A stretch of 63,997 bases of DNA, counting the filler, from an uncultured Methanosarcinales archaeon (GTDB lineage Archaea; Nanobdellota; Nanobdellia; Woesearchaeales; CAYSVS01), in assembly GCA_964434475.1 (NCBI GenBank). It is 3 parts of 3 records of this genome, joined end to end, with 100 filler letters (N's around TTAATTAATTAA, not from the genome) between each part and the next. Parts side by side here need not be neighbours in the genome. Positions count along the whole stretch, not along the records: positions 57,278 to 63,997 come from CAYSVS010000065.1; 2 more parts are not named here. One strand, given 5' to 3'. The position numbers and the translations under genes were made by a program. Numbering within the stretch: position 1 is the first letter of the stretch; every line of letters begins with the position of its first letter. This document shows positions 1 through 63,997 of this stretch, one piece after another. The notes beneath the pieces are model-generated. The model did no database searches. It was not told the origin of the DNA and saw nothing but the letters and a program-made list of their open reading frames with translations.

Positions 1-55
1 TCAAGTAGATATATAGAGTTTACGTTTTTGCTAATTTTGCAAAGTTCCCTAAATA
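1..55. repeat. 55-bp sequence identical to the start of contig 2 (28727-28781); probable end of a multicopy element
   Basis: Exact match TCAAGTAGAT...AAAGTTCCCTAAATA at both contig starts, diverging afterwards. Confidence 0.85.
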
Positions 56-63
56 ATATTTAG

Positions 64-119
64 AATTACAAACTGAAAATAGTTGCAATGCAAATAAATA
101 CAATACACTATTTGTAATT
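64..119. repeat. Dispersed hairpin repeat (family A), second copy at 48458-48512
   Basis: ATTACAAACTGAAAA..GTTGCAAnGCAAA...TTTGTAATT shared; ends are self-complementary. Confidence 0.7.
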
Positions 120-245
120 AATCAAAATTACATCTTTTTAAAAGAACAGTATATACAAAACAGTTGTAACCTCAGACAATATATATTCTCGCAATACCTA
201 TAATATAACTGCAAGAGTATGAGCAACATATGAAGGGCTGGCAAA

Positions 246-1751
246 ATGATAAAAAAACAAAAAGATCAAAAAACAGAAGAAGGAAGAGAATTCACAAGAG
301 ACGTCTATTTAGGAGACTTAGTTTTATTTAGACAGGGAGAAAGAGTAACCCCTGAAAAATTTAATAAAATAAGATTTGAAAAGAACTATCCTTCTTTAAT
401 AAGAAAACAATTGATTGAAAACAGCGTAGAAATAAAGCCAGACAAAGATTACGAAACACTAGAACAGATAACAAAGAATGCAAGCCAAGAATTAAGCAAA
501 GATATGCAGCAGTCTGAAAAAGGAATATATAAAAAACTAGATATGAAGAGATACCAAAAAATATCGGGAGAAGCTAGAGAAGCAATAGATAATCTGATAA
601 AAAACAAGAAATTCTACGAATACAGAGCAATACAAGAAGTATACCATCATAACGCAAATGTTGCAAACATAGCTTTAGCAATAGCGATGAAGAACGGAAT
701 AAACGACGAAAAGGAATTACAGCAATTATATCAGACTGCTGCTTTAAAAGATATAGGACTAGTTACAGGCAAATATAGCCTAGAAGACTTAACAAGATCA
801 AAAGTTGCATTCTACGAAGATCAAAGTATAATCGAACCATTAAAAGAGCACCTTAAAACATCTGTAGAGATATTAAATAATAATGATTTTAATCAAGATA
901 TGATCAGAGCAGTAATCTTACAATATGCTAAATCATATATTCCGGACATGAACAAAAAAGCGTTGGAATATTCACAAATATTGGTAGAAGCTGACAGGAT
1001 AGTCACCGAACACTGCCAATACTCAGTAGACTTTGCAAAGTATGAACAAGCAATAGAAGGAATATCAGGAGATATATGCGGAACATACAAAAATAAAGGA
1101 ATATATTTAGGAGATGTTCAAGGACATGGAGAAAAAGCAAGACAAGTTAGAGAGATTGCTGAAAATGTCATTGCTAAATATAATAACATAGAAGATTTAA
1201 ATAAAAGATTAGATAAAGAAATTAACGAAAAAAAGAAAGACGAACAAAGCTACATGACAGGTTTTGTTGCAGAGATAAAAGATAACAGATTACATTATGC
1301 AAATGCAGGACATGAAAACATCATATTATACAACAAATCAACAGGAGATATAAAAGAATTAGAAAGCAGCGGAGTACCTTACGGCATGTTTCCTGATGAG
1401 TTTGCTCCAGATTCAAAATCAAAAATAGAAAACATAGAATTGAGCGGAGATTACATATTATTCGGATTTACAGACGGAGGATATGAACTAAAAAATGAAA
1501 GCGGTTCTTTCGAAGAATTAGATTTAAACGGAAAAAAGATATCGACAAAAGACTTTTTGAAATATAGTTTGATAAAACACGGAAAAGAGAGCAATAAATC
1601 ACAAGAGATAATCGAAAAAACTTATGCAGACATGGAAAACGTCTTGAAAACATATAACTGCAATATTGCAGATGACTTTACAATGTTTGCAAGCACAATA
1701 AAAAAACAGCCACATACAGCATTTGAAAATTATTTAAGAAAAGCTGCGTAA
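246..1751 (+). CDS. Degenerate HD/HD-GYP-like domain fused to PP2C/SpoIIE-family phosphatase
   Basis: C-terminal GDVQGHG, YANAGH, FTDGGYE and DDFT motifs; N-terminal HNANVA..IA...AALKDIG resembles HD-GYP with HD replaced by KD. Confidence 0.75.
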   Translation: MIKKQKDQKTEEGREFTRDVYLGDLVLFRQGERVTPEKFNKIRFEKNYPSLIRKQLIENSVEIKPDKDYETLEQITKNASQELSKDMQQSEKGIYKKLDMKRYQKISGEAREAIDNLIKNKKFYEYRAIQEVYHHNANVANIALAIAMKNGINDEKELQQLYQTAALKDIGLVTGKYSLEDLTRSKVAFYEDQSIIEPLKEHLKTSVEILNNNDFNQDMIRAVILQYAKSYIPDMNKKALEYSQILVEADRIVTEHCQYSVDFAKYEQAIEGISGDICGTYKNKGIYLGDVQGHGEKARQVREIAENVIAKYNNIEDLNKRLDKEINEKKKDEQSYMTGFVAEIKDNRLHYANAGHENIILYNKSTGDIKELESSGVPYGMFPDEFAPDSKSKIENIELSGDYILFGFTDGGYELKNESGSFEELDLNGKKISTKDFLKYSLIKHGKESNKSQEIIEKTYADMENVLKTYNCNIADDFTMFASTIKKQPHTAFENYLRKAA

Positions 1752-1803
1752 AAGCTAAACAAACACAAACTATTTATATCAAATTATTTATTCTTTTATT
1801 ATT

Positions 1804-2907
1804 ATGGAGTTAATAAATAAAGAACTGTTGGATCAGACAAAGAATTTCTTCAATAACATAACAAAAGAGGACAAGGTCGCAGTAATCCACCACACAGATC
1901 CAGACGGAGTGTGCAGCGGAGTTATAGTTGCAAAAACTATCCAAAAAATAAGGGACAAACCTATTGACCTAAGACTTAATCAAAATTCATCAGAATTGTT
2001 TATATCAAAAGATACTCTAGAAAAACTGAAAGAAAAAAGAATAAACAAAGTTATAATTACAGACATGAGTGTTGACCAAGATGTATCAGAAAACAAAATA
2101 GAAACTATTCCTGATTTTGCCAAATTATTGATAATAGACCACCACAAGCTATATAGAAACTTAAATTCTAACAAAATAGTGTTAATAAAGCCGCATATGA
2201 TATACAAGGATGTAAATTCTGCACAGTATTGCGCTGCCAAATTTTGTTTTGATATATGCAGCAAACTTGCAGATATAAAAGAGCTTGATTGGATAGCAAG
2301 CATAGGAATTATAGGAGACTGCGGATACGAAACATGGAAGTTTTTTGTAGATAATATACTGGCAAAATATGAGATTGAAAAGAAAACAGACATATTCTAT
2401 ACAGAACTGGGAAGAATTGCAGATATTGTAAGTTGTACTGAAGCCTTTGATATAGATAAGATTGAAAAAGCTTTTGATATAATATATAATGCTAAAAATC
2501 ATAAAGAGGTTCTTAATTCTGAATTAAGAAAGTACAAAGAAGATGTTAAAAAAGAAATAGATTTCTGGAGAACAAACCTAAAAGAAAAAGCAGAAATTAA
2601 AGAAGATCTGATATATTATGAAATAAATCCAAAATATCCTGTGAAATCAAACTTATGCACTTTGCTGAGTTTTGATTTTCCTGACAAAACCATAGTTCTC
2701 GTACAGGAGATGGAAGGGGAAAATTTGATAGCAGTAAGCGCGAGAAGAAGAGACAATAAGGTCGCTATGAACGATATGCTGGAATATGCTGCCAAAGGTC
2801 TGGAAAAAGCAGGAGGGGGCGGACATATACCTGCAGCAGGAGGAAGGTTTCTCAAGAAAGATAAACAAAGATTCAAGAAGAGGTTGTTCGAATGGCTCAA
2901 GATATAA
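1804..2907 (+). CDS. DHH/DHHA1 family phosphoesterase
   Basis: HHTDPDG, IITD, IDHH and C-terminal GGGHIPAAG motifs. Confidence 0.9.
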   Translation: MELINKELLDQTKNFFNNITKEDKVAVIHHTDPDGVCSGVIVAKTIQKIRDKPIDLRLNQNSSELFISKDTLEKLKEKRINKVIITDMSVDQDVSENKIETIPDFAKLLIIDHHKLYRNLNSNKIVLIKPHMIYKDVNSAQYCAAKFCFDICSKLADIKELDWIASIGIIGDCGYETWKFFVDNILAKYEIEKKTDIFYTELGRIADIVSCTEAFDIDKIEKAFDIIYNAKNHKEVLNSELRKYKEDVKKEIDFWRTNLKEKAEIKEDLIYYEINPKYPVKSNLCTLLSFDFPDKTIVLVQEMEGENLIAVSARRRDNKVAMNDMLEYAAKGLEKAGGGGHIPAAGGRFLKKDKQRFKKRLFEWLKI

Positions 2908-4424
2908 AAAAATACCTTGATATGGCGGCATGGGAAAAGCTGCAGAACAGCATCTCAAAAAAACTAGGAATAAGCATAAGGACAATAGATACACAAGGAA
3001 ACGAGATTATCAGCAGCGGAAATATACCTTTTTATTGTACGATAATAAGATCAAAAAACAAAGGAAAGATGTCATGTAAAGAAGAACTTAAATTTAACTT
3101 GGAAAAAACATCTGAACAAAATAAAGAACATATAGAATTTGAATGCTGTCATGGACTGATGAATATGTTATTTCCTATCACAATACACAACAGAAAGATA
3201 GGAGGCATAGTCTTCAGCTATAAGAAAGAAAAGGAAAACGAATTTTTTGAAAGATTGTCAAAAAAATTAAGCATAAGCAAAGAAGAACTTTCAGAAGAAT
3301 ATTCTAAAATACAGACGTACAGCGAAAGAGACATAAACATATTCAAGAACATAATTTCATCAATCACAGAAACAATACCAGAAATAATATATCACAGCCA
3401 TATGAACAATAAAAAAACTTCCGCATTAAGGACTATAAAAAAAATCTCTTCTGTTGTAAATTCTACCTTGGAAATAAAAAAGATAATGACAGAGATAATA
3501 AGATTCATAGTAGAAAACAATTTTGCAAAAACATGTTCAGTGGTCACATTAAGCCCTATGAGAAGATACACATTGAATGAAAATTCATTGCCGAAGCATT
3601 ATACCAATTTCGAAAACAATATAGCAAACGAAGTCATAAAATCAAGGAAAATAAGAGGAGTAGAAAATATATCAAAAGACAAAAGGTTCAATTCAAGATC
3701 AAACTTCAACATCTATGATGCTTTGATAAGCATACCCATAACAAACCAGTTTGAAGTGCTTGGAGTACTTAACATGTATTCTGAATCAGGAGATAAGCTT
3801 AAGCAAAATATAGAATTGTTCTCAATAATCGCAGATCAGGCAGGAATAGCTATAGCTAACGCTAAACAATACGAACAGATGAAGCATTCTGCAGATACTG
3901 ACAAGCTCACAGGACTTTATAACAGAAGATACTTTATGGATGTTCTTGAACAAGAAACAGCAAGAAGCAGAAGGTTCGGGCATCCTATATCTGTAGCGAT
4001 GATAGACATAGACCACTTCAAGCAGTATAATGACAATAACGGACATCCTAAAGGAGATAAGCTGCTTAAAGAATTAGCATCATTGTTAAAAGAATGTGTA
4101 AGGGATGTTGATACAGTTGGAAGATACGGAGGAGAAGAATTCATCATAGTTTTTCCTGAAATAAAACCCAACGAAATATTGAGCGCTGCAGACAGGATAG
4201 TAAAATCAGTTGCAAATAACAAGTTTGATTCTGGAGAAAAACAGCCAGGAGGCAAGATTACGATAAGTATGGGATTACTGACATGCATGGATGTAGGGAT
4301 GGATGCAAAAGACATAATAAAAGAAGCAGATAATGCACTGTATGATGCAAAAAACGACGGAAGAAATAAAGTCCAGGCAAAAGTTTTGCTCAAGAAAGGA
4401 ATGAAAGCGATCGATGTGAATTGA
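2892..4424 (+). CDS. Diguanylate cyclase with PocR-like and GAF sensor domains
   Basis: TDKLTGLYNRR, DIDHFKQYND, GHPKGD, RDVD I-site and RYGGEEF; N-terminal PocR-like C..C..CCHGL; GAF before the cyclase. Confidence 0.92.
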   Translation: MAQDIKKYLDMAAWEKLQNSISKKLGISIRTIDTQGNEIISSGNIPFYCTIIRSKNKGKMSCKEELKFNLEKTSEQNKEHIEFECCHGLMNMLFPITIHNRKIGGIVFSYKKEKENEFFERLSKKLSISKEELSEEYSKIQTYSERDINIFKNIISSITETIPEIIYHSHMNNKKTSALRTIKKISSVVNSTLEIKKIMTEIIRFIVENNFAKTCSVVTLSPMRRYTLNENSLPKHYTNFENNIANEVIKSRKIRGVENISKDKRFNSRSNFNIYDALISIPITNQFEVLGVLNMYSESGDKLKQNIELFSIIADQAGIAIANAKQYEQMKHSADTDKLTGLYNRRYFMDVLEQETARSRRFGHPISVAMIDIDHFKQYNDNNGHPKGDKLLKELASLLKECVRDVDTVGRYGGEEFIIVFPEIKPNEILSAADRIVKSVANNKFDSGEKQPGGKITISMGLLTCMDVGMDAKDIIKEADNALYDAKNDGRNKVQAKVLLKKGMKAIDVN

Positions 4425-4436
4425 AAATCCCTTATT

Positions 4437-5642
4437 CTATTTACCGCTTATAATCTCTATAACATCGCGATGATTAAGCTTATGCTCTTTCCCTACTGTT
4501 CTTTTAGTTTTTACATCTATAGCACGTATAAAATTCTTGCCAAAATCAGTGTGGAGTCGAAATGCAAAATCCAAAGCAGTAGAACCAGGAGGCATAAGGA
4601 AACAATCAGGCAGGACATTACCCTCAGAATCCTCTAGCTTGTTAACGCCACCAGGATATATTGCAATATATTTCAATAGCTTAAAAACAGAAGTATCCAA
4701 TGAATCCTGGACTCCTGTTGAACCAAATTTTTCCAAAACATCTAACCTGATGAAGCGTAAAGCTTGTTTCTGTTTTTCAGTTAATTTATCATCATCAAGT
4801 ATCTTAAAAGTATTATCTCCAGGAACATATTCTATCAATTGCGCTTTTGCAGCCTCCCTTAAAGCAAGCTCAGACTCCGCACTGCAAGGGATAAGAATAT
4901 AATCTGAAAAATCTTCCTTTAATCTTTCAAAATTATCTTTACCGCTGGGAGTATCCACTTTATTACAGGCTATTATCATAGGCTTGGTCTGTTTGCGCAA
5001 TTCTACAGACAATTTCAACAATTGGTCCTCTGTCCAAGATGCAGGTTTTTCGTTCGGCAATGCAAGTTTGATAATAACATCTTTGACCATGTCTTCATCA
5101 ACACCTAACCCTGACAATTGTTTCGCTAATGCTTTATGTATCTCTTCTTTTTCCTGCTGGACTTGCCGGGCAAATTTTTCCCATCCTTTTTTCAATATGC
5201 CTAAATACCACATATCAAGCTCTATCTCTAAAAATCTAATATCTACAGCAGGATCATAACTGCCAGGATCAACAGGTTCACCTTTCTCGTTAGTAGAACC
5301 AGAACAGTCGATTACATGAATAAGGGCATCAGCCTGCCTTAAATCATCAAGAAATTGGTTTCCCATGCCTAAACCCTTATGTGCGCCAGGAACAAGTCCG
5401 GCAACATCTATCATCTGCACAGGAACAAATCTTTTATGCTTTATACAAAATCCTTCCCTTGGATTACATTGGGTTTCAAAGAAATTGTCGACACAGTCTA
5501 TTTTTACATAGCCCACTCCTGTATTAGGCTTAATGGTTGCAAAAGGGTAATTCGCTATTTCCACCTCTGCTAAAGTAGCTGACTTAAAGAACGTACTTTT
5601 CCCAACATTTGCCTTACCTACTACACCTATCTGCATTTTCAT
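4437..5642 (-). CDS. ychF: YchF/OLA1-like Obg-family ATPase/GTPase with TGS domain (archaeal type)
   Basis: GKANVGKST, YPFAT, DVAGLVPGA, NKVD; C-terminal TGS. Confidence 0.92.
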   Translation of the reverse strand: MKMQIGVVGKANVGKSTFFKSATLAEVEIANYPFATIKPNTGVGYVKIDCVDNFFETQCNPREGFCIKHKRFVPVQMIDVAGLVPGAHKGLGMGNQFLDDLRQADALIHVIDCSGSTNEKGEPVDPGSYDPAVDIRFLEIELDMWYLGILKKGWEKFARQVQQEKEEIHKALAKQLSGLGVDEDMVKDVIIKLALPNEKPASWTEDQLLKLSVELRKQTKPMIIACNKVDTPSGKDNFERLKEDFSDYILIPCSAESELALREAAKAQLIEYVPGDNTFKILDDDKLTEKQKQALRFIRLDVLEKFGSTGVQDSLDTSVFKLLKYIAIYPGGVNKLEDSEGNVLPDCFLMPPGSTALDFAFRLHTDFGKNFIRAIDVKTKRTVGKEHKLNHRDVIEIISGK

Positions 5643-5713
5643 TGAACGTATCCACAGAAGTTTTAAAAAGTTTTCCCAAACAATTTATAAACTTAAAAAG
5701 AAAATCAAATAAG

Positions 5714-6400
5714 ATGATAAAGTCAGATTTTCATATACATACGAAAGAAGATCCTTTGGACAGAAAGGAAATAAGATATAACAGCAAAGAGATGATAAAA
5801 TTCTGCGCTAAACTAGGATATAAAATATTATCGATAACAAACCACACAAGCATATTTTTTAATAAAGACATAAAAGAATTCGCACATAAAAAAGGAATAT
5901 TGCTTATTCCAGGAACTGAAGCGGTCGTAGAAGGAAAAGAAGTGCTTATAATCAATGCACCTCTGGACTTATATAAAAGATTTTCAAAAAAAAAACCTCG
6001 TTTTGAATATCTGGACAGATTAAGAGAAGAGAATGCATTGATCATAGCGCCTCATGCATTCTATCCTAGAAAGAATTGTCTGCAAAAAAGTTTGATAGAT
6101 AATATAAACAAGTTTGATGCCATAGAATATTCGCATTTTTATACTAAATACTTAAATTTTAATAAAAAAGCAGTAAAAGCAGCAAAAAGATTCAATAAAC
6201 CTTTAGTAGGAACAAGCGACGCACACAGATATATCCAGTTCAACAAAACCTATTCTTTGCTGGATTGTGAACCAAAAAAAGATGATGTTCTTGAAGCGAT
6301 AAGGAAAAACAGAATAAAAGTAAAGTCAAAGCCGCTAGATCTGTTCACTTTTTCTAAGATAGGGCTTCAATCTATAGGACTGCTACCAAAACGTTTATAA
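5714..6400 (+). CDS. PHP-domain phosphoesterase
   Basis: DFHIHT, ITNH, APH and GTSDAH motifs; start moved to ATG 5714 to avoid overlapping ychF. Confidence 0.85.
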   Translation: MIKSDFHIHTKEDPLDRKEIRYNSKEMIKFCAKLGYKILSITNHTSIFFNKDIKEFAHKKGILLIPGTEAVVEGKEVLIINAPLDLYKRFSKKKPRFEYLDRLREENALIIAPHAFYPRKNCLQKSLIDNINKFDAIEYSHFYTKYLNFNKKAVKAAKRFNKPLVGTSDAHRYIQFNKTYSLLDCEPKKDDVLEAIRKNRIKVKSKPLDLFTFSKIGLQSIGLLPKRL

Positions 6401-6424
6401 ATATCATTGCAAATTATTTTATTG

Positions 6425-7012
6425 ATGGCTAAACCGCTAGTAAGTACTTATTCACATAAGCAAGAACCCAGATTGGTCGCTGCAAGTTTCAGGGTAAAGT
6501 ATAGAGATATATTCAGTATGAAAAACCTATATAAGTTCATACATGAATGGATTCTTGATAAAGATTGGAAAGATCCTAAACAGCATGAAACTTTTTATGG
6601 GCAAAAAACAGAAAAAGGAGCAAGCGAATATTGGATATGGTGGGACGTCTCAAAAGATAGTTCAAAATATATAAAATATAAACTAAGGATAAAATTCCAC
6701 ATAATAGGTATGGCATCTACAGAGATAATGCATGAAGGCAAGAAATTCAAGGCAGAAAAAGGCGAGGTTGAGATGACCTTTTTATCATGGGTTGAACTAA
6801 GCGAAGGTGAGTGGAAAAAGCATTGGCTACTGAAACATTTTCCTGACATGTATAAAAACAGAATATTTCACACTAATCTCGAAGACCATAAAAGACTTTT
6901 GTATAGAGAGATATACCAACTACAAGGCCTAGTAAAGAAATATCTAAATATGAAAGGATTCCTGCCAGAATTGAAATTAGAACCATTCCATCCTTCATAT
7001 TCATGGCATTAG
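6425..7012 (+). CDS. Hypothetical protein
   Basis: Long ORF with host-like codon usage; ATG 6425 preferred. Confidence 0.7.
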   Translation: MAKPLVSTYSHKQEPRLVAASFRVKYRDIFSMKNLYKFIHEWILDKDWKDPKQHETFYGQKTEKGASEYWIWWDVSKDSSKYIKYKLRIKFHIIGMASTEIMHEGKKFKAEKGEVEMTFLSWVELSEGEWKKHWLLKHFPDMYKNRIFHTNLEDHKRLLYREIYQLQGLVKKYLNMKGFLPELKLEPFHPSYSWH

Positions 7013-7214
7013 GCCATTTTTTTATATTTATTAAATAAACACAGACAAAAGTTATGGTTTAATATTTCGTCATTTAGAATATGAAGGAAACTAAATAAAA
7101 TTCTTAATAAAGAGTAAGTTTTTTAAAGAGATAAGGATTTTCAAAGTTTGGAATACATCTCCGCAGCATACCAATCAACTGGTTACGCTCGGTTGACACG
7201 CAAATCAAATCTAC

Positions 7215-7302
7215 GCCTCCGTAGCATAGTAGCTATTGCGGCAGACTTGTAGCAATTATGCAAGCAATCTGCAGGTCGTGGGTGCAGTTCCCACCGGAGG
7301 CT
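7215..7302 (+). tRNA. tRNA-Thr(TGT) with 15-nt intron at 37/38 (7252-7266)
   Basis: Acceptor GCCTCCG/CGGAGGC, anticodon stem GCAGA/TCTGC, BHB helix CTTG/CAAG with 3-nt bulges. Confidence 0.93.
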
Positions 7303-7555
7303 TTTATTCCTACATTATATCTCTTTTTTTTATTTCACATATAAAATAAGACAAAAATGGTTAAATAATGTTTATATCCTATTATTTCTTATAAAAACAA
7401 TAAAATGAAAAAAACAAACAGATTAGTTAATATAAATAAAATTTGCACAGAACTTAGTCATAAAACGTGTCTGTTTTCTTTCTTTCCTAAATCTACATAA
7501 TTTTGGAATCTGCTGCCTGATTAAAACCTAAAGTCTTAGCTATTGTTTTCATATT

Positions 7556-7735
7556 TCATATCTTTAAATAATCTTTACAAGCTGTATAAGCTGTATTATA
7601 GCCGTCACACTTCGCACATTTAGTATCCTCACTGAATGTAGCATATAGCTCTTTCTTGTATTGTTTCTCTTTGTCTTTTAATTCAATCTTCTTCCAAAAA
7701 CATAACTGGTCGATTGTTGTTCCTTCTTCAATCAT
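7556..7735 (-). CDS. Small Cys-rich protein (59 aa, MIEEGTTIDQLCFW...CAKCDGYNTAYTACKDYLKI), possibly metal-binding
   Basis: Hand translation, below the ORF-track cutoff; GAAGGG RBS-like sequence upstream; four Cys including CxxC. Confidence 0.5.
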   Translation of the reverse strand: MIEEGTTIDQLCFWKKIELKDKEKQYKKELYATFSEDTKCAKCDGYNTAYTACKDYLKI

Positions 7736-8131
7736 TTTATCCCTTCTTTATACCTTATAGAATTATACATTTAGCTTATTTATATCTATCGTTTTTTGAA
7801 AGTTATTTTTCAGTTTTTAGCCAACACGAATTTACTCTAATCTATCAATTTAAATGCAGATATTGTAGTTGGAATATTTATAAATGATTTTTAATAATTT
7901 TATAATAAATATGTTATTTTTTTATGAGATGATGAAGAATACGCAACCCATATGTCAGTTCATATCAAATAATACGCGATTTAACGAAAGTTTTATTTCA
8001 CAGAATAGGTATTAAGTCGAATTTTTCTTCTGCTAAATTTTTAAATCTCTAATACATATCTCCTGCCAAGACAGCGCACTAAAAAGCATAAACTTTTAAA
8101 TCAAATTGATTTTAAGAATACAAAAAGAAAA

Positions 8132-9100
8132 ATGATAGAATATATTTTATTTGTTGCAGGAATTGCGTTACTAATTAAATCTGCAGACTATCTTGTTGAT
8201 GGTTCTTCATCTTTAGCAAAAAAGTTTGGAGTTTCATCAATAGTTATAGGGTTAACAATTGTTGCTTTTGGAACATCTATGCCCGAATTAATAGTTAATA
8301 TTATTGCTTCATTAAAAGGAAGTGGAGATATAGCTTTTGGGAACATAATTGGAAGCAGTATGGCAAATACTCTTTTAATCTTGGGAATTGTAGCACTAAT
8401 TACAAATTTAAAAATTAAAAAAGGCACAACTTGGAAAGAGATACCTTTTTCTTTTCTCGCAGTTTTAGTATTATTAGTCTTCTCTATATCATCTCTTTTA
8501 AACAAATCTGGCAGAGATTTTCTTTCAAGAACAGACGGGATTATTCTTATATTATTCTTTTCAATTTTTCTGTATTATATCTTTGAAATGACAAAAAAAG
8601 ATATGAAAATAAAAAAATCTTCTAATGATCTTGAAATAAAAAAACATTCTAATTTAGTAATTTCATTAATGATTATTGGAGGAGTAATTGGACTATTCTT
8701 AGGAGGTAAATGGACTGTTGATGGAGCAGTTATTATTGCAAGAACATTTGGATTGAGTGAATTTCTTATTTCATCAACAATAATTGCTGCAGGCACATCC
8801 TTGCCAGAATTAATAACTTCTGTTGTTGCTGTGTTGAAGAAAAATGTTGATTTAGGTGTGGGTAATATAGTTGGAAGCAATATTTTTAATATATTTTGGG
8901 TGTTAGGTTTAACTGCAATTATTAATCCGTTAAGATTTTCAGAATTTATAAGGATTGATTTAATTATCTTACTATTTGCAACTTTCTTACTATTTTTATT
9001 TATGTTTTTGGGTAAAAAACACAAACTAGAAAAGTGGCAAGGAGCTACATTTCTTTTAATTTACATAAGCTATATAATCTATATAATTATTAGGGGTTAA
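8132..9100 (+). CDS. Calcium/sodium antiporter (YrbG/CaCA family)
   Basis: Two alpha repeats GTSMPE and GTSLPE, GNIIGS/GNIVGSN, multiple TM helices. Confidence 0.93.
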   Translation: MIEYILFVAGIALLIKSADYLVDGSSSLAKKFGVSSIVIGLTIVAFGTSMPELIVNIIASLKGSGDIAFGNIIGSSMANTLLILGIVALITNLKIKKGTTWKEIPFSFLAVLVLLVFSISSLLNKSGRDFLSRTDGIILILFFSIFLYYIFEMTKKDMKIKKSSNDLEIKKHSNLVISLMIIGGVIGLFLGGKWTVDGAVIIARTFGLSEFLISSTIIAAGTSLPELITSVVAVLKKNVDLGVGNIVGSNIFNIFWVLGLTAIINPLRFSEFIRIDLIILLFATFLLFLFMFLGKKHKLEKWQGATFLLIYISYIIYIIIRG

Positions 9101-9266
9101 TCAAATAAAAAATTGCGCAGTCTCCAGCCATCAAAGATAATAAATAAGATCGACTTATAAATGAAATTCAGCGCAAATATACTGTGGAGTATAAAGCTCA
9201 CAGGATAGTTATTTTTCTTAAAAAGTTTTAAATACCAGTTATAAAAATCAAAGATAAGGTGATAAT

Positions 9267-9899
9267 ATGAATCTTATATTTTTAGGTCCTCCAGGAGTGG
9301 GCAAAGGCACAGTAGCAAAGATATTTGCAGAAAGGAAGAATATGGTGCAGATATCTACAGGCGATCTTTTCAGAGCCGAAATTAAAGCTGAAACAGAATT
9401 AGGAAAAAAAGCTAAAGAGTATATAGATGAAGGAGAACTTGTTCCTGATACTATTACCATAGACCTTTTGAAAAAAAGGATATCTCTACCAGATTGCCAG
9501 GAAGGTTTTATTCTAGATGGTTTTCCAAGAACAATACCGCAAGCAGAAGCGCTCGATAATAGTGATATGAAAATAGATAAAGTGGTGAATTTTACTGTTA
9601 GTCATAAAACATTGATAGACAGACTATCAGGAAGAAGAGTCTGTAAACAATGCGGAGCTATATATCATATAAGAAACATTCCTACTAAAGTAAAAGGTGT
9701 TTGTGATAAATGTGGAGGAGAACTGTTCCAAAGAGATGATGACAAACCAGAAGCTATAGAAAACAGACTAAAGGTATATGAAGAAAAAACAGCACCTTTG
9801 ATAAACTTATATAAAGATAAAAATATGATTGTTGATGTAGACACAGAACAAGATATTGAGAATATCTACGAGGATACGATAAAGGCAGTTTCAGAATAA
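9267..9899 (+). CDS. adk: Adenylate kinase, bacterial-type with Zn lid
   Basis: GPPGVGKGT, ISTGDLFR, LDGFPR, CKQC...CDKC lid. Confidence 0.96.
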   Translation: MNLIFLGPPGVGKGTVAKIFAERKNMVQISTGDLFRAEIKAETELGKKAKEYIDEGELVPDTITIDLLKKRISLPDCQEGFILDGFPRTIPQAEALDNSDMKIDKVVNFTVSHKTLIDRLSGRRVCKQCGAIYHIRNIPTKVKGVCDKCGGELFQRDDDKPEAIENRLKVYEEKTAPLINLYKDKNMIVDVDTEQDIENIYEDTIKAVSE

Positions 9900-10847
9900 T
9901 TGCTTTATTATTTCAGTTGCATAGCTTCCCTTAGGAAGCTTAAATTTTATTATTGCTTTTTTCTTATTTTTATTCAATTCATCATCTATGTATTCTTGAA
10001 TATTTATTTTTGTTTTTATTTTAAATTTTCTCAAAGTTCCTTCTGATGATAGTTCAGGAATTGTTGGAATGATGAAATCTCTTAATGTTATCTTGTCTTC
10101 TTTTAATTTTTGTTCGATAAAATCAGAAACATTAGCATCTTCCAAATATGTAGCAAAACCAACAAGAGGTATTTTATCAACATCCTTTTTGTTTTTAATG
10201 CAATAATCTGCTGTTAAGTTCCACAATTTGCTTTGATAAGCGTGTACAAACATCTTTAATATCTTTTTAGGAATAAGCCTAATAGCTCCAACAAAATTAT
10301 TAGGGTTTTTTATTATGGATCTTTTAACATCATTCTCATAATATCCATCTGATTCAAGTATAAGCTCAACAGCTTGTTTGAAATCTTTTTTTATGAAAGA
10401 TTTACCTATTTCTGAATTATTTCTTGAAAATCTCTGTTCACCAAAATAATTTATAAATCCTGTTTTTTCTGTAATTGGCTTTTTATCTATATTTCTTATA
10501 GTTATTATAAATTCATTATATTCAAGATTGCCTAAAGATATAGGTTCATCTCCATATCCATAAAATTCTAAAAAAATGTCTTTTAGTTCCAATCTTTCAA
10601 TCTTCTTTTTAGTAGTACCATATATTGATATCAATTGTTTTGTTACTGCTTTCTTGTCTTTTGTGCCTGCAAATCCAATGTTTTTCAGTTTGATGTGCAA
10701 TACATTAGCAATTGTCTGCAATGCTTTGATTAATGCATAGTTTTTTTTAGTCAGCCAGAAGTATATGTATTTACCGCTATCTTTAGGTTTAACACTTGTT
10801 ATCTCGTGTACTATGAAATCCTCGCACAATCTTTTTAGTTCATACAT
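9891..10847 (-). CDS. truD: tRNA pseudouridine(13) synthase
   Basis: EDFIVHE, AGTKDKKAVTKQ, NYFGEQRF, HAYQS, LPKGSYAT. Confidence 0.95.
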   Translation of the reverse strand: MYELKRLCEDFIVHEITSVKPKDSGKYIYFWLTKKNYALIKALQTIANVLHIKLKNIGFAGTKDKKAVTKQLISIYGTTKKKIERLELKDIFLEFYGYGDEPISLGNLEYNEFIITIRNIDKKPITEKTGFINYFGEQRFSRNNSEIGKSFIKKDFKQAVELILESDGYYENDVKRSIIKNPNNFVGAIRLIPKKILKMFVHAYQSKLWNLTADYCIKNKKDVDKIPLVGFATYLEDANVSDFIEQKLKEDKITLRDFIIPTIPELSSEGTLRKFKIKTKINIQEYIDDELNKNKKKAIIKFKLPKGSYATEIIKQLF

Positions 10848-10928
10848 ATTATACTAAAATAAGAGATTGTTTTTAAAACCAACGTTTGTCAAAAGATTTT
10901 TAAATAAACTTGTTTTCTTGAGAGTTAT

Positions 10929-11033
10929 GGGCCAGTAGCCTAGCCTGGATAGGGCGATAATGAAGTGCGATAAATGCCTTCTATCGTAAGCCTCCTAAGC
11001 TATAGATCGGGAGTTCGAATCTTCCCTGGCCCG
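10929..11033 (+). tRNA. tRNA-Arg(CCT) with 30-nt non-canonical intron at 29/30 (10960-10989)
   Basis: Acceptor GGGCCAG/CTGGCCC; intron removal restores ATAGC-CTCCTAA-GCTAT; BHB helix GCGA/TCGT with TAA and AAG bulges. Confidence 0.88.
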
Positions 11034-11057
11034 TTTATTATCAATGAGAAGATTTAT

Positions 11058-12155
11058 ATGGATTCATTACATCAAATTAAAGAGGCGTTAAGGTTTGTAA
11101 AGTATTCTATTAAAACTAAATTCAGCAGATATAAAAGATACAAAGGAGATGACAAACAGATCTGCAGGCAGATTGTTGACAATTGCTGGAACGGAAGATT
11201 CTTTAAGACAGGTGGAGGAAATTACAACCAATTCTGGACAAGAGACTTTGGCATGTGCTGCGAAAGCCTCATCAATCTGGGATATAAAGAAAAAGTAAGT
11301 AAAACACTGCAATACGCTCTTGATATTTTTGAGAAGCACAACAGAATAACCACGCAGATAACTCCAAAAGGATATCCTTTAGATTTCCCATGCTATACTC
11401 CTGAATCTACAGCATATATAACAAGATGCTTGAGATTGCTGGATGATAAAAAAATCATCAAAAAATACAAATCATTTATCGAAAAAAAAGTATTGAAGGC
11501 GTATGAAACTGCGTTTGACAAAGAAAAAGGAATCATACGTCAAGATAAGCATTTCTCTTCAATGAAAGACCATTATATAAGAACAAGTTCAATGTATAAC
11601 AACAGCATGATATTTATGCTTTCAAGGGAGTTAGATAAACTTAAATTCAACAATCCTTTCAAAAAATATAATTTTAAAAACATCCATAAGAAATTGTTCT
11701 GGACAGGAGAATATTTTTTAGATGACCTTTCCAAGCATAAATATGTTGCAGGAGATGCTAATGTATTTCCTTTCTGGACTGGAAATTTTACAGACAAAAA
11801 GATGTTTCAAAGGTGCTTGAAAAAGATACAGGAAAACAATCTTGACAAGCCATGGCCTTTGAAATATACACGGCATAGACATAAGCATCAAGAGATGTTT
11901 TGGCCGGCATTATTTGCATCGAACTATGAAGGAACAACAATATGGATGCATCTTGGAGCATGTTTTATCAAGACAGTCAATATGTTCGATAAGAAGTTAG
12001 CAAAAAAATATCTTGAAAATTATAAGAAAGCCATAGAGAAACACCAAAATTTTTTAGAGGTATTTAATACAGATGGCACAATATACAAAAAATCATTTTA
12101 TACATCGGATGAAAGTATGCTATGGGCAAGCATATATCTAGAGTTGGTAAGATGA
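11058..12155 (+). CDS. Six-hairpin glycosidase-like protein (glycogen debranching/GH15-like)
   Basis: YNQFWTRD motif, MYNN, C-terminal W..LG, E and LWA pattern; start moved downstream of the tRNA. Confidence 0.65.
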   Translation: MDSLHQIKEALRFVKYSIKTKFSRYKRYKGDDKQICRQIVDNCWNGRFFKTGGGNYNQFWTRDFGMCCESLINLGYKEKVSKTLQYALDIFEKHNRITTQITPKGYPLDFPCYTPESTAYITRCLRLLDDKKIIKKYKSFIEKKVLKAYETAFDKEKGIIRQDKHFSSMKDHYIRTSSMYNNSMIFMLSRELDKLKFNNPFKKYNFKNIHKKLFWTGEYFLDDLSKHKYVAGDANVFPFWTGNFTDKKMFQRCLKKIQENNLDKPWPLKYTRHRHKHQEMFWPALFASNYEGTTIWMHLGACFIKTVNMFDKKLAKKYLENYKKAIEKHQNFLEVFNTDGTIYKKSFYTSDESMLWASIYLELVR

Positions 12156-12802
12156 TATCTATAATCATACCTGCATGCAATGAAGAGAAATATATCGAAA
12201 AGACATTGGCTTCTATCAAAAACTCAAAATTCACGGATTATGAATTGATAGTTGCCGCAAACGGATGTACAGATAATACTTCAAAAATAGCAAATAAATA
12301 TGCTAGAGTCTTTGAATTAAGAGAAAAAGGCATATCATTAGCAAGAAACACAGGAGCAAGAGCTGCAAAAGGAGAAGTATTGGTTTTTCTTGATGCTGAT
12401 TCAACTGTCAGCAGAGGATTGTTAAAAGCTATATCGAAAGAGTCAAAAAAATACGCAGCAGGAATATGCAGAACTTGGCCAATAGGCAACAGGACAAAAG
12501 ATAAACTGTTTTGGTCAATTACAAACTTTATCTCAAGCATAAACAAATGCCCTAATGGATTAACATTCATAAGAAAAGACCTTTTTAAAAAAATCAAGGG
12601 ATTTGATGAAAAAGTAAACATAGGTGAAGATACACAATTACTACATAAAGCAAAAAAGTATGGGAGAATTAAGATCATAAAAGATGAATATATCAAAACA
12701 TCTATGAGAAGATTCGAAAAACAAGGATATTTTAAAACTATTTTAAAATGGATTAAAGCTTATTTTATTCCAGACAAAAAAGAATATGAAATTATTAGAT
12801 AA
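12152..12802 (+). CDS. Glycosyltransferase family 2
   Basis: SIIIPACNEE, ARNTGA, FLDAD, GFDE..GED, TSMRR; ATGA overlap with the upstream gene. Confidence 0.92.
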   Translation: MISIIIPACNEEKYIEKTLASIKNSKFTDYELIVAANGCTDNTSKIANKYARVFELREKGISLARNTGARAAKGEVLVFLDADSTVSRGLLKAISKESKKYAAGICRTWPIGNRTKDKLFWSITNFISSINKCPNGLTFIRKDLFKKIKGFDEKVNIGEDTQLLHKAKKYGRIKIIKDEYIKTSMRRFEKQGYFKTILKWIKAYFIPDKKEYEIIR

Positions 12803-13448
12803 GAAAATTTTCAATTGTTTTGGATATAGATGATATGGTTGAAGACTGCAATCCCTTATTCTCATCAGATATAAGATCCTTATATATCTCTATATGCAAA
12901 GGCATTATTCCTTTTTCTCTGCACATCTTAAGAGAATAGGTTCTACTTGCCTTATAGAATATCTTTGAATAATCTCCATCAACTTTAATATCAAGCATCT
13001 TTTCCTGAAGTTTTTGAGCAAAACGTGTTGAAAAATAGCTGCCTATTTGTGAACCAGAAGAAATTTCAATATCTTTGTCAGTAAGTTTTCTGCCTGATTT
13101 TCCATTTTTCCAATGAGTATGTATTTCTATAAGATATTTAGGATGAAAATCAAGAATTCTTCTGCAGTATAAGCCATCTATCTTATTTGCATCGTGGTCA
13201 GGCTTGACATAAATAATAAGATTACAATCTATATTTTGAGCAATCTTGTAAGCTACAACACCAGTATTAGGATCACCATATTTTTTGCCGTTAGAATTAT
13301 CATACATGATCTTTTGACCATTGTTGATATGATGCGGAGCTGCTATCACTATACTAGAGTTTGAATCAGATTCCTTGAATACTAAAGAATTTTCTAACTC
13401 AAGCATGTTTTCTACATTCTCAAAAGAGTTTAACTTTATTAAATCCAT
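12795..13448 (-). CDS. Hypothetical protein, possible Zn-dependent amidohydrolase (N-formylglutamate amidohydrolase-like)
   Basis: IVIAAPH, IEIH and HIEI pattern. Confidence 0.45.
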   Translation of the reverse strand: MDLIKLNSFENVENMLELENSLVFKESDSNSSIVIAAPHHINNGQKIMYDNSNGKKYGDPNTGVVAYKIAQNIDCNLIIYVKPDHDANKIDGLYCRRILDFHPKYLIEIHTHWKNGKSGRKLTDKDIEISSGSQIGSYFSTRFAQKLQEKMLDIKVDGDYSKIFYKASRTYSLKMCREKGIMPLHIEIYKDLISDENKGLQSSTISSISKTIENFLI

Positions 13449-13481
13449 AAAAATAAAGAAAAAAAAGAGTATTTAAAAAAC

Positions 13482-16097
13482 TTATTCGTTCTTTAAAACT
13501 GCATGAGCTGCGGCTAATCTTGCTATAGGCACCCTGAAAGGTGAACAGCTTACATAATCTAAACCCATCTTATGACAGAATTCAACACTGCTTGGCTCTC
13601 CACCGTGCTCTCCGCAGATACCTATCTTTAGGTCAGGCTTTGTCTGCCTTCCTTTTTCAACAGCCATCTTAACCAATTGTCCAACTCCATCCTGATCCAA
13701 TACTGCAAAAGGATCTTTTTCCAAAATACCTTTACCCAAGTACTCAGGCAGAAATTTTGCAATATCGTCCCTTGAAAAGCCAAAACTCATCTGAGTTAAA
13801 TCATTGGTTCCAAAGCTAAAAAATTCTGCATGTTTAGCAACTTCATCAGCAGTCAATGCTCCTCTTGGAACCTCTATCATAGTTCCAACCTTGTATTTCA
13901 AATCAGTGCCAGATGCTTCAATCAAATCTCTTGCTTTATTATCCACATGCCCTTTAAGAATCTTAAGTTCATTCTCATGACCAACTAAAGGAATCATTAT
14001 TTCAGGAACAACATCCATGCCTTCCTTGTTGCAGTCTAAAGCTGCTGATATTATCGCTTCAGTCTGCATCTCTGCAATCTCAGGATAGGTTATCGCTAAC
14101 CTGCAGCCTCTATGACCAAGCATAGGATTCTGTTCATGCAAAGATTCAATTATAGACTTTATCTTCTCAAGACTATAGCCTAACTCTGTTGCAAGATCTT
14201 GTATATCTTTATCTTCATGCGGAAGGAATTCATGTAAAGGAGGATCCAACAACCTTATCGTTACAGGTAAATCTTTCATAGCCTTGAATATCCCCATAAA
14301 ATCTGATTTCTGTATAGGTAGTAATTTTGCCAATGCTTTTTTCCTACCCTCTAAATCCTCTGACAAGATCATCTCTCTTACTGCTTTTATCCTCTCACCT
14401 TCAAAGAACATATGCTCTGTCCTACAAAGACCAATACCTTCTGCACCAAAGTTTCTTGCAACCTTGCTGTCTTTAGGAGTATCTGCGTTAGTTCTAACTC
14501 CTAATCTTCTATGTTTATCAGCCCATTCCATCAATATTCCAAAGTCACCACTTAATTCAGGATCGATTACAGGAACCTGGCCAAGCATAACCTCTCCTGT
14601 TGTTCCATCTAGAGTAATATAATCGCCTTCCCTCACTATGTTATCTTTTACTTTGAAGAATGCTTCCTTTTCATTAACTATGACATCTCCGCAGCCTGCA
14701 ACACAACATTTACCCATACCTCTAGCAACAACTGCTGCATGGCTTGTCATTCCACCTCTGCTTGTCAGGATACCTTGAGCAGCATTCATCCCTTCAATAT
14801 CTTCAGGAGATGTTTCAGTCCTGCACAATATTACTTTTTCGCCCTGTTGAGCCATATCATGAGCTTTTTCTGCTGTAAATACTGCTTTACCTACAGCAGC
14901 ACCAGGAGAAGCAGGCAGTCCTTTTGCCATCACTTCTGCTTGCTGTTTTGCTATAGGGTCCAACTGCTTATGCAATAATTGATCCAATTGGTTGGGTTTT
15001 ACCCTAAGAATCGCTGTCTTTTCATCTATTAATTGTTCATTTACCATATCAACAGCAATCTTTACAGCAGCTTTCGCTGTCCTTTTTCCAGTCCTTGTCT
15101 GAAGCATATACAACTTTCCTTCTTGGATTGTGAATTCCATATCCTGCATATCTTCATAATGGTGTTCAAGCTTGTCTTTTATGTCTACCAGTTGATCATA
15201 TATCTCTGGATTCTGCTCTTTAAGTGTCTCTAACTCTTTTGGCGTTCTTATTCCAGCAACAACATCTTCACCTTGAGCGTTCATCAAGTATTCTCCATAA
15301 AATGTTTTTTCTCCTGTGCTGGGATCTCTTGTGAAACAAACACCTGTTCCTGAAGTTTCACCCATATTCCCGAAAACCATAGCCTGTACATTTACAGCTG
15401 TTCCAATCAAGCCTTTTATATCATTGATTCTTCTATAAGTTATAGCTCTTGGATTGTTCCAGGAACTGAAAACAGCATCTATGGCTAATTTCAATTGTTC
15501 TTTAGGATTATCAGGAAATTCTTTTCCTGTTTTTTCAGTGACAACCCGCTTATATTCAGAAATTAAATCTTTAAGATCGTCTGCTGTTAGTTCAGTATCA
15601 TATTCCACGCCTTTTGTCTGTTTTTTCTTATCCAGCACCTCTTCAAAATCATGATGGGCCATACCCATAACAACGTTTCCAAACATCTGTATAAATCTTC
15701 TATAAGCATCATAACCAAATCTAGGATTGCTAGACTTTTTTATCAAAGCTTGAACAGTCGTATCATTCAAACCAAGGTTAAGGACAGTATCCATCATACC
15801 TGGCATAGACACAGCTGCTCCACTTCTCACAGAGAACAGCAAAGGATTTTCACTGTCTCCAAACCTCATACCCATTTTTTCTTCAACTTTTATCAGGTTT
15901 TCTTCAATCTGTTCCATCATACCTTCTGGATATTTCTTATCATTTTTGTTGTATATATCGCAAACCTCTGTTGTTATAGTAAAACCGAAAGGCACAGGAA
16001 TGCCTAGTTTTGTCATCTCAGCTAAATTAGCTCCTTTACCGCCAAGAAGTTGTTTCATGCTTGCGTCAGCCTCGTCGAACGCGTATACATATTTCAT
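13482..16097 (-). CDS. ppdK: Pyruvate, phosphate dikinase
   Basis: [28 protein letters not shown] phospho-His, GICGEHGG. Confidence 0.98.
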
Positions 16098-16310
16098 TTT
16101 TTACTCAATCCTCCATCAGATTATATTTGATTATAGATTTGAGTTTTAATAACTGTTTTATAAAGTTTTTTATTATGTGAAAGATTGCTGCAAACTGCAA
16201 AATACCCCTAGCAAAATGTACTCTTTTATGTCTTTAAGATAACAATATGCGCAAGTATGTACTTTACAGGAAGATAATTATAAAAACAGTTGTTTTTTTA
16301 TGGAAATTCA

Positions 16311-16369
16311 GAAAAAAATCAATAAAAATTCCTAAAATCTAACTACCCGTCGTAGCAAGTTAAGGGTAT
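16311..16369. repeat. Dispersed repeat (family B), related copies at 43426-43446 and 48361-48460
   Basis: GAAAAAAATCAATAAAAATTCCTAAAATCTAACTACC.GTCGTAGCAAG shared with the 48361 copy. Confidence 0.8.
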
Positions 16370-16421
16370 TACATAGGTTTATAATTTAACAATAATAATA
16401 ATAAATTGAAGAAAGAGGACA

Positions 16422-18263
16422 TCAAGAAAGTTCTTTTAATATTTGAACAATTTTCTTGCCATCTGCTTTGCCTTTAAGTTTAGCCATAGTCTTTCCTATC
16501 AATGCGTTAAAGGGTATATCTTTATTTGCTTCGATAATCTTCTTTATTTCAGATTTTAATTCTTCTTCAGACATAGGCTTGTATGCATCCATGCTTACAA
16601 ATTTGGAATTACAGAAATCTAGTAGAATGTTTATCACGCTGTCTTTTGTTATCTCGCCTTTGTCAAGATGCCTAAATATTTCTTCGAATTCTGTTTCAGT
16701 AAGCTTGTCTATGTCTGCATTGAATTTACGTTTGATCTCTCTAGGAGTAGATAATAAAGTTTCTGCAATAAATGCGGGCTTGATGTTCTTGAACTCTTTT
16801 ATAAACTTTTCAAAAGCTGGAGCTTGTTCAGATTTAGCTGCTAAGGTTGCCAAATCTTTGCCTAAACCTAGTTTTTGGAATCTTTTTATCTTTTCTTCTA
16901 TAAGTTCTGGAAGCTTTATCTCTTTTGTATCTGGTTTTTCTAGTTTCACATCAGTTTCTGGATACATCCTTGCAGCACCAGGCATAGGCCTTAAGTAAGT
17001 AGATGTCGCATCTTGATTGGCTTTTCTTACTTCTTTGGGTACACCAAACAATGTCTGATTTATTCTAGGTAATAACGCATGCTCTATCATATTTTTAGCT
17101 TTGTCTTCATTACCTACAACAAGTATGAATGCGTCATTTGGACCAATCTTTAATTTTGCTTTAACCTCTTTTATTTCCTTATCAGAAAATTTGTATTTTT
17201 CTAAATTTTCATCAGAATGTATGATTCCGCCAAAACCAAATACTTTTGCATGTCCTGCTAACTCAGTACCAAATCTATACTTAGGCATCAGCTCTTTTCC
17301 AAGAAGTTTGTTGAATTTTTCTAATTTGAATCCAATTACACTGTTTTTTGATTTTATTGCTTTATTTACGAAATTGCATTTTGTATTTTTGAAAGTTTTT
17401 GTGAAGTCTATTGTATCTAACTTGTTTATTTCCTTAAATTTTAGGTTATTTAGTTCGTTTTTTAATTCCAATAATGCAAGCTGTCTTTTTGCTTCGTTTT
17501 TAACTAAAAGAGGAATGCTTTTTAGGTCTTGAGCTCCTTTGATCTCAATCCTGTTGCCGCCTTTGATACTTACGTTTACATCCTGCCTTATCGTACCTAA
17601 ACCTCTTTTTGCTTTACCTGTGCTTCTCAATATCATTCCTATGTATGCTGCCACTTCCTTTGCTTGTTCAGGAGTGTGTATGTCAGGATCAGTTGCAAAC
17701 TCAATCAAAGGTATTCCTAATCGGTCTAATCTGAATATTGTATGTGTTGCATCTTTTTTTATAATTTTAGCTGCGTCTTCTTCTAAACAGATAGTAGGCA
17801 CTTTGACATCTCCGGATTCAAGTTTAATAATTCCATCTGCTGCAACTAATGCAGTTCTTTGAAATCCACTAGTATTTGAACCATCTACAACAGTTTTTCT
17901 CATTACTTGGATAGTGTCTACTGGCTTTGCTTTTAACATCAATGCTGCCTGTAATGCAGTGTTTAATGCTTCTTTATTCATTGAATGCGGCGGTTCTTCA
18001 TCAAGTTCCACCAAACAAGTTGTATCCTTATATGCTTCGTATATGAAATGTTTTTGTTTTCTTTGTTCCTGCGCTGCCGCAATATCTATCTCTCCAGTTT
18101 CACCTGCTGCAGCTCTTAGATAACGTTTGACTTTTATGTTTGGTTCATCATCTCTCAATGTAGTAGGGCAGTCACAGAATAATTTTTTGCCTTCTAATTG
18201 CTGATGTATTTCAATCCCGCATTTCAAGCCTATTTTCTTATAATCAAGAGACATTTTGGTCAT
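16422..18263 (-). CDS. gatE: Glu-tRNA(Gln) amidotransferase subunit E
   Basis: GLKCGIEIHQQL, DGSNTSGFQRT, RPMPGAARMYPETD. Confidence 0.97.
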   Translation of the reverse strand: MTKMSLDYKKIGLKCGIEIHQQLEGKKLFCDCPTTLRDDEPNIKVKRYLRAAAGETGEIDIAAAQEQRKQKHFIYEAYKDTTCLVELDEEPPHSMNKEALNTALQAALMLKAKPVDTIQVMRKTVVDGSNTSGFQRTALVAADGIIKLESGDVKVPTICLEEDAAKIIKKDATHTIFRLDRLGIPLIEFATDPDIHTPEQAKEVAAYIGMILRSTGKAKRGLGTIRQDVNVSIKGGNRIEIKGAQDLKSIPLLVKNEAKRQLALLELKNELNNLKFKEINKLDTIDFTKTFKNTKCNFVNKAIKSKNSVIGFKLEKFNKLLGKELMPKYRFGTELAGHAKVFGFGGIIHSDENLEKYKFSDKEIKEVKAKLKIGPNDAFILVVGNEDKAKNMIEHALLPRINQTLFGVPKEVRKANQDATSTYLRPMPGAARMYPETDVKLEKPDTKEIKLPELIEEKIKRFQKLGLGKDLATLAAKSEQAPAFEKFIKEFKNIKPAFIAETLLSTPREIKRKFNADIDKLTETEFEEIFRHLDKGEITKDSVINILLDFCNSKFVSMDAYKPMSEEELKSEIKKIIEANKDIPFNALIGKTMAKLKGKADGKKIVQILKELS

Positions 18264-19553
18264 TTAAACAAACTCCTCTTCAAACTCAGTTCTTTTGCTT
18301 AATTCTCCTCGGAGATTTGTTAAGATTAATCTTTTTGCTTCTTCTTTTTTATAGTTGCTTAGTAGCCATGCAAGTTTGATGTATGTTGTTTCAGTAGTCA
18401 TATCATTATCATTTCCAAGTATTCCAATGTCCTGCTGTCTTCTTGCATTTTCGTAAACATTTAAGTTTAATCTTCCGAAAATCGTTTGCGGCGAAAGCAC
18501 AATAACAGTATTTTTTGTCAGTTGTTTTAAAGCGTCGAATATTTTTTTGTTTTCATTAGAGTAATCGTCTTCAGATATAGGTAGGTTGCCTAATCCAGTT
18601 GCTTCTATAACTAATCCATCGTACTTTTTGTAAAATAAAAATTCATCATCATACATATTAGTATATTGCTTTAAGATTCCTATCCTTAAATTTTCCTTGA
18701 AAGGTTTAATAATTATTTTTGATTTTGACTTTTTATTGTAAGTTTTGTTAAGTAATTTTATTTCGTCTTTTTTATAGTCAACCAACGCTATAGGAGAAGT
18801 ATTGATAGTCTTGAATGCATCTCTTCTTGAAGCATGCATCTTTCTTGCTTTTGTACCTGGCAAGATAGCGCAATAATTGTCTTCTGATGAATTGTGCATA
18901 CATAATGCAACCTCTGCAAAATCGCTTTTTGATACAAAATATACTGCATTGATAAGATTCATAGCAGCATCACTGCTTCCTCTATCAGAACTTCTTTGGC
19001 TACCTACAAGCATTACAGGAATTGGCAAGTTTTCAAGCATAAATGAAAGTGCTGCAGAAGTATAATGCAAAGTATCTGTGCCGTGAGTTATAATTACCCC
19101 ATCTGTTCCATCTTTTATCTCTTTATCAATCTCTTTCGCAATAATATTGTAATGCTTAAACCGCATATTTTCAGACATCATATTTCCTATCAGTCTTGAT
19201 TTTATATTAGCGATATCAGCCAATTCAGGAAACATAGCCTGTAATTCCTCTGGTTTAAACTTTGCTGCAACAGCACCAGTCTTATAGTCTACTTTGCTTG
19301 CTATAGTTCCGCCTGTATGCAATATTGAGATTGTAGGCAAGTTTTTTCTTGTTATTACTTTTCCTGACTCTATTTTTTTTGCATTAGTTTTTTCAATAAG
19401 CAGAATGTTTTTTATCTTTTTATTTTCGATACCTACATTATAACCGCTATCTAACTTAACTATTGTCGTATCTTTATCAGAAGATTGGACCAATATACCT
19501 TTGTAATCCTTATCAGCCATTATTTTTACCTTATCTCCAAAGTCATATTTCAT
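18264..19553 (-). CDS. gatD: Glu-tRNA(Gln) amidotransferase subunit D
   Basis: KLDSGYNVG, TGGTIAS, HGTDT, GSQRSSDR; adjacent to gatE. Confidence 0.97.
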   Translation of the reverse strand: MKYDFGDKVKIMADKDYKGILVQSSDKDTTIVKLDSGYNVGIENKKIKNILLIEKTNAKKIESGKVITRKNLPTISILHTGGTIASKVDYKTGAVAAKFKPEELQAMFPELADIANIKSRLIGNMMSENMRFKHYNIIAKEIDKEIKDGTDGVIITHGTDTLHYTSAALSFMLENLPIPVMLVGSQRSSDRGSSDAAMNLINAVYFVSKSDFAEVALCMHNSSEDNYCAILPGTKARKMHASRRDAFKTINTSPIALVDYKKDEIKLLNKTYNKKSKSKIIIKPFKENLRIGILKQYTNMYDDEFLFYKKYDGLVIEATGLGNLPISEDDYSNENKKIFDALKQLTKNTVIVLSPQTIFGRLNLNVYENARRQQDIGILGNDNDMTTETTYIKLAWLLSNYKKEEAKRLILTNLRGELSKRTEFEEEFV

Positions 19554-19563
19554 TTTTACACCT

Positions 19564-20322
19564 TTATGTTTTAGTAGGATTATCTATAAAAACTACCTTT
19601 ACTTTAAATGCTTTTTCTATCAAATTCATCAATGCCTTAACTCCGACAGTTTCTGTTGCATAATGACCTGCAACCATAATATTGTGATTTAAATCTTTTG
19701 CTTCATGATATATGTGATGCATAATCTCGCCTGTCAGAAAGCAATCATACTTCAAAGATTGATTCATCTCTGATGCTCCCCCGCCAGAAACTATCGCTAT
19801 AGATCGGATCTTTTTTCTTCCAAAGCTTAAGTTCCTGCATTTAGTATTAAGTCTCCTATTAAGTTTTTTTGCAATATGATTTATTGACACTGGTTTTTTG
19901 AAGTATCCTGCAAAACCTATTTTGACACCATTATAACTGCCGAAAGGCCTTAATCTTTTAAGATCAAGAATATTGCATAACTGTGCATTATTTCCATAAA
20001 TTTCGTGTTTGTCCAAAGGAAGATGTACTGCGTATAAGCTAATCTTGTTTTTTCTCAAAAATTGTATCCTTTTTTTTATTAATCCTGTTGTATCTTTTGC
20101 ACCTTTCCACAGCAGACCATGATGCACTATCAATAGATCGCACTTCTGCTTTTTAGCCTTATCAAAAGTGCTTAAGCAGGCATCTACAGCAAATCCTATC
20201 TTGTTTATTTTCGTACAGGCTTTTACCTGAGTACCATTTCTGCTGGAATCTTTTATTTCCTTAATTCTTAGAGTACTGTTCAAGAATCGGGTTATCTTGT
20301 TTATATTTGCAGCAGACATCAT
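19564..20322 (-). CDS. Nif3-like (DUF34) dinuclear metal centre protein
   Basis: LIVHHGL, HLPLD.H, TGE, AGHYATE. Confidence 0.93.
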   Translation of the reverse strand: MMSAANINKITRFLNSTLRIKEIKDSSRNGTQVKACTKINKIGFAVDACLSTFDKAKKQKCDLLIVHHGLLWKGAKDTTGLIKKRIQFLRKNKISLYAVHLPLDKHEIYGNNAQLCNILDLKRLRPFGSYNGVKIGFAGYFKKPVSINHIAKKLNRRLNTKCRNLSFGRKKIRSIAIVSGGGASEMNQSLKYDCFLTGEIMHHIYHEAKDLNHNIMVAGHYATETVGVKALMNLIEKAFKVKVVFIDNPTKT

Positions 20323-20373
20323 AAGAGAATAGAATATCCTTCTATTTTTATATTTTTCTTAAGATAGGGCATA

Positions 20374-21399
20374 TTAACTCTCAACCAGCTCATGCCTTAT
20401 TCTAGGAGCCAGCACCCAGTATTTCTTTTTCTTTTGCTTATGCGAAAATATTATGGCCTTGTTTTTCCTCAGATCACGAATTATGCTTCTTGCATTAGAC
20501 ATGTTTGTGTTTAATGCTTTCGCTAATTGCAGAGTGTTGAAAGCACCTAAACCATCTATTATCTTAACAGCTTCCTGAAGCCTGTTGCTGGTCTTAAGGT
20601 CGTCATATGGAGAAACTTCATCATCAACGATTTTTATACCCATTGTGGATAATATATTGAATACCATGGGTTTAGTTATCCTTTCGCCTTTAAGCACAGG
20701 ATTATCATCTCCATATTTATCCAAATACATGAATATATGATTAGTCATATCAAGCAAAGCTCTCACGCTTCCGCCTGAACTTATAATAAGAAGATCTAAG
20801 GCATCTTTATCGAAACTTTCCAAGTAATTTTTATCTTTTGTGTTCAATCTTATTCTCAGGACGTGCTTAAGCTCTTCATGAGATAGTTTCTTCATCTTTA
20901 TCATCTTATTTCCTATTCTATCCTTAAAACTGCCAGAGAAATTAGTATGAAGATTGTTATCTATCTGAGATATCACTACGCTGTGTATGCCTAAATCATT
21001 CTTGTTTTGGGAATTGTTCCAGAAACCTTTTATCGTTTCAGTAACATACCTTGAAACTTCATGACTCTCATCCAAAAGTATAACATAATTCTTTGGTTTT
21101 TTTCTAGTCAATCTTTCCAAAAAAGATCTTTGCTGCATAAGATTTTTTTCTATGTCGTGCTCTGGCTTCATCCTGTCTGCACTAAGAAAAACAAAATTAT
21201 AATCTTTTAATCCTGGATTATTCCTAAGCCTTTCAAGCATAGATGTTTTTCCGCTGCCAGTAAATCCAGATAAAAGACATATTTGACCCTGCTTGATGTA
21301 ATTGACAAGCATATCTTCGACATCATCTACACCTATCAGATTAGGATTAGAACGCACATCCAAAGGATGTTCAGTAAAGCCAAGATTTTTGAACCACAT
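20374..21399 (-). CDS. AAA+ ATPase with probable C-terminal winged HTH
   Basis: Walker A GFTGSGKT, Walker B ILLDE, SGGSVR. Confidence 0.75.
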   Translation of the reverse strand: MWFKNLGFTEHPLDVRSNPNLIGVDDVEDMLVNYIKQGQICLLSGFTGSGKTSMLERLRNNPGLKDYNFVFLSADRMKPEHDIEKNLMQQRSFLERLTRKKPKNYVILLDESHEVSRYVTETIKGFWNNSQNKNDLGIHSVVISQIDNNLHTNFSGSFKDRIGNKMIKMKKLSHEELKHVLRIRLNTKDKNYLESFDKDALDLLIISSGGSVRALLDMTNHIFMYLDKYGDDNPVLKGERITKPMVFNILSTMGIKIVDDEVSPYDDLKTSNRLQEAVKIIDGLGAFNTLQLAKALNTNMSNARSIIRDLRKNKAIIFSHKQKKKKYWVLAPRIRHELVES

Positions 21400-21493
21400 A
21401 AGAGATATAATGAAACATCTGGTTTAATAATATTGTTGTAAAAGAGAATATATGTCAATAGTTTGTGATCACCACTGTTCAATACAGTAAAAA

Positions 21494-21562
21494 ATATTAA
21501 AATATTTTTTGTGTCTTAAAAATCTCTGATTTTTATGAAATCAGGGGCATTAAAAATATAAA
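21494..21562. repeat. Dispersed repeat (family C), second copy at 49491-49559
   Basis: ATATTAAAATATTTTTTGTGTCTTAAAAATCTCTGATTTTTATGA.ATCAG near-identical in both places; internal TAAAAATC/GATTTTTA palindrome. Confidence 0.85.
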
Positions 21563-21579
21563 AATAAAAAAAACAAGAA

Positions 21580-23868
21580 TCAGCCGTAGTAACTAGGCTT
21601 CTCTTTTTCCATCTCTTTTGCTTTAGCTGATGTAAACTGTTTTTTCAAGTTTTTGTATGCGTCATTTATCTCTTTTGTTATGCTTGGAGCGATAGACTGC
21701 ATAGCCTGCTCAAAATTTTTCATACTTACCTCTTTGGATTTAATATCTTCCCTTAATGCAAGCATAGCAGATTCTCTGCATATAGCTTCTATGTCTGCAC
21801 CTGAACAACCATCGCAGTCTTTCGACAGTTTTTTAATGTCGACATCTTTTGCCAAAGGCATAGTGCTTGTGTGAAGCTCAAAAATCTTCTGTCTTGTATC
21901 TAAGTCAGGAGCCTCTACAAGTATTATCCTGTCAAACCTGCCAGGCCTTAACAAGGCTGTATCGAGCATATCGGGACGATTGGTTGCAGCAATAACAACA
22001 ACATCATGCAATTCTTCCAAACCATCCATCTCGGTCAAAATCTGGTTGACAACACGCTGAGAAACCTGACTGTCTGAACTTAAACTTCTAGCAGGAGTTA
22101 TACTGTCTATTTCGTCAAAAAAGATTATTGTAGGAGAAGTTTGTCTGGCTTTCTTGAATACTTCTCTTACAGCTTTCTCTGATTCGCCTACCCATTTGCT
22201 CAAAACTTCAGGGCCTTTAACAAGTATAAAATTCGCATCTGATTCGTTTGCTACTGCTTTTGCAAGCAGCGTCTTTCCTGTACCAGGTGCTCCATAAAGC
22301 AAAATGCCCTTAGGAGGTTTTATGCCCAATCTGCTGAATACTTCGGGTTTTTTCAAAGGCCATTCAACAGCTTCCTTCAATTCCTGTTTGACAGTCTCTA
22401 ATCCACCTATATCTTTCCATTCAAGGCTCGGCACTTCAACTAAAACTTCTCTCATAGCACTAGGTCTTACAACCTTTAAAGCTTCCTTGAAATCATCATG
22501 ATTTATGATAAGTTTTTCTAAAAACTCTTTTGGCAGTTTGCCTTCCTCTTTTGTATTTAGGTCAGGAAGCAGTTTTCTTAATCTCACCATAGCAGCCTCT
22601 TTTGCTAAAGAAGATAGATCTGCGCCAACAAAACCATAAGTTATTTCTGCTAAAGACTTTAACTTTACATTTTTTTCTATAGGCATATATCTCGTATGTA
22701 TCTTTAATACGTTAAGCCTGCCTTCTTTACTCGGAACACCTATTTCTAGCTCTCTATCAAATCTTCCGGGCCGTCTAAGAGCAGGGTCTATTGCATTAGG
22801 GATGTTTGTTGCAGCTATAACGATAACCTTGCCTCTTGATTTCAAACCATCCATCAATGAAAGCAATTGTGCTACAACCCTTCTTTCAACCTCTCCTTTA
22901 CTTTCTTCACGCTTAGGAGCGATAGCGTCTATCTCATCTATAAATATGATAGAAGGAGAGTTTTTTTCAGCTTCATCAAATATTTTTCTAAGGTTTTCCT
23001 CGCTTTGACCGTAGAATTTTGACATTATTTCAGGACCGTTTATAACCTTAAAATTGGCATTGGTCTCATTTGCAACAGCCTTAGCAAGCAAGGTTTTTCC
23101 AGTTCCAGGAGGACCGTGAAGCAAGACGCCTTTAGGAGGTTCTATACCGAGCCTCTCAAAAACTTCAGGATGCTTAAGAGGGAGTTCAATCATCTCTCGT
23201 ATCTTTTTTATCTCCTCATCCAATCCACCTATATCTTCATAAGTCACGTCAAGCATCTTTTCTTCTGCAACTTCAACAGCTTCAGGGTTAAGCACTATTT
23301 CTGTGTTGCCTGTAATAGTCACTGCAACATTCTTTGGCTGTAAGTCTGCAACTATAAACTTTATATCACCAAAACCAAAACCCATCATACTCTCATCAAG
23401 CATATCAAATATATCATTAAAGAAAGGGCTATGGCTTGTTGTAGTCTTTCTTCTTTTTGCACCGCCTAAAGAGACTATGTCGCCTTTGACAGCCACCCTG
23501 CCTAACAAACCTTGCTTAAATGTTCCAGGGCTTGCTCTTACTACTATGCCTTTTTGAGCTGGAGCGATGATTATCTTTTTAGCTTCCTTCACTTCTGCTT
23601 TCCTTACACTGACCATCTCTCCTATTCCGGTCTTAGCATTTCTCCTCACTATACCATCCATACGTATCAGATTTAATCCTATATCTCCTGGATATGCCCT
23701 ATCTGCTATAGCCACTGTTCTTCTATCGCCTTCAATCTCAACAATATCTCCAGGTCTTATGCCTAACTGATGCATAAAACTAGTGTCTATCCTTACTATG
23801 CCTTTATTTACATCGTCCTGTACAGCTTCATGAACTTTTAATTGTAATTGTTTTGGTTTGTCAGCCAT
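21580..23868 (-). CDS. cdc48: CDC48/VCP family AAA ATPase
   Basis: N-domain plus two AAA modules ([16 protein letters not shown]), [11 protein letters not shown]-terminal YYG. Confidence 0.97.
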
Positions 23869-23929
23869 CTTTTAATCACCTTACATTGTATCAAGAAATA
23901 TAATAAAAAATAAAAAACTTACCTATATT

Positions 23930-24376
23930 TTAGCCAATATATGTTTGTGTTGCCTTCTGATCCATATTAACTTTAGGCAATGGAACCGGAGGTGGAAGAT
24001 TAAATTCTTGGCTCAGTTTAAGAGATTCTATATTGCATTTGCTCAAGCAGGTATTCAATACCTGAAGCATCACTTCTTTAGGCATCTTTTTCTCTTTTTT
24101 CCATTGATCGTGGTATTTCTTGATGTTCTTTGCTTCATCAACCCACACTATCTCTCCGCCCAACTCTATAACAGCCAGATCCTTCTTCGCATCATCCATA
24201 TATTTTGTATTGAATTCAAAAATAAATCTCAATCCGTCCTGTTCACTCTTGCCGAGAACAAGTTTCTTTTTCTCTACATCTTTAATAGAAACATTGTTTG
24301 AAATATTGATCTTGCCTTTAAGCATATTCTTTATCTCAGCATTGATCTTTAAAAAATTAAATCCTACGATACCCAT
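23930..24376 (-). CDS. Hypothetical protein upstream of cdc48
   Basis: ATG 24376 preceded by AGGTGG; C-terminal LPPPVPLP. Confidence 0.7.
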   Translation of the reverse strand: MGIVGFNFLKINAEIKNMLKGKINISNNVSIKDVEKKKLVLGKSEQDGLRFIFEFNTKYMDDAKKDLAVIELGGEIVWVDEAKNIKKYHDQWKKEKKMPKEVMLQVLNTCLSKCNIESLKLSQEFNLPPPVPLPKVNMDQKATQTYIG

Positions 24377-24472
24377 AAATACCACCTTTTATCCAAAATC
24401 AAGCACTGTTATTTAAATATTATTGATTTTAAAAAGCAAAATAATATAAATATGCCTTTTTTCTACTACCTT

Positions 24473-24523
24473 ATGACTAATTTCAGAAGTTTATTTGACA
24501 CTGTAAGCGCTTCTGGCAGATAG
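24473..24523 (+). promoter_or_regulatory. Candidate leader (16-codon uORF plus hairpin) of the polyamine operon
   Basis: ORF MTNFRSLFDTVSASGR* downstream of TATAAATA; stem TCAGAAGT/GCTTCTGG; T-rich tract follows. Confidence 0.35.
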
Positions 24524-24559
24524 AGTTCTTTTTAGATATTTTTAGAGGTTATTTTTAAG

Positions 24560-25894
24560 ATGCAAATAAAAATAAATCATGGACATGGAAATCATCTCAT
24601 AATAGATGTTTTTGGATGCGATAAAAATCTTGACGACAAGGACAATATACAAAAATTATTAGAAAATCTACCAGAAAATATAGGAATGAAAAGGATATCT
24701 GAAGCGTTTGTAATGCAGTATGATTCTCAAGATAATGAAGAATCAGGGATTACTGGTTTTGTCATACTTGCCGAAAGCCATATTTCCATACATACATATC
24801 CTAAAAAAGAGTTTGCAAGCATTGACATATTCAGCTGTAAAGAATTCGACTATAATGCCGCTTCTGAAAAAATAAAGCAATTCTTCAGTGCTGAAAAAGC
24901 AGAACAAAAGTTGATATCGAGAGGGCACAGCGAACTATTTGACGCAGACAATAAACTAAGCAAAATAAAAGGACCAATTATCGACGAAGATAACAAAATT
25001 ATAGACTTGATGAAGGATATGAAAAACATAGGTTTTCAAGCTACGCATCTTGGACAAAGCTTAGAAGTTCTAAAGAAAATCAAAGAATCAGACGCTACTT
25101 TGTTCTTGAGCTTCACATCAAATATGGTTAGTTCAGGATTAAGAGAAATCTTTGCGCAGATGGTTAAAGATAACATGGTTGATGTGATTATCACTTCTGC
25201 AGGAGCTGTAGAAGAGGATATAATGAAAAGCAAAAAAGATTTTCTTCTAGGAGATTTTAATGTTTCAGATATAGAACTGCATAAAAAAGGGATAAACAGG
25301 ATAGGCAATATATTTGTGCCTGACGACAGATATGAATTGTTGGAAGATATTTTGATGCCTTTTTTCAACAATATGATGAAAAAGCAGAAAAAAGAAAACA
25401 AATTAATTTCTCCTTCTCAACTTATCTTTGAATTAGGCAAAAGCATAGAAGACGATAAATCTATCTTATATTGGGCATCAAAAAATAACATCCCTATATA
25501 TTGTCCAGGAATTACAGACGGAGCATTGGGATTACAGCTATACTTCTTCAAACAAAAAAACCAAGAATTTGGGATTGATGTCACAGCAGACATGAAAGAT
25601 TTAGCAGATAAAATATTGCTTGCAGATAAAACAGCAGGGATAATATTAGGAGGAGGCATTGCAAAACATCATCTAATAGGCGTAAATATACTGCGAGAAG
25701 GCTTGGATTATGCTATATATGTGACAACATCTTCTGAGGGTGATGGTTCATTATCAGGCGCAAGACCTAAAGAGGCTAAATCGTGGAGTAAACTTAAAGA
25801 AGAAGGAAATAATGTTTGCATAGAAGGAGATGCAACAATAATTTTTCCTTTGATTGCACATTCAATGAAAAAAATATGGTGCGAATATGAATGA
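24560..25894 (+). CDS. Fusion of pyruvoyl-dependent SpeD/SpeH-like decarboxylase and deoxyhypusine synthase
   Basis: N-terminal AESHISIHTYP..DIFSC; C-terminal GFQA, TSNMVSSGLRE, NRIGN, GGGIAKH, GSLSGARPKEAKSWSK. Confidence 0.9.
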   Translation: MQIKINHGHGNHLIIDVFGCDKNLDDKDNIQKLLENLPENIGMKRISEAFVMQYDSQDNEESGITGFVILAESHISIHTYPKKEFASIDIFSCKEFDYNAASEKIKQFFSAEKAEQKLISRGHSELFDADNKLSKIKGPIIDEDNKIIDLMKDMKNIGFQATHLGQSLEVLKKIKESDATLFLSFTSNMVSSGLREIFAQMVKDNMVDVIITSAGAVEEDIMKSKKDFLLGDFNVSDIELHKKGINRIGNIFVPDDRYELLEDILMPFFNNMMKKQKKENKLISPSQLIFELGKSIEDDKSILYWASKNNIPIYCPGITDGALGLQLYFFKQKNQEFGIDVTADMKDLADKILLADKTAGIILGGGIAKHHLIGVNILREGLDYAIYVTTSSEGDGSLSGARPKEAKSWSKLKEEGNNVCIEGDATIIFPLIAHSMKKIWCEYE

Positions 25895-26417
25895 TCTTGT
25901 TTTACTTTTGATAGCTGCGCTGCTTTCCGGAATAGCGGTAAAGTATGCAGATTATCTGGAAGACAGAAAAGAAAAAAGCAATACTTTTCTTAGGATAATG
26001 ATAGGCGTATTGTACGGGTCATTGCTTTATTCATGTCTTCATATATTTCCGCAATTGAAAGAGCTCTGGATAGGCATGATATTCGGATTGATAGTGACAG
26101 GAAAAATAGATGCGGTATCGCATTATATAGGAGTAAGCTTGTTTTTTATCCTATTGATATGGATCAAAGGACTTATTGTAATGAATTATTGGATTTTGTT
26201 CATGTTTATAGGAGCATGTATATTAGAAGAGAATCTTAATGAATATATGGATAAGGGCAAGATAGAAAAAAAGACATTAAGAAAAATAATTTCAATAAGA
26301 CCAATAGTAGAGATGGTTGCATTGATAGTCAGCATAATTACAGGGCTGTGGCCTATATGGTTTGCACTGCTAAGTTTTGATATTGGCTATGTAATAACAA
26401 GCAGGATAGAAAAATGA
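25887..26417 (+). CDS. Hypothetical membrane protein
   Basis: Multiple hydrophobic helices; overlaps both neighbours. Confidence 0.75.
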   Translation: MNDLVLLLIAALLSGIAVKYADYLEDRKEKSNTFLRIMIGVLYGSLLYSCLHIFPQLKELWIGMIFGLIVTGKIDAVSHYIGVSLFFILLIWIKGLIVMNYWILFMFIGACILEENLNEYMDKGKIEKKTLRKIISIRPIVEMVALIVSIITGLWPIWFALLSFDIGYVITSRIEK

Positions 26418-27256
26418 GTTGGATGAATCTGAACAAAGAATATAGTGGAGAAGCAAGCAAATATGTAATATTGCCAATAGAATATGAAAAAGATGTTACA
26501 TATGGCAAAGGAGCAAGTTCAGGAAGCAAAGCGATAATAGAAGCTTCAAAACATCTGGAATATTATGATGAGGAGTTTGACAAAGAGCCTTTTGTTGAAG
26601 GTATTAAATTAGCAGATAGTTTGAATTTGATTGCTAAAATACCAGAAAACATGGTTGATATTGTCGATAACAAAGTAAAAGAATTGAAAAATAAGTTTGT
26701 GATAGGGTTAGGCGGAGATCATGCAGTTTCTATAGGCATGATTAAAGGCATGGAAGCGGAGCATGGTGATTTTTCCGTTATTGTATTGGATGCGCACAGC
26801 GATTTCAGGGATAGCTGGAACAATTCTAGCTTGAATCATGCATGTGTTTCTAAACAAATATCAAAGAAACATTCACTTGCAATTATAGGAGTAAGATCAA
26901 TGGACATAGATGAAGCAAAAGAGATTGATGAAAAAAAAGATGTTCATCTGATAAAAGCTTATGATTTGGATATTGAAAAACTTGATAAGGTAATTGACAA
27001 GTTGAAAGATAAGGTTTACATATCAATAGATGTCGATGTATTTGATCCTTCATTTATTCGCAACACAGGAACACCAGAACCAGGGGGATTTTCTTGGAAC
27101 AAAGTTATTGGAATACTTAAGACAATATTTGATAACAAGCAAGTGATTGGATGCGATATTGTTGAGTTTGCGCCAAAAGTAAATTATGAAGCAGAAGCTT
27201 ATGCTTTGGCAAAACTAGCATACAAGATAATGGCTTTGAAAAAACAACAATTATAA
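26414..27256 (+). CDS. speB: Agmatinase (ureohydrolase family)
   Basis: GGDHAV, DAHSD, SIDVDVFDP, TGTPEPGG. Confidence 0.93.
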   Translation: MSWMNLNKEYSGEASKYVILPIEYEKDVTYGKGASSGSKAIIEASKHLEYYDEEFDKEPFVEGIKLADSLNLIAKIPENMVDIVDNKVKELKNKFVIGLGGDHAVSIGMIKGMEAEHGDFSVIVLDAHSDFRDSWNNSSLNHACVSKQISKKHSLAIIGVRSMDIDEAKEIDEKKDVHLIKAYDLDIEKLDKVIDKLKDKVYISIDVDVFDPSFIRNTGTPEPGGFSWNKVIGILKTIFDNKQVIGCDIVEFAPKVNYEAEAYALAKLAYKIMALKKQQL

Positions 27257-27281
27257 ATGGATAAAGGATGTATAAATCAAA

Positions 27282-28058
27282 ATGTTAATAGATGTGCATA
27301 CGCATTTGGATCATGAAATGTTTAAAGAGGATTTAGATGAAGTTATTTCTCGAGCTAAAGAAGCAAGCGTTAAAATCGTGATTACAAATGGCATAAATCC
27401 AGAAACTAATCGCATAAGTTTAGATTTGACTAGAAAATATGATATTATCAAATGCGCAATGGGAATCTATCCTATAGATGCACTGCAGAAAGAGATTGAA
27501 TCTGGAGAATATCCATTATCTAAGCAAGAGTTTGATGTTGATAAAGAAATTGACTTTATCAAAGAAAATAAGGAAAATATTGTTGCCATAGGAGAAGTAG
27601 GTATGGATGGAAAATTTGGCAAAGACATGAAGATGCAAGAAGATGTGTTTGAAAAGATGATATTGCTTGCTAAAGAACTTGATTTACCGATAATAGTACA
27701 TTCTCGTAAAGCTGAAGAGAAATGTATAGAATTGCTTGAAAAACACAAGATGAAAAAAGTTATCATGCATTGCTTTGGCGGCAAAAAAAGATTAGTCAAA
27801 AAAATAATAGAAAACAGATGGTATTTTTCTATACCATGCAATTGCGTAAGAAGTCATCATTTCCAGAATATGATAGGAATGGTCAATATAAATCAACTGT
27901 TGACAGAAACAGATGCACCATATCTTTCACCTTATGCTAATAAGCGTAATGAACCTGCTTTTGTTCGCGAAACTATCAAGAAGATTGCAGAGATAAAAGG
28001 ATTTACTGAAGAAGAAGTTGAAAGGAATATTTTTCTTAATTATCAAAGGTTGTTCTAA
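27282..28058 (+). CDS. tatD: TatD family nuclease
   Basis: DVHTHL, IGEVGMD, VHSR, MHCF, TETDAPY. Confidence 0.95.
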   Translation: MLIDVHTHLDHEMFKEDLDEVISRAKEASVKIVITNGINPETNRISLDLTRKYDIIKCAMGIYPIDALQKEIESGEYPLSKQEFDVDKEIDFIKENKENIVAIGEVGMDGKFGKDMKMQEDVFEKMILLAKELDLPIIVHSRKAEEKCIELLEKHKMKKVIMHCFGGKKRLVKKIIENRWYFSIPCNCVRSHHFQNMIGMVNINQLLTETDAPYLSPYANKRNEPAFVRETIKKIAEIKGFTEEEVERNIFLNYQRLF

Positions 28059-28543
28059 AGATAAAGCTTTAGAGTATATAAAGGAAATTCAGTCTTTTCT
28101 AATTTAGATTTGTCATTTAAATAATCCAAACTTGTTTTGAAATAATCAAGATACTCAGAAAATATAAAAGAAGATAGATAACCCGCTGCAGCAATACAAG
28201 ATTCAAAAAAAGTAATCTTATTAGGTCCTAATTCTTGATCAATACCGGCAAATTTCAATTCCGATGAGTTTGTTCTTATAGAATATATCTTCTCATATAA
28301 CAAAGGCATAAAAATAGCTTCATCAGTTCTTGAAGCTAACTGGTTATCTATATAATCATTATAGTGTAAATAAGAATCAATAAAATAACACAAATCAAAT
28401 TTATCGGGATTTTTAATAGTATATGTCTCTTTTTGATCATTAACCATAAGAGTCAATGATTCTTCAGAGTATCTTTCAAGCAACTTTTCTGCTATTAATG
28501 GAATTGTTCCTTCATATTCTGTCTTTTGCATTATTTGGGTCAT
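28055..28543 (-). CDS. Hypothetical protein
   Basis: 162-aa ORF with no recognised motif. Confidence 0.55.
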   Translation of the reverse strand: MTQIMQKTEYEGTIPLIAEKLLERYSEESLTLMVNDQKETYTIKNPDKFDLCYFIDSYLHYNDYIDNQLASRTDEAIFMPLLYEKIYSIRTNSSELKFAGIDQELGPNKITFFESCIAAAGYLSSFIFSEYLDYFKTSLDYLNDKSKLEKTEFPLYTLKLYL

Positions 28544-28626
28544 AAATAGATCAATTATAAATCTTACTCAATTCTCACTGGAGTTGTGCAGATTTAAACT
28601 CTAGCCTTGGCTAAACCTCTAAATAT

Positions 28627-28726
28627 NNNNNNNNNNNNNNNNNNNNNNNNNNNNNNNNNNNNNNNNNNNNTTAATTAATTAANNNNNNNNNNNNNNNNNN
28701 NNNNNNNNNNNNNNNNNNNNNNNNNN
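28627..28726. other. Artificial contig linker (Ns with TTAATTAATTAA)
   Basis: 100 nt of N with a six-frame stop cassette. Confidence 0.98.
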
Positions 28727-28781
28727 TCAAGTAGATATATAGAGTTTACGTTTTTGCTAATTTTGCAAAGTTCCCTAAATA
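28727..28781. repeat. 55-bp repeat identical to 1-55
   Basis: Exact match. Confidence 0.85.
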
Positions 28782-28851
28782 TATTTCAAAGGATTTGAAT
28801 GTTCCAAAAGTCTTATGCTCTAAATCAAGATTTGCTTTGAATTTATTGAAG

Positions 28852-28945
28852 CACTGGACAAATATACATGTCCAGTGTATATTACCTGAATTATTGCTTC
28901 TCAAGCTTTTTACTTCATCCAAGATACCACTGGACACACTGGACA
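28852..28945. promoter_or_regulatory. Four copies of the 9-mer CACTGGACA (ORB-like or operator array)
   Basis: Copies at 28852 (+), 28869 (-), 28928 (+), 28937 (+). Confidence 0.6.
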
Positions 28946-29047
28946 GGTGTGCGCGTGAGATATATAAAGAGATAATGACAATATATATTGTATGTTGCTA
29001 ATAAATTTATGTCAAAAATAAAATAATGTATATGGGCGGTGATAAAA

Positions 29048-29521
29048 ATGAAAGAAATAATTTCAAAACAATTAGTATCAAGAGACACTCCATTAAATGA
29101 ATTAACACTAAGAAGATATGAGAAACCAAACAATCTTGGGCATAGAGCACTTATAAAAAAACTTTGCCTAAGCATAGGCTTGCTGCAGCCAGGAGATTCA
29201 AGAGACATTATAGTAGATATATTATATATTATGCTGCAATCCAGAGAAGAATTACCAAGCGAAGAGATAAGATTAAGGGTTGTAGATTATAGAAAACAGA
29301 ATAAATTGCCATTGAACGGAGTCGCATCAAGCAATATAAGGCGGCAGTTAAAACGTCTAAGAGAGATATTTCTTCTAGAAAAAGTAGCTAATAAATATAG
29401 GATATATGAAAATGCTGAACTAACACAAACATTTGAAGAAAAATTGGAAACATATCTATTAAAAAGCATAATAACAAGGGTTAAGGATTACTATAAACAA
29501 GTGGATAGCATGTTTAACTGA
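29048..29521 (+). CDS. Hypothetical protein, probable winged-HTH DNA-binding protein
   Basis: GGTGAT RBS before ATG 29048; SNIRRQLKRLREIFLLEK..YR resembles a wHTH. Confidence 0.65.
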   Translation: MKEIISKQLVSRDTPLNELTLRRYEKPNNLGHRALIKKLCLSIGLLQPGDSRDIIVDILYIMLQSREELPSEEIRLRVVDYRKQNKLPLNGVASSNIRRQLKRLREIFLLEKVANKYRIYENAELTQTFEEKLETYLLKSIITRVKDYYKQVDSMFN

Positions 29522-29652
29522 AAATAATTACAATTTTATTATTTATATTTGTATAGATTCTTATATTAATTGTGTGATTTATTTAGCCACACATAAGCAC
29601 AACTTCAAAACATATATATATCCAAACCAAAATTCTTAATAATGTGATAATT

Positions 29653-30861
29653 ATGTCAGTATTTGAAAACGCTTTGCAACAGATGAATGATGCACAAAAC
29701 ATTGCAAGAATTCCGCATTATAAGATTGAAATCCTTAAAAAACCACAAAGACTACATGAAGTAAACATACCTGTAAAGCTTGATTCTGAAGAAGTTAAGA
29801 TATTCACAGGCTATAGAAGCCAGCATAACAATAGCAGAGGACCGTATAAAGGCGGAATAAGATATCATCCTAATGTTACTTTGGATGAAGTTAAGGCATT
29901 ATCTTTTTGGATGACTTTTAAATGCGCTGTAATAGACATCCCTCTTGGAGGAGGAAAGGGAGGGATAATAGTGAATCCAAAAGAATTAAGCCCTGCTGAA
30001 ATCGAAAGGCTTTCAAGAGGATATGTTCAACAACTTTATCCTAATTTAGGTTCTAAGATTGATGTGCCTGCTCCTGATGTATACACAAATGCACAAATCA
30101 TGGGCTATATGCTTGATGAGTATGAAAAGATTACAGGAAAAAAGGATCCTGGAATGATAACAGGCAAAAGCGTAGATAACAAAGGAAGTTTGGGCAGGGA
30201 TAAAGCAACTGCTATGGGTGGTTATTTTTTAATCAAAGAAGCAGTGAAAAAACTTGACATACACGGCAAAAAAGTTGCTATACAAGGCTTTGGTAATGCT
30301 GGAAGTGTAATGGCTGAACTATTATATGATGACGGATTCAATGTTGTTGCTGTATCAGACAGCAAAGCAGCAATACTTAATGAAAATGGGCTGGATATAC
30401 CTAAACTTATTCAACATAAAAAAGAATCAGGAAGCGTAAAAGGTTTTGCTGAATATATCTCCCAAGATAAATTGCTTGAACTTGATGTAGATATACTTGT
30501 GCCAGCAGCATTAGAGAACCAATTAACACAGGATAATGCAAAAAATATAAACGCAAACCTAATACTGGAATTGGCTAACGGTCCAACAACACCAGAAGCT
30601 GATGCAATTTTATTTGAAAAAAATAAGATAATTGTTCCAGACATTCTTTCTAATTCAGGAGGAGTTTGTGTAAGTTATTTTGAATGGTTCCAAAACGTGA
30701 ATAATGAAAAATGGGATCTTGAAAAAGTAAACTCTAATTTAAAAGAAAAGATTGTCAAATCTTTTGATGACATAAACGCGATAAGAAACGAGCAAAACAT
30801 TCCATTCAGGACAGCAGCTTATGTTTATGCATTAAAAAAATTAGATCAAGCTATCGAATGA
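29653..30861 (+). CDS. gdhA: Glutamate dehydrogenase (Glu/Leu/Phe/Val dehydrogenase family)
   Basis: GPYKGGIRY, GGGKGG, DVPAPD, IQGFGNAG, ELANGP, VSYFEW. Confidence 0.93.
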   Translation: MSVFENALQQMNDAQNIARIPHYKIEILKKPQRLHEVNIPVKLDSEEVKIFTGYRSQHNNSRGPYKGGIRYHPNVTLDEVKALSFWMTFKCAVIDIPLGGGKGGIIVNPKELSPAEIERLSRGYVQQLYPNLGSKIDVPAPDVYTNAQIMGYMLDEYEKITGKKDPGMITGKSVDNKGSLGRDKATAMGGYFLIKEAVKKLDIHGKKVAIQGFGNAGSVMAELLYDDGFNVVAVSDSKAAILNENGLDIPKLIQHKKESGSVKGFAEYISQDKLLELDVDILVPAALENQLTQDNAKNINANLILELANGPTTPEADAILFEKNKIIVPDILSNSGGVCVSYFEWFQNVNNEKWDLEKVNSNLKEKIVKSFDDINAIRNEQNIPFRTAAYVYALKKLDQAIE

Positions 30862-30871
30862 GGTGAATCAA

Positions 30872-31195
30872 ATGTTAGAATTAAACAAAGAAAATTTTGA
30901 ACAAGAAGTGCTAAAATCAGACATACCTGTTATCGTAGATTTTTGGGCGCCATGGTGCGGACCATGTAAGATGTTCGGACCAACTTTTGAAACTGTTTCA
31001 AAAGATCATGACGGAAAGATGAAGTTTGTGAAACTTAACACTGAGGAGAACCCTGAAATAGCTCAAGAGCACGGAATAAGAGGGATCCCTTGTCTAATTG
31101 TGTTTAATAAAGGCGAAGAGATAGAAAGAATAACAGGAGCTTATCCTGAACCTGCTTTCAGAAAAAAGATTGATGAGATTCTAAGCAATCTCTGA
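30872..31195 (+). CDS. trxA: Thioredoxin
   Basis: WCGPC; GAGGTGA RBS. Confidence 0.96.
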   Translation: MLELNKENFEQEVLKSDIPVIVDFWAPWCGPCKMFGPTFETVSKDHDGKMKFVKLNTEENPEIAQEHGIRGIPCLIVFNKGEEIERITGAYPEPAFRKKIDEILSNL

Positions 31196-31243
31196 ATTAT
31201 ATTTGAGTTATATTTTTAAATAATCTTAACTTTACAAGTTAAT

Positions 31244-31954
31244 ATGGACAACTTAAACAGAATAGTAGAAAACATACTTGAAAAAGATATATTTAACCTA
31301 AAGGAAGCATCTGAGCTTCTTGAGATGGATGAGAATGATCTTCTAAATGCTGTAAACAAAAAAGACATAAAATATCATTTTTTAAACAAAGATATAGCTT
31401 TTCATCCAAGAGATCTTGATGCATATTATAACAAAAAGAAGATATATGAAAAATATAAACCCCTGGCACCATATTTCTTTATACTTGAACAGCATAAGTT
31501 GTTAGAGGACTGTTTAAACGAATTTCATCTAAAAGAAGCTATGCAGATGAGGATAGCATTGAACAGATACAATAGGATAAGAGAAGATTATTTAGAGGAT
31601 TTTCAACTTACTAAAAGACAAAAGCAAAATGGCCTGCTTAATATTGAAGTGATGAGCAGATTAAGGATAGAACAGCCTACAATACTACATTCTATGATAT
31701 CTGAAAAACAGATAAAAACATTAAGAAACAAGAACAATCTGCTTTTAATCACAAAAAAATCATTTGAAAAATATCTTGGCAAGGATATAGATTATCTATA
31801 TTTAAACATAAGAGAGGTTTCTCAAAATATAACAAAGCCTGTGAAAAAAATTGCTAAAGCAGCACTTAAACAAAACTTAGGAAGAATGCTGCCAGGTAAT
31901 AATTATATATTTACAGAAGAAGAAGCATATATTATCCAAAATATCCTTACCTAA
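31244..31954 (+). CDS. Hypothetical protein with excisionase-like HTH repeats
   Basis: FNLKEASELLEM...DLDAY and similar downstream segments. Confidence 0.5.
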   Translation: MDNLNRIVENILEKDIFNLKEASELLEMDENDLLNAVNKKDIKYHFLNKDIAFHPRDLDAYYNKKKIYEKYKPLAPYFFILEQHKLLEDCLNEFHLKEAMQMRIALNRYNRIREDYLEDFQLTKRQKQNGLLNIEVMSRLRIEQPTILHSMISEKQIKTLRNKNNLLLITKKSFEKYLGKDIDYLYLNIREVSQNITKPVKKIAKAALKQNLGRMLPGNNYIFTEEEAYIIQNILT

Positions 31955-31955
31955 A

Positions 31956-32420
31956 CTATTTCTTCAGACAAGCTTCGACAAAATCTATATACAATGGATT
32001 AGGCTGCAGCGGCTTTGAAGTAAATTCAGGATGCGCCTGCGTTCCTACAAAGAACTTATGTTTTGCCAATTCAAATGCCTGCATTATATCATATTCAGGA
32101 TGCTTGCCTGAAAAAATCATCCCATTTGTCTCAAAAGCATCTATGTATTTAGGATTACATTCAAACCTGTGCCTGAAACGTTCTTTCACTAATTTTTTAG
32201 AGCCATACGATTGATGCACTTTTGTGCCTACCTTTAGTCCCTTAAACTGCATCAATTTTGCTAAAGATGATAAAAATATTCCTTTTCCCAATCCTTACAT
32301 AACAGTACCTAAAGTGATTATGTATTTGGTCCTTCCTTTGATATATCCTTTAGGCATCGAAGAAAAAAATTCGCTTTCATGTGTTTTGTTTGAGATCTCA
32401 TCAAATATTTTCGGCTGCAT
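31956..32420 (-). pseudogene. pyrG: CTP synthase pseudogene (premature stop plus large internal deletion)
   Basis: N-terminal TKYIITLGTVM*GLGKGI...KGLKV joined in frame to C-terminal ERFRHRFE...GTQAHPEFTSKP; TAA at 32297-32295. Confidence 0.88.
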
Positions 32421-32451
32421 AAGTTTAGAGATTAGAGCAGATATATAAACT

Positions 32452-33213
32452 TTATTTGTTTAAAGAATATACTGACTTGATAAGTTCTTCTGATGCTATA
32501 CTTATCAGGCTTTTTGCTGCAAAAGACTCAATGACCAGAGTTTTCTTAAACCCTTTATAATCTTTTAATGTGCTCATAAGATCATAAAATTTTGTTCTAA
32601 TCTTGTCTTCATCTTCATTGTCCAGCTTTATCCTTCCTGAATACATCCCTCTTCCTTTTTCCAGCTTATCTTTATTGAATGTGAAAAACAAATCTGTGTT
32701 AACTGGAAAATACAGCTTACCATCACTTTCATTAAACTCAAACTTATGGTTATTATCTTCATTTGAATTAAATATCGCATTCGAAACTGAAAAATTAAGA
32801 TTGTTTATGTAGTTATCAATATTCTGTTTATCCTTCTTTTTGTCTACCCTTAAGAAAGGTATATCTTCAGCAACAACCAAATCACATAAAAAATAATTAA
32901 GATTGAATTGATCCATAAAACTTTGTTTATTCAGTTTACTTAATTTTTTTGAAGAAGAATGGAATTCTATATTACAGTCTAATTTCTTTACCATAATAGG
33001 ATTGTATAATTTCCTGACAATCCTGTTTATGCTTGTCTTATCAAAAGCTTCCTTGTAGGATGAATCTTCAGATATATCGCATATGTATAATTCAGGCATA
33101 TTCTTGATTATCTTATAGAGGTTCCATCTAGCGTCCATATTGATATCATTTACATCCATACAAGAGATATATTTTACTAATTTATAAATCTTATTGTTTT
33201 CGTCACTTGTCAA
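32452..33213 (-). CDS. Hypothetical protein
   Basis: 253-aa ORF. Confidence 0.6.
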   Translation of the reverse strand: MTSDENNKIYKLVKYISCMDVNDINMDARWNLYKIIKNMPELYICDISEDSSYKEAFDKTSINRIVRKLYNPIMVKKLDCNIEFHSSSKKLSKLNKQSFMDQFNLNYFLCDLVVAEDIPFLRVDKKKDKQNIDNYINNLNFSVSNAIFNSNEDNNHKFEFNESDGKLYFPVNTDLFFTFNKDKLEKGRGMYSGRIKLDNEDEDKIRTKFYDLMSTLKDYKGFKKTLVIESFAAKSLISIASEELIKSVYSLNK

Positions 33214-33219
33214 GGGTTA

Positions 33220-33804
33220 TTATAGAAACGCCTGAAACAATCCACCATACACCTTGAATCCATCAAAACCAGGAATAGGAAGCATATTAAAAACAAACAA
33301 GAACATATTGATCTGTTTAGTAAGATATACTATACCTAAATATTTCTTATTTACCATGTTGTTCTTCAAAACATAAGCACTTATTCCCCATATTATAGCA
33401 TTGACAGCAGGTCCTGCAAAAGCTACTGCTGAAAACTGCAAAGACGTTAAAGCTATTGTAGGAATAGAGACATAAGCAGGAACAAAAAAAATTATTCCTG
33501 TATTAAGTGCAGCAAGTAAAGCGCCGAACATAAGCCATCCATAAGCGGCATGGAAAGTAGCTGTAGCTCCAAATGACATAGCTACAAATTTATGGCCAAG
33601 CTCGTGAAGTATTATAGCTGGAGCTGTTATTATAACAGCTTTCTTAAAAAGGTTGAAATCAAAACCACCATAGTATTGCTTGAGAGGATCATAATTCTCT
33701 TTGATCTGTTTTGACTTGAATCTTTCAAGAACTTTTGCAAAGATAAAGCCAACTATCAAAGACATAAATACCATATCCTTGATCTCATTGAAAGTTATTA
33801 TCAT
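33220..33804 (-). CDS. M50 family (site-2) membrane metalloprotease
   Basis: HELGH, AGP, NMLPIPGFDG. Confidence 0.92.
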   Translation of the reverse strand: MIITFNEIKDMVFMSLIVGFIFAKVLERFKSKQIKENYDPLKQYYGGFDFNLFKKAVIITAPAIILHELGHKFVAMSFGATATFHAAYGWLMFGALLAALNTGIIFFVPAYVSIPTIALTSLQFSAVAFAGPAVNAIIWGISAYVLKNNMVNKKYLGIVYLTKQINMFLFVFNMLPIPGFDGFKVYGGLFQAFL

Positions 33805-33893
33805 CTTATCTTTAAGTTAAACATGCGTCATTTTTATATTTTTGCATAAATTATATAAACAAAGCAATAACTGGAGCAAATAGGTGATACAAT

Positions 33894-34325
33894 ATGACGA
33901 AAACTGTACAAAAAGGAGATAAAATAAAAGTACACTATACAGGTACATTGGATGATGGTCAAAAATTTGATTCTTCCGAAGGAAAGGATCCTTTGGAATT
34001 TAAAGCAGGCGAAGGTATGGTTATCAAAGGGTTTGATGAAGCAGTAATAGGAATGAAGAAAGAAGAAGAAAAAGATATCCATATCAAGAGCGATGAAGCT
34101 TATGGAAAAAGAAATGCACAACTAGTGCAAAAGATACCTAAAGAAAAAGTTGGCGATAAGATAAAACCAGAAAAAGGTCAAGTACTTGCTTTTCAGGATC
34201 CACAAGGAAGAGTGATAAGAGCATTGGTTGTGGATATTGATGATCAAAACTTGACTATTGACCTTAATCACCCATTGGCTGGCAAGGATCTTAATTTTAA
34301 AGTCAAGATTGTTGATATTGCTTAA
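33894..34325 (+). CDS. slyD: FKBP-type peptidyl-prolyl isomerase (SlyD-like)
   Basis: VHYTGTL..FDSS, IKGF, DLNHPLAGKDL. Confidence 0.93.
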   Translation: MTKTVQKGDKIKVHYTGTLDDGQKFDSSEGKDPLEFKAGEGMVIKGFDEAVIGMKKEEEKDIHIKSDEAYGKRNAQLVQKIPKEKVGDKIKPEKGQVLAFQDPQGRVIRALVVDIDDQNLTIDLNHPLAGKDLNFKVKIVDIA

Positions 34326-34481
34326 ATTTTTTTATTTATTTAGATTTTTTTTATTAAATTATTTAATATGCAACAATTAATTCTAAACCAATATACTAAT
34401 TAATACAAAATACAATATGAATTATAAAAAGTATTATAAATAAGCAAATAAATAATATATTAACACAGGGGGTGTTTTATC

Positions 34482-34838
34482 ATGACAGATCTAATCGCAT
34501 GCTTATCAACTGGAAAAGGTACATGGGGACATGTTAAAAGGGTTATCGAAGAAGAGAATTGGGAAAATATATTTGTTGTCACAAATCAATTCGGCGCAGA
34601 CAAATTTTCAGCAAACAAGGATTTTCAAAAGATAATAATCGACCCTATGCTTTCTATATCTGATATGGCTAAACAAATACAGGATACAGTAAAGGGCAAG
34701 TTAAAGACAACAGAAATCGCTGTCAACTTCATCTCAGGAAGCGGGAAAGAGCATATGGCAGTATTGTCTGCGATAATGAAAATGGGTATAGGCTTTAGAC
34801 TTGTTGCCTTGACAAAAGAAGGAATTACAGAAGTATAG
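34482..34838 (+). CDS. Small hypothetical protein, possible CARF-like Rossmann fold
   Basis: IAVNFISGSGKEHMA resembles the CARF N/D-x-S/T-x-G-x-K motif. Confidence 0.5.
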   Translation: MTDLIACLSTGKGTWGHVKRVIEEENWENIFVVTNQFGADKFSANKDFQKIIIDPMLSISDMAKQIQDTVKGKLKTTEIAVNFISGSGKEHMAVLSAIMKMGIGFRLVALTKEGITEV

Positions 34839-34874
34839 GTTAGTTTTATCAATATATGCTATCTATTCTATGAT

Positions 34875-35267
34875 ATGAAGACAAAAAACAGCAAAAAAGG
34901 CATAGGAATAGTTATGAAAACTAAAACTTCTTTGTTCGAAAGAATAGATAGATGGGTAAAAGAATTCTATGATGAGAATAATTATCTTGTTATTAATTCT
35001 GAAAAAAACAACAACAAAATATACAAAATACATGATGAGTTTCCTGACATAGAGATGAAGCAGACTCTAGATTCGGAAGGAAACATAGATTACAAAGCCA
35101 TATGTAATGATGAGCATAAATACATAGACATAATGGTTCTTCACAATAGCTTCAAAAAGCTAGACAAGCAAGAAGGATGGGATTGCTGCGTAGCTCCTTT
35201 ATGGAATGATAATTTTATCTACACCCTGCTGTTCAAATCAAAAAAACAAGAATCTTGCACGATATGA
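34875..35267 (+). CDS. Hypothetical protein
   Basis: 130-aa ORF. Confidence 0.55.
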   Translation: MKTKNSKKGIGIVMKTKTSLFERIDRWVKEFYDENNYLVINSEKNNNKIYKIHDEFPDIEMKQTLDSEGNIDYKAICNDEHKYIDIMVLHNSFKKLDKQEGWDCCVAPLWNDNFIYTLLFKSKKQESCTI

Positions 35268-35289
35268 AAGGGATAAGTTTAGGAAATAT

Positions 35290-36684
35290 CTATCTAAGGT
35301 TTATTAGATTACAAGTATTTTTCAGAATCTCTTTATTCTCAAATATTATATTGCATGCATCTATATCATATGTCTTATTAAACCTGTATTTCACAATAAG
35401 CTGCAATCCTTCAAGATAGCTTTTGTCATATCTTTCTTTACTATTGCTTCTGCATCCTGTGCTATTGCCTATTATTGATAATCCATATATCTCTGACATC
35501 TTTTGAGGATGGTCTATGTCTTGCTCATATATCATTATATATCCTTCATCCAAAAACCTATCTATAAATTCTATCTGCCCAGGAGGCAGCACATCATAGT
35601 CACATATGTAATTTACATAAACCCATTGATCTGTCATTATAGCGCATTCCTGCAATTCTAATGTATCTATTACATTTTCAATTGATTCTGCTCTTCTTGT
35701 GCCAAACTCATTCTTGAAATGTGAATAAGAAATTGTAAAAATCATAAGTATTATCATAAAATATATCAGTATTGTCCTTAACTTGATTTTTCTTAATTTT
35801 ATCTGCTTGAAAAATATAACTGAATAATATGCTATAGGCAAAGTTATGTTAAAAAGATATCTTGGTGATTTTAGTGGGATGAATATAAAATTGTAGACGT
35901 TCATGCAAAGCAAAAATACCATAATATAATCTACAGCAGAATATTTTTTTGATCTTATTTTCCTGAACAACCCTATGACAAAAAAAGGCACAAGATAATT
36001 TCCAACGAGCAAAATGTATTCAAGATGATACACTATAGGAATATAATCCCTAAACTTTATGTTGTTTGCATAGCTGTCTGCTATGCTTGTAAACATGTTT
36101 CCTGTTGTTATGTAATTATAAAACAGCCAAGGGATTATAGGAATCATAAATATCGCGAAATTGATTAGCATGTGTTTGACATATTCCCAATTCTTTTTTT
36201 TGCTGAAGAACAGTATAGGCATATAATATAGATTAGTATACCTTGTCAAAAAACCAAGTCCAAACCAATGTCCTGCTTGTTTGTTTTCCAAAACAAAACT
36301 TATGCCCAATATAAGCAAGGATAATGATAATAACTCAGTTCCTTCAAGCAGTCCAAAATAAAGTACAAAAGGATTCAACATAAATAAATAAAACAATACT
36401 TTATCAATTTTTGTTGTCCTTGAAAATCTGCAGCATACATAGAGATACAGACAAGATACCAAGATTATGTACATATATTCGGCAAAAGTACCTGCACCAA
36501 AAATAAGCATCAAGAAAGGCATAAGGGGAGCTCTTAACAGTTCAAAATAATTTTCTACACCTAACCAATATCTTGCATTAAGCGCATAAGCGCAGAAATC
36601 CCAACCTTTGATAAGATAATGGAAAACAAAAAAGAATACTGTTGAAATAAAAAACATAGAGATTAATCTTTTGTCCTTATTCAT
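35290..36684 (-). CDS. GT-C fold membrane glycosyltransferase (PMT/ArnT-like)
   Basis: WD..Y, R.PL.P, TE, TRY and RYL motifs; many TM helices. Confidence 0.75.
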   Translation of the reverse strand: MNKDKRLISMFFISTVFFFVFHYLIKGWDFCAYALNARYWLGVENYFELLRAPLMPFLMLIFGAGTFAEYMYIILVSCLYLYVCCRFSRTTKIDKVLFYLFMLNPFVLYFGLLEGTELLSLSLLILGISFVLENKQAGHWFGLGFLTRYTNLYYMPILFFSKKKNWEYVKHMLINFAIFMIPIIPWLFYNYITTGNMFTSIADSYANNIKFRDYIPIVYHLEYILLVGNYLVPFFVIGLFRKIRSKKYSAVDYIMVFLLCMNVYNFIFIPLKSPRYLFNITLPIAYYSVIFFKQIKLRKIKLRTILIYFMIILMIFTISYSHFKNEFGTRRAESIENVIDTLELQECAIMTDQWVYVNYICDYDVLPPGQIEFIDRFLDEGYIMIYEQDIDHPQKMSEIYGLSIIGNSTGCRSNSKERYDKSYLEGLQLIVKYRFNKTYDIDACNIIFENKEILKNTCNLINLR

Positions 36685-37276
36685 TTACACTCACATATAT
36701 CCTATATCCGGATTTCTTAGCTATATCCTTGACATTTCCAAAAACATCTTTCATCTTTTTCATAACAACCTTACCGCCTTTTTGATGTCTGAATACAACC
36801 TGAAGCAGGCCTTTCTCATTAAGATATTCTTTAGATTGTTCTATCATCTCAAATATCAGCTTTCTTCCTGCAACATACGGTGGATTGACTAATATAGTAT
36901 CAAACTTTTTATCCTTTACAGGTTTGAATAAACTTCCTTTTATAACCTTGCAATGTTTCAGATTATATTTTTCAATATTCTTTTTTGATAAAGTAATAGC
37001 TCTTTTATTTACGTCTGTCATGTATACGTTACATCCTGAAAAATTATCTGCAATAACTATTCCAACAGCACCATAACCACATCCTAGATCAAGAACATCC
37101 CACCCATCTTCAATAATGCATCCATCAACAAGCAACGCAGTACCTTTATCAACTTGTTTCATGGAAAAGATGCCTGATGCTGAAAAGAAAGAATATTCTT
37201 TACCTCTTAGCATAGCATCTACCCTATATTCTCTAGGGTTAGAAGTTTGCTGTTCATCATAATAATGCGGCGGCAT
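36677..37276 (-). CDS. Class I SAM-dependent methyltransferase (RsmC-like)
   Basis: GIFS...VDKGT, LDLGCGYG, NPPY. Confidence 0.92.
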   Translation of the reverse strand: MPPHYYDEQQTSNPREYRVDAMLRGKEYSFFSASGIFSMKQVDKGTALLVDGCIIEDGWDVLDLGCGYGAVGIVIADNFSGCNVYMTDVNKRAITLSKKNIEKYNLKHCKVIKGSLFKPVKDKKFDTILVNPPYVAGRKLIFEMIEQSKEYLNEKGLLQVVFRHQKGGKVVMKKMKDVFGNVKDIAKKSGYRIYVSVNE

Positions 37277-37277
37277 T

Positions 37278-37997
37278 TTAACTCATTATACCATACCATT
37301 GATATATAAGCCTGTCTGTACTTCTCATAAGATCTGACAGCTCACCTTGAACTATAATGCAATTTTCATCAAGAATTATCTTTGTAGGTTCCTTATCCTT
37401 AATATAAACAACAGATTCGTTTGTATTGTTACAGGATATTATAGGCCTTGTCTTGCAAGGCTCTGTTTTATTGACCGTACATGCAGCTTCTGGAATAAAA
37501 TTTATCGCTCTCGCAAGATTTAAACTAAGTGTAGCAGCAGATAAAGCAACATAGTCAAGTTTTTGTCCTACTGGATCAAAAGTAATATAGAGATTATCTG
37601 CACTATTAAACTTCTTATCATCAAATTCGCCTTCTATAGTAACATTCTCCAATTGTTTAGGATTATAATGCAAGGGAATGTCATACAGCCTATCTTCTAT
37701 CTGTATCTGTGTATACCATAAATTACCTACCTTAACAAACACATAACCATTGTACATGAAATTATCTTCACTAACATCTCCTTCTATTGTTTTTTGTATA
37801 ACTTCGTCCAATGTTTCAACATCCGGATTCTTGTTAGAATAATAACCTACAAAAAAGAGCAAAAGAAATGTTCCTATGATGATGAGCGAAGCATAGATTA
37901 TCTTTTTTGTCTCAGTCTTATCAGGTTCAGGTAAAACTTCATTATGCTTCTTTTCTTCATGGTTTTCTTTATTATCATTAATATAGTCTTCCATCAT
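37278..37997 (-). CDS. Membrane-anchored hypothetical protein, paralogue of the next gene
   Basis: TM helix; shares YNGY/TFDP/PIISC/CIIVQ/DRLIY pattern with 37994-38605. Confidence 0.75.
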   Translation of the reverse strand: MMEDYINDNKENHEEKKHNEVLPEPDKTETKKIIYASLIIIGTFLLLFFVGYYSNKNPDVETLDEVIQKTIEGDVSEDNFMYNGYVFVKVGNLWYTQIQIEDRLYDIPLHYNPKQLENVTIEGEFDDKKFNSADNLYITFDPVGQKLDYVALSAATLSLNLARAINFIPEAACTVNKTEPCKTRPIISCNNTNESVVYIKDKEPTKIILDENCIIVQGELSDLMRSTDRLIYQWYGIMS

Positions 37998-38605
37998 ATT
38001 ACACCATACAAAGAATAAAGAAGCCTATCTTTTGCACGTATGAAATCAAAACCATTTTTTGCTTGCACTATTATGCAGTTTTGCTGCATCATTATATTTG
38101 TTTCATTAGATACTACAAAATCTACAACAGGAGAATATTGTGTTGCATTATCACAGGTTATGATAGGAATATTGTAATCATTCTCTATTGTTAACCCTAT
38201 TACTGGGTAAGTACCTCTTTTTTCAAGCGCATTCGCAAGAAAATATTCTGCCTGCGCTATATTCTCAAGATAGTTCTGATTAGGATCATATGTAAATTGA
38301 ACAACATTAGAATCTAATAGCTGCTTAATATTTGCGTTAAATTCAATATCATCTACTTGTTCTGGAAGATAATTGAACGCAATCTTATCTCCATCTATCT
38401 TTGCTATCCAGTTATTGTTTGCCTGTCTCTTGAAAATATAATCGTTATAATTAACTATTTCTGCAGAATTCTGAGAATACATATAACCGACCATACTGCT
38501 TATCATGATAAACGCGATAATAAAACCAATCAAGTTCTTTTTCTTATTGTTTTCCTTATACTTTGCTTTTGACCTATTCTTATTGTATTTTTTATACTTT
38601 TTCAT
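37994..38605 (-). CDS. Membrane-anchored hypothetical protein
   Basis: TM helix; YNDY/TYDP/PIITC/CIIVQ/DRLLY. Confidence 0.75.
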   Translation of the reverse strand: MKKYKKYNKNRSKAKYKENNKKKNLIGFIIAFIMISSMVGYMYSQNSAEIVNYNDYIFKRQANNNWIAKIDGDKIAFNYLPEQVDDIEFNANIKQLLDSNVVQFTYDPNQNYLENIAQAEYFLANALEKRGTYPVIGLTIENDYNIPIITCDNATQYSPVVDFVVSNETNIMMQQNCIIVQAKNGFDFIRAKDRLLYSLYGVI

Positions 38606-38840
38606 TTTAGTAAAAGAAATTAAATGCGTATTTATAAAAGTTTTGATAAAATAAAATATAATTTAAGTTAAACCAAAAATCTGCAAAAAATAATTTATTA
38701 CTATAAAAAAACAAGATATACTTAATTTTTGACATAAATTCTTTATTTTTGAACATATAGAATGAAAAAGTATTTAAAACATAATTTATTTTTATCAAAA
38801 GAGAGGGTTTATTAAAGATTTAGCAAAAAGAGGGAATAGT

Positions 38841-39557
38841 TTGAAAGAAACCATAATTAAATTGAATAATGTCTGGAAGGTCTATAAGATGGGTGAAGTG
38901 GAAGTTCCGGCATTACGTGGCATAAACATAGAAGTAAAAAAAGGCGAGTTTGTAGCTATTATGGGTCCAAGTGGCTCAGGAAAAAGCACAGCTATGAACA
39001 TGGTCGGTGCTTTGGATGTTCCTACAAAGGGCCATATCTTTCTTAAAGGGCATGATATTGCAACCTTGAATGAATCGCGTTTAGCTCAAATCAGAGGTCA
39101 GACTATAGGCTTTATATTTCAACAGTTTAATCTTATTCCTACTTTGACAGCATTGGAAAACGTTATGCTGCCTATGACTTTTCAAGGCCAGGACAGGGAA
39201 GAAAGGATAAAAAGAGCAAAAAAATTACTTGATGAAGTTGATCTCAGCGATAGGATGGATCACAAACCAACCGAATTATCTGGAGGACAGCAACAAAGGG
39301 TGGCCATAGCAAGGTCATTAGCCAATGATCCTGAAGTTATTCTTGCTGACGAACCTACTGGTAATCTGGATTCTAAAACAGGTGTCAATGTCATGGATTT
39401 TCTAAAAGACTTAAATAAAAAACATTGCAAGACTATAGTGATGGTAACTCACGACAAGGACACAGCTAAACATGCTCACAGGATCGAACTGTTAAAAGAC
39501 GGTCAATTTGTAAAGACTACTCATAAGAAAACTAAAACCAAGGGGTGTAAGAGATGA
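38841..39557 (+). CDS. ABC transporter ATP-binding protein (LolD/MacB-like)
   Basis: [30 protein letters not shown] start. Confidence 0.95.
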
Positions 39558-40819
39558 AAAAGATTATTATGTACTTATTTTTTTTAATATTGCTGGCAAG
39601 TTTTGCAAGCGCAGGACTTGTTTCAGGCGGTGTAATGGATGTCACTTTACTCAGCCAACAACCTGATCCTGTTGAACCCGGCAGTCTGGTAGAAGTAAGA
39701 TGGAAAATAGAGAATCTTGGAGAAAAAATAGATGATATTGAGTTCAAGATACTGCCTGAATATCCTTTCAGCCTTCTTCCTGAAGATGACGGCATAAGAA
39801 CTGTCGGGAATCTATACGGCAGACAGCAAGGCGATGATGCTGTCATATTATACTATAAGTTTAGAATAGATGAGAATGCAATTGAAGGCACCAATGACAT
39901 AAAGCTTGAATACAAAACAAAGCATCAGCCAAATTGGAATGTATTAGAATCTTATGATATCAGGATACAGACCAGTGATGCAATACTTTCTGTATTAAGT
40001 ATTGAAACTAATCCTGAAGTAATAGCTCCTGGACAGAAAGCCAATATAAAGATAAAATTGAAAAATGAAGCAGACTCTTTGCTGAAGAATATAAAGATCG
40101 CATGGAGCCCATTGACAATCACAAGCTCATCTTCTGCAGCATCATCTGCTATAGAAGAACTGCCTTTTACCCCTATAGGTTCAACGAATGAAAAAACGCT
40201 TTACAGCCTGGAAACGAAGTCAGAGAAAGAAATAAGCTTTGATGTGATGGTTAGCCCTGACGCAGAAAGCAGAGATTATAAAGTACAATTAATGCTTAGT
40301 TATGAGGATGAATTGGGCAATGATTATAGTGTTGATAATGTGATGGGACTGGTTGTAGGCAAGACCCCTGATGTTTCAGTCAGCATTGAGACTAATTCTA
40401 TCATAACTCCTGATTCTCAAGGTGAAATTTCTATAAGATTTGTCAATAAGGATGTTATGGATATCAAATTCGTCAATGTAGAGCTTGAGGAGCAGGATTG
40501 TTATACTATCTTGTCGCCAAGCCATCAATATCTTGGCAATATAGGTTCTGATGATTATGAGACTGCAGAGTTTAATCTCTATGTAGAAAAAAGTGAAGAA
40601 TGTGTTAATCTTCCTTTGATGATAAACTACAAAGATGCAAACAATAACGAGTACAAGGAAAATATGACCTTGCAGTTAGTATTGTACTCAGAACAAGAAG
40701 CAATACAATTAGGATTAAAGCAAAAAAGCAATACTTTTGGCTGGATCATAACTCTTGTTATAGTTATTGGTGGATTCTGGCTATGGCGAAGATATAAGAA
40801 ACGTAAACAGAATAAATAA
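39554..40819 (+). CDS. COG1361 S-layer-like Ig-repeat surface protein
   Basis: Signal peptide, PDPVEPG and PEVIAPG repeats, C-terminal TM with basic tail. Confidence 0.8.
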   Translation: MKKIIMYLFFLILLASFASAGLVSGGVMDVTLLSQQPDPVEPGSLVEVRWKIENLGEKIDDIEFKILPEYPFSLLPEDDGIRTVGNLYGRQQGDDAVILYYKFRIDENAIEGTNDIKLEYKTKHQPNWNVLESYDIRIQTSDAILSVLSIETNPEVIAPGQKANIKIKLKNEADSLLKNIKIAWSPLTITSSSSAASSAIEELPFTPIGSTNEKTLYSLETKSEKEISFDVMVSPDAESRDYKVQLMLSYEDELGNDYSVDNVMGLVVGKTPDVSVSIETNSIITPDSQGEISIRFVNKDVMDIKFVNVELEEQDCYTILSPSHQYLGNIGSDDYETAEFNLYVEKSEECVNLPLMINYKDANNNEYKENMTLQLVLYSEQEAIQLGLKQKSNTFGWIITLVIVIGGFWLWRRYKKRKQNK

Positions 40820-40821
40820 AG

Positions 40822-42045
40822 ATGTTTATCGATTATCTGCGGATTGCTGTAAGCAATCTGACCAAACGTAGGCTGAGGAGTTGGCTTACGATGATAGGTA
40901 TTTTCATAGGTATAGCTTCTGTTATAGCTTTAATTGGTTTAGGGGAAGGTTTAAGGATCGCTATCACAGCACAATTCGGATTTCTTGGGACTGATGTATT
41001 ATCAATTCAAGCTTCGGGCCTTAACATAGGACCTCCTGGAAGCGGAGTTGCTGAACCTCTTTCAAATAAACTTGCAAAAGAAATTGAGAGGATAGATAAT
41101 GTAGATGCTGCAATAAACAGATACATTGAATCTACAACTTTTGAATTCAATGATAATCAGATAATCGTTTATGCTATGTCTATGCCTGAAGGCGACACAA
41201 GAAAGATACTAAAAGAGATGATTAATATTGAAACTGAAAAAGGCCGTCTTCTTAAAGACGGAGATACTAAGAAAGCAGTATTGGGTCATAATTTTGCTGA
41301 AGAAGATAATGCTTTTGGTAAAGCTATAGCTGTTGGCGATAAGGTTATCATAGAAGGTTTGGATTATGATGTTGTGGGTATAATGAAGAGCAAGGGCAGC
41401 GTGATTTTTGACAGGGCAGTCATAATAAATGAAGACCAGTTTCTAAGTGATTTCGGAGATGACGGTACAGTGGAAGTAATAGGTGTCAAGGTTAAAGATC
41501 AGGAAAAGATTAACAAAGTAAAAGAAGATATTGATAAACTACTTAGAAAAGAAAGAGATGTAAAGAAAGGTGAAGAGAATTTTGAAATGCAGACTCCGCA
41601 GCAGGCATTAGATGCATTGAACGATGCATTGTTCGCTGTGCAGCTCTTTATCACGATAATAGCAGCAATATCTTTAGTTATTGGAGGTATAGGCATTACG
41701 AATACAATGTATACTGCAGTTTTAGAAAGAACAAAAGAGATAGGCATAATGAAATCTATAGGAGCTACAAACAAAGCAATATTCACTTTATTCTTTATTG
41801 AATCAGGATTATTAGGAATGGTTGGCGGATTGATTGGCATAGCATTAGGAGCGGGCTTGGCTTATGGTGTTGCATTTGTAGGCAGATTTGTTTTAGGCAT
41901 AGAGGTTATACAAGCACATGTTTCACTTACATTGATATTAAGTGCATTGGCATTTTCCTTTTTTATAGGCTTGATTGCAGGTATTACTCCTGCCATCAGA
42001 GCTGCTAAAAAAAATCCAGTAGACGCATTGAGGTTTGCAAAATGA
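40822..42045 (+). CDS. ABC transporter permease (MacB/FtsX family)
   Basis: RSWLTMIGIFIG, ERTKEIGIMKSIGA, PAIRAAKKNPVDALR. Confidence 0.95.
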   Translation: MFIDYLRIAVSNLTKRRLRSWLTMIGIFIGIASVIALIGLGEGLRIAITAQFGFLGTDVLSIQASGLNIGPPGSGVAEPLSNKLAKEIERIDNVDAAINRYIESTTFEFNDNQIIVYAMSMPEGDTRKILKEMINIETEKGRLLKDGDTKKAVLGHNFAEEDNAFGKAIAVGDKVIIEGLDYDVVGIMKSKGSVIFDRAVIINEDQFLSDFGDDGTVEVIGVKVKDQEKINKVKEDIDKLLRKERDVKKGEENFEMQTPQQALDALNDALFAVQLFITIIAAISLVIGGIGITNTMYTAVLERTKEIGIMKSIGATNKAIFTLFFIESGLLGMVGGLIGIALGAGLAYGVAFVGRFVLGIEVIQAHVSLTLILSALAFSFFIGLIAGITPAIRAAKKNPVDALRFAK

Positions 42046-42153
42046 TGCAAACCGAGATGTCAAGGAACAGAGTGACAGACATTGAGGTTTGCAAAATGAT
42101 GCAAACAAAGATGTCAAGGAACAGAGTGATGGATATTAGGTTTGCAAAATGAT
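42026..42153 (+). repeat. 54-bp tandem repeat (about 2.4 copies) duplicating the permease-permease junction
   Basis: Units start at 42026, 42080 and (partial) 42134. Confidence 0.9.
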
Positions 42154-43357
42154 AGAAGAGATAAAATATACGCTGCAAGCATTATGGCACAGAAAGATGC
42201 GTAGTTTTCTTACTGTTATCTCTATCCTTATCGGAGTAATGGCTATATTCGCTATAGTCAGCTTCGGTCTTGGCATAATGGATTACATGAATGTGCTGGC
42301 TGAACAAGCAGGCACAGACAAGATATTTATCCAGGCTTCAAGCGGCGGAATGCCAGGAATAGATACTATTTTTAGTTTCAGCCAGCAAGATGTAGATTAT
42401 ATCGATAAGATAAAAGGTGTTGAAAAAAGTATAGGCATGTATATGAATCCTATAGAGGTAGAATACCACGATGAAAAAAAGTATGCTTTTATCGCTGGGA
42501 TGGATACAAAAGAACTGGATTTTTTGATGGAATCTTTCAATATAAATATTATCAAAGGAAGACAGATTGATGATGGTGATGTGAATAAAGTAACAGTAGG
42601 ATATAATTATCAAATTAAGGATAAGATATTCAGCAGACCAGTAAAGACAGGAGATAAGATATTCATTAACGGAAATCAAGTCAAGGTTGTCGGAGTATAT
42701 AGTGAAGTAGGGAATGCACAGGATGATTCTAATGTATATGTGACTTTTTCAACATATGAACAGTTGTTTCCTGAACAAGCAGACGAGTTTGGATTCATCT
42801 ATTCGCAAGTTGAAAAAGGTAAGAAGCCTGATGATATTGCAGAAAAGATAGAAGATAAGCTAAGAAAACGCTTTGATCAGGAAGAGGGCAAGGAATTGTT
42901 TACTGTGCAGACATTTGAGGATGCTCTTGAAACTTTCGGCAACATAATAAATATCTTAAGCGGAATGCTTGCGCTGATAGCATTAATATCGATGATAGTT
43001 GCTTCAGTCAATATAACAAATACCATGTATACTGCTGTCGTAGAAAGAACAAAAGAGATAGGCATAATGAAAGCTGTCGGTGCAACAAAAGAAAGCATAA
43101 TGTTCATATTTGTCTTTGAATCAGGATTTTTGGGATTGATTGGAGGCGTATTTGGTGTTCTGTTAGGGTATGGTGTTGCGAGCATAGGCGGATATGCTGC
43201 AGCTGTTTCAGGATATTCGGCAATATATCCTATCTTTCCCTGGTATCTTATTTCTGGATGTTTATTATTTGCTACACTGGTTGGAGCAGCTTCTGGCTAT
43301 CTGCCTGCAAAGCAGGCTGCAGCATTGAATCCAGTAGATGCTTTGCGTTACGAGTAA
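42149..43357 (+). CDS. ABC transporter permease (MacB/FtsX family)
   Basis: RSFLTVISILIG, ERTKEIGIMKAVGA, LNPVDALRYE. Confidence 0.95.
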   Translation: MIEEIKYTLQALWHRKMRSFLTVISILIGVMAIFAIVSFGLGIMDYMNVLAEQAGTDKIFIQASSGGMPGIDTIFSFSQQDVDYIDKIKGVEKSIGMYMNPIEVEYHDEKKYAFIAGMDTKELDFLMESFNINIIKGRQIDDGDVNKVTVGYNYQIKDKIFSRPVKTGDKIFINGNQVKVVGVYSEVGNAQDDSNVYVTFSTYEQLFPEQADEFGFIYSQVEKGKKPDDIAEKIEDKLRKRFDQEEGKELFTVQTFEDALETFGNIINILSGMLALIALISMIVASVNITNTMYTAVVERTKEIGIMKAVGATKESIMFIFVFESGFLGLIGGVFGVLLGYGVASIGGYAAAVSGYSAIYPIFPWYLISGCLLFATLVGAASGYLPAKQAAALNPVDALRYE

Positions 43358-43446
43358 TGCTAAGTCAATGAATAGAACAAATCTATGATAAAGATTGTCC
43401 TATAGCACTATGGCTTTAAGTAAGGAAATCAATAAAAATTCCTAAA

Positions 43447-44385
43447 TTATAAGCGAGACATCTTATTGATATAATTTCTTAATTTATCTTTCACTTCTGT
43501 TTTTAGTTTCTTATCAAAGCTTAATTTATCAACTTCTTTGTTCCAATCAATATCAGGCATGTTTGACATATTACTTTCAAGCTTTCTATTGGCTAATTTG
43601 CATTCTTCTTCAATTTTTTGTGAGAAATTCGTATTAAACAATTTAATGCTTGGAAATTTTGTAAAATTATCTGCTCCTGCTTCAAGTAATCTGTGTATCT
43701 CATCCAGCTTATTGACCCATGATCCTGCTATCACATGCAGATAAGGAAACTCTTTTCTTACTGCTTTTATCCATTTCACATAATCATTTATGTCTGGAGA
43801 TTTTGTGAATTCTGTACCTTTCTGTGGATTCAAAGAATAGAATGTTATCCTTTTTATGTTATTTTGTTTTATGAAATCTATAAGCAAAGATATATCTTCT
43901 TCTGTCTCTCCTAACCCTATTATGATAGTCATCGCTTTTTTTAGTTCATGCTTATCGCAAAGCTTGAACATATCTTTAATTTCACCAATTGGCTTGCTAG
44001 GGCAGACATAATCGTGTACTTTCGGATTTATGCATTCAACAGCACCGCACAATCCTTTTATGTATGGCTTAAACCTTACTATATCTTTTTCATCAATCAC
44101 ACCAATATTCAGCCATTGCTTTTCTTTTGTAATCTCACATATTTTTTTGAACAGATCCAACAGTTCGTCTGATGTAAAACTCTCGTAGCCACCGGAAATG
44201 AATTCTATCTTCCAATTAAGATTCTTGCATATTATTGCTTCTGCTAATATACTGCTTATCCGCCTTCTGGCCAGTTTAGGGTTCTTAATCTTGTCTTTCT
44301 GCGTCGACATATAACAGAATTTACAGTCTCCTCTGCTGCAATACCAAGATAAAAATATAGCTCTTTCGAAATATACTTTGTTCAT
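43447..44385 (-). CDS. Radical SAM protein (BioB-like)
   Basis: CSRGDCKFC (Cx4Cx2C), SGG, IIGLGET. Confidence 0.85.
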   Translation of the reverse strand: MNKVYFERAIFLSWYCSRGDCKFCYMSTQKDKIKNPKLARRRISSILAEAIICKNLNWKIEFISGGYESFTSDELLDLFKKICEITKEKQWLNIGVIDEKDIVRFKPYIKGLCGAVECINPKVHDYVCPSKPIGEIKDMFKLCDKHELKKAMTIIIGLGETEEDISLLIDFIKQNNIKRITFYSLNPQKGTEFTKSPDINDYVKWIKAVRKEFPYLHVIAGSWVNKLDEIHRLLEAGADNFTKFPSIKLFNTNFSQKIEEECKLANRKLESNMSNMPDIDWNKEVDKLSFDKKLKTEVKDKLRNYINKMSRL

Positions 44386-44419
44386 AATTTAATAAAAGAA
44401 AAAGAAAGTTTAAAAAGGT

Positions 44420-45172
44420 TTACATCTCCATATATTTTACATTAGATGCTTCTTCACCATCATCTAAATCCCTGACAACAACATTCGGAGATGCTTTGTT
44501 GATCCTTGCAATTATAGAATGTAATTGAGATTCGGCAAGATTATTATCCATTACCAAAGCAACATTCTTTTTTTCATTTGTATGTCCGTAAAATACAAGA
44601 TACCTATGACCATTGTTCTCTACTTTATCCTCTGAAACAGGCTCAAAATTACTCTTGTAATATTCTAATATAGAGACTGTTTTTGTAGATTTCAGATAAT
44701 CAGTAAATTTATCCAAGGATTTAAAGAATCTTGTTCTTTTGTTGTTCCACATGTCAAAAACATGCATATCTTTTTCTTTTCTGTCATTTATATCCTCGAC
44801 ATAGTCTTTAGCAGCTTCATCATCTCCAAAACTCTTAAGTTCTGCTAATGCTTTATTATAATGATCTATGCTTTTTCTTACATATTCATTTGCAAAGACC
44901 TTGTCACCTAACTTAAATATCAACTCTGCAGCATCTGCATAAGATACAGCAGTCATCAAAGAGTAATCTATCTTGTCATGTATATCTTCTTTATCAAAAG
45001 TATCTATCTTTTGTTCGAGAGAAGATATCTTATCATCAAGCATATCAGTTACTTCTTTAGTATTTGATTTTTGATTCAATAATCTATCAATAACTTTATT
45101 TTTTAAACCAATATAAGCAAATTTTCTTCTTTCATTAAGTACATAACCTTCTACCATATTAACCACCCACAA
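44420..45172 (-). CDS. Hypothetical protein
   Basis: 250-aa ORF; true start may be a few codons downstream. Confidence 0.65.
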   Translation of the reverse strand: MWVVNMVEGYVLNERRKFAYIGLKNKVIDRLLNQKSNTKEVTDMLDDKISSLEQKIDTFDKEDIHDKIDYSLMTAVSYADAAELIFKLGDKVFANEYVRKSIDHYNKALAELKSFGDDEAAKDYVEDINDRKEKDMHVFDMWNNKRTRFFKSLDKFTDYLKSTKTVSILEYYKSNFEPVSEDKVENNGHRYLVFYGHTNEKKNVALVMDNNLAESQLHSIIARINKASPNVVVRDLDDGEEASNVKYMEM

Positions 45173-45319
45173 TATTAAAATAATTGTCTAAGTGATAATT
45201 CATTTATAAAATTTACTGTTAAAACTATATAAAACATAGATTACATATACCTTCATTTATAAAAGAACGTAAGATTTTTAAATAAATCTGATTCTCGCAA
45301 TTATTTCGCGAGGCAGAAT

Positions 45320-45634
45320 ATGAAAAATAGCTTACAAACTTACACAAAAATATTTTACATAGGAAATGATAAATTCAGTTATCATACTGAAGTAGAAGAA
45401 TACAATAAAAGATCAGCAGAACAAGGCATAAGAATAAGGGTTGCTGAAATAGAAAATATTGGTGAATTGGTTAGAAGCGTGAATGAAAAAATTTCAGGAA
45501 TATTGATTTCAGACGAATACCAAATAAACAATTTATCAAGAAACAAGAGAAGTAAATTAAGAAATCTGATATTTTATGATAAAAACAACATAAGCTATGG
45601 AGATATTTCTTCAGCTTTAAAAAAGGTGATGTGA
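45320..45634 (+). CDS. Hypothetical protein
   Basis: GAGG RBS; first of a tightly packed run of small ORFs. Confidence 0.55.
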   Translation: MKNSLQTYTKIFYIGNDKFSYHTEVEEYNKRSAEQGIRIRVAEIENIGELVRSVNEKISGILISDEYQINNLSRNKRSKLRNLIFYDKNNISYGDISSALKKVM

Positions 45635-46000
45635 ATGAGATACAAAGGAAATGAAAATGGTGTGAATTATAGAGGAAGAAACAATTATAGGGCAAAGTTT
45701 AATCCAGGGAAAGAAAATGTTAAGCTAGAGCCTTTTGAAGTTAATGTTTCATCTCAATATTCTATGCTTAAAGAGCATATAGACAAAGGAAAACAAGAAG
45801 GACTGATCAGAAGTGAAAATCGTGTTTGGTATTCCTATTTAAAATTGAGCAGCAATAGCACACACCACTCAAGAGAACAAGCATTAGAAAGAACTATCGA
45901 AAAGATAGGAAGAGGAGATTATTCTACTTTGCCAAAAAGAAAGCAAAAAAGGAAATATGTGTCTAACATAACCCCTTCCTTTACATATGATGATGCATGA
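45635..46000 (+). CDS. Hypothetical protein
   Basis: GGTGAT RBS; abuts previous ORF. Confidence 0.55.
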   Translation: MRYKGNENGVNYRGRNNYRAKFNPGKENVKLEPFEVNVSSQYSMLKEHIDKGKQEGLIRSENRVWYSYLKLSSNSTHHSREQALERTIEKIGRGDYSTLPKRKQKRKYVSNITPSFTYDDA

Positions 46001-46208
46001 TGTTAAGATGAAAGAAATAACTATCGATGAAACAATAAGGAAAGAAGCAGAATTTAAAAATTTCGGATATACAAATCCTGATTATTTTATGAAGTATAAA
46101 GGAGAGATATACGAAAGGGTTGAACAAGATAAGTATAGGTTGCTAGATTCTTTTGAAAAAGCGAATGGTAATTATGGTGGAATAAACATGAACCGAGGGA
46201 TATTATGA
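45987..46208 (+). CDS. Hypothetical protein
   Basis: Overlaps previous ORF. Confidence 0.45.
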   Translation: MMMHDVKMKEITIDETIRKEAEFKNFGYTNPDYFMKYKGEIYERVEQDKYRLLDSFEKANGNYGGINMNRGIL

Positions 46209-46422
46209 AAAAAGAACTAGGATTAGGAAAACCTAAACCGATAGAAAAATTGGAAAATATAGTAATAAGTATCAAACACAAAGAAAGAAAAGTATTAAGA
46301 TAAGTTATAGAACAGATAACAAAAAACTATCCAGGAATAAAAGAAAATTATCTTCTTCAGAACAAAGAGAGAACATATAGCAATACTAAATCTAGAATGT
46401 AGATTCTATAAAGTAAAAAGTA

Positions 46423-46512
46423 AGCCTCTCCCGAGAATTGAACTCGGGACCTTGCGCTTTTTGTTTCTTTATAGAATACCAAGCGCACGCTCTACCACTG
46501 AGCCAGAGAGGC
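46423..46512 (-). tRNA. tRNA-Thr(GGT) with 18-nt intron at 37/38 (46459-46476)
   Basis: Acceptor GCCTCTC/GAGAGGC, anticodon stem TGCGC/GCGCA, T arm CCGAG-TTCAATT-CTCGG; relaxed BHB. Confidence 0.92.
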
Positions 46513-46558
46513 GTAGTGTGTGAGAATTTGCGTTGATTTAAAAAAGTTTTCAAAATAT

Positions 46559-48310
46559 CTACTTTTCATCCTCTTCATCATCATGTCCTTCGCACATAAG
46601 GCACACATTACCTACATTAAACACCTGGCTTTCTTTGCTTTTATCCCTATATATAGTTATTCCTTTGCATCCTTGGTCATAAGCAAGGATAAAAGTTTTC
46701 CTTACATCCTGTTGAGTAGCATACTGAGAAAAATTGACTGTCTTGCTAACAGCATTGTCAGTATACTTCTGGAATGCTGCCTGCATCTTTACATGGTATT
46801 CAGGAGAAACCTCGTGAGCAGTAACAAAAAGTTTTTGTATCTCTTTAGGTATATCATCTATTCCTTTTACTGTGCCTTTTTTAGTAACCTTATCCAACAA
46901 TTCTTGGGAATAAAAGCCTTTTCTTCTTGCAATTTCCTTGAATAATCTATTGACATGCCTAAATGTCTTATCTAGTATATTCCTTTCATAAGCTACAGCA
47001 AACAAAGGCTCTATGCTTGGACTACAGCCAGCTATGATACTTATCGATCCAGTAGGAGCGATTGTTGTTATAGTTGCGTTTCTTACCCTATCTTTTCTGC
47101 TTTCAGTATCATATATACTTGCTTCGAAAGCAGGAAAAACTCCTCTATGTTCTGCAAGTTCATGTGACTTATGTCTGCTTGTCTCATAAATAAATTTCAT
47201 AATATCTTTTGCTGTCTGCAATGCTTCTTCAGAATCATAAGGTATCCCTAATTTTATGAGCATATCAGCAAAACCCATAACACCTAAACCTATCTTTCTG
47301 CTTGCTTTTGTCGCTTCTTCTATCTTAGGTATAGGATATGTGTTTACCTCGATTATATCATCAAGAAATCTTACAGCAAGCATCACTATCTTTTCCAGCA
47401 GTTCATAATCTATCTTACCATTATTAACAAATTTAGATAAGTTTATGCTTCCAAGATTACAGCTTTCATAGGGCAGCAAAGGAGTCTCACCGCAAGGATT
47501 AGTGCTTTCAAACTTGCCTAATTTAGGGGTAGGATTATTCTTGTTCATCTTATCTATAAATATCACACCAGGATCAGCACATTTCCAGGCATTATCTGCA
47601 ATAAGGTTGAATATTTTTCTTGCACTTATCTTCTTTATAGATCTTCTATTTTTTGGATTTCTCAAATCAAAATAATCATTATTTTTTACAGCAAGCATAA
47701 ACTCATCGCTTAAAGCGACAGATATATTGAAATTGCTTAACCTGCCATCCACAGTTTTTACAGTGATGAATTCTTCTATATCAGGATGATCAACTCTCAA
47801 TATACCCATATTGGCTCCTCTTCTTCTTCCGCCTTGTTTAACAACATCCGTAGCCTTATCATAAATTTCCATAAAACTAACAGGACCAGAACTTACACCT
47901 CCTGTTAATTTCAATCTAGCACCTTCGGGCCTTAAATTAGAAAATGAAAAACCAGTACCTCCCCCTGTTTGATGAACTAATGCACTGTCTTTCAGTGTTT
48001 TGAATATGCTCTCTAAGCTATCCTCTATTGGCAGTACAAAACAAGCGCTTAATTGTCCAAGCTTAGTTCCTGAATTCATCAATGTTGGAGAGTTTGGCAG
48101 AAACAGAAGATTGTCCATCATCTCAAAAAATTCGTCTTCTATTTTCTTAGATTCATACCTTGTATTGTATTTAAGCTCAGCTTTAGCAACAACTTTTGCA
48201 ACCCTTCTGAACATCTCTTCAGGTGTTTCTATTATTTTTCCTGTTTCAGAATCTTTTAACAAATATCTCTCTCTAAGAACTTTTAGTGCATTTCTTGTCA
48301 ATGTTACCAT
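46559..48310 (-). CDS. nrdJ: Class II (adenosylcobalamin-dependent) ribonucleotide reductase
   Basis: PNSPTLMN, LSACF, TNPCGE, CNLGS, IAPTG, KGITIYRD, C-terminal CxxC; no beta subunit nearby. Confidence 0.9.
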   Translation of the reverse strand: MVTLTRNALKVLRERYLLKDSETGKIIETPEEMFRRVAKVVAKAELKYNTRYESKKIEDEFFEMMDNLLFLPNSPTLMNSGTKLGQLSACFVLPIEDSLESIFKTLKDSALVHQTGGGTGFSFSNLRPEGARLKLTGGVSSGPVSFMEIYDKATDVVKQGGRRRGANMGILRVDHPDIEEFITVKTVDGRLSNFNISVALSDEFMLAVKNNDYFDLRNPKNRRSIKKISARKIFNLIADNAWKCADPGVIFIDKMNKNNPTPKLGKFESTNPCGETPLLPYESCNLGSINLSKFVNNGKIDYELLEKIVMLAVRFLDDIIEVNTYPIPKIEEATKASRKIGLGVMGFADMLIKLGIPYDSEEALQTAKDIMKFIYETSRHKSHELAEHRGVFPAFEASIYDTESRKDRVRNATITTIAPTGSISIIAGCSPSIEPLFAVAYERNILDKTFRHVNRLFKEIARRKGFYSQELLDKVTKKGTVKGIDDIPKEIQKLFVTAHEVSPEYHVKMQAAFQKYTDNAVSKTVNFSQYATQQDVRKTFILAYDQGCKGITIYRDKSKESQVFNVGNVCLMCEGHDDEEDEK

Positions 48311-48360
48311 AATACCCCTCTTTTATATGTTTTAGCAACTTCTATTTATAAATTTTTCTA

Positions 48361-48512
48361 GAAAAAAATCAATAAAAATTCCTAAAATCTAACTACCAGT
48401 CGTAGCAAGCTACGAGGTATACGTTAGATTTTTTGCTACGGAATCAGAATTTTTAAGATTACAAACTGAAAACCGTTGCAAAGCAAAGGAGAATAAAACC
48501 CAGTTTGTAATT
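48361..48512. repeat. Composite hairpin element: full family B copy (48361-48460) abutting a family A copy (48458-48512)
   Basis: AAAATCTAAC/GTTAGATTTT and TCGTAGC-AA-GCTACGA stems; ATTACAAACTG/CAGTTTGTAAT stem. Confidence 0.8.
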
Positions 48513-48667
48513 AAATATCTGAATATAATAATAAGGAAATATTTGATAAAATTAAAAAAAAGAACTGATCCAAAGTTCTATAGATTGATATCACCAATAA
48601 CCACATAAATATCTAAGAGTGTTTATACTGAAATAAAAAAAGGACAAAAAAATAAGAAATGAATTGC

Positions 48668-48862
48668 TTAACTTTCACTTACCTTGATTGCGTCAACAGG
48701 ACAAATATCTTCAGCTTCTTTTGCGCAACCAGCATCATCAACTTCTGATTTTTTAGGTTGTGCTTTACCGTCGTCATTCATCTCGAACATATCTGCACAT
48801 TGAGCAGTGCAAGCTCCACATCCTATACATTTATCCTTATCTACCTCTATCTTAAATGTCAT
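48668..48862 (-). CDS. Ferredoxin (single cluster)
   Basis: CIGCGAC...CP. Confidence 0.93.
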   Translation of the reverse strand: MTFKIEVDKDKCIGCGACTAQCADMFEMNDDGKAQPKKSEVDDAGCAKEAEDICPVDAIKVSES

Positions 48863-49055
48863 TAATAATCACCTGATGATTAGATTAATAAAGTGTATAT
48901 AAACTTTTTGATTTAAATAAAAAACATTATTGACTATTAGCAAGTCATAAAGACATAGAGATTTATATATTTGGAATAATATAACACCACATAGAATTAT
49001 TAAAATTAAAAAAACAGACCACTATACAAAGATAAAGGTATTTTATGCTAAAGCT

Positions 49056-49307
49056 ATGGAATATACTAATTATGCAATAACCCAGACAAAGCTATATACT
49101 AAAAAGATTTTAAATGAATACATAATACCTGAAATCAAAGCAACTAAGATTGATTTTTCTCTAGATCCTATCAATAAACTAGGAAATATAAGAATAAAAA
49201 CTCCCCATATTGGATCACTTGGAATGATAATAGAAAAGACAAATGACAAGTTTGACATAAAAGATATCAAATACCAAAATCCTATGTTTTCTTTTAGCTA
49301 TATATAA
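49056..49307 (+). CDS. Hypothetical protein
   Basis: 83-aa ORF. Confidence 0.4.
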   Translation: MEYTNYAITQTKLYTKKILNEYIIPEIKATKIDFSLDPINKLGNIRIKTPHIGSLGMIIEKTNDKFDIKDIKYQNPMFSFSYI

Positions 49308-49490
49308 AATGAAACAAAAAGTTATAGACCATATAGTGAATCAAAGATTCCTCTTTAGAGGCGCAAGCCTTGAACACCTTGCTGAAAAGTATAATTTCAA
49401 TGATTATCATAAAGAAAGGATGATTAGGAAAGTGTTTAAGAATCTTAATAAATGTTAACAGTTCATAACAATCAGTCAATACACGAAAAG

Positions 49491-49559
49491 ATATTAAAAT
49501 ATTTTTTGTGTCTTAAAAATCTCTGATTTTTATGAGATCAGTAACATTAAAAGTATAAA
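49491..49559. repeat. Dispersed repeat family C, second copy
   Basis: Near-identical to 21494-21562. Confidence 0.85.
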
Positions 49560-49635
49560 TAATTCTGAAGCATAAAGTATATACAAAACTTCTTACTATA
49601 CGAGAAATATATATATCTGTAAAGTAATATAATCT

Positions 49636-49748
49636 ATGTCAACAAGCGAACCAGAAACTCTCTGAGTCAATCGGTTTGCCTTGACATTTGCATTATCAAA
49701 ACACCCTCCCCCTCTATGTTTGATTATGCAAATCTATTTCTTTTTTTT
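49636..49748 (+). ncRNA. Candidate stand-alone two-hairpin sRNA with C-rich loop
   Basis: BRE/TATA-like CGAGAAATATATATA at 49601-49615, two long stems, oligo-T at 49737-49748. Confidence 0.5.
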
Positions 49749-49855
49749 ACTGACTACTTATAAATAGGCTTTGCAGGCTTTGTATTGCAATATTAACAAA
49801 AACTTTATAAAATGAACAACATTACATATATTAAACTAACATGAGGTGGATAAAT

Positions 49856-50026
49856 ATGGCAGAAAATTTAGTAGTAAAAGCAAAGATAAAAGATGTTGCT
49901 CAGGGATATAATGTTGCTGGTGACTTAGCAGATGCATTGAACAAAAAAGTTGAAGAATTAGTTAAAGCTGCTTGTGCAAGAGCAGAAGCTAACAACAGAA
50001 AAACAGTAATGGCAAAAGATTTGTAA
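49856..50026 (+). CDS. Small histone-fold protein (DUF1931/archaeal histone-like)
   Basis: A..RA.AN.RKTVMAKDL histone-fold C-terminus; GAGGTG RBS; oligo-T terminator. Confidence 0.85.
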   Translation: MAENLVVKAKIKDVAQGYNVAGDLADALNKKVEELVKAACARAEANNRKTVMAKDL

Positions 50027-50405
50027 AGTCTTTTTTTTATTTTATTTTTTAGATGTTCATTTTTTATTTCCAAATAAGCACGATGTTAATCCCACCATAT
50101 CAAAAGTCAGTTATTCTAAGTCTTCAAACATATTACTATTTCTTCGTGCTTTTGGTCCACATTTTTTAATTAGATTACCAAGTTCTTCTTTAGTGACGAT
50201 TATAGGTATCATAGTATTATTTCTTATTTGATACGCAAACAGATCAAATTATGTGAAATATCTTAGTCTAGAAGCGATAACTCGCACATTTTATAATTTA
50301 ATCTATAAGTTAGCCATAGAAACAAAGGAAAATATGATAAAAGATAACATATGATAAAAGATAACAAGACCTATAGGCATGAATTTTTAAGAAAATATAA
50401 TATGA

Positions 50406-51536
50406 TCATCTAAACCCAAAAAAACCTTTTACTTTTTCCCATAAACTTTTCTCTTTAGGTAATTCAGGCATAGGTGGCGGAGGCATAGGAGGTTTCTGTG
50501 ATTTTCCTGCTCCCTCTTCAATTTTCGTTATATATTCTCTTTCAGGTTTTTTAAGAATTTCTTTCAAAGGTCTTACTCCTGATTCATCAAGAAGATGATG
50601 GTGCTTTGATTCTGGCACAGGTTTTGTCTCTTCAGGCTTAAAAGAAGGGAAACTTGTCCTTTCTTTGACTTTTAATTCTGGGTTAAAAGAAGTTTCCTCT
50701 TGCTTAAGCGACTTTTTACTAATTGTCTCTTCAGGCTTAACTTCAGGCTTAAAAGAAGGGAAACTTGGTTTTTCAGGAAGCTCTTTATGCTCATAAGACA
50801 ATGTTTGATCTGGCTTAGGCAAGCCTTTTTTTATATCTTCATGCTTATCCTTCAGAGTATCTATCCTTTCTTTTAATCTCTTCATCCTTTTGGGTTCTTT
50901 ACTTTCCATACCTTTTGATTTCAATTCAGCATATCTTTGTTCAAGCTTTCTGATGAATCCAACTATCCTCTTCAATCTTATAGAATCCTGATACACCTTA
51001 TCTTTTATCTTGTTCTCAATCATCTCTATCCTTTTTTCTCTGTCGCTCGATTCGGTTATTCCTGACTGAATCTTGTTCAAAGACTGCTTTAAGGTATCCA
51101 CTTTTTCCTGCAGATCCTTCTTATCAGAAAGTTTGTTCTCAAGTTCTGCGATTTTAGAATTAAGTTCAGTGATTATCTTCGTATCCTGTTCTGCTATCTT
51201 GAGAAGCTTCTCCTCAAGAGCCTTTATATCTTCAAGCATAGTATTTTTATCAGATTCATCAGCCAACACTTTGCCCTCAAACTGTTTTGTAAGTTTAGTT
51301 CCATAATGCTGATAGTTTATAATTTTCTTCTCTTTTTCTATAACTTTGTTAAGAGTATTTAGCAAAGCATCATATTCTCTGCCTATAGTTTCTTTCTTAA
51401 CATTCTTTCTTGAACTTAATCTTTTAAGCTTATCAACCTGCGTATACATTTCTTGTTTTGCTTTCTCTTTCTCTTCAAGCTTAGCAGAAGCTTTCTGCAA
51501 ACTCCTTAACAAGATCTTGATTTTATCAGAATTCAT
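50406..51536 (-). CDS. Coiled-coil protein with Pro-rich tail and C-terminal amphipathic helix
   Basis: Heptad-rich K/E/L N-terminus, PPMPPPPMP, SLWEKVKGFFGFR. Confidence 0.7.
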   Translation of the reverse strand: MNSDKIKILLRSLQKASAKLEEKEKAKQEMYTQVDKLKRLSSRKNVKKETIGREYDALLNTLNKVIEKEKKIINYQHYGTKLTKQFEGKVLADESDKNTMLEDIKALEEKLLKIAEQDTKIITELNSKIAELENKLSDKKDLQEKVDTLKQSLNKIQSGITESSDREKRIEMIENKIKDKVYQDSIRLKRIVGFIRKLEQRYAELKSKGMESKEPKRMKRLKERIDTLKDKHEDIKKGLPKPDQTLSYEHKELPEKPSFPSFKPEVKPEETISKKSLKQEETSFNPELKVKERTSFPSFKPEETKPVPESKHHHLLDESGVRPLKEILKKPEREYITKIEEGAGKSQKPPMPPPPMPELPKEKSLWEKVKGFFGFR

Positions 51537-52060
51537 TTAAACAACCCGAACATCCCCTTTTTTTTCTCTGATTTAGGCGGTACTGGAGGAGGCATAGGCG
51601 GCGGAGTCATAGGTTTTGGTTTTGCAGGAACTTCATGCTTAGATCCAGTGCTTCCATATGAAGGGTGAGCTGGATGCGAAGAATGTGTCGGACGCATTGG
51701 CCTATGACCAGTAACATGTTTTGGCTTTTCTTTCATCTTCGTCACCATATCTGCAACAGCGACAATACCTTTTGCTATCTGCTCGTTCTGGTCTATAATA
51801 TTGTCAAGCTTTTCCATCATAGGAGAAATATTTTTTGAAAGCACTTTCTGTTCATGTTCCTCTTCTTTCATCTCTTCTGTAGCTGTCTTGAACAAATCTA
51901 TAACAGTATTAAGAGAATTTGAAAGTTTTCCCATAGCATCTTTTAAATCTTCCTTAACATTAGAAAAATCTTCATCAGCAGTTTTTTTCTTAAGATTTTC
52001 AAGATCTTCCTTAAGTTTACTAAAGCTTTGCTGAGGCATCAGTTCATATTCATCATCCAT
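51533..52060 (-). CDS. Coiled-coil protein with Pro-rich tail and C-terminal amphipathic motif
   Basis: GGTGAT RBS before ATG 52060; PPPMPPPVPP, KKKGMFGLFK. Confidence 0.7.
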   Translation of the reverse strand: MDDEYELMPQQSFSKLKEDLENLKKKTADEDFSNVKEDLKDAMGKLSNSLNTVIDLFKTATEEMKEEEHEQKVLSKNISPMMEKLDNIIDQNEQIAKGIVAVADMVTKMKEKPKHVTGHRPMRPTHSSHPAHPSYGSTGSKHEVPAKPKPMTPPPMPPPVPPKSEKKKGMFGLFK

Positions 52061-52196
52061 AATAATCACCACTCTTTTAAGATATATATAATATATCATA
52101 TAAAGTCATAATTCATTTATAAAGTTTGCGATTAAAATCAGTAAGCGACAGCAGCATACCCAAAAACTTTATAAACAATCTAGAATTTTTTAATCA

Positions 52197-52274
52197 CATA
52201 ACCAGGGATAAGTCGGTGATGCTTGCTTATGCCGGAAGTTAAAATAATTTTACTTCTGAATTTGGTTATGGAGG
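52197..52274 (+). promoter_or_regulatory. Candidate uS15 autoregulatory leader (three-way junction)
   Basis: Stems CATAACCAGG/TTTGGTTATG, ATAAGT/GCTTAT and CGGAAGT/ACTTCTG; abuts GGAGG SD. Confidence 0.6.
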
Positions 52275-52281
52275 AATAAAA

Positions 52282-52737
52282 ATGTCAAGAATGCATTCAA
52301 ATACAAAAGGAAAATCAGGATCCAATAGGCCTGAAAAAAGAACCAAACCAGTATGGACAAGGTATGGAAATAAAGAGATAGTCCTACTTATAAAAAAGCT
52401 TTCTAAAGAAGGCAATTCGCCAAGCCAGATAGGAACCATATTAAGGGACGTATACGGGATTCCTGATGTAAGGCCCATAATCAACAAAAAAATTACAAAA
52501 GTTCTAAAAGAGAACAAACTTACAGGAAAATTTCCTGAAGATCTTATGGCATTGATTAGAAAAGCGATCTTTGCAAAAAAGCATATAGAGTCAAACGGAC
52601 AGGACAAGACAGCATTAAGAGGACTGCAATTAACAGAAAGCAAGATAAAGAGACTTGTAAAATATTACATAAAAAGAAAAGTCCTGCCAGAAGACTGGAA
52701 ATACGATCCAAAAAGACTGAAGATGTATGCTGAATAG
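52282..52737 (+). CDS. rps15: 30S ribosomal protein uS15 (archaeal S15/S13e)
   Basis: MSRMHS..KGKSGS, PSQIG.ILRD.YGIP, PEDL, ESKIKRLVKYY. Confidence 0.97.
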   Translation: MSRMHSNTKGKSGSNRPEKRTKPVWTRYGNKEIVLLIKKLSKEGNSPSQIGTILRDVYGIPDVRPIINKKITKVLKENKLTGKFPEDLMALIRKAIFAKKHIESNGQDKTALRGLQLTESKIKRLVKYYIKRKVLPEDWKYDPKRLKMYAE

Positions 52738-52760
52738 ATCTTTTTTATTTTTCTTTTAAG

Positions 52761-54125
52761 ATGTATGAAAAATTTAAAAATAGAATAGAAGAATCTGCAA
52801 AGTTTTTCAAAGAGCTTAAGCAGCCGATAAGAATAGTAAGCCATCTGGATTCAGACGGAATATCAGCAGCAGCTATAATAAGCAAGCTGATGAAGCTTGA
52901 AGATAAAAGCTTTGCATTGAGCATAGTAAAGCAATTAGAGGAAACCTTTGTTCAGGAACTGTCCTATGAAGATTATGAGACATATATATTTACAGATATG
53001 GGGAGCGGACAGGTCAAATTCCTTAACAAATACCTCGACAACAAAAACATAATCATACTTGATCATCACACGCCACAGAACAAAGAACAATATGACAATA
53101 TTACACACATAAATCCTCATTTCTTTGATATAGACGGAGGAAGAGAAATATCAGGCGCAGGTGTAACATTTCTCTTTGCAAGAGCAGTAAACAAGAAAAT
53201 AGATGATTATGCGCATCTTGCGATAATAGGCGCCATTGGTGATGTACAGGAAAATAACGGATTCAGAGGTTTGAACAAAGAAATATTACAAATTGCAGTT
53301 AAAAAAAGAAAGATAATCATCAAACAGGATCTGAAGCTATACGGAGCATTCAGAAGAAGCATAGTTAAGATACTGGAATACAGCGACGATATCAAAGGTA
53401 TAAGCGGAAATTATGATGCAGCAGCAAACTTCCTAAAAAATTTGAACATAGATACAAGAAAAAAACTGTATGAACTGAGTGAGAAAGAAAAAAATAGTCT
53501 AAAAGAGTCATTATCATCCCGAAAAACCAACATAATAGGGCCTGTTTATGTGCTTCCCGATGAAAAACCAGACAGCCCTTTCAGAGATATAAGAGAATTT
53601 TCTACGCTATTGAACGCATGCGGGAGGCTTGAGAAACAAGACATAGGGATCGCTGCATGTTTAGGAAATAAAGATGCAAAGATAATAGCGATGCATACAT
53701 TAACAAGCTATAAACAGGATTTGTTGAATGCTATAAACTGGTTCAAAGAAAACAAAAATAAGAACAAGGATATAATCAACAATAACAACTATGTGATAAT
53801 AAATGCAAAAGAGAACATATCACCAAATATAGCAGGAACATTGGCTTCTATAATCTCAAAAAGTTCAAACTATAGTTATGATTTCGTGATTACATTAGCC
53901 CAAAACATGATAGGCAGAACAAAAATAAGCTTTAGATTAGGAAGAAATAAAAAACAGGATCTAAGACCTTTAGCAAAATCTATATTAGAGAACATAGAAG
54001 GTGCAGAATACGGAGGACACTATACTGCTGTCGGAGCGATAATACCTACTAAGTATGAAGAAAAATTTATGGAAAATGCTGACGCACTGCTGGAAAGAAT
54101 AAGCCTGGAAGAAAACATTGAATGA
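52761..54125 (+). CDS. RecJ-like DHH exonuclease
   Basis: SHLDSDG, LDHH, GAIGD, LLNACGR, GGHYTAVG; position after rps15 as in many archaea. Confidence 0.9.
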   Translation: MYEKFKNRIEESAKFFKELKQPIRIVSHLDSDGISAAAIISKLMKLEDKSFALSIVKQLEETFVQELSYEDYETYIFTDMGSGQVKFLNKYLDNKNIIILDHHTPQNKEQYDNITHINPHFFDIDGGREISGAGVTFLFARAVNKKIDDYAHLAIIGAIGDVQENNGFRGLNKEILQIAVKKRKIIIKQDLKLYGAFRRSIVKILEYSDDIKGISGNYDAAANFLKNLNIDTRKKLYELSEKEKNSLKESLSSRKTNIIGPVYVLPDEKPDSPFRDIREFSTLLNACGRLEKQDIGIAACLGNKDAKIIAMHTLTSYKQDLLNAINWFKENKNKNKDIINNNNYVIINAKENISPNIAGTLASIISKSSNYSYDFVITLAQNMIGRTKISFRLGRNKKQDLRPLAKSILENIEGAEYGGHYTAVGAIIPTKYEEKFMENADALLERISLEENIE

Positions 54126-54164
54126 TTTACCCTGTGAAAATTATAATTTTAAAAGTATAAAAGT

Positions 54165-54491
54165 TTACCAATCAAAATTCCATCTTTCTTCATTCTCAAG
54201 AATATCAAGCCAACGTTTGTCTTCTATATCTTTTTTACCTTTCTTTTTAAGATAATCAGCTATCTTCTTTATCCTTTCTCCATTTATCTCAGTATCAACA
54301 ACAAAGCATTCGTAAAGCTTAAGGATCTCATGGAACTTTTCTACTTGTTTTAAAGTAGAGTGCTTTCGAAGAATCTTTAATTGTTCAAACAACAATCTTA
54401 TCCTCTCAGCATCATCCTGTATATCTTTCAAGAACCCAAGAACAATATCTATCTCTTTGTCAGTATCAAATTTAGTTTCTTTTTTAGACAT
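54165..54491 (-). CDS. Hypothetical protein
   Basis: 108-aa ORF. Confidence 0.55.
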   Translation of the reverse strand: MSKKETKFDTDKEIDIVLGFLKDIQDDAERIRLLFEQLKILRKHSTLKQVEKFHEILKLYECFVVDTEINGERIKKIADYLKKKGKKDIEDKRWLDILENEERWNFDW

Positions 54492-54919
54492 AATCTGAAA
54501 AATAAGAAAAGGGATTTATAAAGTTTTCGAATAATAATTTATTTGAATCATAATATTTGCCAGAACAATTTAATTTTCCTTTGTAAAAAAGAACAACATC
54601 CCTAGTTTGCTATGAGATATAACTGCAATGATAAATAATGCTGCTGTGATCAGATTATAGAATCCATATAATTAAACTCAAATTAAGTTTATTCATGAAT
54701 ATCGCCAGAACAGTAATAGAAATGCTTCCTTTGCTTTTTTAGATAGGACATCTTTCTGTTTTCATCTTTCTGTTTTTATTTTTCAAATTCTCAATCAACC
54801 GCTTTATATCTTCAGGAACAACTTTATATTAGATATTTTATATTTTCCCACATCTTTAAAAAACAAAAGATTTTCATATAGGGTATAAATAAAAAATAGT
54901 TTATAAGATTACAGCTTTT

Positions 54920-55291
54920 TCAATGCCATATACACTTGTTCTCAACACAACCGCATTCCAGACCATAATTATCAGCATTATAACATTCTCTGTAATCACA
55001 TATTGTAGTTACAGGAGCTTCTTTCTTGCCTTGGCATACTTGTCCAGAACATCCACCCTGTATGCAGTCATTATCACTATCGCAAGTATATTCGGTTGAA
55101 GAGCCGCAAAATTCTTCATCTCTTTCTTTTTCTATAATTATAGTCTGGTCCTCTTTATTATTTGATTTTTCATCATCAGATATCTGTTCATCCTGCTTTT
55201 CCTGCAATTCTTTTTCAATATTTGTTTCACAGGCAGTAAGCAGTATGAATAGGATTAAAATCAATATAATCAATCGTTTCACGATAAACAC
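54920..55291 (-). CDS. Lipoprotein with eight-cysteine-cluster domain
   Basis: LLTAC lipobox-like; FCG.ST..C..D.DC..GGCSGQVC...TTIC...C...C.C...C. Confidence 0.8.
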   Translation of the reverse strand: MFIVKRLIILILILFILLTACETNIEKELQEKQDEQISDDEKSNNKEDQTIIIEKERDEEFCGSSTEYTCDSDNDCIQGGCSGQVCQGKKEAPVTTICDYRECYNADNYGLECGCVENKCIWH

Positions 55292-55344
55292 CTCAAATAA
55301 TACATAGAAATAATAATATAAAAACTTTGCTAAAATCTTAGAAC

Positions 55345-55656
55345 CTAAACATCAATCATTTCAATCTCGATATTCAGACCTTCAGGTATAGGTACCCTCA
55401 TAACAAGCCTTAAAGCTCTTTCATCAAGACCAAGATCTATCAATCTTTTATGGATTCTCATCTCGTATTTTTCCCAAGAAGCCTTTCCTTCTCCACTAGG
55501 AGATTTTCTTGTAGTTAATTTAAGCTTTTTTGTAGGCATAGGAATAGGACCACGCATATCTACGCCTGTCTTATCTGCTATCTCGTTTATACTACTACAT
55601 ATAGCATTAACCTTGTCAATATCTGTACTTGCTAATTTTATACGCGCTTTTTGCAT
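55345..55656 (-). CDS. rps10: 30S ribosomal protein uS10
   Basis: GPIPMPTK, RKSP.GEG, RIHKRLID. Confidence 0.97.
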   Translation of the reverse strand: MQKARIKLASTDIDKVNAICSSINEIADKTGVDMRGPIPMPTKKLKLTTRKSPSGEGKASWEKYEMRIHKRLIDLGLDERALRLVMRVPIPEGLNIEIEMIDV

Positions 55657-55750
55657 TTTGTGTGATTTCCCCTCAGTTTATTTACATCATGATAAATTTC
55701 CATTCACCATGTTATTGGAAATAAAATAAAAAATAAAAACCTTATGGTTT

Positions 55751-57040
55751 TTATTGCTTTGGCACCAAGTCAATACACATACCTGCAGCAACTGTTTGTC
55801 CACTGTCTCTTATAGCGAACCTTGACATCTGAGGTATCTCTTTCTGTTTCTCGATGCACAACGGCTGAATAGGCTTAATCTTTACGATAGCTGCATCACC
55901 GTTCTTAATGAAATCAGGGTTTTCCTGTAATACTTCACCAGTTGCAGGATTTAGCTTTTTCTCGATAGCTATAACCTGGCAAGCAACCTGTGCTGTATGA
56001 ATATGGAAAACAGGCGTATATCCAACTGTAATAACGCTAGGATGATTCAAAACAACCATCTGTGCTGTGAATTCCTGAGCAATAGTAGGAACATTGTTTG
56101 TATGACCTAATACGTCTCCTCTTGCGATATCTTTCTTGCCTATACCTCTTACGTTAAATCCAACGTTATCTCCTGGTTCAGCTTCCTGATATTGCTCGTG
56201 ATGCATCTCTATAGTCTTTACTTCTCCTGATACGCCTTTACCTTCTCTTCCTGGGACAACAATAACCTTATCTCCAATCTTCATAACTCCAGTCTCAACT
56301 CTTCCAACTGGAACTACTCCAATTCCTGTAATGTTATATACGTCCTGGATTGGCAATCTCAAAGGTAATTCTCTTGGTTTTTCTGGTTCTTTCAGATCAT
56401 TTATAGTTTCCAATAATGTTTTTCCGCTATACCAACCAAGATTCTCTGATTTTTTGACAACATTATCTCCTAACAATGAAGCTATAGGTATAAATGGTAC
56501 TTCGTCAGCTTTAAAACCAACTGACTGCAACAATTTGGTTACTTCCTCTTTAACTGCATTGAACTTATCTTCTTTCCAATCAACACCTGAAATATCCATC
56601 TTGTTGATAGCTACGATCATCTGTCCTACACCAAGTGTTTTTGACAAGAATACGTGCTCTTTTGTCTGTGCATTTACTCCATCATTAGCAGCAACTACCA
56701 ATACAGCAGCATCTGCTTGACTTGCACCTGTAATCATATTCTTTATAAAATCTCTGTGACCTGGAGCATCAATTATAGTAAAGAAGTATTTCTCAGATTC
56801 AAACTTTTTGTGAGCCAAATCAATAGTTACTCCTCTTTCCTGCTCTTCTTTCAGATTATCCATTACAAAAGCGAATTCAAAGCCGCCTTTTCCCAGGCTT
56901 TCAGCTTTTTCTTTCAATTTTCTCATTGTTTGTTCATCAACTGCGCCTGAATCAAACATCAGTCTTCCAACAGTAGTTGATTTACCATGATCAACATGTC
57001 CGATAAAGACAAGGTTAACATGTGGTTTTGTTTTAGCCAT
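55751..57040 (-). CDS. tuf: Translation elongation factor aEF-1alpha
   Basis: [36 protein letters not shown]. Confidence 0.98.
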
Positions 57041-57177
57041 TATTCAATCCCTCCATTTAATAAATATAAATATACCAATACCAGTCGGAATTTTGTATTG
57101 GTATTTAAAGGTTTCTGTTTCTTGTATGTGCATAGCTTAGATTAGAGCTTTTAAAGAATAAAATGGGTTTTGTCCAT

Positions 57178-57277
57178 NNNNNNNNNNNNNNNNNNNNNNN
57201 NNNNNNNNNNNNNNNNNNNNNTTAATTAATTAANNNNNNNNNNNNNNNNNNNNNNNNNNNNNNNNNNNNNNNNNNNN
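57178..57277. other. Artificial contig linker
   Basis: 100 nt of N with TTAATTAATTAA. Confidence 0.98.
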
Positions 57278-57313
57278 TGCACTAAATTTTAGGTCTTCCC
57301 GTTGGTCAGACGA

Positions 57314-57431
57314 ATATAACAGCGATTAAGAGATTCCGAAGTCTTGCAGACTTCTCCATCCAAATTGAATTTTTGGAGGTCGCTATGCTCCGCTCTCAAA
57401 AATCCAACTTCTCTTAATCGCGATGTTAGCC
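57314..57431. mobile_element. attC-like hairpin site 1
   Basis: ATATAAC-A-GCGATTAAGAGA...TCTCTTAATCGC-GA-T-GTTAGCC with branched internal stems. Confidence 0.65.
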
Positions 57432-57668
57432 AAAATTTTCTTACTGCCTCCTGTCGTCGGTAAACCTCGAGTCATTTAGATAGGTGCCTTCGTTAAATCG
57501 AGAAAAAGAAAACGGTTTTTCAATTGCTTCGCAACTAAACCTAACAATGATTTAACGGCTCATTACATTCGACCCAAATTTTTACTTACTTTAAAACAGA
57601 CGAGAGAGGGGGCTAGTGCTACGCACATATACACTCCCTGCGGTCGAATTTATTAAATAGATATTATT

Positions 57669-58406
57669 TTATTGATTGTCTTCTTTTAAATTTTTCAAGA
57701 CCATTTCTTTTATTTCTCCTGTAAAAAAAGTTTTAAACATTTGCATTACTTTCTTTTTAGGCATTTCTGTAGAATCTATTGAAACACCAAATGATTTTTT
57801 ACTTGCAGCCCAGGTCATACCAATCAAACTTCTAACTTTTGGATTATAATCTTCCCATTTCGTATCATGTTTTAATTCTAGCAATCCTTTTTTAAGTTCT
57901 TCATCGTACGGAATCTTAACTTTTCCTTCTTTTAACATCTCTTTAAAATAATCTCTTGCAGATACAAAATTTGTGGGACTTACTATTTCAAATTTTACAT
58001 CTCTTAAAACATCATTAAGAATCTGTTTTATCTGTGTTTCAGGCACTAATTCACCTTGAATTTTCTCCAATTTCAAAGATAATTCGATAATTAATAGTGC
58101 ATCATAAATGGTTAACTCATTATTTGTCATCAAATCAGTTATGTTTTGTATAATAAAACTACCTGACTTTTTTTCAACAACTATTGCATAAGATTCAGTC
58201 GGTTCAATTCCTTTTTCAGTATTTCCATTTCCTGAAACACCCATATAATTACCATCTTTTTTAGCATCATGAGTTGCAATCATCATTGCTTTCAAAATAG
58301 GATGAGGATCATAATCAGGATTTCTTTTAGTTTTAATGATAACATAATCTAAATATCCCATTATCGCTCCGTTAACATCTTCATCTATCATTTTTTTCCT
58401 CTTCAA
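57669..58406 (-). CDS. Hypothetical protein (cassette cargo)
   Basis: 245-aa ORF; start may be ATG 58391. Confidence 0.7.
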   Translation of the reverse strand: MKRKKMIDEDVNGAIMGYLDYVIIKTKRNPDYDPHPILKAMMIATHDAKKDGNYMGVSGNGNTEKGIEPTESYAIVVEKKSGSFIIQNITDLMTNNELTIYDALLIIELSLKLEKIQGELVPETQIKQILNDVLRDVKFEIVSPTNFVSARDYFKEMLKEGKVKIPYDEELKKGLLELKHDTKWEDYNPKVRSLIGMTWAASKKSFGVSIDSTEMPKKKVMQMFKTFFTGEIKEMVLKNLKEDNQ

Positions 58407-59754
58407 ATAATAATCCTATTGGCGAATTAATTATGTCTTTTTTCTTATTATAATCTAAATTAGTTTTAATCCATGAAGTTAAGCCACCAGCAATTGCAAC
58501 TCCCCCACCTACAATCCCCAATACATTTTGTGATGCTATGCCTCCCATCAAACTAATTGTTCCACCAAGTATTGCAGAAGACGATGCAGGATAATTAAAA
58601 TTAAAATCTTGCTCAATCTTTTTTAATTCAGTTTCATGCTTTTTAAAAGCTTGTCGTAAATTATAATTTACTTGACTAGCTACTTCATTAATATTATCAC
58701 AATTAGATTCTGTTATTTCTTTCCGTAGTATTTCTCGAAAATCTTGCAAACAAGATTTTTCTCTCGCAGTAATTACATCATCAATTTTTAAATTGCCAAT
58801 CCATTTAACTTTATCGAGTGTAATGCTATTTAGTATAAAAGAGTCAGAATTTATTTGATTAACTTGTTTTTGTAAAAACCATTTGTAAAAATGCCAAGAA
58901 TTAATACCATCAAAAGAATTTAACAAATTGAAACTTTGTGAAAATTTTAAATCAGATATATTTCTAACCATACTTCCTTTAACGTTAGTATAAAATGCTT
59001 CAGAAATATTATTGTTATGGCTATCTAATTCATTGGCTTGGCTTAAAAGTCCATTTAAACCAATCTTTAAGTCAGGAGAATTCAGAAGGGCTGGTTTTAA
59101 AATTTCTCTTTTTTTAATTTTAGAAGTAAAACTTTCAATTTCTGTATTGTCTGCGAGAAATTTATTTAATGATTCTTCGTCTTTGAAATTTTCATCAAAA
59201 AGCTCATTAAAATACTCAATCGTTTTAATGTCTACATCAATAAAACTAGGTTTTCCTTCTTTCCAGAAAATTGATCTGGGGATTATTCTCAGAATTGGTT
59301 TTTCAGAATCATTAATTAAAGCCTTTTTAAGGTCAAGCATATTAAAAGCATGTTTAAAGAATAGCCTATTAAACTCAAATGGACTAGTTCTTGATTTTAA
59401 TAATAATGAACTGGTTAAAGGGTCTGAAATTATATTAGTGTCAACATATAACCCAGTTTTAGCAACATAATTTTTTGCATTAAGAGGGGAGAAATCACCA
59501 CAAAAATTTGCGTTTATGCCATCTAAAGAAGAAATATCTTTTCTTAATAGCTCAGAATTTTTTTTAAAAAGTAAATTGACTTCTTCAACAATGGTATCCG
59601 ATGTTTGATACAAAATCCTTGAAGTCATAGGTTTTTTTAATAAATTCTCAACTGAACTTATTGGATCGTCTAGTTTGAAATACCTCCCATAATAATCCTC
59701 AATAATTTCAAAATATGTTTCATAGATTGATTGAATTTTGTGATTATTTCCCAT
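58381..59754 (-). CDS. Hypothetical protein with C-terminal Gly-rich hydrophobic hairpin (cargo)
   Basis: 457-aa ORF; AILGGTISLMGG...VLGIVGGGVAIAGGL. Confidence 0.75.
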   Translation of the reverse strand: MGNNHKIQSIYETYFEIIEDYYGRYFKLDDPISSVENLLKKPMTSRILYQTSDTIVEEVNLLFKKNSELLRKDISSLDGINANFCGDFSPLNAKNYVAKTGLYVDTNIISDPLTSSLLLKSRTSPFEFNRLFFKHAFNMLDLKKALINDSEKPILRIIPRSIFWKEGKPSFIDVDIKTIEYFNELFDENFKDEESLNKFLADNTEIESFTSKIKKREILKPALLNSPDLKIGLNGLLSQANELDSHNNNISEAFYTNVKGSMVRNISDLKFSQSFNLLNSFDGINSWHFYKWFLQKQVNQINSDSFILNSITLDKVKWIGNLKIDDVITAREKSCLQDFREILRKEITESNCDNINEVASQVNYNLRQAFKKHETELKKIEQDFNFNYPASSSAILGGTISLMGGIASQNVLGIVGGGVAIAGGLTSWIKTNLDYNKKKDIINSPIGLLFEEEKNDR

Positions 59755-59775
59755 TATAATTACCTATTCTATTTG

Positions 59776-60039
59776 TCATTTGATTTCTCCTATCCATTTC
59801 AAAAAAAATATAAATCCAATTATTAAACCTGCCCCAATAATTCCAGGCAATCCTGCCAACCATTCAAAAATACCGAGCCACCAAGGGATTGCAGCATCAG
59901 CAATAATCTCAGTTCCTTCTTGTAGATTATCTGGATTACCGGGTTCATTAGCATTTTTTATACTCCATGATAGTAAGCTAAAAAGTAATGGTATTGCAAC
60001 AATCAATCCAATAATAGCCCCTATTTGTTTTCCATCCAT
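59776..60039 (-). CDS. Small membrane protein (cargo)
   Basis: Hydrophobic helices at both ends; ATG 60039 just after the upstream stop. Confidence 0.65.
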   Translation of the reverse strand: MDGKQIGAIIGLIVAIPLLFSLLSWSIKNANEPGNPDNLQEGTEIIADAAIPWWLGIFEWLAGLPGIIGAGLIIGFIFFLKWIGEIK

Positions 60040-60040
60040 T

Positions 60041-61375
60041 TTAGTAATACCCACTATTTTTTCTCAATCTATAACAATGGCATCTGCCCCTCATATATCT
60101 TGTCTTAATGAATCTGTCATTTTGATAAATTGCATTTTCGACTTGATCTAAACTTAATTTCAATGCCCTGTGTATCTGATGTTTAGTTAATGCACCATGA
60201 TGTTTTAATAGATTAGCTATCATATCTACTATTTGTTCTCTTGAGTAATATGTATTTTGTTGAAAAGTTCTTTTAGAAGGTTGGGACCAAACAAATTGAT
60301 TATTACGCCTTGAAGTATTAATCTCTTTTTCTTCATATACTTCTCTTCTAGTTCCAAGATGTTCTAGAGTATCCTTTTGGTATTTTTCATTTTTCAAATT
60401 CTCTTTAATTTCACTTGCTTTATCTACTGTTTTAATAATGCCAATAGTTGTAGAGATTAAGGCCACTAAAGGTCCAGCTATTGATGATATCACTCCCAAA
60501 AATTCACTTAATAGATTTTTTAGGTCATTTAATAAACTCTTCTTTGGTTCAACATGCACATATTCAATTTGGTTAACAAGCCGCTCTAGTCTAATAATTT
60601 TAGTTTTTTCTATTTTATTCACATATCTTTTTGTATGTAATACCTTAACAATAGTTTTGAGATTATTCTTCAATACTGGTAACTGTTGTTTTTGGAATGC
60701 ATCGATTTTAGGTTTCTCTTCATCATATCCAGAATATTCATCTATCTCATTAAACTCAATTCTTTTCTCTTCTTCTTTTCCAAATACAAAAGTGAATTCA
60801 CTCTTTATTGAATTTTTAATAATTTCAAGGATTTCTTTTGCTTCCATTAAATCAAGTTCATCTAGTGACTTAGTTAACTTATTGTATCTTGAACTTAAAA
60901 AACAAGGAAAATGTTTTTGAATAATTTTTAAGTGATTTATAGAATTATTACATAATTCTCGATATTTTGGATTTAATTTCTCACTTAATTTTTCAAGACT
61001 ATCTTTAGATTCTTCGATTACCTCGTTGAATTCCTCTCTAAAAGTATAAAATCTTGGATGAATTGAGATATTATCATCACTAATCTTTATTATTACCTCA
61101 GTAATAAACGAATCATTATAATAATATTGAGTATTCTTTAAGAAAAATGTATTGTCCCCTGAAAAATTATTATTGGAAATTCTAAATTCTTTGTTTGGCG
61201 CATCAAATTGTATATTTAATTTTGTATCAGATATATTATACTTTTTTAATTCGGAACTATTAGATGTAAATATTTCATTAATTTTGTGATTTTTAACTTC
61301 ATTTTCTAAATCAATATGTAATATGATTTCCTTTTCTTTCTTCTCTAAACTTATTGTACTGATTTTATACTTCAT
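60041..61375 (-). CDS. Hypothetical protein, possible C-terminal winged HTH (cargo)
   Basis: TAATG coupling at 61375; LTKHQIHRALKL...VENAIY. Confidence 0.7.
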   Translation of the reverse strand: MKYKISTISLEKKEKEIILHIDLENEVKNHKINEIFTSNSSELKKYNISDTKLNIQFDAPNKEFRISNNNFSGDNTFFLKNTQYYYNDSFITEVIIKISDDNISIHPRFYTFREEFNEVIEESKDSLEKLSEKLNPKYRELCNNSINHLKIIQKHFPCFLSSRYNKLTKSLDELDLMEAKEILEIIKNSIKSEFTFVFGKEEEKRIEFNEIDEYSGYDEEKPKIDAFQKQQLPVLKNNLKTIVKVLHTKRYVNKIEKTKIIRLERLVNQIEYVHVEPKKSLLNDLKNLLSEFLGVISSIAGPLVALISTTIGIIKTVDKASEIKENLKNEKYQKDTLEHLGTRREVYEEKEINTSRRNNQFVWSQPSKRTFQQNTYYSREQIVDMIANLLKHHGALTKHQIHRALKLSLDQVENAIYQNDRFIKTRYMRGRCHCYRLRKNSGYY

Positions 61376-62250
61376 TATAGTTTTATCTCCCTTTCTTTCA
61401 ATCCTCGTTTTTTCATCCAATCTTTCACTCCTTCTTTAACATGCTCTAAAGCCTTTTTTTTGTTATATAATCCTGAAGTTAATTCATACATGATAGAATA
61501 TACTTTATACGCTATGATTGAAATAACCATCTCATCGGAGATTGGAGCATCTTTTTCAACTTCAAGAGTCGCCTTTCTATTTACTTTTTGGGCTTTATCT
61601 GGGCTGAAATGATAAATAGAAATTCGAACATCATTTAAGTACAGGATTTTCTTATAAAACTTCTTTAATCTAATTTGTTTTAAATAATCACTCCCTTGTT
61701 TAATAAAGCTTCCCAATGAAAAATATCTATCTTTACTTAGTTCATTAGCTTTAGTTCTATCTGTTTTATTGATCTTTCTTAATAGTTCATATTTCAGGAC
61801 ATATTCACAACAATTTATAGCCGAAGCAATCGCAGAATACCAAAGCCCCATTTCATAGGATAAATACGCCTCTTCTGCAAATCCTTTGATTAATTGAGGC
61901 ATCCTATACCAATCAGGATTGTCATCGTACCAATCTGTAATTATTACATGTGGTTCAGCATATTGTATGTGTCTTATGTCCGGAGGGGAAATCTCCTTAG
62001 GATAGATTTCTCCATTTTCATACTGAAATCTCCAAGTCCTATGATTTTTTCTAGTTTGCATTAAGAAATTGAAGGTATCTTGTTTATCTTTAGAAGTTTC
62101 TTTTTTATTCTTCTTAATTTCTTTTTCCAATTCCTTTATTTGAGGGATTAAACCTCTAATATACTTATGTTTTTCATATTCTAATTGAGTATTTGGATCA
62201 AGTGGACCAAATGTTCCTTTTCCTTGATAAACAAAATCTGCTTTTTTCAT
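61375..62250 (-). CDS. HEPN-superfamily (DUF4145-like) protein, putative RNase (cargo)
   Basis: EEA..SY..GLW.SAI......E..LK helix and RISIYH (Rx4H). Confidence 0.6.
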   Translation of the reverse strand: MKKADFVYQGKGTFGPLDPNTQLEYEKHKYIRGLIPQIKELEKEIKKNKKETSKDKQDTFNFLMQTRKNHRTWRFQYENGEIYPKEISPPDIRHIQYAEPHVIITDWYDDNPDWYRMPQLIKGFAEEAYLSYEMGLWYSAIASAINCCEYVLKYELLRKINKTDRTKANELSKDRYFSLGSFIKQGSDYLKQIRLKKFYKKILYLNDVRISIYHFSPDKAQKVNRKATLEVEKDAPISDEMVISIIAYKVYSIMYELTSGLYNKKKALEHVKEGVKDWMKKRGLKEREIKL

Positions 62251-62257
62251 GTTTTTA

Positions 62258-62956
62258 CTAAAATAATTTATTCTTAACTTTTCCCCACATCTTCTTTATT
62301 TTCATCCATATTTTTAATATAATCTTCTCATAAAAAAGCTCTTTCCCGAAATATCCCAGTCCTGAAACAAAAACACCATATATGAATATCATAAAATACA
62401 TTCCTGCAAAGAATACACTTTGATAAGCTACTGTTAATATGGGGGGAATAACAAAGTTAATTCGTTTTAAAAAATCATTTAAGATATTATCAACATTGCT
62501 TACAGCCAAAAAGATAAATAAAAACAACATGATAAGATTTACAAAGAATCTGGCTCTTTTTCTATTTTCAATAGCTTTGTCTACTTTTTCCAATAGCTTT
62601 GCAAAGATAATAAGACCTGCTATGAAATAGAAAGCATTCAAAACAACATCAAGAAAAGATAAAGTCATATCTGTATATATCTGATATGTCAGTAGTGCTA
62701 CCACTCCTGCAATTGTTGCTAAACATCCTACAAATAATACCGCTTCAAAAGATAATTCTTTATCTTGACCCCATAAAAAGTTTTTAAGAATTAATAAAAC
62801 TGCAACAGAGGTTGCTATAGAAATAAATCCTGCAAATGTTGAATTCAGCTTATTGATTGTATCAAAGCTTACCGGGAGCAAAGCTAGAAAGATTCCTAGA
62901 ACGAAAATCATTTTTTCATTCTTTTCTATAAACTTTGCTAAAGTAAGTTGAGTCAT
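62258..62956 (-). CDS. Multi-pass membrane protein (cargo)
   Basis: About six hydrophobic helices. Confidence 0.75.
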   Translation of the reverse strand: MTQLTLAKFIEKNEKMIFVLGIFLALLPVSFDTINKLNSTFAGFISIATSVAVLLILKNFLWGQDKELSFEAVLFVGCLATIAGVVALLTYQIYTDMTLSFLDVVLNAFYFIAGLIIFAKLLEKVDKAIENRKRARFFVNLIMLFLFIFLAVSNVDNILNDFLKRINFVIPPILTVAYQSVFFAGMYFMIFIYGVFVSGLGYFGKELFYEKIILKIWMKIKKMWGKVKNKLF

Positions 62957-63218
62957 TTTTACCCCCTATTGAGTTAAATATATGCTCTAGAATATAACTT
63001 TTTCGTTTTTAAATAAGAAGCCATTGTTCTTTTTCAGAAAAAGAACCAAAAACAGCCCCCTCTCTCGTCCTAACGGACATATTGTCTGCTACGCAGTAAT
63101 TGATATTAAAGTAAGTAAAAACTACGGCACCTATCTGATTCTTCGGTAGTAAGAAAACTCTGCGCTCCCTTTGGTCGCTTGGGGACGCTGCGCTTTCGTC
63201 GCTTCGCTCCTCACCCTC

Positions 63219-63242
63219 GGCTAACAGGATCCGATGTTAGTT
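63219..63242. mobile_element. Minimal attC-like site 2
   Basis: GGCTAAC-AGGATCC-GA-T-GTTAGTT; same AACA...GA-TGTTAG geometry as site 1. Confidence 0.55.
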
Positions 63243-63997
63243 TCAATAAATCTGGAGTCCTAAGAAAGGAAGGGGGCAATTTCTAAAACGAAAAATTTAA
63301 AAACTATTTAAATAAAATATCTCTATATGGCAGATTCAGAAGAAAAAATTCAATTTATTCCATTAATTGTTGGTTTGATTGTGCTTTTCTTCATAGGATA
63401 TATTGTTAAGATTCTTCTACCACCAGAATATCAAATTTATATCTATATTTTTGCAGGATTAGTTGTTGTTGGAATTGGAATTATAATATATTTTTGTATA
63501 AAAAATATTGATTTTAGAGAAAAAACCTTTTCAGTTCTTAGAAAGTTAGCTGCTGGAATAAGCAAACTTGGACTTGATGTTTTAAAAAACATGGAAGAAG
63601 GCGATAGAAAAGGTAAAAAGAAAAGAATTCCAATCTCAAAAGAAATAAAAAATAAGGTTTATGATATTGCTGGTGGAAAATGTCAAGAGTGTGGTAAAAA
63701 AGGTAATTTAAAGATTCACCATATTGATGGAAATCCATCAAATAATAGAATTACTAATCTTATTCTTCTTTGTGGAAATCATCATGATGATGCTGACAAA
63801 GGAGTGATTCCTAAATGGAGATTAAAAAATATTAGAGATAAACAAGCTACTCCCGACCACACATCTTATCAAAAATAGAAATTGCCCCTTGATTCTTTGT
63901 CTTTATGTACCACTTCGTTCTTTTGATTGACGGACTCCAGATTTACTCTGCGGACGCAGGTTTCCAGAACTCCGCTTCGCTCGTAACTGGAAACGAA
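63236..63997. mobile_element. Cassette-like unit 2 (HNH gene within inverted repeats); right end probably beyond the window
   Basis: TAAATCTGGAGTCC (63247-63260)/GGACTCCAGATTTA (63932-63945); GGGGCAATTTCTA (63273-63285)/TAGAAATTGCCCC (63876-63888). Confidence 0.65.
63327..63878 (+). CDS. Membrane-anchored HNH endonuclease
   Basis: Two N-terminal TM helices; CQECG...IHHIDGNPSNN...NLILLCGNHH. Confidence 0.88.
   Translation: MADSEEKIQFIPLIVGLIVLFFIGYIVKILLPPEYQIYIYIFAGLVVVGIGIIIYFCIKNIDFREKTFSVLRKLAAGISKLGLDVLKNMEEGDRKGKKKRIPISKEIKNKVYDIAGGKCQECGKKGNLKIHHIDGNPSNNRITNLILLCGNHHDDADKGVIPKWRLKNIRDKQATPDHTSYQK

Follow-up and report, generated by a model that had tools for sequence, protein, structure and literature searches.

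An integron-like cassette array with self-complementary cassette ends, and no integron integrase found, in a small DPANN archaeon

How might a block of genes move when its two ends are complementary to each other across six open reading frames and no recombinase gene lies nearby? The question is raised by the last part of a 63,997-nucleotide stretch of DNA (the window) from G000, the 1.5-Mb genome of a small Woesearchaeota-like DPANN archaeon. Positions 57178–57277 are an artificial, non-biological linker (N44-TTAATTAATTAA-N44) between concatenated contigs, and positions 57278–63997 are therefore a complete separate contig, the whole of the 6.7-kb contig C65 of this metagenome-assembled genome, which the present assembly gives no means of extending. 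The initial annotation had read it as an integron-like array with complementary cassette ends and no tyrosine recombinase in the window. These parts stood; the giant stem that it drew around the cargo, and the tyrosine recombinase that would act on it, belong to a possible mechanism and are discussed as such.

Results

Two cassettes and their ends

Cassette 1 carries six open reading frames on the minus strand, encoding proteins of 245 (57669–58406), 457 (58381–59754), 92 (59776–60054), 459 (60041–61420), 291 (61375–62250) and 232 amino acids (62258–62956). Five match no family, and the 459-aa protein has only a sub-threshold match to HTH_9 (19.2 bits, cut-off 23.4). Only 10 relatives of the 457-aa protein were found among 5.8 billion proteins, none of them named; its gene and the 245-aa ORF are paired in another organism too.

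The plus-strand left end module (57424–57614) contains five blocks, TGTTAGCC at 57424, TTTTCTTACTGCC at 57436, AGATAGGTGCC at 57478, TTTTTACTTACTTTAA at 57579 and GACGAGAGAGGGGGCT at 57599, and the right end module (63054–63226, plus strand) contains five more, AGCCCCCTCTCTCGTC at 63054, TTAAAGTAAGTAAAAA at 63106, GGCACCTATCT at 63126, GGTAGTAAGAAAA at 63145 and GGCTAACA at 63219–63226. All five proposed pairs around the six genes were recovered, four as exact reverse complements and the fifth with 12 of 13 positions matching. The segments are antiparallel and colinear, with gaps of 4, 29, 90 and 4 nt on the left and 61, 8, 4 and 36 nt on the right, and the unit begins (G)TTAGCC and finishes GGCTAAC. 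When the two 200-nt ends were co-folded as DNA, joining them gained −38.5 kcal/mol (ddG), compared with −6.7 on average and −11.7 kcal/mol at best for 16 mismatched right ends. The inserts between blocks, described earlier as self-folding, folded no better than shuffled sequences in four cases out of four (z = +0.76, −1.23, −0.88 and −0.85). The two 16-mers and the 11-mer each occur once in the 1.5-Mb genome; for the 8-mer TGTTAGCC there are 11 sites. The uniqueness of the long blocks in G000 led us to reject a dispersed MITE, present in two copies, as the origin of the repeats.

Upstream, positions 57278–57316 (plus strand) are the 3′ tail of a preceding, cut-off cassette, a repeated end module with an 87% match on contig C70 and a depth of 68.7 as against 9.4 for cargo. 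Downstream, cassette 2 (63235–63997, plus strand) runs off the contig, and Logan contigs extend it into a long-form junction (loose end at 63995). Its own inverted pairs, claimed as distinct from those of cassette 1, were found at 63248–63260/63932–63944 and 63273–63284/63877–63888, each with 0.00 occurrences expected by chance. The left-end blocks (63248–63284, plus strand) are AAATCTGGAGTCC (63248–63260) and GGGGCAATTTCT (63273–63284). The right end module (63877–63997, plus strand), which holds their complements, continues with a conserved hairpin, CTGCGGACGCAG (63948–63959), and a second one, GTTTCCAG...CTGGAAAC (63960–63994), and is 85% identical to positions 23559–23667 of the related genome G041. 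Between the ends lies a plus-strand ORF (63327–63878) for a 183-aa HNH endonuclease whose N-terminal half is hydrophobic (HNH_3, 28.5 bits, above cut-off; ZorE-like HNH, 5e-6).

A conserved junction in two forms

One conserved junction separates the cassettes, TAACA-[GC-rich palindrome or hairpin of ~105–165 nt]-GA-TGTTA-N4-CAAT, and the AACA...GA-TGTTAG junctions noted earlier are confirmed in both forms, long at 57317–57428 and short at 63222–63239. The long form (plus strand) has TAACA at 57317–57321, stem arms GCGATTAAGAG (57322–57332) and CTCTTAATCGC (57411–57421) around a branched interior, a GA bulge at 57422–57423 and TGTTA at 57424–57428. The short form (63222–63247, plus strand) consists of TAACA (63222–63226), the palindrome GGATCC (63227–63232), GA (63233–63234), TGTTA (63235–63239) and GTTTCAAT to 63247. 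Most junctions are 16–23 nt overall with 6–13 nt between TAACA and TGTTA, a distance at which local folding is impossible. Long junctions account for only 4 of 24 in G000 and 3 of 16 in G041. The sequences of the short palindromes recur as the outermost bases of long stems (GCGAT...ATCGC, for instance, beside GCGATCGC).

Eight sequences of the junction hairpin from three genomes share 17 pairs, nine of which show compensatory double changes. The bottom strand was the more stable in seven of seven long junctions; the one at 57317–57428 folds at −20.8 on the top strand and −23.5 on the bottom. Triloops of the type TNC on the top strand (GNA on the bottom) numbered 21 versus 1 among 48 hairpins, against a background of 199 versus 213 among 3283; the bias is weak in G041 (5 versus 3, of 25).

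Arrays in related genomes and covariation of cassette ends

Further units of the integron-like array occur on no fewer than 10 small contigs, and other genomes have them too. About 30 junctions are confined to C51, C58, C65, C66, C69, C70, C79, C88, C96 and C111, all small contigs assigned to G000 through binning only, with units co-oriented within each contig. In G041, a contiguous array of 16 or more sites lies next to housekeeping genes on a scaffold of 559 kb; further arrays are present in G022, G263 and G307, and of 401 genomes in the order, 95 have junction-like sites. A unit opens with TGTTA-N5, closes with N5′-TAACA and holds zero to six genes on either strand; element orientation is independent of cargo strand. 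The cargo is of the kind usual in cassette arrays and includes MazEF, HEPN/NTase, methyltransferase and restriction-related genes.

That unit starts complement their own far ends above chance was borne out: across four genomes, 22 of 46 cassettes had at least four complementary positions between the 5 nt after TGTTA and the 5 nt before TAACA, a level that mismatched pairs reached in 2–7%. By genome, the counts were 7/17 in G000 (p = 0.00015; mismatched 7%), 9/15 in G041 (0 of 20000 permutations; 6%), 3/7 in G263 (p = 0.013; 2%) and 3/7 in G307 (p = 0.017; 7%). The remaining 24 of 46 had no core end pairing (≤3/5), and partner 5-mers at the same junction averaged only 1.7–1.8 of 5. In seed chains, own ends outscored every one of the 16 mismatched partners in 10–11 of 17 units, and 8 of 14 units (≤3.1 kb) exceeded all but at most 5 of ~300 equally long segments drawn at random from the genome. 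Co-folding gave a ddG of −22 to −43 kcal/mol in six units; of 17 units, 7 paired best with their own end and 10 with another. In about half of the units, pairing comprises a 10-nt core and blocks of 9–16 nt spread over up to ~200 nt.

The pairing is maintained through compensatory changes. Positions 63117–63227 match an end module of G041 at 91% identity, and the left end of cassette 1 has a G041 homologue with a compensatory change: the C65 cassette and the G041 cassette at 3755 have end modules in common that differ by a C:G to T:A double change, while their later blocks are unlike each other and each set is complementary to itself. In G041 the ends of this family surround a 126-aa ORF; end modules are thus not private to one cargo.

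Cassette shuffling and candidate enzymes

Shuffling between related genomes was evident, congeners carrying the same cassette beside other neighbours. A cassette of G317 (2769–3878) is 85–90% identical in four congeners, with differing neighbours, and its homology with G407 begins at the junction. The N5 differs between these copies of one cargo (TGTTC in G317, AACTC in G407), so that CAAT, instead of G/TT, could be the place of the crossover. Circular junctions and empty sites, also anticipated, were absent from the read data, which consisted of contigs only; 'joints' in Logan contigs stem from other copies of repeated end modules.

No tyrosine recombinase is encoded in the window, as had been noted. 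The suggested genome search for IntI or Xer-like enzymes gave a divided answer: an integron-integrase model stayed below cut-off in all six array genomes, its matches being split and leaving positions ~180–235, the IntI-specific insertion, unmatched, and Xer-like recombinases are encoded elsewhere, in 32 of 40 relatives, never adjoining the arrays examined. The only recombinases in G000 are a 212-aa protein consisting of the catalytic domain alone and a truncated fragment. On contig C102 of G000, an IS200-like Y1 transposase gene adjoins that of a DDE transposase.

Discussion

We favour, with a confidence evenly balanced between belief and doubt, an integron-like cassette system without IntI whose units recombine as folded single strands. 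When the array turns single-stranded, the two ends of a unit would zip together, rebuilding a duplex TGTTA-N5/N5′-TAACA box and placing the flanking junctions next to each other. Cutting within the TAACA...CAAT junction could then fall to an enzyme whose gene lies elsewhere, most probably a host Xer-like tyrosine recombinase. The unit would leave in circular form, its own ends folded into a long hairpin that carries the junction at its tip, and might re-insert at any junction. Several results speak against this reading: some half of the cassettes lack end pairing, most junctions are too short for local folding, no array has a recombinase linked to it, and the contigs yielded neither circles nor empty sites.

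Another reading, which strikes us as unlikely, takes the units for non-autonomous, MITE-like palindromic elements into whose middle genes dropped later. The segmented terminal inverted repeats (TGTTA.../...TAACA) would derive from a hairpin-shaped empty element, and a transposase encoded elsewhere, HUH Y1 or DDE, would insert elements side by side at the palindromic junction. It accommodates the occurrence of one end-module family around unrelated cargos (six genes in C65, the 126-aa ORF in G041), the ORF-less units of ~200 nt in G022, and cargo on either strand, sometimes of several genes. A G146 copy of the cargo that has end modules in G317 lacks any, and on this point a palindromic chassis fits equally well as the integron-like model. 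IS200/IS605 elements and REP sequences are moved by HUH Y1 transposases, and the former are excised as single-stranded circles without target duplication; the single-strand hairpins with strand bias and the Y1 gene of G000 resemble these systems. Y1 occurs in two of five other array genomes and in none of five array-free genomes, but it is missing from G041, G022 and G307 despite their long arrays. The left and right ends of IS200/IS605 elements are moreover not known to be complementary to, or inverted repeats of, each other, nor are such elements known to form co-oriented arrays with a palindromic junction. No target-site duplication was found, the flanks of units being inverted rather than direct; a strict head-to-tail, co-oriented order with conserved AAC...GTT junctions is the outcome expected of site-specific recombination, not of transposition. 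Also against this reading, patchy complementarity crosses the coding region of short units (12 colinear blocks in C79).

An ordinary archaeal integron or CALIN is rather doubtful too. The long hairpins would be attC sites and the short ones decayed attCs, end pairing would have no role, and the IntI gene would be lost or unassembled. Ghaly et al. 2022 (PMC9668308) describe integrons of archaea as well as attC clusters that lack an integrase, including examples from Woesearchaeales MAGs. The arrays here share with them tandem co-oriented units, separating sites with an inverted AAC...GTT core, first bases that complement the inverse core at the unit's own 3′ end, long junctions with a bulged stem, extrahelical bases, a branched tip and a more stable bottom strand, ORF-less units, contents that vary between relatives, and cargo with toxin-antitoxin, methyltransferase and defence-type genes; the relation of short palindromes to long stems also fits. 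However, IntI was not found in any of the six array genomes. The attC features as defined in PMC2727003 do not recur as such: the unpaired central spacer is absent, and where attC sites have single extrahelical bases on the R″-L″ arm, the hairpin here has one GA dinucleotide on the opposite arm, as oriented in this analysis. GATGTTA/TAACATC is likewise absent from the attC sequences in supplement passages of PMC9668308. Most junctions are too short to fold, long ones being a minority in both G000 and G041, and short ones are identical to the base across families, which is unlike decay. Units of up to six genes on either strand, and end complementarity of up to ~200 nt, also set these arrays apart.

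We think it improbable that the junction works in duplex form as a dif-like core, with inverted arms (...TAACA/TGTTA...) around a GC-rich centre, through which cassettes stacked at one locus exploit host Xer, end pairing being a by-product. Host-Xer elements include the CTX/TLC-type integrative elements at dif and the pdif modules of Acinetobacter plasmids, which are small gene modules, often toxin-antitoxin, between inverted sites; integration of CTX phage proceeds through a single strand folded into a hairpin that imitates a dif duplex. Like these, the units have no recombinase of their own and are stacked at one locus. Xer-like enzymes are found almost throughout the order, and G263 has one tyrosine recombinase for at least 15 junctions. 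G000 and G022 have the array beside one and the same chromosomal flank (C55 in G000, 80% identical to G022), which a DNA search did not find in the two same-genus genomes. PMC2958812 gives archaeal dif as an 11-6-11 inverted repeat. Against this, the spacer between the arms can be anything from 2 to 13 nt long (modes 8 and 10), besides the hairpins of 100–165 nt, which is awkward for a single recombinase acting on duplex DNA; the invariant part of each arm is only 5 bp; sites are direct, not alternating; the rest of G000 yielded no comparable single site; the cassette ends are long and family-specific; and their compensatory changes, like the strand-biased triloops, would go unexplained. XerA is a candidate only.

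Archaeal rRNA and intron processing stems use bulge-helix-bulge motifs, with excision to circular RNA. That the ends are processing or stabilising stems around units in a long transcript is very hard to credit: payloads are flanked by kilobase-range pairing with symmetric bulges near the stem base, and equal palindromes at neighbouring junctions would set two GA bulges facing each other across a short helix, but neighbouring palindromes mostly differ, bulges of 2 nt lying 4–13 bp apart have the wrong size and spacing for the 3-4-3 motif, the payload is protein genes in either orientation relative to the element, reshuffling occurs in DNA, GNA-type triloops on one strand are a stable loop type of DNA and not RNA, and Rfam gave no match.

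Returning to the integron-like system without IntI, self-paired cassette ends together with the failure to find an integron integrase suggest that an undescribed gene-moving route may operate in these arrays.

The junction and its units

The window joins contigs through artificial linkers (N44-TTAATTAATTAA-N44, at 28627-28726 and 57178-57277), and the finding is therefore one entire contig of 6720 bases, C65 (57278-63997). Features across the linkers between C13 (1-28626), C14 (28727-57177) and C65 are not to be read as continuous. The source genome, G000, amounts to 1.5 Mb in 148 contigs with 33% G+C and is 97% complete; it is archaeal, its SSU rRNA scoring 1412.7 bits on the archaeal model. 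Array contigs are placed in this genome by binning only.

C65 carries a six-gene unit followed by an HNH unit. The repetition of the pattern beyond this contig, raised in the initial annotation, was borne out by approximately 30 copies of the inter-unit junction in G000. The junction opens with (A/T)TAACA, continues with a GC-rich palindrome of 4-13 nt and then GA (TA or AA in some copies), and closes with TGTTA-N4-CAAT. Copies are confined to the small contigs C51, C58, C65, C66, C69, C70, C79, C88, C96 and C111, and their orientation is uniform within each. Depth was 68.7 and 24 at the two ends of C65 versus 9.4 over the cargo, and public contigs extend the HNH unit into a further junction. 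The picture is of a repeat-rich array split by the assembler. Seventeen complete G000 units, of 380-5825 nt, contain one to six ORFs, which may lie on either strand.

The six C65 cargo proteins gave no family in Pfam, NCBIfam or PADLOC, the only matches being a weak LeoBC (E = 0.0013) and a sub-threshold HTH_9. Ten unnamed relatives of the 457-aa protein (58381-59754) were found among 5.8 billion proteins, and a metagenome search with it gave two loci. Its gene and that of the 245-aa protein (57669-58406) recur as a pair in an unrelated metagenome contig (L170, 168-2238) with 69% protein identity. The other four C65 genes and the junctions are absent there, and this locus is therefore not a second copy of the entire C65 cassette. 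No tRNA was found in a scan of the C65 region. Elsewhere in the window, ARAGORN called a 90-nt tRNA-like gene on the minus strand (46423-46512) with a four-base anticodon (tggt) and no amino acid assigned, which could be either an archaeal tRNA with an intron or a spurious prediction.

The 64 ORFs scanned on the other array contigs encode SAM methyltransferases, two MazEF-like pairs, HEPN/nucleotidyltransferase, GmrSD and Schlafen/AlbA proteins, a DNA methylase with an ATPase and a DpnI-like protein, an SDR, a RibD_C protein, a fur-znuACB operon and a truncated tyrosine-recombinase fragment. The fur-znuA-znuC-znuB metal-uptake operon appears between two junctions on C51 (8646-end) and C66 (oriented 1-2274), the end of one contig and the start of the other fitting together through znuB; this housekeeping-type operon would then be packaged as an array unit. 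On C111 (L003), ORFs for the truncated tyrosine recombinase (88 aa), an AEP-TOTE primase-like protein and HSDR_N lie immediately upstream of a TGTTATGCTCAAT junction, and the same left-end word also begins units in G041, G307, G290 and G275.

The ends of a unit are complementary to each other

Five complementary segment pairs had been annotated around the six-gene unit, and all lie where they were placed, four exact and one matching at 12 of 13 positions. The 16-mers and the 11-mer of these pairs occur at these two places only in the G000 genome. A general repeat search was swamped by AT-rich chance matches, and the five pairs were absent from its list. The HNH unit likewise has different inverted pairs of its own (63248-63260 with 63932-63944, and 63273-63284 with 63877-63888). 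When the 200-nt ends of the six-gene unit were co-folded with DNA parameters, the ddG was -38.5 kcal/mol, compared with a mean of -6.7 and a best value of -11.7 kcal/mol for the C65 left end with 16 mismatched right ends. The inserts between the blocks had been described as self-folding; all four fold no better than shuffled sequences (z = +0.76 to -1.23), and this detail does not hold.

End pairing was then compared over all units, with unit limits for the 5-mer tests set by a regular expression. The 5-mer after TGTTA complements the 5-mer before TAACA at its own far end at four or more of five positions in 7 of the 17 G000 units, as against 7% of 272 mismatched pairs; the mean match to the partner across the same junction was 1.8 of 5, and the permutation p was 0.00015. 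The result was replicated in G041, where the expression missed variant junctions and some 'units' are compound (9/15; 0/20000 permutations), in G263 (3/7; p = 0.013) and in G307 (3/7; p = 0.017). Pooling the four genomes, 22 of 46 cassettes pair their own-end 5-mers, versus 2-7% of mismatched pairs.

In 10 of 17 units, chains of exact seeds of at least 9 nt between a unit's own ends outscored every one of the 16 mismatched partners; with seeds of at least 10 nt this held for 11 of 17. These lengths replaced k = 7, which was too noisy. Among the 14 units of up to 3.1 kb, a set that leaves out three longer units including that of C65, eight surpassed all but at most five of approximately 300 random genome segments of equal length. 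In G041, 7 of 15 units surpassed all 200 random segments. In co-folding, 7 of 17 units paired best with their own end. End pairing is absent from about half of the units.

In some short units, patchy complementarity continues through the coding region. On C79, the single-gene RibD_C/DHFR-like cassette (L010, 3390-4252; 235 aa) forms a patchy palindrome from end to end, with 12 colinear blocks of 9-15 nt totalling 137 nt, eight of them inside the ORF. Controls that were reversed only or complemented only gave at most 18 nt, and none of 298 random equal-length segments came close. Because the pairing is patchy, blastn of cassettes against their own reverse complement yielded single blocks only.

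The right end of the six-gene C65 unit and an end module in G041 share 91% identity over 111 nt. In G041, a 710-nt unit with a 126-aa ORF starts with TGTTAGCCAAAATTTTTTTACTGCC and ends with GGCAGTAAAAAAA...GGCTAACA; relative to C65 (TTTTCTTACTGCC/GGTAGTAAGAAAA), one pair is altered on both sides, from C:G to T:A. The deeper blocks differ between these two units, and each set pairs with its own partner. Together, the shared end family, the compensatory change and the self-paired differing blocks indicate that the ends are portable and covarying. The end modules are not derived from the cargo.

Short and long forms of the junction

A hairpin of 100-165 nt replaces the palindrome in 4 of 24 G000 junctions and in 3 of 16 G041 junctions found by regular expression; the others have 6-13 nt between the cores. 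Eight long hairpins from three genomes align to a shared structure, in which an invariant 5-bp TAACA/TGTTA is followed by a GA bulge and then by a 12-bp stem with a branched interior; 9 of 17 pairs show compensatory double changes. The short palindromes match the outermost bases of long stems, as in GCGAT...ATCGC compared with GCGATCGC. Short forms may be hairpins whose interior was lost, or vacant target sites of a small inserted element. Junction palindromes also resemble type II restriction sites (GGATCC, GGGCCC, GCGCGC, GGAATTCC, GCAATTGC, GGCATGCC and GCGATCGC), and the same few recur across families.

Distribution and exchange of units

Of 41 genomes sampled from the order, 8 (G000 among them) have the strict junction motif. 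A looser motif was found in 95 of 401, roughly a quarter, a tally that includes three unpublished genomes with one or two matches each, on which no claim depends. Approximately 17 genomes had three or more matches to the looser motif; a control pattern never gave more than two. When public contigs were scanned with the loose pattern, the matches listed were mostly single chance matches in bacteria, and the named public records with the junction motif among them were Candidatus Woesearchaeota or Nanoarchaeia. On this basis G000 is regarded as a probable DPANN-type archaeon.

Shuffled cassettes, which the initial annotation had suggested looking for in relatives, were found. Within a single genus, the G317 unit at 2769-3878 is 85-90% identical to copies in G381, G146, G407 and G405 that have different neighbours, and a neighbouring G317 unit is 97% identical to one in G405, where it lies on another contig. 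Between G317 and G407 the homology sets in at the junction, following TGTTA-N5; the units upstream of it are not the same. The G146 copy of the cargo has neither junction nor end modules. Units are therefore exchanged singly, and cargo and ends are separable. The five nucleotides after TGTTA (N5) differ between the G317 and G407 copies, so the crossover may lie anywhere from TAACA to CAAT.

No circles or empty sites were seen in Logan contigs of one holder run and two runs of the same study. Joints from 57654/5 to 63942/5, with 12-13 other letters between, were rejected as excision products, as they derive from further copies of these repeated modules. In G263, one combination of junction and left end (TAACAGGAATTCCGA-TGTTATGTCTAAT) is present in at least four copies, on C4 (L173, oriented 14734 and 18541), C24 and C27, two of the copies lying 3.8 kb apart, which suggests duplicated cassettes.

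G000 contig C55 (L014), which carries the flank of the array, is 80% identical to C4 of G022 (L028) at the nucleotide level over 5 kb of this flank, with no common cargo. The shared flank encodes GNAT, a PPDK-like protein and two membrane proteins, and the two genomes belong to different families; a DNA search did not find it in two genomes of the same genus. Either the whole locus was transferred horizontally or the array contigs were mis-binned.

Proposed mechanism and candidate enzymes

We propose that units recombine site-specifically at the junction, and that the substrate would be single-stranded and folded. The paired ends of a unit would rebuild a TGTTA-N5/N5'-TAACA duplex, and their pairing would place the two flanking junctions side by side. 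Recombination would depend on an enzyme acting in trans, most likely an Xer-like tyrosine recombinase. We give this combination of junction-specific recombination, folded single-stranded DNA, a rebuilt duplex and an Xer-like enzyme acting in trans about an even chance of being correct. More tentatively, and with rather less confidence than that, the arrays may be a hitherto undescribed, IntI-independent cassette system of Woesearchaeota-like DPANN archaea, in which 'zipper cassettes' are giant imperfect palindromes whose covarying ends assemble the site in single-stranded DNA, and a host enzyme in trans (Xer-like or HUH Y1) excises and inserts them.

The initial annotation had supposed a tyrosine recombinase that is not present in the window. 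Xer-like enzymes occur in relatives, away from the arrays examined, and IntI was found in none of six array genomes. Xer-like proteins of 270-310 aa were detected in 32 of 40 relatives; in G307, G317, G133, G263 and G380 they are present and none adjoins an array. G263 has one Xer-like recombinase only, and a junction-like word beside its gene proved not to be a junction. G000 encodes a 212-aa recombinase that comprises no more than a catalytic domain and carries residues R, K, HxxR, H and Y, as well as a serine recombinase on C11 and an 88-aa tyrosine-recombinase fragment inside the array. In G022 and G000 the array start has no recombinase beside it and is preceded by the conserved GNAT, PPDK-like and two membrane-protein flank; two conserved ORFs there were considered as recombinases and rejected, being membrane proteins. 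The inner end of the G041 array also lacks a flanking recombinase.

Alternative explanations

The units could instead be a palindromic chassis element carrying cargo and moved by a transposase, which we consider unlikely. G000 contig C102 (L175) encodes an IS200-like Y1 (HUH) transposase (Y1_Tnp, 87.9 bits) beside a 288-aa DDE transposase, and a Y1 transposase was found in two of five other array genomes versus none of five array-free genomes. Inverted ends are present, as in TIR transposons and MITEs, with no direct target-site duplication flanking the units; the units lie in head-to-tail clusters, and the long C65 blocks are unique in the genome and not dispersed as MITE copies are. Hairpins flank the C102 Y1 gene, one of which, upstream, holds TGCGGACG, similar to the conserved cassette-3'-end hairpin CTGCGGACGCAG.

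Integrons, the standard example of a system that gathers and rearranges genes, are defined by IntI and the folded attC, and their cassettes are mostly single promoterless ORFs in one orientation. That the arrays are an ordinary integron remnant seems distinctly improbable. They share the core logic of integrons: TAACA...TGTTA is invariant, with inverted AAC/GTT cores and a unit start complementary to its own R''. The differences are in IntI, the central spacer, the single extrahelical R''-L'' bases and the single co-oriented ORFs, which are absent or half present here, and in the complementarity spanning the cassette, which is added. The best G000 score against the integron integrase model (TIGR02249) was 35.7 bits versus a cut-off of 265, and G041, G022, G020, G015 and G025 also scored under the cut-off; in these five other array genomes matches span model positions 2-180 and 235-315, leaving the IntI-specific insertion (approximately 180-235) unmatched. 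According to PMC2727003, an attC folds as a single-stranded hairpin of approximately 55-140 nt that has R and L boxes, leaves a central spacer unpaired and carries single extrahelical bases on its R''-L'' arm. Compared with it, the long junction has no central spacer, and its bulge is a dinucleotide on the opposite arm. Published archaeal integrons are reported to line up short ORFs 'generally in the same orientation', mostly without IntI, with attCs that fold like bacterial ones, and some of these integrons are in Woesearchaeales MAGs (PMC9668308); the units described here hold 0-6 ORFs on either strand. None of the attCs in the available portion of the PMC9668308 supplement contains GATGTTA or TAACATC. 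No description of cassette-spanning complementarity was found in the literature searched, by searches that were narrow and are not proof that it is unpublished.

Duplex modules of the Xer/dif type (IMEX, pdif) are very doubtful. Such sites are 28-30 bp long, with two inverted arms of approximately 11 bp and a fixed centre of 6-8 bp; the junction spacer is 2-13 nt or 100-165 nt and the conserved arms are just 5 bp each. No convincing single dif-like site was found elsewhere in G000.

In all seven long junctions folded, the bottom strand was more stable than the top, by 1.9-5.1 kcal/mol. GNA triloops closed by C:G form unusually stable DNA minihairpins. In G000 3' end modules, 21 of 48 triloop hairpins have TNC on the top strand (GNA on the bottom) versus one with GNA, against a background of 199 versus 213 of 3283; the bias is weak in G041 (5 versus 3 of 25). 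The tip of attCaadA1 has a GAA triplet (PMC2727003). Strand asymmetry and triloops point, circumstantially, to single-stranded DNA rather than RNA. A role at the RNA level is highly improbable, and C65 gave no match to a curated Rfam 15 model (a chance-level sR7 scored 18.8 bits versus a gathering threshold of 37, E = 0.77).

Implications

The arrays show the bookkeeping of integrons, with co-oriented units, an AAC...GTT core and pairing of start with end, in small archaeal genomes and without IntI. Most junctions are too short to fold, and the additional selected feature is the pairing of unit ends over kilobases. Tools that seek IntI or canonical attC will miss most such arrays, and assemblers break there. 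In congeneric genomes one gene is seen both with end modules and lacking them, a natural setting in which the birth of cassettes can be studied. The arrays house accessory genes of DPANN archaea, including toxin-antitoxin, methyltransferase and defence genes. If end pairing does assemble the recombination site, single-strand recombination would have a new answer to the problem of synapsis, and DPANN archaea a new path for gene flow.
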